IMG/VR virus record: IMGVR_UViG_3300009424_000185
Span: 1-40,402 of that record
Reading direction: 5' to 3' (one strand)
DNA: 40,402 nt
Origin: a virus
Taxonomy: Duplodnaviria; Caudoviricetes
Shown here: in pieces, positions 1 through 40,402 of the stretch
How positions within the stretch are numbered: position 1 is the stretch's first letter
How the letters are laid out: each line of letters begins with the position of its first letter
Program-made: the position numbers and the translations under genes
The notes under the pieces: generated by a model
What the model was told of the DNA's origin: nothing
What the model saw: only the letters and a program-made list of their open reading frames with translations
Database searches by the model: none

Positions 1-140
1 CACGGTCCGCCGCACGGTCCGCCGCACGGTCCGCCGCACGGTCCGCCGCAGAGTCCGCCGCAGAGTCCGCCGCAGAGTCCGCCGCATCGTGGTCCAACGC
101 ACGGTCCGCCGCACGGTCCGCCGAAGCGTGGTCCGCCGCA
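1..140 (+). repeat. 12-bp tandem repeat GCA(CGG/GAG)TCCGCC, coding
   Basis: About 11 units, with degenerate copies at 84-98 and 123-140. GC-rich relative to the rest of the window. Variation is concentrated in one codon (CGG/GAG/TGG). Confidence 0.95.
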
Positions 141-194
141 CGAGACATGTTCAATACTATGATTGACGAAGCTTTCGATGGTAATAATGGTTAG
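3..194 (+). CDS. Partial (5'-truncated) CDS, Ala/Ser-rich tetrapeptide-repeat protein
   Basis: Frame 3 is open from the window edge to TAG at 192-194 and reads RSAARSAARSAARSAAESAAESAAESAASWSNARSAARSAEAWSAARDMFNTMIDEAFDGNNG*. It ends 6 nt before the next ATG. Confidence 0.75.
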   Translation, partial: RSAARSAARSAARSAAESAAESAAESAASWSNARSAARSAEAWSAARDMFNTMIDEAFDGNNG

Positions 195-200
195 TGAAAA

Positions 201-653
201 ATGACGAATAATCTATCATACTCCCATTCTCTGCTCGCAGTTTATGGTTCGCTTCGTATTGGCCAACAAGCCAATCATCGCCTTCAGAACGATTCATTTA
301 AGTATATAGGGCCTAATAAAATACTTGGAACACTTTTTCCTGTTGGATGGTTTCCGGGTTTGCTTCTTTTCGGGGATACAGAAATTATTGTTGATGTATA
401 CGAAATATTGGATGAACAAGGCCTTAACCCTATAAATCAGTACGAAGGGTATTATACATCGTCAAATATTGACAGCCTTTTTACACTTGAAACTACCACT
501 CTCATTGATACTAAAGAGGAAACTTATTGTTATGAATACAACGGAAACTTTAGAGCCGCCGGAAACGCTATTGAACATGGAGATTGGGCAAAATACCTCT
601 CCGAAAAAGAAGAAAGCAGGGAGAGTTTTTTTTCCGAATGCGATTCCTGTTAA
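201..653 (+). CDS. Gamma-glutamylcyclotransferase (GGCT/AIG2-like)
   Basis: VYGSLR motif, YEGY catalytic Glu region and C-terminal IEHGDW. Confidence 0.9.
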   Translation: MTNNLSYSHSLLAVYGSLRIGQQANHRLQNDSFKYIGPNKILGTLFPVGWFPGLLLFGDTEIIVDVYEILDEQGLNPINQYEGYYTSSNIDSLFTLETTTLIDTKEETYCYEYNGNFRAAGNAIEHGDWAKYLSEKEESRESFFSECDSC

Positions 654-1605
654 ACCTCTTGAATTTGATCGTTCAAAAATCAAAAAGCACAGCAAAAAAG
701 AAATTCAGCAAGCGGGAAAAGCACTAAAAGAAAAATATTCCACTTTTAGTAGTACGGCTAATTGGTTAGTTCCGAACGATGGTAAAAATTGGGATGATGT
801 TGCGCCCTATACATCAAAGCCTTGTCACGCAAATCTTATAAGCTTGACTAGAGACAATCACTATGATGGTCTTATTGCGACAGAAAACGGGGCAAAGAGA
901 GTATCACTAAAGAATAAAAATGGTTTGGAGACTTATAGGCCCTTTTTGTCATGGTTTCTTTATGAGTCACCTTACGGTGAGTTTATTCTAAACCGAGATA
1001 ATTTCCACGAATGTTTGAAATACGGTTTTGTTTTTTCATTCTCCCTTCCTCAACCTATTTTCATGAATATGTGCATTATAAGCAGGCATTTTTATGAAAT
1101 TAATAAAGAGTCTTTCGAAATATTCAACAAATTGACACTTCAAGAAAAACTGGACCCGACAATTTGTTATTCAATGATCTTTAACTCTTATTTTTCTAAT
1201 TCACCTACACTTTCAAACGCACATATGAGTTTTTGTGGTCACAGAGTAACTGAATGTTATGAACCATCAGGCTTGAAAAATATTTTCAATGGTGTTTATG
1301 GGGAGAACTTAAACCAAAAAAATATTAAAGATACCGGAAAATTCAGTGGGGCTTCTTTGTTGTTTAAGGATAGCAACCACACAAGAAATTTCCATTCTTG
1401 GGCTGTAGAACAAGAAGAATTTATTGATTTTCTTAAAAAACAAAGAAAAGGAAATGAAAAAGTAGAAAAGTACTCTCCGCCTAATCCTTTCAAACCAACT
1501 ACTTACAATTTTGGAGGTGATTTAGGCAGAGGGCGATTCACAAACAAAGAGGCATTCGATTTTGTAATTCACTGGCTTGATGCTCTAATTAGAAAGGAAC
1601 TATAG
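532..1605 (+). CDS. Hypothetical protein in the amidoligase cluster (start uncertain: 469/532/577)
   Basis: Long ORF filling the gap between GGCT and the GATase. ATG 532 has AGAGGA upstream. No recognised motif. Confidence 0.75.
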   Translation: MNTTETLEPPETLLNMEIGQNTSPKKKKAGRVFFPNAIPVKPLEFDRSKIKKHSKKEIQQAGKALKEKYSTFSSTANWLVPNDGKNWDDVAPYTSKPCHANLISLTRDNHYDGLIATENGAKRVSLKNKNGLETYRPFLSWFLYESPYGEFILNRDNFHECLKYGFVFSFSLPQPIFMNMCIISRHFYEINKESFEIFNKLTLQEKLDPTICYSMIFNSYFSNSPTLSNAHMSFCGHRVTECYEPSGLKNIFNGVYGENLNQKNIKDTGKFSGASLLFKDSNHTRNFHSWAVEQEEFIDFLKKQRKGNEKVEKYSPPNPFKPTTYNFGGDLGRGRFTNKEAFDFVIHWLDALIRKEL

Positions 1606-1608
1606 ACA

Positions 1609-2310
1609 GTGTTATCTCCTGTTAAACGATACACCGACAAAGACCTGCCATTCATTGACGGAAACCCAAAAATTTACGTATGTCTGGGCGGTCAATTCGG
1701 TTTAATCACTACTATGTTCGCTCAAATTGGTTTTGCTAAAGCCAAAACTATTGAAGAAGCTGACTTGATTGTTTACGGAGGAGGTAACGATGTGTCTCCT
1801 TCCTTCTATAATCAAAAACCTATTCTTCAATGTGGTTGGCCGGACAAGGATCGAGACAATCTTGAGAAACAAATCTTTGAAAAAGCTGTTGAACTTGGTA
1901 TCCCTCAAATGGGTATTTGCCGAGGCGCACAGTTTCTTCATGTAATGTGTGGGGGTTCTTTATGGCAACATGTTAACAATCACACGAAGTCTCATATGAT
2001 GTTTGACATTACTTCTAATGTTCTTGTTTACACATCATCAACCCACCATCAAATGATGCAATTCAACGAAGACATGACTCTTCTTGCTTGTTGTGACGAT
2101 GATGTTGCTACTTTTTTCAAAGATGAACTTCAAACTATCGACTACAAAAAAGAACATGATGTTCAATTGGAAGTAGAAGTTTGTTCCTATGAAAAGTATA
2201 GGACATTGTGCATTCAAGGGCACCCTGAATATGGTCCTCTTGAATTTACTTCTTGGTCTTTACATCTTCTCAAGGACTGGTTCACTGTAAATAGAAAGGA
2301 AAATAACTAA
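1609..2310 (+). CDS. Class I glutamine amidotransferase / peptidase C26-like
   Basis: GGGNDV oxyanion strand, GICRGAQ nucleophile elbow and QGHPE triad. AAGGA RBS upstream of GTG. Confidence 0.92.
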   Translation: MLSPVKRYTDKDLPFIDGNPKIYVCLGGQFGLITTMFAQIGFAKAKTIEEADLIVYGGGNDVSPSFYNQKPILQCGWPDKDRDNLEKQIFEKAVELGIPQMGICRGAQFLHVMCGGSLWQHVNNHTKSHMMFDITSNVLVYTSSTHHQMMQFNEDMTLLACCDDDVATFFKDELQTIDYKKEHDVQLEVEVCSYEKYRTLCIQGHPEYGPLEFTSWSLHLLKDWFTVNRKENN

Positions 2311-3719
2311 TGTGTGGAATTGTAGGAATGGCAGGCGATCTAAATATTAAGGATCGAGACCTTTTTGAAGACCTTCTAACTGTTTGCCAGCTTCGAGGCC
2401 GAGACTCTACAGGAGTTATTCGTGTATCGAAAGAAAAGGAAGGATATTCTTGGGCAAAAAATCTTGGAACCCCTGAGTATCTATTCGAGAGTCGAACTTA
2501 TAATCGAGAAATTCGTCAAATCGGTATAAGCGCATTGGTGGGTCATTGTCGTCATAAAACTATTGGAGATGTTTCTATTTCTTCTGCTCACCCTTTCGAT
2601 ATTGAAGAGAAAGGAATCGTGGGTGTTCATAACGGCACCCTTAAGAATTTCTATAGGTTTCCTGAGCATAAAAGTGGTATGGTCGATAGTCAAGTCATCT
2701 ATGAACGTATTGCTTTGCACGGTGCAATTGAGACCTTCTCTGATCTTGAAGGCGCTTACGCCTGTGTATGGTGGGATCAAGAAGCAGGGAAACTAAACTT
2801 TATTCGTAACAAAGAACGCCCTCTTTGGTATACTTACAGCAAAGATTGTCGTAAGATGTTTTGGGCTAGCGAGCCTTGGATGTTTGGGGCTATCTATCGT
2901 AAAGAAAATCTTTGGGACGGCGGAAAAGAAGGTAAAGTTTACCGATCTTTTGAAGAAGATGTTCTTTACTCTATTGAAATCTCTCCTAACGCCTATAAAG
3001 GCAAACCCGTATTTAAGGTGTCGGAGAGTAAGAAGATAGAAAAAAAAGAACAATTCTCAGTTGGGTTTCAAGGAAACGGAACTCATTGTTGTTTCAGGAC
3101 GAATACGAACGGGGCTTCTACGAATACAACTTCAGAAAATAAAGGAGGAGAGGTAGCCAACCCTTTTCTCAACGACGAACTGCCCCAACATTTGACAGTT
3201 CCGGCCAAGCAGCCCGCGAAAACTACAAAGTTTGGGACTACACAACAGAACAACAACAATTCTACCACTCCCTCGAAGCTCTCCTTGGTCCAGTCAGTGC
3301 CATCGACGAGTACGGAATCTTCGTCGAAGTTCTCGATATCCCCTCCGTTCAACAGTTCGCCTCCCTCTCAAAGAACCAACAGAAAAAAACTATCCGTCGT
3401 TTCCGACGTCAAGCAAAACGATGGATCGAAAAACAACGAGCCTGATACATCCAATATTTATCAAGCTAACGTGGGTGTTGACACTCGTTATATTTACGTT
3501 GTCGATACTGAGTATATCACAGACCTTCGAACTAAAGTCGAAGTAAGTGAACAAGAGTTCAAAGAAAATACAGGAGGAGCCTGTTGTCATTGTGAAGTAG
3601 AAATAACAAGTCTAAAAGAAGTAGCGGAGATTTTTGATAAAGGTAAACGATTTATTTGTAAAACTTGCGTAACACCTAATTCAAATTATGTTTATGATGT
3701 AATAAAGGAGCTTGCATAA
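2310..3719 (+). CDS. Class II (Ntn) glutamine amidotransferase with low-complexity linker and C-terminal Zn finger
   Basis: MCGIVG (Cys1), RGRDSTG, GHCRH, HPF, HNGT, DS, GAYA and RNxERPL motifs. C-terminal CxxC...CxxC. Confidence 0.93.
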   Translation: MCGIVGMAGDLNIKDRDLFEDLLTVCQLRGRDSTGVIRVSKEKEGYSWAKNLGTPEYLFESRTYNREIRQIGISALVGHCRHKTIGDVSISSAHPFDIEEKGIVGVHNGTLKNFYRFPEHKSGMVDSQVIYERIALHGAIETFSDLEGAYACVWWDQEAGKLNFIRNKERPLWYTYSKDCRKMFWASEPWMFGAIYRKENLWDGGKEGKVYRSFEEDVLYSIEISPNAYKGKPVFKVSESKKIEKKEQFSVGFQGNGTHCCFRTNTNGASTNTTSENKGGEVANPFLNDELPQHLTVPAKQPAKTTKFGTTQQNNNNSTTPSKLSLVQSVPSTSTESSSKFSISPPFNSSPPSQRTNRKKLSVVSDVKQNDGSKNNEPDTSNIYQANVGVDTRYIYVVDTEYITDLRTKVEVSEQEFKENTGGACCHCEVEITSLKEVAEIFDKGKRFICKTCVTPNSNYVYDVIKELA

Positions 3720-4625
3720 ATGACTAACTATAGTCCTAAATTTACAATTGGTTGTGACCCGGAAGTATTCGTAACAAAGAGAGGGAAACCTTTCAGTGCT
3801 TACAATATTCTTGAGGGTACTAAAGAAAGTCCTCATAAAACTATCGGAGGTGCGTATCAAGTGGATGGTATGGCTGCTGAGTTTAATACCGATCCTGTTG
3901 CCTTAAGAACTTATCGAGGATATGAAACAAAAGAATTTCACCATTGGAATAATTTGATTACTTCTCAGATTAAACAAATCAGGGATAATCTACCTAAAGG
4001 TTGTTCTCTAAAAATTTCTCCTACCATGAATTTCGGTAAAGAGTTTCTGGATAAACAACCGGATGAGGCTAAAGAGCTAGGTTGCGATCCTGATTACAAT
4101 GCCTATACTCTTGAAGAAAATCCTCGTCCTGATGGAGAAAAAACTTTCCGAACGGGGGCAGGTCATATTCATATTGGCTGGGGTAGTGACATTCCCCCTC
4201 TTAATGAAGAGCATATGGAAATTTGTGCTAACTTCATTAAAACATTGGACGCTACTGTGGGTTTGTTCATGACGTTTGTTGATCGTGACCCTCTCCGCAG
4301 AGAACTTTACGGTAAAGCCGGGGCGTTTCGACCAAAACCCTATGGTGTAGAGTATCGAACGCCTTCGAATGTTTGGATTAAAAACAAAGACATGCGTGAA
4401 TGTATTTGGCTTTTGGTGCAAATGGCAATAACGTACCAAATGCAACATAAAACCCAAATAGATATTTGTGGTTTTGAAAATGTTCAAAAAGTAATTGATG
4501 AAGGAAACCACCAAGAGGCTTTAAAAGGTCTTTATTACCTTCTAAGGTTAAAATATTATTGGTTAGAACCTAGTTGTTTTGGCAGGGTAATTGCAAAAAC
4601 GAAAGAGGAATATGGTGATGCCTAA
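3720..4625 (+). CDS. phiEco32-like COOH-NH2 ligase type 2
   Basis: IGCDPE, DGMAAEFN, GCDPDYNAY, GHIHIG, RRELYGKAGAFRPKPYGVEYRTPSN motifs. Confidence 0.92.
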   Translation: MTNYSPKFTIGCDPEVFVTKRGKPFSAYNILEGTKESPHKTIGGAYQVDGMAAEFNTDPVALRTYRGYETKEFHHWNNLITSQIKQIRDNLPKGCSLKISPTMNFGKEFLDKQPDEAKELGCDPDYNAYTLEENPRPDGEKTFRTGAGHIHIGWGSDIPPLNEEHMEICANFIKTLDATVGLFMTFVDRDPLRRELYGKAGAFRPKPYGVEYRTPSNVWIKNKDMRECIWLLVQMAITYQMQHKTQIDICGFENVQKVIDEGNHQEALKGLYYLLRLKYYWLEPSCFGRVIAKTKEEYGDA

Positions 4626-5295
4626 TGAAGAAAAGAATAAGTTCTTCTGGACAGATGAAGTTCAAGCTCAAGAACGGTTGAACAATACTTTCATTAAACA
4701 CAATGATGATGTTGTATTTGTTTCTCACATCGAAAATGAAAAGATTTTCTACATCAATTACGTGGATGACACTATTGGTAACGATACTCTAGATAGTGTT
4801 TCATGGAAAAGATTTAGAGTTCTTCCCCCTATCGGTTGGCTGAATATTGACAGACAAAAAGATGTTCACCGGGGAGTAAAAAAGTATGTCGGTGGTGTCT
4901 ATCTTAACCGTAGGGCAGTTCGTTCTCGTTCTCACGGCCTTAATGACACCAACATACAAATTTTTAGTTTTCAACCAGATGAGAAAGGCCTTGTTAACGA
5001 CAAAAGTTTCATACTGAAAGATGTTTATAAGTGCGGGTTCTACAAAGACCCTGAACAATACCCTTCTTTCACGGAAGCTTTCAGGCATTTGCGTAATGGT
5101 TTTTGTGTCGCTCTTTCTCCTAAGTTTGCTTTGATTAAAGACAGCGACGGTCTTACTTGGTTATACCGAAAAAGACTTAAAGTGGCTCTCATTCCTAATG
5201 TTGCCACTCTTTTCCTTTTAGCATCGTGTAAATATTATCGAGAAGACATTCTAGAAAACCACCACATTCTTCCTCTCGAACTTAAGGAATTGTAA
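4618..5295 (+). CDS. Hypothetical protein in the amidoligase cluster
   Basis: Translationally coupled ORF with GAGGA RBS before ATG 4612/4618. Confidence 0.8.
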   Translation: MPNEEKNKFFWTDEVQAQERLNNTFIKHNDDVVFVSHIENEKIFYINYVDDTIGNDTLDSVSWKRFRVLPPIGWLNIDRQKDVHRGVKKYVGGVYLNRRAVRSRSHGLNDTNIQIFSFQPDEKGLVNDKSFILKDVYKCGFYKDPEQYPSFTEAFRHLRNGFCVALSPKFALIKDSDGLTWLYRKRLKVALIPNVATLFLLASCKYYREDILENHHILPLELKEL

Positions 5296-5296
5296 A

Positions 5297-6379
5297 ATGT
5301 CGTTTATTGATAAACTTCAAGAAAATTTTGAAGATAATACATCCGTGTTTGTCGGCGGCAAGCCCCTTAATCGTCCTTGCTACGAAAAAGGTCCTATTTT
5401 CCCTGACGGTGAAGTAGGTATCGAATTAGAAATAGAGGGTCAACGGCTTCCTTCGGGCGCTACCATTGCTGATTTGATGTCAAAAGAAACTCAAAAGTAT
5501 TGGGCTGCGGTCAACGACGGTTCTCTTCGCGGTGGTCTGGAATATGTTCTTACGGGTCCTATTAAAACCAGCGAAGTTCGACAAATGGTTGATGGTCTTT
5601 TCAACAAGTTTAAAGAAAACGGTTCTAAAATTAAAAACAGTAATCGTTGTTCAACACACGTTCATGTAAATGTAAGCGATCTTAAAGTAAACGAACTTAC
5701 TTCTGTTATCTCTCTTTGGTGTACGTTTCAAACACCCTTCATTAAATGGTGGGGAGAAGAACGTGTAAGCAATCATTTCTGTCTTTCGTCTCGTGACGAA
5801 GAATCAATGGTATCGTCTTGGATTGCTTATCTTAAGTGTGGTCAGCTTAATATGTATAGAACACGAGACGGATTGAAATATACCGCTTTGAATATTCTTC
5901 CAATTTTTTCTCAAGGGTCTATTGAGTTTAGAGCCGGCGGTCCTCCCAATGATCCTGATAAAGTCGTATATTGGGCCAAGATTTGTAACGCAATTGTACG
6001 TTACGCTGTAGAACATTTTAAAAATCCTTTAGCTCTTGGGTACGCTTTGTCAGAACAAGGTCCTGAAGAACTTTTGATGAGTATTCTCGTGAAAGCTAAT
6101 CTTGGGCCTATCACTTGCCAGAACATCTACCAAGAACTTACCGAGGACGGTCAACTTACCGCCGATGCTTTTAACGACTTTAGAGATGTTCAAGCTCTCT
6201 TGTATTCTTTCCCTTGGGATAATTACATGGGGGAATTTTACAAAGAGATTATTCCTGATCCTTTTGAAACCAAGACAGTAAAATATAATAATTTACTTTT
6301 TGACGTGTTCGAACCAGCAAACCCAGCAATAATCCGCCAACAACCAGAAGAAAGGGATGATTTTGATGACGATGAATAA
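5297..6379 (+). CDS. Putative amidoligase (glutamine-synthetase/COOH-NH2 ligase fold)
   Basis: GIELEIE, DGSLR, EYV, HVHVN, KYTALN and SIEFR motifs. Confidence 0.9.
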   Translation: MSFIDKLQENFEDNTSVFVGGKPLNRPCYEKGPIFPDGEVGIELEIEGQRLPSGATIADLMSKETQKYWAAVNDGSLRGGLEYVLTGPIKTSEVRQMVDGLFNKFKENGSKIKNSNRCSTHVHVNVSDLKVNELTSVISLWCTFQTPFIKWWGEERVSNHFCLSSRDEESMVSSWIAYLKCGQLNMYRTRDGLKYTALNILPIFSQGSIEFRAGGPPNDPDKVVYWAKICNAIVRYAVEHFKNPLALGYALSEQGPEELLMSILVKANLGPITCQNIYQELTEDGQLTADAFNDFRDVQALLYSFPWDNYMGEFYKEIIPDPFETKTVKYNNLLFDVFEPANPAIIRQQPEERDDFDDDE

Positions 6380-7166
6380 AAACCGAAAACGAAGAGTCCG
6401 ACTTATTCCTTATAAACAAGGTTCGCTTTCTTGCAAGAATATAGCAGAAGCTATCGGAGCCAAGAGAATTAAAGTCAACGGGCAAAGTCGTTTCCAAAAC
6501 ACCGCCGATGATTTCTGTATTAATTGGGGTAATTCTGCCGCCTTAGATAATATTGATTATCGTTACGTTCTCAATCATCCAGAAGCAGTACGAGAAACTT
6601 CTAACAAGCTCTCGTTCTTTCAACGTGTGAGCCAAGAAGGTTTGCAAGAACTAGTTCCAAATTTTTATACTAACAAAGAGGACATTCCTAATGATGTATC
6701 GTTTCCAATTGTTTGTCGAACAATTCTCAATGGTCACAGCGGTCGAGGTATCGTTATTGCTAATTGCCGTGATGAGTTGGTTGACGCTCCTCTCTTCACT
6801 CAATACGTAAAGAAGACCACCGAGTATCGTATTCACTTTGCGTATCCGCTGCGGGGTGATAAGCAAGAATCTATCATACTCGCAGTGCAGCAAAAACGTA
6901 GGCGGCTTGACCACGACAACCCGAACTGGCAAATTCGTAATCACGACAACGGTTTTATCTACGCTCGTGAAGATGTAAACCCTCCTGATTGCGTTATTGC
7001 GTCTGCTCGAATGATTTTTGAGCAAGCTACAGACCTTGACTTTGGTGCAGTAGATGTGGTATATAATCAGCACTACGACCGAGCGTACGTTCTAGAAGTC
7101 AATACGGCCCCCGGACTAGAGGGTCAAACACTCAACGACTACGCCAAACACTTTGGAGATATTTAG
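6372..7166 (+). CDS. ATP-grasp ligase (phage type)
   Basis: INWG, NKL, GHSGRGI, EYRIH, IRNHDNGF, DFGAVDV and VLEVNTAPGL motifs. Confidence 0.92.
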   Translation: MNKNRKRRVRLIPYKQGSLSCKNIAEAIGAKRIKVNGQSRFQNTADDFCINWGNSAALDNIDYRYVLNHPEAVRETSNKLSFFQRVSQEGLQELVPNFYTNKEDIPNDVSFPIVCRTILNGHSGRGIVIANCRDELVDAPLFTQYVKKTTEYRIHFAYPLRGDKQESIILAVQQKRRRLDHDNPNWQIRNHDNGFIYAREDVNPPDCVIASARMIFEQATDLDFGAVDVVYNQHYDRAYVLEVNTAPGLEGQTLNDYAKHFGDI

Positions 7167-7167
7167 A

Positions 7168-7338
7168 ATGTCTTTTAGTAACGTAATTCCTACGTGGGCT
7201 CTAATGCCCGTAAGAGTAGTTGGCCGTTATACTAATGGTAAATACCTAGGTGAAGGTTTTGAATCAAAGAAAGACGCTAAGTGGTTCATTCATAACGAGG
7301 GCGACCACATTTCTGAATACGAAATTTTAGAGGATTAA
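7168..7338 (+). CDS. Small hypothetical protein
   Basis: GGAG RBS before ATG 7168. Fills the operon gap. Confidence 0.6.
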   Translation: MSFSNVIPTWALMPVRVVGRYTNGKYLGEGFESKKDAKWFIHNEGDHISEYEILED

Positions 7339-7342
7339 TATA

Positions 7343-7561
7343 ATGCGCTGTCATATCTGTAATGCTGCCCTATCCGCCGGAGAAATCCAACGTAACCACG
7401 ATCACAAGGATTGGGACCCGTGTAATCGGTGTCTAGAGGCTATTGATGACGTGTTTAATGACCGTACGGAAGAAGAAATTGACGAAGAGCTTTCCATCCT
7501 TCTTTATGAAGATGAACCTACTGCTGAAGAACTGTTGGAAAACAGTAACTTAGAGGAATAA
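7343..7561 (+). CDS. Small Zn-finger protein with acidic tail
   Basis: CHIC...CNRC followed by a D/E-rich C-terminus. AGGA RBS. Confidence 0.75.
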   Translation: MRCHICNAALSAGEIQRNHDHKDWDPCNRCLEAIDDVFNDRTEEEIDEELSILLYEDEPTAEELLENSNLEE

Positions 7562-7565
7562 ATCA

Positions 7566-8120
7566 ATGAGTGGGCAAACATGGGTCTACAGCGATCCACA
7601 CTTTTATCACCATAATATCTGTAAGTTTACTAAAAAAGATGGGTCTAAGCTACGTCCTTGGGACAATGCCGAACAGATGACAGAGGATATGATTAAGTGG
7701 TACAACGAAATGGTAGACGACCGTGATCGTGTTTATATCCTTGGTGATGTTGCTTTTAGTAACAAGAACATGCAACGTTCGGTGTCTCGACTAAAAGGGC
7801 GTAAGGTTCTTATTCCGGGGAACCATGAGCCACCTAAGATGCGACAATATTTTGATCTCTTTGACGACGTACGAGGGTATGTGGTAAAGAAAGGTTTCAT
7901 TATGTCTCATATCCCTATCCATCCGGGCAGTCTTAGTAGGTGGCAACTGAACATTCATGGACATCTTCACGCGAATAATGTAAAGAAATTTGTAAACGTT
8001 AAAGGGGACTACATCGAAACTCTGACTGAAGATGAAAAATATTATTGTGCTTGCGTAGAAAACACTGATTTTAGACCAAAACTTCTCGACGATATTCTCA
8101 AAGAAACAGGACTACGATAA
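7566..8120 (+). CDS. Calcineurin-like metallophosphoesterase
   Basis: SDPHF, LGD, GNH, SH and HGH motifs. Confidence 0.9.
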   Translation: MSGQTWVYSDPHFYHHNICKFTKKDGSKLRPWDNAEQMTEDMIKWYNEMVDDRDRVYILGDVAFSNKNMQRSVSRLKGRKVLIPGNHEPPKMRQYFDLFDDVRGYVVKKGFIMSHIPIHPGSLSRWQLNIHGHLHANNVKKFVNVKGDYIETLTEDEKYYCACVENTDFRPKLLDDILKETGLR

Positions 8121-8137
8121 AAATATAAAAATAAAGC

Positions 8138-8166
8138 TTGACAAACCACACAAAGTAGTGTATAAT
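8138..8166 (+). promoter_or_regulatory. Sigma70 consensus promoter upstream of primase-helicase
   Basis: TTGACA (8138-8143), 17-nt spacer, TATAAT (8161-8166), A-rich upstream element. Confidence 0.92.
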
Positions 8167-8253
8167 ATACTTATAGAGTCCTGAGAGGTAATCCTATAAG
8201 TATCAATTAACAATTGTTGTTATAACAATAATATCTAGAGAAGGAGATTTAGG

Positions 8254-9912
8254 TTGCTACCATGCCCTAAATGTAATAGTTCTGATGCATACAACATTCA
8301 ACCAAATGGTTGGGGCCATTGCTTCTCATGTGGGTCTAACGTCCCTCCTGCGACTGCCCAACAACATCTTAACGGGAGTATTAACATCGACCACGACCAA
8401 CAATCAATTACCACCCCTACGGTAAAAGAACTTTCCCCTCTTACGGAAGTTTACCGAGCATGGCCTGAACGAGGCCTTTCTAAAGAAACCATTTCAAAAT
8501 ATAAAGTTTGGGTTGGTGGTGAAGATGACAATTTTGCTGCTAGGTGTCCTCGCTTCGACATCAATGGCAACCATGTAGCAAACAAGGTTCGTACACAGAA
8601 AGGCGATAAGGATCGTAAGAAAGGTGCTCCCTTCTATTTTGAAGGCGACAAAAGCAAAGCCGAACCTCTATTCGGTATGCATCTTTTCCCGCCCGGTGGT
8701 CGCTACATCACCGTCTGTGAGGGTTATGAGGACGCTATGGCCGTTCACCAGATGTTTGGTGGCAAGTACCCCGCAGTGTCCGTAGAAGGTGCTTCTAGCG
8801 CTTCTGACGACTGTAAGAAGGCTTTCGAGTATCTCAACAGCTTCGATACAATTGTGTTCTGTTTTGACAATGACGATCCCGGTCGTAAAGCTTCTAAGGC
8901 AGTGTCTTCTATTGGGTTTCCTCTGGGTAAGGTAAAAATCCTCACCCTACGAGAACACAAAGATGCCAACGAATATCTTACGTCTCGTAAATCAGAGAGG
9001 TTTACTCGGGAATGGTGGCAGGCACCTGACTACAAACCTGATGGTCTTAAACTCGGTTCCGAAATGTGGGAGGAGATTAACGAACGCAAAGAATACTTTA
9101 CAGTTAACTATCCATTTCCCGGCCTAGACAAGATGACATACGGTTTACGACTAAGTGAAATGGTTGTAATCACTGCTGACACTGGTGTTGGTAAAACATC
9201 ATTCCTTAAACACATTGAACATAAACTCCTTACAGATGACACAGTAAAGGAACAAGGTTATGGAGTTGGATTTCTCCACTTTGAGGAACCTAACGGAGAT
9301 ACTGCTCTGGGGCTCCTTAGTATTCATAACAGTACTCCATACCATCTCCCTGACATTGAACGAGACCCTGCTCAACTCAGAAAGGCTTACGATGATGTTC
9401 TTAACAACAATCGCGCTGTTATTTGGGACCACTTTGGCAGCAACTCTGTTGATGCTGTAATTAACAAGATCAGGCATATGTCAGCCCTAGGGTGTAAATA
9501 CATTGTTGTTGACCACCTCAGTATTATTGTGTCTGACCAGTCAGGTGACGAAAGGAAACAACTTGACGAAATCTCTACCAAAATCAAAACGCTTTGTATG
9601 GAGTTGGACATTGCCGTTTTGGCCGTTATCCATACAAATCGTCAGGGTCAAATTCGAGGGACCGCTGGTGTCGAACAACTTGCGAACATCGTTCTTAGGC
9701 TTGAACGTGACAAAACCGAGCCCAATGAATGGCGCAGGAATATTACTAAGCTTACAGTGGAAAAAAACCGATTCTGTGGTTATACGGGACCTGCATGTTA
9801 CCTTTGGTACAACAAAGACACAGCGAGGTTAACTGAATTAGACACTGAAGAAGCTCAAATCTTTGAAGCTGGTGGAAGTATCCACGAAGCTGATAAACCA
9901 TGGGAGAATTAA
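8254..9912 (+). CDS. T7 gp4-like DNA primase-helicase
   Basis: CPKC..CFSC Zn finger, TOPRIM EGYEDA and DND, Walker A ADTGVGKT, VVDHL, KNRFCG. AAGGAG RBS before TTG. Confidence 0.95.
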   Translation: MLPCPKCNSSDAYNIQPNGWGHCFSCGSNVPPATAQQHLNGSINIDHDQQSITTPTVKELSPLTEVYRAWPERGLSKETISKYKVWVGGEDDNFAARCPRFDINGNHVANKVRTQKGDKDRKKGAPFYFEGDKSKAEPLFGMHLFPPGGRYITVCEGYEDAMAVHQMFGGKYPAVSVEGASSASDDCKKAFEYLNSFDTIVFCFDNDDPGRKASKAVSSIGFPLGKVKILTLREHKDANEYLTSRKSERFTREWWQAPDYKPDGLKLGSEMWEEINERKEYFTVNYPFPGLDKMTYGLRLSEMVVITADTGVGKTSFLKHIEHKLLTDDTVKEQGYGVGFLHFEEPNGDTALGLLSIHNSTPYHLPDIERDPAQLRKAYDDVLNNNRAVIWDHFGSNSVDAVINKIRHMSALGCKYIVVDHLSIIVSDQSGDERKQLDEISTKIKTLCMELDIAVLAVIHTNRQGQIRGTAGVEQLANIVLRLERDKTEPNEWRRNITKLTVEKNRFCGYTGPACYLWYNKDTARLTELDTEEAQIFEAGGSIHEADKPWEN

Positions 9913-11769
9913 GTGTATCTAACCATAGGTAACGATAAATATTGGGCAATCGACATTGAAGGTAACGATTTGTACCCCGCTGTGTCCCGTATTTGGTGTG
10001 CTGTGGTTCATAATCTTGCGACTAAGGAAACCGTACGTCTTGTCGGTCACAACCAAATTAAGGAATGGTTTAAAAATCAACCTAAAGATATAAAACTTAT
10101 AGGTCATAACATCCTAGGGTACGACATGCCCGCCTTGAACAAGGTTCTAGAGACTAACATCACAGTCAAGCAATGTATTGACACCATGTTGATGTCTATG
10201 TTCTACAATCCTTCTATGGATGGTGGTCATTCTCTTGGGGCTTGGGGTAAACGTCTAGGGTTTCGTAAAACAGAGTTTAATGATTTCTCTAAATATGTAC
10301 CAGAGATGCTTGACTACTGTGAAAACGATACTCTTCTATGCGCCCGTGTCTACAGACAGCTCGTAGCTCGTATGCTTAAGGAAGGTTTTACCGAACGTGG
10401 TATTGAACTAGAACACAAGTCTTGGTATCTGACTAAGCAGCAGCAGCTCTATGGTTTCCCTTTTAATTTCCAAGAGTGTCTTGCGCTTTACGCTGGTATT
10501 AATGAACAGCTTGATGATATTAAGAAAGAAATATATACGTTCTGGCCTCCGAGCCTTGAGATTGTTAAACAATTCAAACAGGCCCGCAAGAAAGATGGTT
10601 CATACACCAAAGGGTTTCTCGAACACCAGAAACAATATGTACGAGTACAAGAAGATAATAATGGAGGATACTATGCTTACGATTACGTAGAGTTCAACCT
10701 TGCCTCTGGCGACCAGCGCCGTGAAAAACTATTGGCTCTTGGATGGAAGCCACGAGAGTTTACAAAACCATCTAAGACACACCCCAATGGTCAAGCAAAG
10801 GTTACTGACAAAGGAGAACTTGTTCCCTCTCTGGTTGAGTACGTAAAAGAGAGTGGAAAGAAGGAAGTTGAACTAATCGCCAAGTGGTTAGATTATAACT
10901 CTCGTGCAACTATGCTAAACACTTGGATGGATAATTATAACGACAAAACTGGAAGAATACATGGAAATCTATGGTTGGCTAACACTCTTCGTTATCGCCA
11001 TTCTAACCCCAACACTGCTAACATTCCTGCCGTACGGCTCTCAAAAGATGGTCGGCCTTTACGTGGGGAAGAAGGAGCTTACACTTACGAAGCGAGAGAT
11101 TTGTGGACTTGCAGTGACCCTGTTAATCGTTCTCTCGTTGGCGTGGATGCTAAAGGTATTCAGTTAAGAGTACTTGCTCATCATCTAAACAATCCTGAAT
11201 TTATGGAGGCAGTGGTCAATGGAGACCCACACACTTACAACCAAAAGATTGGCGGTATTAGAGATCGTCCTACAGCAAAAACTTTTATCTATGCTTTCCT
11301 CTTGGGAGCAGGAGACGCTAAAATCGGGGAAATCGTTGGGGGAACGGCGCAAGATGGCCGTAAACTTAAACGACGGTTTATTGGCAATTTCCCAGGACTT
11401 GAACGACTACTTATCGACCTTGAACGACAGGTGGAGAGAACTGGAAGAATTGTCCTTTGTGACGGAACTCCAATCCTCGTGCGACAAAACCACACAAGGC
11501 TTGGGTATCTGCTCCAAGGAGACGAAAATCGAATAATGAAACAAGCTGCTGTTTATATTAGACAAATGTGCGTACGAGATAAATTAGATTCTTTTAAAGT
11601 TGGAGATATTCATGACGAACATCAATACGACACACTCAACGAACATGTTGATCCCCTCAGAAGTAATGTTCTTCCTCGCGCTTTCCGTGCTGCTGGGGAG
11701 CGTTTTGCTTACAGGTTGCCAATAGATTGCGACAGCAAAGTAGGAAAAACTTGGGCAGAAACACACTAA
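9913..11769 (+). CDS. polA: Family A DNA polymerase (T7-like, with 3'-5' exonuclease)
   Basis: Exo motifs DIE, GHNILGYD and YCEND. Polymerase motif A DAKGIQLR, motif B KTFIYAFLLG, motif C HDE. Confidence 0.95.
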   Translation: MYLTIGNDKYWAIDIEGNDLYPAVSRIWCAVVHNLATKETVRLVGHNQIKEWFKNQPKDIKLIGHNILGYDMPALNKVLETNITVKQCIDTMLMSMFYNPSMDGGHSLGAWGKRLGFRKTEFNDFSKYVPEMLDYCENDTLLCARVYRQLVARMLKEGFTERGIELEHKSWYLTKQQQLYGFPFNFQECLALYAGINEQLDDIKKEIYTFWPPSLEIVKQFKQARKKDGSYTKGFLEHQKQYVRVQEDNNGGYYAYDYVEFNLASGDQRREKLLALGWKPREFTKPSKTHPNGQAKVTDKGELVPSLVEYVKESGKKEVELIAKWLDYNSRATMLNTWMDNYNDKTGRIHGNLWLANTLRYRHSNPNTANIPAVRLSKDGRPLRGEEGAYTYEARDLWTCSDPVNRSLVGVDAKGIQLRVLAHHLNNPEFMEAVVNGDPHTYNQKIGGIRDRPTAKTFIYAFLLGAGDAKIGEIVGGTAQDGRKLKRRFIGNFPGLERLLIDLERQVERTGRIVLCDGTPILVRQNHTRLGYLLQGDENRIMKQAAVYIRQMCVRDKLDSFKVGDIHDEHQYDTLNEHVDPLRSNVLPRAFRAAGERFAYRLPIDCDSKVGKTWAETH

Positions 11770-11779
11770 GGAATAAAAA

Positions 11780-12487
11780 ATGAAATTTTCATTAATGTCT
11801 GATTTACATTTAGACTTCCCTCAAAAAAATATCCCATTCGAACTTTTAGAAAAAAACATAATTGTTGCAGGAGATACGTCTAATGGTCTTGAAGGTCTCA
11901 AGTTTCTTGATAAACTAAAACGTAAAGGTTTCAACGTATTAGCTTGTGATGGCAACCACGAACATTATAGTAACATATCTCAAAATCGAGTCGCTGAAGA
12001 AACTGCTGCACGATTTCGTGAACGTTTTCCGGGTAATGGTGAATTTGAAGGTGTACCTGTAATTCTCCGTAACGGATGGTATCTGGTGACAGAAGAAGAG
12101 TTGTGGCTCAATATCATGAATGATAGCAAGAGATGTTTACTTACTAAAGAGGCCGTAAACAATCGTGCGTATATGAATTATTGTTCTATTCATCAGAAAC
12201 TTAAAGAGTGGAAAGATTTTCAGTACAAAGGTATTGTAGTTACCCACACTGCTCCTTGTACAGAAACTCTTGATCCTAAATTTGAAGGTCAAATTACTAA
12301 TGAATGGTATCATAACCCTTACATGAAAGATTTGATTCAAGAATTTTCTGAACAAATTCTCGTGTGGTGTCATGGGCATACTCATGCGTTTGCTGACAAG
12401 ATCGTAAACGGAGTTCGGGTGGTGTGTAATCCTCGTGGATACCCCGGCGAAAACCCTAACTGGAAACCTTTTACCATAGAAGTGTAA
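11780..12487 (+). CDS. Calcineurin-like metallophosphoesterase
   Basis: SDLHL, AGD, GNHE, TH, HGHTH and NPRGY motifs. Confidence 0.9.
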   Translation: MKFSLMSDLHLDFPQKNIPFELLEKNIIVAGDTSNGLEGLKFLDKLKRKGFNVLACDGNHEHYSNISQNRVAEETAARFRERFPGNGEFEGVPVILRNGWYLVTEEELWLNIMNDSKRCLLTKEAVNNRAYMNYCSIHQKLKEWKDFQYKGIVVTHTAPCTETLDPKFEGQITNEWYHNPYMKDLIQEFSEQILVWCHGHTHAFADKIVNGVRVVCNPRGYPGENPNWKPFTIEV

Positions 12488-12503
12488 AAAGTTAAAATAG
12501 TTC

Positions 12504-12532
12504 TTGACTTTTGACACAAACTCTGGTATAAT
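12504..12532 (+). promoter_or_regulatory. Sigma70 promoter with extended -10 upstream of SSB
   Basis: TTGACT (12504-12509), 17-nt spacer, TGnTATAAT (-10 at 12527-12532). Confidence 0.88.
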
Positions 12533-12610
12533 ACTCTTATAAAGGATAGAAAGAAATATTCTTTATAATGGTAATTACCAATTATTACCTTTTGAAAGGA
12601 AAATTTAAAT

Positions 12611-13216
12611 ATGTCTGATAATATTACTACATTGGTTTATCGTGGTAAACTTCAATACGCTAAGGTTCTCGGTGAACCTGTCCCTAACTACGCTAAGGAC
12701 GGTAAAGAGTGGAAGTTTGATTTCATCCCTAACGACCCTGACAATGCCGCTAAGGAGCTTAAGAGTCTTGGTGTAGGTGATCGGCTGCGTTCGGCTGAGA
12801 ACACTGATGGCGAACCTCGTTACGACGGAGCAAAGTTTTTGACGTTTAAGCAACGTGCTGAACGCAACGATGGTAGTCCTAATAACCCCGTACGAGTTTT
12901 GGATATTCATAACAACCCTTGGCCGCAAGATGTTCTTCTCGGTAATGAAACAGTTGCAGATGTCAAGTTCGTAGTTATTGATAACGGTAAGGGTAAGTTT
13001 AAAGGTATCTATCCTCGTTCTATTCGTGTTCTTGATCTTGTGCCTTATACATCTCAGGAATTTGAACCTATCAACGAAGATGACGAGTTCTTTAAAAAGG
13101 CTAAGGAGCAGGAACGTCAGATTGCCCTTCTCTCTGGTCTTCGTGCTAATCCTGCCGGTAAGAGTGGAGAATCTGTAAGTCTTGATGACTTGGATGATGA
13201 TATTCCTATCGACTAA
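12611..13216 (+). CDS. ssDNA-binding protein (T7 gp2.5-like)
   Basis: Position after PolA, beta-rich pattern (LGNETVADV...IRVLDLVPY) and acidic tail DDLDDDIPID. Confidence 0.75.
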   Translation: MSDNITTLVYRGKLQYAKVLGEPVPNYAKDGKEWKFDFIPNDPDNAAKELKSLGVGDRLRSAENTDGEPRYDGAKFLTFKQRAERNDGSPNNPVRVLDIHNNPWPQDVLLGNETVADVKFVVIDNGKGKFKGIYPRSIRVLDLVPYTSQEFEPINEDDEFFKKAKEQERQIALLSGLRANPAGKSGESVSLDDLDDDIPID

Positions 13217-13227
13217 TAATATTAACA

Positions 13228-13264
13228 GGACCTGAGTAAGTCCGACCTAAACTGCTCATTTTTT
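13228..13264 (+). terminator. H-type pseudoknot/hairpin followed by a U-tract
   Basis: GGAC/GTCC stem. Loop TGAGTA pairs with TGCTCA (13253-13258), followed by T6. Confidence 0.55.
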
Positions 13265-13281
13265 ATCTTATAGGAATAATA

Positions 13282-13521
13282 ATGACAACAAAAACCCTAA
13301 GAGTAAAACTAAGGTATACTCGTAAAGTAACTCAAACAGAACGTGGACATGTCTATGTAGACGTACCGTCAAACGGAACAATGGCAGACGCTTATAGAAT
13401 TGCTTACGATAAAGAGTTCGTAGAGTACCTCCCTAAGGAAATAACACTGCAAAACGAGCAATGGCATTTTAAACCAGCAAAGGAACCAGTTAACCATGGC
13501 CGACCTAAAGAACCTTCCTAA
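13282..13521 (+). CDS. Hypothetical protein
   Basis: AGGA RBS, 79 aa, overlaps the next gene. Confidence 0.7.
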   Translation: MTTKTLRVKLRYTRKVTQTERGHVYVDVPSNGTMADAYRIAYDKEFVEYLPKEITLQNEQWHFKPAKEPVNHGRPKEPS

Positions 13522-14350
13522 TGACATATATGCGTTGTTCGATCCTACGACCGATCATGAGGTAAATGAGGACAACGTAGAGTGGGCAGGCGAAGAGTTT
13601 AAACAACTTCTACGGACCCGGCTACGTGAACGTCAAGGTAACGATCCGTTTCGTATGTCGGGTATTGGTCAACCTGACCGTAAGTTTTGGTATGCCGCCC
13701 GTCAAGCGGAAAATGCTGAACCAATGACTCCGAAAACCTACTTTAAATTCCTATATGGAGATACAATTGAACTCCTCCTCCTATTCCTCGCAAAAGAGAG
13801 TGGCCATACTGTCGAACGAACTCAAGAAGAACTTGAAGTCAACGGTGTCAAGGGGCACATTGATGCTGTCGTTGATGGTGTCGTCGTCGATGTCAAATCC
13901 GCCTCCCCATTCGGATACAAAAAGTTCCAAGAAAATTCAGTTCTAGAAGATGATCCGTTTGGATACGTCCAACAGCTTTCTTCTTATTCGACGGTACTAA
14001 ACCCCGGAAAAGATGCTGCATGGATTGCTTTTGACAAAGTTGCAGGTGATATTTGCATTACCACTCTTTCTTGGTCAATTATCAACGACTTCAAACCAGC
14101 CGAACGCATTGAACACCTACGGGAAATTGTAGCCAGTGATGAACCGCCTGAAAGATGTTATCCTGACGAGCCCGATGGTAAGAGTGGTAACAGAAAGTTA
14201 GGGACAGCTTGCTCCTATTGCGCCTATAAGAAAACCTGTTGGCCGGGTCTTCGTACATTCCTTTATAGTGGTCGACCTCGTTTTCTAACAACTGTGGTAA
14301 GGGTTCCTGATGTTTTTGAGGTAAAAGATAAGTATGAACTCAATGATTAA
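13496..14350 (+). CDS. PD-(D/E)XK Cas4/RecB-like exonuclease
   Basis: GHID...DVKS, QLSSY and C-terminal CSYCAY..TC. Confidence 0.88.
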   Translation: MADLKNLPNDIYALFDPTTDHEVNEDNVEWAGEEFKQLLRTRLRERQGNDPFRMSGIGQPDRKFWYAARQAENAEPMTPKTYFKFLYGDTIELLLLFLAKESGHTVERTQEELEVNGVKGHIDAVVDGVVVDVKSASPFGYKKFQENSVLEDDPFGYVQQLSSYSTVLNPGKDAAWIAFDKVAGDICITTLSWSIINDFKPAERIEHLREIVASDEPPERCYPDEPDGKSGNRKLGTACSYCAYKKTCWPGLRTFLYSGRPRFLTTVVRVPDVFEVKDKYELND

Positions 14351-14585
14351 TGAGAATCCTGTCAGTCCCCCGCCCGGAATTAAAGCAATCGTACGAAAGG
14401 CAAGTGACATAAATCAAGACCATGAAGAAAGGGCTTCTTATATAGAAATTTCTGATCTTAACGGTCTTAGGTCTCTTCTTATGCACGTTGAAATTCCTGT
14501 TATTATGTTCTTTGCCCCTGAACAAGCCGCCCCTGCTGAACTGGTAATGGTTCTTTATGACGACCCTATAGAAGGTTTTGATTAA
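14334..14585 (+). CDS. Hypothetical protein
   Basis: ORF overlapping both neighbours in the operon. Confidence 0.65.
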   Translation: MNSMINENPVSPPPGIKAIVRKASDINQDHEERASYIEISDLNGLRSLLMHVEIPVIMFFAPEQAAPAELVMVLYDDPIEGFD

Positions 14586-14589
14586 TATT

Positions 14590-14955
14590 ATGAAATTCAG
14601 GAGTAAATTTGAAAAGAACGTATATGAACACGCTCAAAGACATAAACGAAAGCTTGAATACGAACCATCAAGTCCTGTTGTCCGTTACATTACACCCTCC
14701 GTCTACGTACCCGATTTCCGATTACCGAACGGAGTTCTTGTTGAATGTAAAGGATACCTCTCCCCAAGAGATAGACGAAAAATGCTTCAAGTTAAACGAG
14801 ATAATAAAGACTTGGACATACGGTTTGTTTTTCAAAGAGCTAATAACCGACTCACTAAGAGCCCGAACTCAATGATGTATTGGCAATGGGCAGAAAAACA
14901 TGGTTTCATGTACAGTGAAGAAAGTATTCCAGAGGAGTGGTATAATAATGAATAA
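14590..14955 (+). CDS. T7 endonuclease I-like Holliday junction resolvase
   Basis: FRSKFE, YVPDF, VECKG, DIRFVF and WAEKHGF motifs. Confidence 0.9.
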   Translation: MKFRSKFEKNVYEHAQRHKRKLEYEPSSPVVRYITPSVYVPDFRLPNGVLVECKGYLSPRDRRKMLQVKRDNKDLDIRFVFQRANNRLTKSPNSMMYWQWAEKHGFMYSEESIPEEWYNNE

Positions 14956-15676
14956 ACCTAAAATGTTAATATTGGACATTGAAACTAAACCAGCTATTGC
15001 GTATGTTTGGCGTCTCTTCAAAGAAAACATTCCCAATGACCGCCTTAAAGAACCACACGGTATTCTTTGTGTAGGGTGTAAGTGGGTAGGTGAAGATGAA
15101 GTAATGATGTTCTCTGATTGGGAACACGGTCAACGAGGTATGCTTGAGAACGTTCTTGAACTACTCAACGAAGCAAACGCAATTATCACCTATAACGGTA
15201 AGAAGTTTGACATGAAACATCTTATGTCTGCTTTTATCGAAAATGAACTACCTGCTCCGGCTCCTGTAACTCATATTGATCTATTTCAATTCGTTCGTAA
15301 CAACACTAAGTTCATTTCAAAGAAACTGGACTATGTTGCTCAACGTCTTGGTGTTGGTCAAAAGGTTAAACATCAAGGTTTCAGTCTGTGGATTGAAGTA
15401 ATGAATGGAGACCGCGATGCTCAGCAGAAAATGGAAGAGTATTGTAAAGGCGATGTAGTACTAACGGAACGTGTATATGAAAAACTCAAGGGATATATCC
15501 CTAATCACCCGTCACTTGGTTTCACTTCCCCGGAAGCCTGCCCTACGTGCGGCTCAAAGCACACTCAGCGGCGAGGTTTTTACTTTACCCGCATTTATCA
15601 GTGGCAACGGCATCAGTGTACCTCTTGTGGATCGTGGTTCAAGACAACTCAGCAAAAGATCAAGTCTAATGAGTAA
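14948..15676 (+). CDS. RNase H-fold (DnaQ/YprB-like) 3'-5' exonuclease with C-terminal Zn ribbon
   Basis: LDIET, YNGKKFD, KLDY, YCKGDV and CPTC..CTSC. GAGGAG RBS before ATG 14948. Confidence 0.85.
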   Translation: MNKPKMLILDIETKPAIAYVWRLFKENIPNDRLKEPHGILCVGCKWVGEDEVMMFSDWEHGQRGMLENVLELLNEANAIITYNGKKFDMKHLMSAFIENELPAPAPVTHIDLFQFVRNNTKFISKKLDYVAQRLGVGQKVKHQGFSLWIEVMNGDRDAQQKMEEYCKGDVVLTERVYEKLKGYIPNHPSLGFTSPEACPTCGSKHTQRRGFYFTRIYQWQRHQCTSCGSWFKTTQQKIKSNE

Positions 15677-15872
15677 AGAAGAACTATACAAACTAATGCA
15701 AGACCGTTTTGAAGCATATGAAATGTTGGAGATACTTGATATTTCCGTAGAAGAACTTTGTTGGGCTTTTGAAGACCAAATTGAAGAATACCTACCTGAA
15801 CTGAAAGAACTTCTTAACATTGATGAAATTGAAGAAGAAACAGAAAGTACTGATTATGACGAAACAGAATGA
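15669..15872 (+). CDS. Small very acidic protein
   Basis: ATG 15669 overlaps the upstream stop. About 25 of 67 residues are D/E. Confidence 0.75.
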   Translation: MSKEELYKLMQDRFEAYEMLEILDISVEELCWAFEDQIEEYLPELKELLNIDEIEEETESTDYDETE

Positions 15873-16005
15873 TAATGAAAATATTTTGAGTAACGCTTAC
15901 TTCTGGTTGGGAGAAGAAGGAGAACTCGAAGGGCTCACCCTAGAAGAATTTGAACGTAAACAAAAAGAATGGAAAGGCCCCCGTCCCGATGACTTCAACG
16001 TATAA
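15856..16005 (+). CDS. Small hypothetical protein
   Basis: Overlapping ORF that fills the operon gap. Confidence 0.6.
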   Translation: MTKQNDNENILSNAYFWLGEEGELEGLTLEEFERKQKEWKGPRPDDFNV

Positions 16006-16363
16006 AAACGAGGCAACTAATGACCCGCAAGAAAAAGTTGGTACGGGCGCAATCAAATATGACGCCGGAAAGACTCCAGTATATCGGGGGGCAATTTCTT
16101 ACTTCCCTCGGGCAATTAGCGCAGTTGCAGGAGTCTCCGCTTTCGGAGCTGCTAAATACGACTGGAACGGATGGGAAGCAGTTGACAACGGGATTAATCG
16201 TTACACTGATGCAATGGTACGCCACGTTATCGCAGAGGGATCAGGCGAAGTTCTGGACCCTGATAGTGGACTTCTACATGCTGCCCACACCGCATGGGGA
16301 GCGCTCGCCCGACTCGAACTGATGCTAAGGGAAATGGAGCTTCAAGATGCCCCGGCAGACTGA
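15989..16363 (+). CDS. dATP/dGTP diphosphohydrolase-like protein (DUF5664 type)
   Basis: KYDAGK, FGAAKY..W, Y.DA..RH and D.DSGL.H.AH.AW.AL pattern. Confidence 0.85.
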   Translation: MTSTYKNEATNDPQEKVGTGAIKYDAGKTPVYRGAISYFPRAISAVAGVSAFGAAKYDWNGWEAVDNGINRYTDAMVRHVIAEGSGEVLDPDSGLLHAAHTAWGALARLELMLREMELQDAPAD

Positions 16364-16922
16364 ATCATCTATCACGACTCTCACCGGCCAATACTTTGAC
16401 ATTCTACGACCCGAGGAATACGAATATGACATCAACGAAATTGCAACTAGCCTTAGCAATCTTTGTCGCTATACTGGTCACGTCAACAGCTTTTATTCCG
16501 TCGCTGAACACAGTGTTCTTGTTTCTCGTATTGTTCCTAGTAACCTTCGTCTTGCTGCTCTGCTCCATGACGCAAGCGAAGCTTTTCTTGGAGACGTATC
16601 AAGCCCCCTCAAAAAGCTGCTGCCAACCTACAAAGAAATCGAAGAAAACGTTCAAAAGGCACTCTTCAGTTATTTTGGATTAAATTACCCTATGGATAAA
16701 ACTATCCATGAAGCAGACAAGAGAATGTATTGGCAGGAGCGACAAGACGTTGCAAACAACGGAGTAAAAGATGAGCTTTGGCACCAAGACCTACGAGCTA
16801 CACGTAAAGTAAAAGCCCAAGGAATGCCTCCTTATATGGCTCGTAGAATGTTTCTTACTGAGTACCAACGGATTACAAACGATGAAACGAAAGTATCTGG
16901 ACGCCAAACAGAGGCGGCGTAA
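16347..16922 (+). CDS. HD-domain 5'-deoxynucleotidase-like protein (YfbR/YfdR type)
   Basis: RYTGH, YSVAEHS, LLHDASEAFLGD and HEAD motifs. Confidence 0.88.
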   Translation: MPRQTESSITTLTGQYFDILRPEEYEYDINEIATSLSNLCRYTGHVNSFYSVAEHSVLVSRIVPSNLRLAALLHDASEAFLGDVSSPLKKLLPTYKEIEENVQKALFSYFGLNYPMDKTIHEADKRMYWQERQDVANNGVKDELWHQDLRATRKVKAQGMPPYMARRMFLTEYQRITNDETKVSGRQTEAA

Positions 16923-17022
16923 TAAAATAGCTCGCGACCTAGCTACTAAAAAATATAGGCAACGAGTTGTGCCTAATAAAAAGAAAAACTCAACACAACC
17001 GGAGATTGATGATTATGACTGA
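16882..17022 (+). CDS. Small basic protein (46 aa), absent from the ORF track
   Basis: Manual translation MKRKYLDAKQRRRNKIARDLATKKYRQRVVPNKKKNSTQPEIDDYD*. Overlaps both neighbours. Confidence 0.7.
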   Translation: MKRKYLDAKQRRRNKIARDLATKKYRQRVVPNKKKNSTQPEIDDYD

Positions 17023-17272
17023 TGAAGAAGCCCCCTTTCTTTTTGATGAAAGTGATGAAGGTGAAACCTATATTGATAATGCCGCAGTATTTTCTATCGA
17101 CTATGATGCCGAACAGTTGATTATTTTTTACGATGGTACTCGTAATATTGTAATGGAACTGGAAGATGAGAATGAAACTATGCTTTGTGATCGTGTTCTC
17201 TCTGATCCAAACTTTTGGTTGAATTTTGTAAACTCGTTTTCACAAGCCCTTAAGCAAAGCAAAGGACAGTAA
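17015..17272 (+). CDS. Small acidic protein (85 aa)
   Basis: GGAG RBS at 17001-17004. ATG overlaps the end of the upstream ORF. Confidence 0.75.
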   Translation: MTDEEAPFLFDESDEGETYIDNAAVFSIDYDAEQLIIFYDGTRNIVMELEDENETMLCDRVLSDPNFWLNFVNSFSQALKQSKGQ

Positions 17273-18348
17273 TGAATAATAATCCATTTCCATCTAGTTA
17301 TGAAGAATTTATTTACAAGAGCCGATATGCCAAATGGATTGAAGAAGAAAGCCGCCGAGAAGATTGGGAAGAAACAGTCGAACGTCTTGTAAATTATTAT
17401 AATAATCAAGTAGATGAAGAGCTACCTCTTGAAGAGTTGTATTCTGCTATTTACAATCTAGAAGTAATGCCCTCTATGCGGGCTCTTATGACTGCTGGCC
17501 CAGCTATGGACCGTTGTCATGTACCTGCTTACAACTGTGCGTATCTTCCCGTAGATAGTCCTCGTAGCTTTGACGAAACGATGTATATTCTCATGTGTGG
17601 AACAGGAGTAGGATATAGTGTTGAAAGTAAATACATTGACCAACTTCCTCGGATCAGTGAGACGTTTGAAGAAACCGAAACAACTATTCGAGTTGCAGAT
17701 AGTAAAGAAGGGTGGTCTAAGTCTTTTAGAGAACTCATCTCTCTTCTTATTGCAGGCCAAATTCCCCGATGGGACGTATCTAACGTGCGACCTGCCGGAG
17801 AACGACTTAAAACTTTTGGAGGAAGGGCGAGTGGGCCAGAACCTCTTGAAGATTTGTTCCGATTTTGTATTAGCCTCTTTCGAAAGGCAGCAGGCCGTAG
17901 ACTGACTTCAGTAGAATGTCATGACATCATGTGTAAGATTGCAGACATTGTTGTGGTCGGTGGTGTTCGTCGTTCGGCAATGATTTCTTTGTTTGATTGC
18001 ACAGATGACCGTATGTCTAAATCCAAGTTTGGCGCTTGGTGGTATGACAATCCTCATCGGGCTCTTGCTAATAATAGTGCGGTTTACGAAAACCGTAGAC
18101 CTGATGTTGGTTTCTTTATGGAAAAATGGAATGAATTATACCAAAGTAAGTCAGGAGAGCCCGGTTTCTTCTCGCGAGCAGCTTGTCAAAGAATTGCAGG
18201 ACGCAATGGGCGACGCGACGTAAAAGAAATTATCTTAGAGACTAATGAAGGTAAAATTACCCTGAAACCATTTGATAAGGTTGTTATTAATGGTAAAGAA
18301 GGATTCGCGTATGAACTCAAAGAGTCCGACGATTTCTCAATATGTTGA
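17272..18348 (+). CDS. nrdJ: Class II (B12-dependent) ribonucleotide reductase, N-terminal fragment
   Basis: SRYA, MPSMR, YNCAY, GTGVG, FGGRASGP, VVGGVRRSA, NNS and GEPG motifs, then a 42-aa non-RNR tail. Confidence 0.9.
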   Translation: MNNNPFPSSYEEFIYKSRYAKWIEEESRREDWEETVERLVNYYNNQVDEELPLEELYSAIYNLEVMPSMRALMTAGPAMDRCHVPAYNCAYLPVDSPRSFDETMYILMCGTGVGYSVESKYIDQLPRISETFEETETTIRVADSKEGWSKSFRELISLLIAGQIPRWDVSNVRPAGERLKTFGGRASGPEPLEDLFRFCISLFRKAAGRRLTSVECHDIMCKIADIVVVGGVRRSAMISLFDCTDDRMSKSKFGAWWYDNPHRALANNSAVYENRRPDVGFFMEKWNELYQSKSGEPGFFSRAACQRIAGRNGRRDVKEIILETNEGKITLKPFDKVVINGKEGFAYELKESDDFSIC

Positions 18349-18400
18349 TAAAAACGAATACCTGCTAAGAAAGGCGGTGAAATACCTTGAAAGTAATTAA
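18342..18400 (+). pseudogene. Probable remnant of a deleted EndoVII-type homing endonuclease gene
   Basis: ATG at 18342 overlaps the end of nrdJ-N (MLIK...). A third frame reads ...DKNEYLLRKAVKYLESN*, resembling the LxxAxxYL C-terminal helix of endonuclease VII family proteins. Confidence 0.5.
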
Positions 18401-19385
18401 ACGAACCGATGTCAGTAACAACACAGAGTGGGGGACCAACCCTTGCAGTGAAATTATCCTGCGACCATTTCAATTCTGCAACCTTACTGAGGTTGTTGTC
18501 CGAGCAGAAGATACTTTGGAAAATCTTACTAGAAAGGTTAGAATTGCTACAATCCTCGGAACTATTCAGTCTACTTTCACCAACTTCAAATACTTAAGAA
18601 AGAAATGGCAGGATACGTGCAATGAAGAACGACTACTTGGTGTTTCGCTTACGGGTATCTGCGATAATCTCGACCTTGTTGGACGACCAGAAGTTCTTGA
18701 TGAGCTTCGACAAACCGCAGTGGACACAAACAAGGAATGGGCAGAACGACTCGGGATTAACCAAAGCGTTGCAGTCACTTGTGTTAAACCCTCTGGAACT
18801 GTTAGCCAGCTTGTTAATTCTGCTAGCGGTCTACATACTCGCCATGCTCCATATTACCTACGAACTGTTAGGGCTGATAACAAAGACCCTGTTACACAGT
18901 TTCTCAAAGATCAGGGAGTTTATAGTGAACCGTGCGTAATGAAAGGAGATACCACTACAGTATTTTACTTTCCAATTAAAACACCGGAGAATAGCGTAAC
19001 CCGACATGACCAAACTTCTATTGAAGCACTCGATCTTTGGAAAACTCTTCAAGATCATTGGTGTGAACATAAACCCTCTGCCACAATCAACGTCAAGGAA
19101 AATGAATGGCCAAAGGTCGGGGCGTGGGTATATGAGAACTTTGAGAGTCTCTCAGGTGTCTCGTTCCTACCGTATGATGGAGGATCATATAAACAGGCAC
19201 CATATCAAGAACTTACAGAAGAAGAATGGAACGATTGGGTTCAACTTCACCCACCTGTAATTGTAGATTGGAGCGTTCTCAAAGAATATGAGAAGACAGA
19301 TCACACTACGGCATCACAAGAACTCGCTTGCACAGGAAATGTATGCGAGGTTGTAACTATAGGAGAAAGTAATTATGATGGGTAA
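18387..19385 (+). CDS. nrdJ: Class II ribonucleotide reductase, C-terminal fragment
   Basis: GTNPCSE, FCNLTE, LLGVS, VKPSGTVSQL, EHKPSAT and terminal ACTGNVC. AAGGCGGTG RBS before TTG. Confidence 0.9.
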   Translation: MKVIKRTDVSNNTEWGTNPCSEIILRPFQFCNLTEVVVRAEDTLENLTRKVRIATILGTIQSTFTNFKYLRKKWQDTCNEERLLGVSLTGICDNLDLVGRPEVLDELRQTAVDTNKEWAERLGINQSVAVTCVKPSGTVSQLVNSASGLHTRHAPYYLRTVRADNKDPVTQFLKDQGVYSEPCVMKGDTTTVFYFPIKTPENSVTRHDQTSIEALDLWKTLQDHWCEHKPSATINVKENEWPKVGAWVYENFESLSGVSFLPYDGGSYKQAPYQELTEEEWNDWVQLHPPVIVDWSVLKEYEKTDHTTASQELACTGNVCEVVTIGESNYDG

Positions 19386-19527
19386 TGTTCAAATTCGTAG
19401 TATCGAGAATGGATACATTCTTTCGGCCTATGTTCACCCTGAAAACCCAATGACTAGCGGTAAACACGAAGAATGGTATTGTATTGATATTCAGGAAATT
19501 CAAAGTAAGCTTGCTAAATATATATAA
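19375..19527 (+). CDS. Small hypothetical protein (50 aa), absent from the ORF track
   Basis: AGGAG RBS at 19361-19365. MMGNVQIRSIENGYIL...KLAKYI*. Confidence 0.7.
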   Translation: MMGNVQIRSIENGYILSAYVHPENPMTSGKHEEWYCIDIQEIQSKLAKYI

Positions 19528-19551
19528 TTAATTTTTTACAGTAGTCACAAC

Positions 19552-19590
19552 AAAAGGCCCGCCGGGAGAATATCCTAGCGGGCCTTTTTG
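19552..19590. terminator. Bidirectional intrinsic terminator between the convergent arms
   Basis: AAAAGGCCCGC...GCGGGCCTTTTT inverted repeat with A/T tracts on both sides. Confidence 0.9.
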
Positions 19591-19608
19591 TTTATTTTTA
19601 TATTTTTA

Positions 19609-20160
19609 TTATGGTTGTTGGTTAAGCGCCTCTAAAGCCCATTCCCGTACGGTTTTTAGTCTTGCGGTATTTACTGCACAGACATCCGCATCCTCCGGGC
19701 TTATTGCGACATATTCGGAATACTTTGTAGGAACTCCGGTACGCTCACTGGATCGGTTAGAGCTTTCGGAGGGATTGGGGGCAGCGGGCAAATTGCTTCC
19801 GCTGTTCGTACCTCTAGTGGCTCTATCCCGTTGCCAGCGCACGAGATTAGCGCGATACTCAGCAACGAGACTGTTGTAAGCTTCATCAGCTTTTCGCATA
19901 CGTTCATTGTTTTCCCTTTCAATTCGAGCCTTTTCGGCCAGTTGTTCTGCTTCGTACTCAGCCTGAGCCCTACGATAACCTTCTCGGTCAGCAAGACGCC
20001 CAGCTTCTTCTGCCCTAAGTTCAAGACGTACGTTGTCAAGTTTGTTATCAGTGATGTACCAGTTGACAGTCATACCAATAAGAGCTACTGCCGTAGCCAT
20101 GAATACATAGTCTTTAATGCGAGCCCAAATTCCTAGACCGCTTACAAGCCAGTCATGCAT
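19609..20160 (-). CDS. Inner-membrane spanin (Rz-like)
   Basis: N-terminal TM segment, long charged helical region, position downstream of the endolysin. Confidence 0.8.
   Translation of the reverse strand: MHDWLVSGLGIWARIKDYVFMATAVALIGMTVNWYITDNKLDNVRLELRAEEAGRLADREGYRRAQAEYEAEQLAEKARIERENNERMRKADEAYNSLVAEYRANLVRWQRDRATRGTNSGSNLPAAPNPSESSNRSSERTGVPTKYSEYVAISPEDADVCAVNTARLKTVREWALEALNQQP
19701..19907 (-). CDS. Outer-membrane spanin lipoprotein (Rz1-like), embedded in the i-spanin gene
   Basis: MKLTTVSLLSIALIS|C lipobox, Pro-rich mature part with a second Cys, AAAGGGA RBS before ATG 19907 (alternative start 19886). Confidence 0.8.
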   Translation of the reverse strand: MNVCEKLMKLTTVSLLSIALISCAGNGIEPLEVRTAEAICPLPPIPPKALTDPVSVPEFLQSIPNMSQ

Positions 20161-20606
20161 ATCTTGTACTCCTCTTTGCGGCGATTAACAAGACCTCTTA
20201 CGGTTCGCCCTCCCGCTTTGTTGTACCATGTAATAGCTTCACAACCACGAGCAAAGTCCTTTTGATTGAACCTTACGGCTGCTGTACTTCGACAATAAGC
20301 ACGAGAGCCAATGTTATATGCAAGAGAAGTGGCAGCAGCCAATTGATAAGGTCGGCCATCAAGAGTAGGGGTGCACTTGAGAACTCCTGCTTGATAAATA
20401 CTAACAGACTCTCGTAGCATTGCTGTACATTCTTCATCACTATAGCTCCTCATAGGAACATTAGTTTCACCGTAGCAGACTGTCCATACCCCTACGATGT
20501 CCCGGTACGGGTCGTTTCGTTTACCTTCCCATTCTGCAATAAGAGGAACAGAAATAGCAAGAGAACCAATAACAACAATACCGGCTATTGTTTTTTTATT
20601 AGCCAT
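20142..20606 (-). CDS. GH24 lysozyme, SAR-type endolysin
   Basis: E-x8-D-x5-T triad (EGKRNDPYRDIVGVWT), YNIG, GLVNRR..E, and a Gly/Ala/Ser-containing N-terminal hydrophobic anchor. Confidence 0.92.
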   Translation of the reverse strand: MANKKTIAGIVVIGSLAISVPLIAEWEGKRNDPYRDIVGVWTVCYGETNVPMRSYSDEECTAMLRESVSIYQAGVLKCTPTLDGRPYQLAAATSLAYNIGSRAYCRSTAAVRFNQKDFARGCEAITWYNKAGGRTVRGLVNRRKEEYKICMTGL

Positions 20607-20904
20607 CTTTCTGTTGTTCTTTCTTTACTTCTTGTTCAATCTTTTCAAGAAGACGTAGGGCTCTTTCTTCTTTTGCTTTTTCAATAGCAATAATAACATC
20701 ACTTACTCTTAGATAAATAAACCAAATAATTTGAAAAGTTAACCAACCCAATGTTAGGATAAGTACCCAATTCTCTAGGGACACTCCAAGCAGAGTCATA
20801 GTAGCTACAGTAGCAGGTGGCACAGACATAGCTCCTTCCCTAAACATTTCTTGTTTTGAAGCCAAAGTTTGCCCTTGACTAAATAATATATTCGAGGTAC
20901 GCAT
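20599..20904 (-). CDS. Putative holin
   Basis: Small protein with a TM segment and charged C-tail, immediately upstream of the endolysin. Confidence 0.7.
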   Translation of the reverse strand: MRTSNILFSQGQTLASKQEMFREGAMSVPPATVATMTLLGVSLENWVLILTLGWLTFQIIWFIYLRVSDVIIAIEKAKEERALRLLEKIEQEVKKEQQKDG

Positions 20905-20933
20905 TTTAAAATGAACCTTTCATGGTTAGCGTT

Positions 20934-23900
20934 TTAATCTTCAAAGATGATTTCAAGCATATCTTCTTTAGCATACTTTCTAGCATCAGATTTGGCGTTT
21001 TCAATTATTTCTTTCTTTGCTTCGTCTGGAAGGTTTTCCCAAGCTTGTCCTGTTTCTGAAGCATAAATTTCAACAAGCTGTTTAAAGTAGTTATTTACCG
21101 TACCTTCCCATTGTTCATGTGTTGATTTAGAAAGAGTAACAACACCCTCTTCATCTATGTTTACTGTTTCATAAGAGCCGGGAACAGCATCTTTCATGGA
21201 AAATTCACGACTTACTTCAAGACGTTGTTCCGGGTCTGTCGCTCTGTTTCCGTATGTACTTATACCTACCCCAAAGAGACCCGGCATAGTTTTTAAAGTT
21301 GCCTCGAAAAATCCTGTTTCTTCATTAGCAGCTTCGACCATACTCTGCCAGTGCATAGGCATGATACGGCTGGTTGTAGCGCTGTCCGGATCAAGGAAAA
21401 TAACGCTTTCAGAATCAAAAGGATTTAGTTTGAAAGGTGTTCCAATAACATTTTCACCGTCTAGCGCGTCTACTACAAAACTAGCATCAGGAGAAAGTTT
21501 ACCCCTAACAAAACGCCAAGTCCTATCAAACATACTTTCAGAATAAGGGATATTGGTCTTTTCAATTCTACTTGTTTTACCAGTACTAGCAGATTTCTTT
21601 TCGTCTATATCTGTAATGCCAATTTGATTTGCTTGCCACAAAGCATACTGTGTTGCAAAAGTTAAATATTGTCCATACCCTCCAAGAATATCGTAACGAG
21701 TATCTCCTATTTTTATTTTAAGGAAATCCGAACTACGAGGGTCTATCTCTACTTCTGCATCAGGAACCATCATAATAGCTGCGCCCATAGTAAGGGCAGC
21801 AATACTTCCCATTTTAAATAGTTCTTTATACAATTCTTTTCTCACTATAGGATTAAGAGCAGCAAAGTTTCCATTAATAGCTGCTGCTGCTTTATCTGCT
21901 TGAAGAGCATATGCAATTATATTTACTCGACTCTGAATAAGACGAGGAGAAAATAGAACAGTATTAAGCTGAGGAGCCATGCTTTTTAGACCCCCTACAA
22001 GTTCAGCACGGCCTGTGGCAGAGTTAATAAACCTACCAAGGTCTAACAGAAGTTGTGAGTCTATTTCAGGATTACCGTCTTTGTCTTTTAGTATATTGCC
22101 ATCTGCGTCTGTTTTAATATACGGGTTTCCGTCCTTATCTTTCAGACCTTTGAATTTTTCAATATACTTATCAAACATATCGGCCCGAAGCTTGTTAAGA
22201 AAACCAGAATAAGCTTGCTCTGACCATTTAACACCGGGAACCTTACGAGCAAGATCACTTTGGAAATCCTCTTCTCGCGACGATAGCTTACCATCTAGAT
22301 CAGAGAAAGCCAAACGAGCCCTTAACATAAGGTCGTAGGTATCACGTTGCCCAATAGATTTCATCAAGTAATCGTAGTTACGTTTACCTGATTTACCAAC
22401 CATAGAAAACATAGTAATAAAACTACGAACCCATTCAGGATTCCCTACAAAAGTCAAACCCTGTCTAAGAGGAGCAGAAAGGTCCATAGAAGACATAATA
22501 GCACGAGGGAAGTTAGTCACTGATAACCAACTACGAGGTACACTTCGGCCAAGCAGAGGTATCTTGTAATATTCTCCGTTGCTATTTCTTATATCTTTTT
22601 CAAGGGCTTCTTTTCTGCCTTGCATATACCTGAGAAATTCTTCAGGATCGCTAAGGTGTTCTCGGCCTGTTTTCTTTAGATACTCTTTTAGTGTATTCGC
22701 TTTATTACGAGTCCAAACCATCCTTTTATTTGCGTTAAGAGCCCGAGCAAATTCACTCTCTAGTTTAAAAGCACTTTCCGCAATTATTTCCAAAGTATCT
22801 TCTGTTTTGATAAGTTCAAATTCTTTTTCAGGTGTAAAACCTTTAGTTCGTATATCCTCCATTATGTCCAGCGCACGTTCGTTAAGTTTTTGAGCAGCAA
22901 TATCGTAACGCAGTCTACGTTTAACAAGTTCTCCGGGGTTAATTTGAGCTAAACGAATTACTTGATTAGGTTGTACGTTACGGGCAGTTAAATCCTGAAC
23001 AACAGAATCAATTTCAACAGGAGTAGGTTGATAGTTACGAGTAACCCTTTCAAGAAGCTTCAAAGCATCTTCCGAAGCTACAAGGTCTTCTGCTGTAAGT
23101 TCAGTAGGGTCGATAGGATCGTCACCCCTCATGTACTTATTGACAATCTTAGGGGTCTGGTCGTCAAAAACCACGTAGTTGAATTTATCACTACCGTCGT
23201 TCTTACGTGGTTGGTTATGGTGAAGGTTGTTCGCAAGATACCTGTTACCAGTGAAACCGTTGTCTCGAAGAAACTTAGATGCAGCTTCATCTCCTCCAAG
23301 TTTCTCACTTAGAGCTGCATATATATCTCGACCGTCGGTTTCGTCACCTACGACGTTTTCAAGCTTTTTTCGCAAAGCCTGTACTTCAGGTGCAAGTTCT
23401 TGTACTCTTCGAAAAGCTCGATCTTGCTCTACTTCAGGAAGAAAGTCATTTTGGGCGTTACTCCCTTCTTTTTGATGCTCAGCAAACTTTTGAGCATACT
23501 CTACATTAAGTTTATGAAACTCTTCATCAGGAATTATATTAATTCCTGCTTTTTTAAGAACTTCACGAAATTCAGGTTGTTCACTAAGAGGGTTTTCCCA
23601 TTCGAGCCATTTGGCGTCGTCTGGAATTTCTGTCTCCATAACTTTACCAGAATATTCTACTTTGTAATTGTCGTTTACAAATTTAGCAGCTTCATCAAGA
23701 GAGTCTCGAAATTCTTGAGGCATCTGCGGCCAATCAGGGTCTTCTACAGTAGCAAGAAAATTGTCATAGACCGTACGACCTGTGATTTCCCTGTCAGGGT
23801 AGAATTGAGATTTAACAGAAAAAGCTGAGTCTAATGCGTCTATAGCTCCCTCGCTTAAACCTGCTTCTTCAGCTTTAGCTTTTGCAATATCGCGTAGTTG

Positions 23901-26039
23901 CCAAATAGGCCCACGACGACCACCAAAAGAAGTGTCTTGACGACTAAACTTGCTTCGGTATTCTTCAGCAATGTTCTTGACATCAGTTAAATAAGTCCCC
24001 CAACCAAAAACTTGTTGTCCTTCTCCACTACCCATGAAGCTGTGGTCAAAACGATGAAAATCGGTTCCGCTACCATGATAAACCGTAGCGTTCTTTACGA
24101 CACCCGGCACTTCAGCAGTCGGATTACCACTGCGTACATTCTCTTGAGAAACAGCAAGAATACTCTTAACCTCTCGGCTAGAGTACTTAAAGTCGACACC
24201 TATACGACGAGCAGTGTTCTTTACGAGATTAGCAATTACGTCGTAGAAGTCACGAACAATGTTACCATCTTTTTCGGACCACTCAGCAAGAACTTCTTCC
24301 GTAGCCCGAATACGTTGATAGTCTTCCCGAGAGTAAATACCGTTCGGGTCCCCATCAGCATAGGCCTTTGGGTTTTTTGTAATCCATGTATCGACAACAT
24401 CTCTAAACTCACCTGCTCCCCGTGTATAAAACACGTCAAGAGCTTCGTCAAGTTGGCCCCCAAACATCTGTGTAAGACCGTGGTGACCAAGAGCCTCGTG
24501 GAACATAACACTGTCAGTCATAGCTTCTACAGATACGTTACGACGTTCTGCTTGACGTATAATGGCGTCAGTATTTAAAAGTACACGACCATCCTCGGTA
24601 TACACACCAAGAGCTTTAGAGTCAATACCCGGCGCATTTTCTTCAGTGAACCTTGAGAGAACACTTACTTCGCTAGGCGCATTAGACCACCTTCCTGCCA
24701 TTTCAGTGGCACGGGTCTGAAGACTAGCTGAGGTATCACTAAGTTGCGTACGGTACTGTTCAGAGTTTCTGGCAAGGCTACTATCTGGTAGTTCTACTTC
24801 GCTATTTCTAAAACCTGAAGGAGTAGTATCAATAGAAGAAGGTCGTACAGACCTACCAGCTTCTCGTCCGATGGCATTTAGACCAACACTAAGAGCCCCG
24901 GTAAGAGCAGCACTAGCTGCCGTACGCAGGGGATCAAACTCATCTTGAGCGCCATCAGCCATAGCAAGACCTTGACCAACAACATCACCTATCGCAGCTA
25001 CACTTGTATCTACAATAGCACCACGAGCCACATCTCTTGCTCTTTTACCAGAGACTTCAGCAAAGCGAGATGCTTTACGGGCGGCGCTTGCGCCCCGACC
25101 AATGGGAATAAGATCGTAAGGTTCAATAGCAAGAAACTGCCCTACTAGCCAAGGTATTGTATCATCTTTAGATACGCCGAGTTGGGCCGCTTCGCTTATT
25201 TTACGAGCTTCCCAAGCAATATACATGTCTTCTAATTGATCTAGTTCTTCAGGTGTAGCATCAGGAAATTTCTCTTTAAGTTCATCCTGATAAACGTCAA
25301 ATAGATCAGCACCACTACGACTAAGATAGTTGACAAGAGAAGCTGGATCAGCCCATCCTTCAGTAATACTTCTGCTGATTTGTGCAAACCAGTTGTCTCC
25401 ACCAGTTTCTTCAGCAGAATATTCTACAGCTAAAGCTTCTGTATCAACTAAATCTTGAACAGGGTTCTCTTGTACAACAGAACCGTAAAGAATACCTTCT
25501 TCACGAGCCTTAGCAATTTCATCAAGACGTTCTTGAGAAAAAGGTAACACACCCCTTTCCTGCATAAAAATATTTAGACTTTTCAAAGGAACAGTGGGGT
25601 CATTAGCCATTTCCCTCAGAACTTCTCTGTCTACATCAGCTAGAGTGTTATTTGTAGGGGAAAAATCAAACAGATTATCCATCCCCATTTTATAATGATC
25701 TGCTGAAATAGTTACTTTACCCGTAGCACGTTGTTCTATTTCCTGTTGTGTCAAAGGTTCTTCTGGAACGTAGGGCTCTCCGGTAAGTTTATCAACCACT
25801 GTTGATGTACCAATACTTTCGTTAGGCACAGCCCCAGCAGTAGCTACAGGGGGATTAGTCGTTGTAGGAGCAGCGGTAGGTTCTGGTGCCACAGGAGGAG
25901 AATACTCAAAAGCATTCCATTCCTCTTGAGGAATAGATTGAAACTGTTCTAGAGCTTGTTCCTGAGTAATACCATCATCTGCTTCCATACGGTAAGTTTT
26001 ACCGGAAGATGGATCAGTAATCTCATAAATATTAGGCAT
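20934..26039 (-). CDS. Large internal virion/ejection protein with polyvalent-protein-type domains
   Basis: Last and largest gene of the ejection module. HEALGH zincin-like motif and YHGS..F..F...G.G..FGWG.Y ART-like motif. Confidence 0.8.
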   Translation of the reverse strand: MPNIYEITDPSSGKTYRMEADDGITQEQALEQFQSIPQEEWNAFEYSPPVAPEPTAAPTTTNPPVATAGAVPNESIGTSTVVDKLTGEPYVPEEPLTQQEIEQRATGKVTISADHYKMGMDNLFDFSPTNNTLADVDREVLREMANDPTVPLKSLNIFMQERGVLPFSQERLDEIAKAREEGILYGSVVQENPVQDLVDTEALAVEYSAEETGGDNWFAQISRSITEGWADPASLVNYLSRSGADLFDVYQDELKEKFPDATPEELDQLEDMYIAWEARKISEAAQLGVSKDDTIPWLVGQFLAIEPYDLIPIGRGASAARKASRFAEVSGKRARDVARGAIVDTSVAAIGDVVGQGLAMADGAQDEFDPLRTAASAALTGALSVGLNAIGREAGRSVRPSSIDTTPSGFRNSEVELPDSSLARNSEQYRTQLSDTSASLQTRATEMAGRWSNAPSEVSVLSRFTEENAPGIDSKALGVYTEDGRVLLNTDAIIRQAERRNVSVEAMTDSVMFHEALGHHGLTQMFGGQLDEALDVFYTRGAGEFRDVVDTWITKNPKAYADGDPNGIYSREDYQRIRATEEVLAEWSEKDGNIVRDFYDVIANLVKNTARRIGVDFKYSSREVKSILAVSQENVRSGNPTAEVPGVVKNATVYHGSGTDFHRFDHSFMGSGEGQQVFGWGTYLTDVKNIAEEYRSKFSRQDTSFGGRRGPIWQLRDIAKAKAEEAGLSEGAIDALDSAFSVKSQFYPDREITGRTVYDNFLATVEDPDWPQMPQEFRDSLDEAAKFVNDNYKVEYSGKVMETEIPDDAKWLEWENPLSEQPEFREVLKKAGINIIPDEEFHKLNVEYAQKFAEHQKEGSNAQNDFLPEVEQDRAFRRVQELAPEVQALRKKLENVVGDETDGRDIYAALSEKLGGDEAASKFLRDNGFTGNRYLANNLHHNQPRKNDGSDKFNYVVFDDQTPKIVNKYMRGDDPIDPTELTAEDLVASEDALKLLERVTRNYQPTPVEIDSVVQDLTARNVQPNQVIRLAQINPGELVKRRLRYDIAAQKLNERALDIMEDIRTKGFTPEKEFELIKTEDTLEIIAESAFKLESEFARALNANKRMVWTRNKANTLKEYLKKTGREHLSDPEEFLRYMQGRKEALEKDIRNSNGEYYKIPLLGRSVPRSWLSVTNFPRAIMSSMDLSAPLRQGLTFVGNPEWVRSFITMFSMVGKSGKRNYDYLMKSIGQRDTYDLMLRARLAFSDLDGKLSSREEDFQSDLARKVPGVKWSEQAYSGFLNKLRADMFDKYIEKFKGLKDKDGNPYIKTDADGNILKDKDGNPEIDSQLLLDLGRFINSATGRAELVGGLKSMAPQLNTVLFSPRLIQSRVNIIAYALQADKAAAAINGNFAALNPIVRKELYKELFKMGSIAALTMGAAIMMVPDAEVEIDPRSSDFLKIKIGDTRYDILGGYGQYLTFATQYALWQANQIGITDIDEKKSASTGKTSRIEKTNIPYSESMFDRTWRFVRGKLSPDASFVVDALDGENVIGTPFKLNPFDSESVIFLDPDSATTSRIMPMHWQSMVEAANEETGFFEATLKTMPGLFGVGISTYGNRATDPEQRLEVSREFSMKDAVPGSYETVNIDEEGVVTLSKSTHEQWEGTVNNYFKQLVEIYASETGQAWENLPDEAKKEIIENAKSDARKYAKEDMLEIIFED

Positions 26040-26053
26040 TTAGTTACCTTTGT

Positions 26054-27040
26054 TTATTGACCAACTGGTCGAATTTGTAAACCCGAAACAGGAGAAGTAG
26101 TTGAAGCTCTAGGGCGACGACCACCACGAGAGCCTTCGGCTGCTCTACGATTTCGACCCTCTTCTACCATAGCGTCTTGTCCAACACCTACGGCGTCCAT
26201 TAGCCTATCCCAACGTTCACTTCCCTCCCGAATATCAAGCGAACGAGCGTATTGTTCAGCCCGTTGACGAGCAACATCAAGTTGTCCTTCAGAAACACTA
26301 ACCCTGCGTTCCTCAAGAGGAAGACGAAGGTTTTGACTTACTGTAGCTCCACGGCCTGCAATAAGACGAGGATCGACGCCAGCCATAAGAGCTTCTACAG
26401 GTACTCCTGTTTGCTGAGCCAAAAGCTCAATACCTTGAGTAGCTTGTGCAATTAGAGTAGGATCACCAGAAGAGACAGCAGTAGCCATCATTTGAGAAGC
26501 CGTTGCTAATGCATCGTTAAACGTTTTACGTGCAAGATCAGCATTACCTGTAGCCGCTCGTCGAGCTTGTGTTTCAGCATTTTGACCGGCAATTTGAGAA
26601 CCTTGTACGTTGTTAAAAAACTCTGTACCAAAACCTGCGTCTACCCCGGTAGCTCTTTCAGCCGCAGCAATAGGATCACGGGTAAAACCTGCCATAGCAT
26701 CAGACATACGTTCTTGTTGTCTGCGAGGCGCATACATGGGAGCGTTGCCGCTTTGGATTAGGAAAGCATCACCAAGAACTCCAAGAATATCTCGAAGAGT
26801 TCCTTTAGCTCCAAAAATACCGCTACGATCAGAAGCTTCAGCCCCTTCATTAGCAGCACTATCTCTTTCTAGGATAGCATCCCGATTGTTAAGCGTAAAG
26901 TCTTCATAAATATCTTGTGCTGTTTGACCAGTCACTTCAATAGGGTTTCCTTCAAGAGGATTACTTGCAGTTCCAGCCATAGGGGCGGCTGATTGCTGTC
27001 CAAAAAGTAAAGATAAAGGGTTCATATGATTATCCTCCAA
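26054..27040 (-). CDS. Internal virion/DNA ejection protein (P22 gp20-like position)
   Basis: Synteny and A/Q/R-rich helical composition. Confidence 0.6.
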   Translation of the reverse strand: MEDNHMNPLSLLFGQQSAAPMAGTASNPLEGNPIEVTGQTAQDIYEDFTLNNRDAILERDSAANEGAEASDRSGIFGAKGTLRDILGVLGDAFLIQSGNAPMYAPRRQQERMSDAMAGFTRDPIAAAERATGVDAGFGTEFFNNVQGSQIAGQNAETQARRAATGNADLARKTFNDALATASQMMATAVSSGDPTLIAQATQGIELLAQQTGVPVEALMAGVDPRLIAGRGATVSQNLRLPLEERRVSVSEGQLDVARQRAEQYARSLDIREGSERWDRLMDAVGVGQDAMVEEGRNRRAAEGSRGGRRPRASTTSPVSGLQIRPVGQ

Positions 27041-27497
27041 TCATCCCGCCACTAAGAGCCCCACCGATTAGACCACCAAGACCGTTTTTGCTTTTGCCTT
27101 TTTGCGTAGAGACACCGCCAGCACTGCCAACAAGTTGACCAGCGTTAAGGCCCATACCACCAAGACCTAAAAGCTGTTGCATATAGTTGTTAGAGAACTG
27201 GTTCTGCATGGTGTTGCCGTAGTTGGACAATGCCTTACCGCTAGCGCCCGAGCGCAAGAGACCCCGAGCAGCCGCGTTATTAGTAATACCTCGCGAACCT
27301 TGCTCAGTTAGAGCATCAAAGCCCGTAGCGTCTTTATACGCATTAAACCCGGTCGCATCGCCACCCAGTAATTGAGACAAACTATTAGCTGCGCTAGTTG
27401 CCTGTCCAAACAAAGGACTAAACGCTTGATTAAGATCCCCATACGCCCTGTTCTCAGAACGACCAGAATTTTTGCTTCCTCCAAAAATAGCACCCAT
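27030..27497 (-). CDS. DNA ejection protein (P22 gp7-like)
   Basis: Gly/Ala-rich, with the AAARGLLRSG...AL pattern typical of gp7-like pilot proteins. Confidence 0.75.
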   Translation of the reverse strand: MGAIFGGSKNSGRSENRAYGDLNQAFSPLFGQATSAANSLSQLLGGDATGFNAYKDATGFDALTEQGSRGITNNAAARGLLRSGASGKALSNYGNTMQNQFSNNYMQQLLGLGGMGLNAGQLVGSAGGVSTQKGKSKNGLGGLIGGALSGGMIGG

Positions 27498-27916
27498 TAT
27501 ACGTTATCCTCTTTCCATTGTTGTTTGGTCATCATTACCAACTGTACGGGGCCTGTGACACCTTCGATAATATCTTGATTTTTAAAACCTAATTGTTTGT
27601 TCATCCAAAGAGCCCCTTTATGATCCGTAGGTGTTAGTCCTAATATAATTTCTATATCGTATTCATCTTTAAAGATTTCTTTAAGAAACTCTTTGGCAGC
27701 AATTAACGCTTTCTTACCACGAGAGAAGAAGAAGTAGTGGCCACAAACACTTTTAGGGTTTAAATATTGCCTTTCAAACAATGCTACGTCGTCGTTGTTA
27801 TTAATCAAGGCAACGTTATTAAGATTACTAACCCATTTTAAAGGGTTAAATCCAACAATTTCTTCAGAGTATTGAGAAACTGCTTTTTCTATTTTATCTA
27901 AATTATAAGTTCTCAA
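27497..27916 (-). CDS. GNAT-fold virion-assembly protein (P22 gp14/T7 gp13-like position)
   Basis: GHYFF..RGK.A, TP...AL..NKQLGF pattern and synteny. Confidence 0.65.
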   Translation of the reverse strand: MRTYNLDKIEKAVSQYSEEIVGFNPLKWVSNLNNVALINNNDDVALFERQYLNPKSVCGHYFFFSRGKKALIAAKEFLKEIFKDEYDIEIILGLTPTDHKGALWMNKQLGFKNQDIIEGVTGPVQLVMMTKQQWKEDNV

Positions 27917-27922
27917 TTAAGG

Positions 27923-28786
27923 TTACCCTCTGCCATACAGGCTGACGATTGAGCCATCCACAAATGCACCCGAAGAAAGAAGCAAGTCAAGTTGGGTTAT
28001 TGCATTGGTAGTGTTGTTCCAGAAGCCTCCTGTGGAGGTTTGAAAGAAATTTGATGCGGTGTTGGTTATTCCCATATATTGAAAACAAGTCATCTGTCGA
28101 TGAAATAGTGTGTCAGCATAATTAAATACTGCGGCCTCAAAAGAAGTACCCCTATTGGCAAGAGCTGTAGCAGCGTTTATAGTGGCGACTTCCATTGATG
28201 TGCCTGCGGCGGCAAAAGCCGACCCAAAAGGATTAATCCGTTCATAACTATAATTTGCTCCGGTATCTCCATTCATTCTCAAAAGGACATTTACCGCTGT
28301 CGTAGATGCGGTTCCTCTCGCGTTCACAACCAATATCAAATCTTTGAATGTTCCCGGAATACTGGAAAACGTAACTGTTGCCTGTGAAGCTGATGTGGTC
28401 ACTGTGCTGATTAAGGATAAGGACCCCCCTCCACCACCGGCTCCGTTAGCAGCAGCCGTAATACGGCCTTGTGCGTCTACCGTGAGATTAGTGTTAGTGT
28501 AACTACCGGGAGTAACTGCAGTATTCTCTAAATCAAACTCAATGGGGTCGTTAGTCCCTAGAACGCCTCCCCCTTCAAGTCCTGTACCAGCAGTAAAAAC
28601 TGTACCATTTATAACGTCTAGAATTAGTTTTATAGCGTCTACATCTTCTTGAAGAACCTGAACAACATCTTCTATGTTAGTTACGTCTATTCCACGGTCT
28701 CTAAGTAATCTCATCAAATAATCAGTAGGTTTTCCTGTTTGAGGATCAACAATAGAAAACATCTGGTTAATATCATTAAAAGACAT
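27923..28786 (-). CDS. Tail needle/short fibre protein
   Basis: N-terminal IVDP.TG.PT motif and coiled coil, VTPGSYT..LTVDAQGRITAA fibre motif, poly-Gly hinge, beta-rich tip domain. Confidence 0.7.
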   Translation of the reverse strand: MSFNDINQMFSIVDPQTGKPTDYLMRLLRDRGIDVTNIEDVVQVLQEDVDAIKLILDVINGTVFTAGTGLEGGGVLGTNDPIEFDLENTAVTPGSYTNTNLTVDAQGRITAAANGAGGGGGSLSLISTVTTSASQATVTFSSIPGTFKDLILVVNARGTASTTAVNVLLRMNGDTGANYSYERINPFGSAFAAAGTSMEVATINAATALANRGTSFEAAVFNYADTLFHRQMTCFQYMGITNTASNFFQTSTGGFWNNTTNAITQLDLLLSSGAFVDGSIVSLYGRG

Positions 28787-29575
28787 TTATTGTTCTTTCA
28801 CATTCAAATTCATGGTAAGAGAGTCTACTCGACGTAGAGCCCCTTCATCTTCAATACGGATAAGACGACCCGGTTGCTCAAAACTTCCCAAACTAAGCCA
28901 AGTTGCCCTAGCTGTCAAAGCGTCATTCGGAATATTAATTGTGTCTGCTACAGTATAATTTTCACCCTGATCGTCTGAATAAGACAAAGTTATAGAAGTA
29001 AGAGTTTCGTCAGTAAGTTTACCCGTACTTCCTAGAAGATTTATTTGATAAAGACTAATTCTGTCATAACCACGAACAGGTATTTGACTTGTAATCCTAC
29101 GAGTAAAAGCCTGTGCATCCCTTCCTACAACAGCAGAATCATCTTTATCTTTATCAGGATCAAGTAGATACAAAGAACCCGAAGAGTCTGAACCCACTAG
29201 AATATTAGAACCAAATGTACTGGCAAATTTATTACCAGAAACCCAATTTGTTCCGGTATATACACCCCATAAAAAAGTATCAGAGTCACCCCAAACATAC
29301 CATTGTTCAGTTTGTACATCATAAACAAGGGTTTCTTCATTACCTAGACGTAAGAAATAAAAATCATGACCATCAATCGTCGCAGTCCAAACTCTGATGG
29401 CTGGATCATTTACACGCCCTTTTACGGCAGCTAATACATGAACTTGAGTAGTCCTTACATCACCCCCGTCTGAATCTTCAGCAACAAGTAAAGCTGCTTG
29501 AGATACGCGCGTTTCTTCAGAAGGTTCTGAAATACTTGCAAGTACTTGGACTTGAGAAGCCCGAATATCAGCCAT
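28787..29575 (-). CDS. P22 gp10-like tail hub, C-terminal half
   Basis: GHDFYFL..ETLVYDV.T.QW, LSYSDD.G and W.SLG motifs typical of the second half of gp10-like proteins. Confidence 0.7.
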   Translation of the reverse strand: MADIRASQVQVLASISEPSEETRVSQAALLVAEDSDGGDVRTTQVHVLAAVKGRVNDPAIRVWTATIDGHDFYFLRLGNEETLVYDVQTEQWYVWGDSDTFLWGVYTGTNWVSGNKFASTFGSNILVGSDSSGSLYLLDPDKDKDDSAVVGRDAQAFTRRITSQIPVRGYDRISLYQINLLGSTGKLTDETLTSITLSYSDDQGENYTVADTINIPNDALTARATWLSLGSFEQPGRLIRIEDEGALRRVDSLTMNLNVKEQ

Positions 29576-29577
29576 TG

Positions 29578-30654
29578 TTAAAGAGTCCTGTCAATCTTAA
29601 TATTTACAGCATCTACGGCGATGGGCGTCCAAAGAGCCGCAGTAGCCGGATCAAATTCGCTAATATCCCATTCATATTGAGCAGAAGTAGGGACTGCGTG
29701 AGTAGCTCCGGCGTCTTCGTCCACACCTGAAACCAAAGAGACTTTAAGGGTCGCATCTCCGCCATCTGTTTTCAAGGCTCGAACCATAGTTTGCAAAGCC
29801 CGAATACCAACAATATCTGGCGGCAAATTACTCAGTGTCATAATACTGGCCGCAGGAAGAGTACTACCCGCTTCAATATAATTGGCATCATCTGGTGTAA
29901 GTTCGTCTACAAGTTCATAATCAGTAGAACCAGAACTACGAGTCCATCCAGAGCTTACATCTCCGTTTGGTGAAAGAGTTACAACCTGAACCGAACCAAT
30001 TTGTGCGTTGTTAACACTTCCGTTATTATCTGAAATAACTAAATCTTTGATGTAAATATTAGCATTAGAACTACCCGCAGAAGGAAGCCAGTTTTCTCTA
30101 AAAGCGACAATAGAGGTATTTCCTGTTGCCGGAGAAACATCTGTTCCATTTAGAACACTTACACCTTCTACCCAAATAGTATAAACACCAGTAGTACGAT
30201 TAAGGCTAACCTCTACGTGGTTCCAAACAGCGTTACTAAGAACAGCGCCAGAAGTTGCTACAGTAGTAAAACCTGCAAGCTCAATGTTATCAATAACCGA
30301 GCCTGCCCCATCCGTACGGACCAATTCCAAACCACCTACTACAGTTTGACGTACAATATATCGTACACTATTGTCTACATCCCTAAATTCAACATCTGGA
30401 CAACGACTAGAGTTTTCAGGTTGAGTACTTACATACCAACGAAATGCTACATTAATTACATCTGTAGCTGTTGGAACAATCAAAGACGGTTGAAAGCTAG
30501 TTGAGTTTTTAATTTGAAACACTTTTCCACCAGATACACCATCAGGATCGTTTAACAAAGTACTCATAGAAACAGCAGACCAAGCTGTTCCTTGCAACAT
30601 AATAGTTTCGTCCTCTCCGTAAATAGAGAAGTTATCCATGAATTGAACGCTCAT
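29578..30654 (-). CDS. Beta-sandwich (ConA/LamG-like) tail-associated protein
   Basis: WNHVEV...IWVEG...IYIKDL LamG-like pattern. ATG 30654 with AAAGGT upstream. Confidence 0.6.
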   Translation of the reverse strand: MSVQFMDNFSIYGEDETIMLQGTAWSAVSMSTLLNDPDGVSGGKVFQIKNSTSFQPSLIVPTATDVINVAFRWYVSTQPENSSRCPDVEFRDVDNSVRYIVRQTVVGGLELVRTDGAGSVIDNIELAGFTTVATSGAVLSNAVWNHVEVSLNRTTGVYTIWVEGVSVLNGTDVSPATGNTSIVAFRENWLPSAGSSNANIYIKDLVISDNNGSVNNAQIGSVQVVTLSPNGDVSSGWTRSSGSTDYELVDELTPDDANYIEAGSTLPAASIMTLSNLPPDIVGIRALQTMVRALKTDGGDATLKVSLVSGVDEDAGATHAVPTSAQYEWDISEFDPATAALWTPIAVDAVNIKIDRTL

Positions 30655-30655
30655 A

Positions 30656-31933
30656 TTATATAGACCTTTTAGCTTGTATTTGGATAGAGCGTCTAATTCG
30701 CTCTTCAATACCTGAATTAGAAATACGACGTTGACCGTTATTAATAATAAATACCGCGCCTTCCTCGTCTACCACGATCATACTGTCTCTAATTTTAACG
30801 GCTGTTCCTTCCCACGAACCCCTATCAAAAATAATCCCTTGAAATCTTTGCATAGGAGATTGTGGAGAACCAGTAGTAACCCAAGGCTCTGTGGTTCTAT
30901 CTCCAAACAACCAGAACATATCAGAAAAAGTAATTACCTGATTAATACGATCAGGGCTTCTTTCTGCTGTTGCAAAATTCAAAGGATCAATCGTTCGTTC
31001 ACCGGGATCAACCCAATAAAACCTGCCTACTGTACCAATATCATCGCTTTGAACGGGAACAACAATAACAAACGAATTAATATGCGCCACAGAAATAGCA
31101 CCAGCATCATCAGGAGTAGTTACTTGTGAAAGTTGATCCGTACCACCATCTTCTAAAGTAGTGGCACTCCAAGAAAGATTGACCCCTGTAATTACGGTTG
31201 TTGAAATAGTGTTTCCACTTGCACCCGGAACCTTGGCCTGAACAAATAAATCATTTGCTCCGTAACTCAAAGATTCGACATTAGGATTTTCAACTAGATT
31301 AGTTGAATAAGTAGTCCCCGGTTCTCCGTTAGAGTCAATTGCAATAAACAGATTAGTAAGAGCTTCAGAGTTGTTACCACCTAGATCGACTAACCAAGGA
31401 TTGCTTAAAGAACCATCAGGTGTCCCTGCATCAACACTGGCGTTTGTCCATTGGTAATAGATACCATCAATTTGAATTTTATCGTTATTGGCTATTGCGC
31501 CAGAAGCTTGAAGTTGTCCTCGTGCGTGTCCATTGTCAGTGTACAACCAAAGGACCTGTCCTTCTGCAATAAACAAATAACTAGGTACATCAGTACCAAT
31601 AGGAGACGTAGCAGCCATACTGACATCACCTACGGAAGAAGTGCTTATAGCTCCAAGGTCAGAAACTACACCAGTAGTTGCATTTACTCGATAAAGGTTG
31701 TTACCACTGACTACAAAAGCGTCGCCATTAAAAGCCCCTGCTTCTGTAAAAATCTTACGAACATGCCCTGTTCCGGCAGTTGCAAAAAACCGAAGACCCG
31801 GCCTAGAAATCAAAGAAACCTTAGATTCGTTAAGAGAAGGATTAAATTCTGCAAAACGGTTAATAAGAGGAATATACGCCTCTTTAGCTACAAGCCTTTT
31901 ATAATCGCTAGGAAAAAGAGGAAGGTCTTGCAT
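30656..31933 (-). CDS. P22 gp10-like tail hub, N-terminal half
   Basis: RPGL, VSGN.LY, G.VSMA, FATAE.SPD, LFG..TTE.W and RIS...IE motifs. Confidence 0.75.
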   Translation of the reverse strand: MQDLPLFPSDYKRLVAKEAYIPLINRFAEFNPSLNESKVSLISRPGLRFFATAGTGHVRKIFTEAGAFNGDAFVVSGNNLYRVNATTGVVSDLGAISTSSVGDVSMAATSPIGTDVPSYLFIAEGQVLWLYTDNGHARGQLQASGAIANNDKIQIDGIYYQWTNASVDAGTPDGSLSNPWLVDLGGNNSEALTNLFIAIDSNGEPGTTYSTNLVENPNVESLSYGANDLFVQAKVPGASGNTISTTVITGVNLSWSATTLEDGGTDQLSQVTTPDDAGAISVAHINSFVIVVPVQSDDIGTVGRFYWVDPGERTIDPLNFATAERSPDRINQVITFSDMFWLFGDRTTEPWVTTGSPQSPMQRFQGIIFDRGSWEGTAVKIRDSMIVVDEEGAVFIINNGQRRISNSGIEERIRRSIQIQAKRSI

Positions 31934-31946
31934 TATTATTTACCTT

Positions 31947-32714
31947 TTACCATCTAAAAATACTTCCACGCTCAAACTCTCCATTAAGGCTATAACCTCT
32001 CCAATACCGGCGTTGATTTCCGTCAAGATCAGAAAGAGAACGATCAAGAGGTCGTTCTTGAATTTGAGAGTAACGAGCCCGAAATTTACGGAGCATACTT
32101 TGATAACGATTTGCACTAGCTTGATTAATACCAGAGCCGTTACGAGGATCAAGCCTAAAAGCAAGGCCAATAATCAAGAGATCGTCAAACTCTTTAGGAA
32201 ACGGAGACTCATCTGTTACCAGTAAATCAGAAACTCTTTGCCAATTTGCCCTGTCTGCTCGATAAAACCATGTTCCCTCAAAACCATTAGTATTCAAAGT
32301 TAGATCAGTTACGCTTTCAATACGAGAACCGTTACCATCGATAATAAGAGGAAACGTAGCAAGATTATTACTGGCGTCTACAACACCAAACATTGCACCG
32401 TCTTGAGGGTTAGGTTTAAGTCTAATAGTCTTTGTCTGTTCAAGATTTAGTTTAAGCCGATAACCTGTAGGCATAAACCAGTTTGTAATGAACGTTTCAA
32501 ATTCATTGTTATATGTACTATTGTCAATGTTGCTGTTATTTCCAAACAACACTTCCATTAGATTATCACCTGCCTCGTTACCAAACAACGATTGAATATA
32601 CCGATCCAGCAGGCGAAGAGCCTCGGTTTGCTCAGCTACGGTTTCCGTGGAACCCCTTGCAATAAGGTTGGTTTCTCGGTAAGCATCCGTAATAATCGTT
32701 GAAATAAGAGTCAT
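31947..32714 (-). CDS. Head-to-tail adaptor (P22 gp4-like)
   Basis: II.DA...N-terminus, LA.RL.P C-terminal helix and synteny. Confidence 0.65.
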   Translation of the reverse strand: MTLISTIITDAYRETNLIARGSTETVAEQTEALRLLDRYIQSLFGNEAGDNLMEVLFGNNSNIDNSTYNNEFETFITNWFMPTGYRLKLNLEQTKTIRLKPNPQDGAMFGVVDASNNLATFPLIIDGNGSRIESVTDLTLNTNGFEGTWFYRADRANWQRVSDLLVTDESPFPKEFDDLLIIGLAFRLDPRNGSGINQASANRYQSMLRKFRARYSQIQERPLDRSLSDLDGNQRRYWRGYSLNGEFERGSIFRW

Positions 32715-32717
32715 TGT

Positions 32718-32984
32718 TTATACCACCCCAAGACAGCCTACAGCACCACCAGCAGTAGTAAAAGTACCGCCTACTGATCCGATGTAAAAAGGAAGCGGAA
32801 GCCATTGTCCGGCAGTTACAGCAGCTGCACTTACCAAAGTAGTTGTACTACCATTACCGTTGTTACGAACAAGAGTAACAGTGCCAGAAGTAGTGCAAAG
32901 GAAGCCACCAACACCACTACCGTTCAAAACAACAGTAGAGTTAGCAGCAACCGGAACAGGCGAATAACGTTCTTGTACGTGCAT
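32718..32984 (-). CDS. Small virion protein (possible capsid decoration)
   Basis: G/T/V-rich, 88 aa, directly after the coat gene, AAGGA RBS. Confidence 0.55.
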   Translation of the reverse strand: MHVQERYSPVPVAANSTVVLNGSGVGGFLCTTSGTVTLVRNNGNGSTTTLVSAAAVTAGQWLPLPFYIGSVGGTFTTAGGAVGCLGVV

Positions 32985-33006
32985 ATTTTATTCCTTAAAT
33001 ATGAGA

Positions 33007-33048
33007 CTTGGGGCGTACACAAGTGTTACCTTGCGCAGAGGCCCCAAG
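33007..33048 (-). promoter_or_regulatory. Stem-loop immediately after the coat gene (no U-tract)
   Basis: CTTGGGGC/GCCCCAAG outer stem plus an 8-bp inner stem that pairs, through G-U, only on the - strand. Confidence 0.6.
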
Positions 33049-33060
33049 CATATTGTTAGA

Positions 33061-34350
33061 TTACGAACCGTTAATTCGAACCAGACGACGACGAGCGTTT
33101 GCAACGATGTTAGGCTCGATAGCCACATCGAAACGAACACGGTGTTCGCCAGTTTCAAACTTCGAGTCCTGCCACATGCGAACCGACATAGGGAGCTTAG
33201 TCAGCTCCTTACGCATCGAAATACCCGTTGCCGGAACGATGAGGTCCATAGTGTGAACGCAAACAGCACCCTTGTTAGCAAGGAAACGAGGCTTGAGAAC
33301 CGCACCCGGCGCACCAACAAACGTCACTACAGCCGTGTTCTCAGGAGCCGCCGAAACGGTCTGGAATGGACCAGAAGTAACAATTGCCGGATAAACACGA
33401 GGAGCAACAGCACCAATAGAAGCGGTAAAGTTACCTACAACACGGAACTGCTGAAGATGCGGAAGCGCCTTCTTAGCCCGATTGTCCCAAGCAAAGACAC
33501 CAGCGATAGTGAATACTTCACCATCAACGATAGTCTCAGAACCCGCACCAATATCCATGTTAAGGATTTGAGTGAGGTACTGGCCCGGAGCACCGGAGAT
33601 ACAGTAGTCTTCGTAGGCTCCAGCCGAGTCTGCTGTACCAGCCGTCAAGGCCGAAGCCGTCTGACGAGTACCAACAGTAAAGCTTGGAAGTTGCTGGGTA
33701 AAGGTCGTCGGGATACCCGCAATAGAACCTTGCCAGCCGCTACGATAAACACCATTACCAAGACCAGTCAGGTTACCCGTAACGTTGGTCTCAACAATAT
33801 CCCTACCGAGAGCCTGCTTATCTTCGTAAGCCATGATTGCACGAAGCATCGAGTCGTCTTCACAACCTTCCTGCTTAAGGCGGGTGTAGCCAGCGGCCAC
33901 ATCATCCCAAGTCGAAACGTTCGAAGAACCATCGCCCAAAAGGTTGTTCGATGCAAGAGCAGCAAAGCGCAGAATGTAGGCATCAATGTCATGTGCGAGA
34001 CGCAGAGCAGCAGCCTTGATTGCTTCGCTTTCACGAGCATCACCGATGTCCCGAATCTTCACGAAGTCGCCCCAGCCCATGCTAGTGCCCACAACATTGC
34101 GGAGGCGATACTGTTCGGAACCGAACGTAGTATCTTGAACACCACTACTGAGATCAGCAACAGACTCGTCCGTAAACGTAGTCGAGTAATCAGGAGTAAC
34201 CTGTTCAACAACAGTAAGGCCATTACGGTCGTTCATTTCTCCAGTGTGTTTATTCCAAGTCACGAGGTCCTTCGAGACAAGGTTATTTTGAAAGATCGCA
34301 GCAAAAGATTTAAGGACCAATTTTGCCTGATCGACAGTTACAGTAGCCAT
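33061..34350 (-). CDS. Major capsid protein (P22 coat-like)
   Basis: 429 aa following the scaffold gene, G.IAG..T, GEVFTIAGV insertion domain, RFDV C-terminus, strong codon bias. Confidence 0.88.
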   Translation of the reverse strand: MATVTVDQAKLVLKSFAAIFQNNLVSKDLVTWNKHTGEMNDRNGLTVVEQVTPDYSTTFTDESVADLSSGVQDTTFGSEQYRLRNVVGTSMGWGDFVKIRDIGDARESEAIKAAALRLAHDIDAYILRFAALASNNLLGDGSSNVSTWDDVAAGYTRLKQEGCEDDSMLRAIMAYEDKQALGRDIVETNVTGNLTGLGNGVYRSGWQGSIAGIPTTFTQQLPSFTVGTRQTASALTAGTADSAGAYEDYCISGAPGQYLTQILNMDIGAGSETIVDGEVFTIAGVFAWDNRAKKALPHLQQFRVVGNFTASIGAVAPRVYPAIVTSGPFQTVSAAPENTAVVTFVGAPGAVLKPRFLANKGAVCVHTMDLIVPATGISMRKELTKLPMSVRMWQDSKFETGEHRVRFDVAIEPNIVANARRRLVRINGS

Positions 34351-34413
34351 AATGACTATTTCCTTTCGTATGAGTTTTTGTATAGTTTTGTGTCCATACG
34401 AAAATCACACCAA

Positions 34414-35460
34414 TTAATTACCTTTAAAGAAAACACTTTCAAAATCGTCTAGATTATCGAGGTCTTTCTTTTTAGGTGCAGACGTTCCCCTCGTTGTAGG
34501 AGGAGGCGGCGGTGCGTTGGTTACTTTCGTACGAGACGTGTTTTTTGTTTTTGGCCCATCGTTTGTATCGAACTGCACTGAAAGGCGTCCAAGTTCCACA
34601 CTAGCAAGTGCAGGACCTCTACGAACAATTTCATTTGCAAGTTCAGGGTTTGAAGCCAAATGATAAAGAATGTCCGGCCCGTTGTCAATTGAACGAATAG
34701 TGTCCGTAAGATACTTAGCATAATTAGGTTCAAGATCGCTAAATTGGTCAATTAGTTCTTGACCACGTTCCTGAAAATCGGGATAACGCTCCCGTGCGGG
34801 TGCTAATTTTTCTTCCCATTGCTGTTGAACAGCTTTTTCAGCTTCCTGAATTTTACGTGCCTGTTCCTTTTCAGCTTGCTGTTTTTGGAACTGCTGCTGT
34901 TCTTCTCGGATGGTGTAACGTACAAGGTCCGAATTAAACTTTGGATCAAATTGACCCAACGGATAAATCTTGTTTCCTTCTGCGTCTTCATCATCCCAAT
35001 GGGGCGGTTTAATTTCTTCGTTGTTTTCTTTTGACTTTGGCTTTTCTTCTTCACCAGTTTTCGGAAGTTCAGAAGTTTTATTATCACGATTACGAAGAAG
35101 CTCTTCAAGCTCCATACGCTTACGCTCTTCTTCACGATACTTAGCATTTAGTTCACGAATACGTTTTTCAGCTCGACTTTCTTTCTTAGGAGTTTCCTCT
35201 TCAGAAGTATCGTCATCATTGCTCGAAGTCTCTTCTTCGTCGTCCGTGTCTTCTTCGCTGTTCGTTTCTTCCGAAGTAGTTTTTTCAACACTATCTTCTT
35301 CTTCGACTGTTTCTTCTACATCAGGCTTTTTTACGGGCGCCTTATTATTCCCCGAGGAAAAGAACTCAGTCTCAAAATCATCAAGACTAGGTTCGTTAGT
35401 AGTTTCAACGGTTTCAGTTGGTTCAGTAGTGTTGTTGTTATTATCGAGATTTTCGCTCAT
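34414..35460 (-). CDS. Scaffolding protein
   Basis: Acidic N-terminus, KRI.EL coiled coil, YPDF, GP.ILY.LA.NP and APPP motifs. Lies between portal and coat. Confidence 0.85.
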   Translation of the reverse strand: MSENLDNNNNTTEPTETVETTNEPSLDDFETEFFSSGNNKAPVKKPDVEETVEEEDSVEKTTSEETNSEEDTDDEEETSSNDDDTSEEETPKKESRAEKRIRELNAKYREEERKRMELEELLRNRDNKTSELPKTGEEEKPKSKENNEEIKPPHWDDEDAEGNKIYPLGQFDPKFNSDLVRYTIREEQQQFQKQQAEKEQARKIQEAEKAVQQQWEEKLAPARERYPDFQERGQELIDQFSDLEPNYAKYLTDTIRSIDNGPDILYHLASNPELANEIVRRGPALASVELGRLSVQFDTNDGPKTKNTSRTKVTNAPPPPPTTRGTSAPKKKDLDNLDDFESVFFKGN

Positions 35461-35502
35461 AGTAAGGTTTGCGGTCCTTTAACCGAGTTTGCCAATCTTG
35501 CC

Positions 35503-37653
35503 TTATGTTTGCGACTGAGGTCCGGAGGAAGGCTTGGCACTATTAGTAGAGCCTCCGGTAGTCGGTTTATTCTGTTCAATCGCACTACGAAGGTCAAGTT
35601 CATCAACCTTTGAAGCCGAGTCAAGGATCATTTTAATGCCCTTGTAATTGGTTTCAGTTGCGTCAACCTGATTATCAGATAGCGCACGAATACGTTGAGT
35701 TTCTGCATTATAAGCATCAATTTGAAGTTCAGCTTGCTTATCCTTAAGGTTCTGCTGAAGTTCCATATTTTGAGCTTGAAGCTGTTGTAGAGCTTGCTGA
35801 AGCTCTTGAAGCTGTTCAGGCGTGATACCCATTGCGTCTTCATCATCTTCCTCAAGGAACTGAGGAGGAATAGTTTTCTTAAGCCGTTCTGCAAGCTTAT
35901 CTGCTCCGGGCCAATCTTGAGCCTTAGCAACAAGGTCTCCGGCAACAGACATAAGTTGTGGCCAAACTTGAATAGCATCCATCATAGCTTGTGCAGCTTC
36001 AACACGCTTAGTGGTGTAAGAAGTACCAGTACTGAGAGCTACGTCAAACTTTCCAATCGACATATCAATTGCTTCAGGGTCGTAAGGATCGTTGATCTTT
36101 ACAAACTTAGTTTTTTCGTCTTCTCCGATACCACGAATAATTCGTTTACCATCGTAGATTTGAGGAAGAAGTTGATTAATAACATCTCCACATTCAAGAA
36201 TTGAGGCGTTACCATTATCGTGGAATTGAAGATTGGCAACATCGCCCTCTCGCTGTCTTGCCATAATAGCCCGACCCGAGGTTTCATTAGACCGAATACC
36301 GAGTGAGGCATCATGGATACCAGTGACATCTTTCATATCCTGTGTATTGACGTTCGCTTCATTGAGCAAGGCCGATTCAATACCGGGAGGTTGAACAGGT
36401 AGAACGTTTTGTCCAAACACTGCTTCATCGTTAAAGATCATCAGTGGATCACGCTTAGTGTGTGCTTGACGAATCTCGTCTTCACGCCCTTCAACTGCGC
36501 TTGCAGTTACCATCCACTTAGCTTTAGGGGCATACCCAAGCTGTTCAGCAGCCACAGACCGGAAATAGTTCTTCATCCGTACGGCATCTTTCATCCAACG
36601 AATCATGCCATACCGTACGCGACGACCAGCAATGTTAGTTACTCGTCCTGACATACGGATAATAGGAAGACGGTTAAGTTGATACTCGTAAGGCCCATCA
36701 AGGATTTCAAAACCCGTGCAAAGATGCATCTGAGCGTAAGTAACCCAAGTGAGACGAGTCTTTACAGGCATACCGTTAGCGGCAATAATATCTTCATAAT
36801 TATCATCATCAATAATAAAGATTTTACCGTTTTCAAATAGAGCCATTAGACGCTTACGTTCAATAAGACGCCAGTATTCGGTGATTTGGTAGGACTCAGT
36901 ATCTACCCAGTCAGTGCCGTCAAGCTTTCTGATTACAGTATCGTCTTCGAGAACACTCTCAGGTGTGTCTTTACCGTACTTTGCTTTGAACTCTTCAATA
37001 GGAAGACGGTCATTGACAAATACCCGCCGAGAGTCTCGACCAGTAATGTCCGTAGAGAACCGATCCCACACAACACTTAGGCAGTCATCAATCTGTTTAA
37101 TGAAGATGTCTTGGTCGAATACGTCGTTACGAGCGTACTCTACACATACACGGAAAGCCCCATCACCACATTGGATGAGACTTTCAAAAGCGTTAGAATA
37201 AACCCTATCTGCTCGACTTTGTGTTTCGATAGACCGGATAACATCCCCACGAATCTCTGCAATATCAGTATCTTCGTCATTTGAAGGTACAACTTTAATT
37301 GCCTTACGTGATTGAATCCAGTCGCCTACTTGTTGAGCAGTGAACTGAGGAATGTTGTTAATTACCAAACAAGGAAGATTTTCCCGTTCACGAAGAACTC
37401 GTGGGTCCCACTGTTCCCCTGCCGAAAACTTCTTATCTTCAAGGGCCTCTTCACGGTTTACACGATCAGACTCTACATCTGCTTCGTACTGATGACGCAT
37501 GTCCTCAAGAAACTCTTCACGAGAATCAAAACCCTCGGGAATGTAGTTTTTTGAAATTACAGCTTCATGATAAAGACGGTCAAGGATGGTCCCTTCGTCT
37601 TTTTCACCGTCTTTTCGTTTATCAACGTTTTCGTAGCTGGTTGTTGCATTCAT
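35503..37653 (-). CDS. Portal protein (P22-like)
   Basis: F..GEQW, P.L.IN, SGRAI.ARQ..G, GKFDV....G.SY.TKR motifs and Gln-rich C-terminal helical barrel. Confidence 0.92.
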   Translation of the reverse strand: MNATTSYENVDKRKDGEKDEGTILDRLYHEAVISKNYIPEGFDSREEFLEDMRHQYEADVESDRVNREEALEDKKFSAGEQWDPRVLRERENLPCLVINNIPQFTAQQVGDWIQSRKAIKVVPSNDEDTDIAEIRGDVIRSIETQSRADRVYSNAFESLIQCGDGAFRVCVEYARNDVFDQDIFIKQIDDCLSVVWDRFSTDITGRDSRRVFVNDRLPIEEFKAKYGKDTPESVLEDDTVIRKLDGTDWVDTESYQITEYWRLIERKRLMALFENGKIFIIDDDNYEDIIAANGMPVKTRLTWVTYAQMHLCTGFEILDGPYEYQLNRLPIIRMSGRVTNIAGRRVRYGMIRWMKDAVRMKNYFRSVAAEQLGYAPKAKWMVTASAVEGREDEIRQAHTKRDPLMIFNDEAVFGQNVLPVQPPGIESALLNEANVNTQDMKDVTGIHDASLGIRSNETSGRAIMARQREGDVANLQFHDNGNASILECGDVINQLLPQIYDGKRIIRGIGEDEKTKFVKINDPYDPEAIDMSIGKFDVALSTGTSYTTKRVEAAQAMMDAIQVWPQLMSVAGDLVAKAQDWPGADKLAERLKKTIPPQFLEEDDEDAMGITPEQLQELQQALQQLQAQNMELQQNLKDKQAELQIDAYNAETQRIRALSDNQVDATETNYKGIKMILDSASKVDELDLRSAIEQNKPTTGGSTNSAKPSSGPQSQT

Positions 37654-37656
37654 AGT

Positions 37657-39075
37657 TTAATTAGCCATCCATGATGTTCTAGAAGAACCGGAATCTACCC
37701 ACTGTGAAGGAATACCTCCTGAGAAGCCCGTAGAGGGGCCGCTGAGCGTGTTTTTGTTCTTACGGCTAGGTCTACCTGCAATCTTCTCAAAAAGCTCTGT
37801 AATGCCCCATACAAGGGCGTCTACGCGGTCAGGAGAACCTGTAGAAGAGTTTCGTACCTGATCTACTGAAAAAGTACACATTTGATCTTCTAAAAGATCG
37901 AAACTACCAACGTGGTGAATACGCCCCTGTTCATAAAGGGCAGAGATAGGTTCTGCACGTACCACCTTGCCTCGGGACGCATGTACCAATTTAATTGGGA
38001 GAGTTCGGTCTTGAGCTTTGAGGACACTTGAGACCATTTCACCCCCTTGGTTTTTTTCAGCGATAACTTTGTCTGCTTCCCATTTACGGTACAGTTTGAC
38101 AACTTTGCTAGCCCATTCTTCAGGTGTTCCTTTACAAGTTGCGTCTTCAAGTACATATCCATGTGCATAACCATCTTCGTCTCTTGCAAGTGCAACAACC
38201 ACAATACCGTGTTCGTCTGCCCCTTCGTTACTTGATGTAGCAGGATCAACAGCCACATAAACTTTTTCAAGGTCTTCTGGTGCTTCTTTCACTCTTGAAC
38301 TATCAATAAGTTCTCGTGACCAAAGAGCCCCCGGAATATCCCCTAGAATTTCTCCGTCAAGTTCCTGTCTACCGAGTCTTGTTCCACTGTATCGGTCGTA
38401 GAGAGCTTTGACTGTGGATTTCGCCAAGTTTGCGGCGTTGTCCAATGTAGCACCTCTAGTAACAACGGTGTCAGGATCATCAACAAGCCTTTTAATAAGA
38501 GGGAGAGGTCGTGGAGTAGTAGTGACCAACGCTTTGGGATGCTCACCAAGACGTAGACCGAACATAAGCTGATCCCAAGCGTCTTGCATGTATTCAAACT
38601 TTGCAAGTTCGTCTACCCAAGCAAAATGATGCTGAGGACCACGTAGCTGATCGGGTGTTGTACCGTTGTAAGTAAATGCTTTAGTCCCATTGGGCCACGT
38701 AAGGCAGCGATTGGTAGGGGACCAAGAATCATCGTTGAGAACCGGGTCTACTGAAAGTAATCCACTGTCCCCTTTAATCATAACGTCTCTGGCATCAGCA
38801 GCCGTCTCAGCGACCAGAGCAATTCGGCATCCGGGATATTTGTGGGCGAGTTCCCTGATCCACTCAGACCCCATACGGGTCTTCCCGAAGCCTCGTCCTG
38901 CCAGAACCAACCAAGTATTCCAATCACCTTCCGGGGCAATTTGATTTGGCCGGGCCCAAAAGGACCAATCCCAACGGAGAGCCGCTAATTCTTCGTTAGT
39001 CATTTTATCCAGAAGTTCTTCACGTTCTTCTAGAGGCATACTAGCAAATATTTCCGCTGGGCTTTTATTTGACAT
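37657..39075 (-). CDS. terL: Terminase large subunit
   Basis: LAGRGFGKT, WVDE, TTTP, VAVDPA, EKNQGG and PDRVDAL motifs. Confidence 0.95.
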   Translation of the reverse strand: MSNKSPAEIFASMPLEEREELLDKMTNEELAALRWDWSFWARPNQIAPEGDWNTWLVLAGRGFGKTRMGSEWIRELAHKYPGCRIALVAETAADARDVMIKGDSGLLSVDPVLNDDSWSPTNRCLTWPNGTKAFTYNGTTPDQLRGPQHHFAWVDELAKFEYMQDAWDQLMFGLRLGEHPKALVTTTPRPLPLIKRLVDDPDTVVTRGATLDNAANLAKSTVKALYDRYSGTRLGRQELDGEILGDIPGALWSRELIDSSRVKEAPEDLEKVYVAVDPATSSNEGADEHGIVVVALARDEDGYAHGYVLEDATCKGTPEEWASKVVKLYRKWEADKVIAEKNQGGEMVSSVLKAQDRTLPIKLVHASRGKVVRAEPISALYEQGRIHHVGSFDLLEDQMCTFSVDQVRNSSTGSPDRVDALVWGITELFEKIAGRPSRKNKNTLSGPSTGFSGGIPSQWVDSGSSRTSWMAN

Positions 39076-39157
39076 AAGAACTGTGTTTACGAAGTTGCAA
39101 GAAGGGCGTCATCCGCCGGTACTGTTACAATGATAATTTTATTGTTTCCGTCCATTA

Positions 39158-39697
39158 TTAATCTTCTTCTTCATTTTCTACAAGTTTAAGTGCGTTGTTG
39201 GATTTACGTGACAAACTTACAATTTTGTTTTTAAATTCTTCAGCCGTTTGCCGTAGCTGTTCTTCTTTGACGTGGATTGCTTCACCATTAGGGCCACTAA
39301 TTTCTTGCCTATCGACAAACATTCCAAGGTGTTTCGCAAGGAGTTCCGCACCTCGTAGGACTGAAGCTTCGTTTCCTTTTGCTTCCGCACGTTCCATTGA
39401 TTTGATGATTTTGTCGAGAACAAAGTTTGCATCCACATTCATTTTATGGTTGCGTTCTTCCAGAAGGTATTTAAGAGCTACTTTAACTGCGGGGTGGTTT
39501 TTAAGTTCTGGTCCAACACGATTAGGGTTATTAGTTTCGTAACCAGCTCGTAGGCAGGCTTTAGAAGCATTAAGGTCTTTTAGATATTCATGGCAGAATC
39601 GCTGTTGTTTAATAGTAAGAGCTTCAAGAACTATTTCTGGATCACCTGTTTCAATAGCAGCAAGCATTTTTTTAGAAAGTTTAGTAGTCAGAGCCAT
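39158..39697 (-). CDS. terS: Terminase small subunit
   Basis: LTIKQQRFCHEYL.DLNASKA..RAGY and ELLAKHLGMF motifs. Confidence 0.92.
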   Translation of the reverse strand: MALTTKLSKKMLAAIETGDPEIVLEALTIKQQRFCHEYLKDLNASKACLRAGYETNNPNRVGPELKNHPAVKVALKYLLEERNHKMNVDANFVLDKIIKSMERAEAKGNEASVLRGAELLAKHLGMFVDRQEISGPNGEAIHVKEEQLRQTAEEFKNKIVSLSRKSNNALKLVENEEED

Positions 39698-39700
39698 GAT

Positions 39701-39949
39701 TTATTTCTTTTTCATTCGTGTATGTGATCGGTTAGTTGACTTAGATTGAACTGCAAGGTTGCTTTTACTATTATCTTTTGGGTTGTTGTTTTTATGAGCA
39801 ACGTCTTTACCATCACCTTTGCTTACTCGACCAGCTTTTTCCATCTTGGCTCGTGCAGCATTACGAGAAGTCCGGTTAGAGACTTGTTCTGGTTTAGAAT
39901 TGTACCGAGCTTGAGCTTTTGCTCGACCTCCTTTGTACGGCATTGGCAT
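39701..39949 (-). CDS. Small basic HNH-like protein upstream of terS
   Basis: GDGKDVAHK...N..SNL...S...NRS pattern. Confidence 0.7.
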   Translation of the reverse strand: MPMPYKGGRAKAQARYNSKPEQVSNRTSRNAARAKMEKAGRVSKGDGKDVAHKNNNPKDNSKSNLAVQSKSTNRSHTRMKKK

Positions 39950-39982
39950 AAAAAAAACTCCATCTATATTCCTATACTGCGT

Positions 39983-40011
39983 ATTATACCATAATTTGCT
40001 TCATTTGTCAA
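39983..40011 (-). promoter_or_regulatory. Sigma70 consensus promoter driving the packaging/structural/lysis arm
   Basis: On the - strand: TTGACA (40011-40006), 17-nt spacer, TGnTATAAT (39988-39983). Confidence 0.92.
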
Positions 40012-40059
40012 GCAAAATCGTACATAATGTAAAAAAAAGTTTATAATTGAATTTTTTTC

Positions 40060-40088
40060 TTGACAAAATGACAAAAATGTGTTATAAT
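40060..40088 (+). promoter_or_regulatory. Divergent sigma70 consensus promoter
   Basis: TTGACA (40060-40065), 17-nt spacer, TGnTATAAT (40083-40088). Confidence 0.9.
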
Positions 40089-40227
40089 ATCTTATTAGGG
40101 GGGGCTAATAGGGGTACCCTTAGTGTTAATTATGGAGTTAATAATTAATTATTACTGTCAAAGGTAATTCCCTTTAAGTGTTATATAGAGAATTATCTGT
40201 ATGGTCCTTGGGCGATCCAATTAAGGT

Positions 40228-40299
40228 GGGCTTCGTCGGTGGTCTTTGCTCGTAGGACGTATGATGTCCTTGGGCGACCATCGGGAGCCCTTTTCTTTT
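40228..40299 (+). terminator. Long imperfect hairpin followed by a U-tract
   Basis: GGGCTTC/GGAGCCC, CGGTGGTC/GACCATCG, GCTCG/TGGGC and AGGACGT/ATGTCCT stacked stems, then TTTTCTTTT. Confidence 0.7.
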
Positions 40300-40402
40300 G
40301 TCAAGTCTGTATTGGTCAACAATAGTCAATAATTACTTGTCATCTATTTTGGAAATGGTAATTTTTATAAAATCCATAAGGGTGGTCTTAGCACGCATAT
40401 AC

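Follow-up and report, generated by a model that had tools for sequence, protein, structure and literature searches.

The nrdJ gene in the stretch of phage DNA analysed here (the window; 40,402 nucleotides) is broken into two open reading frames just before the thiyl NPC finger loop, as the first-pass annotation had claimed, and at the break each product carries a short extension that is predicted to derive from one lobe of an intein. We consider it likely that the two chains stay unspliced, and that the splicing-dead tail of the first and head of the second act as a non-covalent clasp that rebuilds one active site. The split itself is real and conserved, and the gene is not a pseudogene. The features of the locus are the following.

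17272..18348, + strand: nrdJ-a, N-part of a monomeric-type class II RNR, 358 aa (PF17975 and PF21995 above the cut-off; sole PDB match 1L1L, E 6e-22).
17536-17538, + strand: codon of the presumed redox Cys89 of nrdJ-a (YNCAY), aligning with Cys119 of 1L1L.
18217..18345, + strand: C-terminal tail of nrdJ-a, 43 aa, a predicted intein N2-lobe remnant without the block-B His (family alignment; profile match to N-inteins; model pLDDT 89.7).
18311..18400, + strand: remnant of an EndoVII homing endonuclease gene, 29 codons, the first 17 fused in frame to the last 12 (DNA alignment with loci L367, L358 and L359).
18373..18389, + strand: Shine-Dalgarno-like AAGGCGG and TTG start of nrdJ-b, both lying within the remnant ORF (sequence; the start-to-NPC distance is the same in the family).
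18387..18425, + strand: N-terminal head of nrdJ-b, about 13 aa, likely the first C-intein strand (family start pattern; marginal C-intein profile match; a strand in the fused L366 model).
18387..19385, + strand: nrdJ-b, C-part, 332 aa (sole PDB match 1L1L, E 2e-24; conserved in the family alignment).
18444-18446, + strand: codon of the presumed thiyl Cys20 of nrdJ-b (NPC), aligning with Cys408 of 1L1L.
18477-18479, + strand: codon of Cys31 of nrdJ-b (FCNL), aligning with Cys419 of 1L1L.

Together, the two products have the features of a monomeric-type (1L1L-like) class II RNR: the equivalents of Cys119, Cys408 and Cys419, a C-terminal Cys pair (Cys315/Cys320 of nrdJ-b) and the insertion domain. 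Enzymes of the 1L1L type are monomeric and require no homodimer. We take the equivalents of Cys119 and Cys419 to be the redox pair and that of Cys408 to form the thiyl radical. The alignments with 1L1L bear out the earlier claim that the redox cysteine of YNCAY (Cys89) is on another chain than the NPC and FCNL cysteines (Cys20 and Cys31). The first-pass annotation had also quoted the tail and head sequences correctly, and its description of the junction stands in that nrdJ-b lies in a different reading frame from nrdJ-a and has its own ribosome-binding site, 7 nt upstream of a TTG start. However, its limits of homology have to be redrawn: homology to intact relatives stops at about GRR-D (nrdJ-a residues 315-316) and restarts only at about EWGTNPC (nrdJ-b residue 12-14), so that DVSNN is part of the added head.

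Two IMG/VR contigs match 17272-19385 ungapped (100% and 99.95%). Sequencing runs also support the break: contigs of all four runs checked span it with no joint across (two of the four are possibly the source of the window), and independent assemblies agree. Assembly error as the cause of the split is ruled out by these independent gapless contigs and bridging runs. Forty-five loci were compared in all, 30 of them close; 27 of the close ones run unbroken from GRR to GTNPC in about 7 residues, two are from the phage of the window and one (L028) has a different insert. In this last locus, NPC of the related nrdJ is closely followed by an insert of some 200 nt (L028:2026-2222) which, by eye, resembles a small group I intron, a reading based on what we take to be the motifs of such introns; Rfam gave no match to it.

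The window record (40.4 kb) is estimated to be 84% complete. It encodes a primase-helicase, a family A polymerase, a phiEco32-like ligase cluster and a P22-like portal and coat, and nrdJ is the final large gene in a + strand block and the only RNR match. The ligase cluster (1609-7166) comprises two glutamine amidotransferases, a COOH-NH2 ligase, an amidoligase and an ATP-grasp-like gene. A 483-codon ORF at 33001-34452 (+), opposite the coat gene and without a Pfam match, is probably a shadow frame. A scan for promoters and terminators internal to the split nrdJ gave none above chance. Downstream, between converging gene blocks, 19553-19590 forms a G+C-rich inverted repeat with an A run on one side and a T run on the other, resembling a two-way terminator; it escaped the terminator scan because its loop is long. 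The 17272-19385 stretch is contained in 24 runs from 23 studies (18 possibly the window's own source), and among these 24 listed runs 22 are aquifer and two are hot-spring metagenomes, and none is an RNA run.

The split is shared by a family of phage nrdJ genes. Using the first 45 residues of nrdJ-b as a query, 2,173 matches were obtained; among the 120 of these listed, 25 (the window's own included) begin 17 or 19 residues before NPC with a head of the form M/V-K-I/V. This start is found in all 37 other C-parts, with an invariant Lys at position 2. DNA patterns for the head retrieved loci having both tail and head, and in the resulting set of 369 loci, many of which are repeat fetches of one contig, a short frame precedes GTNPCSE in 44: apart from the window type, these comprise 15 types in which both ends are present and a few partial types. 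Two loci (L243 and L308) were dropped because they matched the head pattern with no head present. A profile built from 15 tails found 47 proteins, of which 45 are NrdJ N-parts or fragments ending at most 70 residues after xRR; the other two are a fused 680-aa NrdJ and an unrelated repeat protein. With a DNA pattern for the N side, 119 loci were obtained, and the split was present in those of the window's own phage only. Searches with the window tail as a single sequence returned only itself, a chance repeat protein or nothing, and a search of the ESM Atlas returned short viral clusters without names and one weak RNR-labelled cluster, which is a lead only. Three tails had no match in 50,697 annotated phage records, so that no cultured carrier was found there; the NrdJ of Streptomyces phage Peebs is contiguous (647 aa).

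All 15 other complete locus types contain a nuclease-like ORF between tail and head, EndoVII-like in 12 (L367 by scan, PF02945, E 4e-27; the remaining ones judged by motif) and HNH-like in three (L171 by scan, weak, E 0.057). In the closest split relatives of the window, L367 (84-86% identical), L358 and L359, this ORF has about 127 codons. Alignment with these loci revealed that the 38-nt spacer between nrdJ-a and nrdJ-b, overlooked in the first-pass annotation, is an EndoVII remnant: 98 of the 127 codons (294 nt) have been deleted in frame, and the remaining ORF extends from within the end of nrdJ-a into the start of nrdJ-b. The remnant contains the ribosome-binding site of nrdJ-b, and its overlap with the nrdJ-b start is as for the whole gene in the relatives. 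No EndoVII match was found elsewhere in the record, which is an estimated 84% complete. Loci with quite different tail types (L188 and L233 on the one hand, L367, L358 and L359 on the other) have very similar EndoVII ORFs in this position, and L171, L196 and L220 have an HNH-like ORF in place of EndoVII, which suggests that nucleases are exchanged independently of the tails.

One locus encodes tail and head joined in frame within a single 680-aa NrdJ (L366:1462-3504; protein P0163). Another protein, P0157, is identical to it over the first 346 aa and then stops; the fusion is therefore either a recent event or an assembly slip. A search for the DNA locus behind P0157, the split twin of L366, did not find it, and we regard a natural re-fusion as possible. 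A further protein, P0124, is a NrdJ middle piece with a C-intein at its start and an N-intein at its end, so that this gene has been split twice.

Three features that define a split intein are absent from the family. The first-pass annotation had noted no Cys1, block-B His or terminal His-Asn in the window, and this holds family-wide. None of 35 tails has a Cys in its first five residues (three begin with Ser), and the tails correspond to N-inteins only from residue 45-60 or so, which leaves out block A. Block B TxxH was found in 0 of 35 tails, the aligned position being mostly xxNE, and PxDK in the window clade, and none of 38 heads has His-Asn followed by C/S/T. Tail and head are therefore not a split intein, and from their sequences protein trans-splicing is not expected. 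An intron core in the window insert was not found either: the insert folds no better than shuffled sequences (z +0.45), and the spacer encodes protein and varies between relatives. Rfam was also blank for this insert, which counts for little because it also missed that of L028.

The resemblance of the tails to the end of an N-intein and of the heads to the start of a C-intein, which had been suggested in the first-pass annotation, is supported at the level of the family. When a profile of the 35 tails was aligned with one of nine real N-inteins using hhalign, 36 columns aligned with the last 40 intein residues (probability 85%, score 31.1); none of 150 column shuffles reached this score (maximum 14.2), and RNR windows outside the tail reached at most 15.2. 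This was a targeted one-template test, for which annotated phage records and P0124 supplied the nine N-inteins. The nine tails of the window clade taken alone did not align with the right part of the intein profile, and the match of the heads to five C-inteins was marginal (13.74 versus a shuffle maximum of 13.72). Among 13,227 ORFs, the best non-member match of the tail profile was the end of the UvsW N-intein of Salmonella phage S16 (E 0.99). At the uvsW locus of this cultured phage (L370:1655-4381), what looks like a complete split intein has a nuclease-like ORF separating its halves; the record carries no intein annotation. Single tails had no Hint family match in Pfam, NCBIfam or PHROGs, and the best E value of the tail profile in searches of the PDB was 0.08.

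Structure prediction pointed to the same part of the intein. The AlphaFold model of the natural fused tail and head of L366 is a compact beta domain in which the head is taken in as a long strand (pLDDT of about 80 over residues 11-60; alignment depth of 2 for the head). Compared with 48,161 chains, the top 24 of the 50 matches listed were all Hint (best Z 6.7, rmsd 3.6, 59 residues aligned). For the model of the window tail, the top 14 of the 25 structural matches listed were Hint, as were 20 of the 25 overall, and the tail maps onto residues 52-95 of Npu DnaE-N, 43-85 of gp41-1 and 60-105 of NrdJ-1. The Foldseek comparison with Hint domains proposed in the first-pass annotation held for the fused model, with inteins in the top five rows (E 0.04-0.23), but not for the window tail alone, for which other folds ranked first. 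As all Z scores are below 8 and all Foldseek E values above 0.03, each structural match alone is modest. Homology to the Hint fold is seen for one lobe only, by profile and structural ranks: the mapped stretch is the C-terminal half of the N-intein and matches the N2 lobe. Functional split inteins capture the C-intein through charges on the N2 lobe, and N2 and the C-intein make the first, charge-driven contact (PMC11923092). From profiles and models together, the tail is predicted to correspond to the N2 lobe of an N-intein, with the head supplying the first C-intein strand to complete it; these rescue tails probably represent a reused intein lobe.

Purifying selection acts on tails and heads just as it does on the catalytic core: with codons overlapping the nuclease excluded, pooled pN/pS values from six independent pairs were 0.17 for the tail, 0.15 for the head (few codons), 0.18 for the N core and 0.20 for the C core. 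The charges of tail and head are anticorrelated (rho -0.79; 14 loci, which are phylogenetically non-independent). On a tree of the C core (42 rows after dereplication of 80: 14 split, one fused and 27 intact), the split state requires nine changes, at least six of them forced, and 18 of 500 label shuffles were equally low. The window allele clusters with the intact L003 and the split L367. This pattern fits homing or repeated conversion, in either direction.

In the mechanism that we propose, tail and head would fold together as one intein lobe and likely form a non-covalent clasp through which two unspliced chains rebuild one active site. The small beta domain would hang off a surface loop and tether the start of chain b, and hence the finger loop, to chain a. 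Tail, nuclease and head would constitute a homing cassette derived from a split-intein locus, which may spread among nrdJ alleles, swap nucleases, and lose its nuclease or re-fuse. The mini-ORF of the window may have been retained because it is the source of the ribosome-binding site, and possibly of translational coupling, for chain b; as one deletion in three would preserve the frame by chance, such coupling is no more than a suggestion. We also entertain, tentatively, a wider idea: the capture lobe of a split intein might have found a second use as a splicing-free, portable dimerisation module that moves together with homing endonucleases and allows essential genes to be cut in two without killing, with the NrdJ family as one deployment, the T4 gp39/gp60 pendant as another, and about 42 + 13 residues as a natural heterodimerisation pair.

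The established RNR fold implies a large barrel interface between the two NrdJ pieces, and the barrel halves might assemble unaided; the Hint-derived tails would then have been retained for a different purpose, for example to cap the cut loop, to position the finger loop or B12 site, or to stabilise the chains, and would not be the main binding force. In line with this, tail-less pieces of the Aeh1 enzyme still heterodimerised, but were inactive (PMC3045599). We nevertheless think unaided assembly rather unlikely: the piece that has been kept is the very lobe with which split-intein association begins (PMC11923092), the two ends are invariably retained as a pair and their charges co-vary, and the role of the Aeh1 tails in large-subunit dimerisation has no obvious counterpart in a monomeric 1L1L-type enzyme. 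It is less probable still that the tails are a small beta module resembling Hint by convergence or remote chance. The low Z-scores, the lack of a library match, the failure of the profile made from the window clade alone and the marginal head match would agree with convergence, but the sequence profile and two independent models indicate the same 40-residue intein stretch, and tail and head flank the nuclease gene in intein order at the natural split point of inteins (PMC2677866).

That a single chain is made after all, by RNA splicing, by ribosomal bypassing or frameshifting, or by non-canonical protein splicing, appears highly improbable. L028 does have its different, intron-like insert at NPC, and a fused allele exists in L366; against this, the window insert shows no folding beyond its shuffles, the spacer in the relatives is a different, whole nuclease gene, the start codon lies at a conserved fixed distance, there are stops in both frames and splicing residues are missing. 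We give the least credence to a decaying pseudogene broken by nuclease insertion. RNR is dispensable for many phages, and in the window the nuclease itself has been deleted; yet every catalytic cysteine is retained, pN/pS is 0.15-0.20 throughout and the same break recurs across dozens of lineages. A clasp between two unspliced chains remains our preferred reading.

The natural series at one site, comprising intact genes, genes split with a nuclease, split with the nuclease deleted and re-fused, makes the tolerance of gene fission directly testable. Because this class II type does not need a homodimer, a role as clasp can be studied apart from the one in dimerisation known from Aeh1. Clasp function and use as a tag are what we infer; if the peptides bind alone, they would make a very small two-part tag with natural variants. 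The literature searched, which covered main texts and few subscription papers, contained no report of this NrdJ site or of a demonstrated Hint origin for non-splicing tails, so that the present assignment would be the first structural identity in that literature for tails that rescue nuclease-split enzymes; the supplements of bioRxiv 10.1101/2022.08.31.505936, with alignments of MobE splits, may bear on novelty.

Among known systems, the layout is that of other genes in pieces, with a free-standing nuclease (15 of 15 other types, and a remnant in the window) and conserved non-host extensions on both pieces. In T4, a MobA element splits topoisomerase II into gp39 and gp60, which have C- and N-terminal extensions, respectively; Manning and Atkins described conserved extensions, nuclease swap, nuclease loss and secondary fusion for T4-type topoisomerases and suggested a general strategy (bioRxiv 10.1101/2022.08.31.505936). 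A 2024 structure of an artificially fused gp39-gp60 shows the extensions as a pendant domain, an assembly bracket (PMC11461880). The NrdJ family resembles this system in having a nuclease in an essential gene, conserved extensions on both pieces, swapped or lost nucleases and a secondary fusion, but the host enzyme is another one, the nuclease is EndoVII or HNH and there is no bypass cassette. The T4 papers draw no link to inteins: the main text of PMC11461880 mentions neither intein nor Hint, and the preprint contrasts the extensions with inteins (bioRxiv 10.1101/2022.08.31.505936). Using hhalign, gp39 tails matched NrdJ tails weakly (probability 47-49%, scores of 21.5-22.2 versus shuffle maxima of 18.0-20.7, 0 of 100 shuffles); in the pairwise comparison, 107 of 2000 shuffles scored as high, and against inteins two of 100. 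Foldseek ranked the gp39 pendant sixth for the window tail (E 2.2), and structural comparison with 8yo3 did not confirm the weak T4 tail likeness (Z below 2). Weakly NrdJ-tail-like gp39 tails were observed at L380:1779-1943 (the T4 gp39 C-terminus) and in L382-L386, and four of the five gp60 starts examined are head-like. The T4 extensions are possibly the same module as the NrdJ tail and head.

The first-pass annotation had likened the locus to nrdA-a/mobE/nrdA-b of phage Aeh1. The analogy holds for the layout, with active-site cysteines on two chains, a nuclease gene between them, tails on both pieces and no splicing (PMC3045599), but not for the tails: in single-sequence comparisons, those of Aeh1 score at background against NrdJ tails (5.6 and 7.3) and also lack an intein match, and they are unnecessary for the heterodimer and serve large-subunit dimerisation (PMC3045599). 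Moreover, the Aeh1 enzyme is class Ia and split after the thiyl cysteine, whereas the NrdJ of the window is class II and split before it. By analogy with the Aeh1 and T4 split enzymes, the window NrdJ would work as two unligated chains. The Aeh1 authors raised a degenerate-intein origin as a possibility (PMC3045599), and our results support the intein origin that Crona et al. raised without evidence.

Dassa et al. described fractured genes with split inteins (NrdJ-1/NrdJ-2 and gp41-7) that have the same order of N-part, free-standing nuclease and C-part, with the break between intein motifs N4 and C2 and a model that includes nuclease loss (step III) and re-fusion (PMC2677866). These contain whole inteins at the thiyl cysteine (PMC2677866), whereas in the window about 42 + 13 residues are left, some 5-9 residues upstream of NPC, without blocks A, B-His, F and G. 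Split phage RNRs also include nrdA of Listeria phages A511 and P100, with intein traces reported between the pieces, and nrdJ-a/b of Thermus phage phiYS40 (PMC3653736), which differs in being split at another site, near the C-terminus (797 + 199 aa). The locus in the window is therefore a nuclease-split enzyme of a kind already known, in which the probable Hint-lobe tails and the NrdJ site are new in the literature searched.
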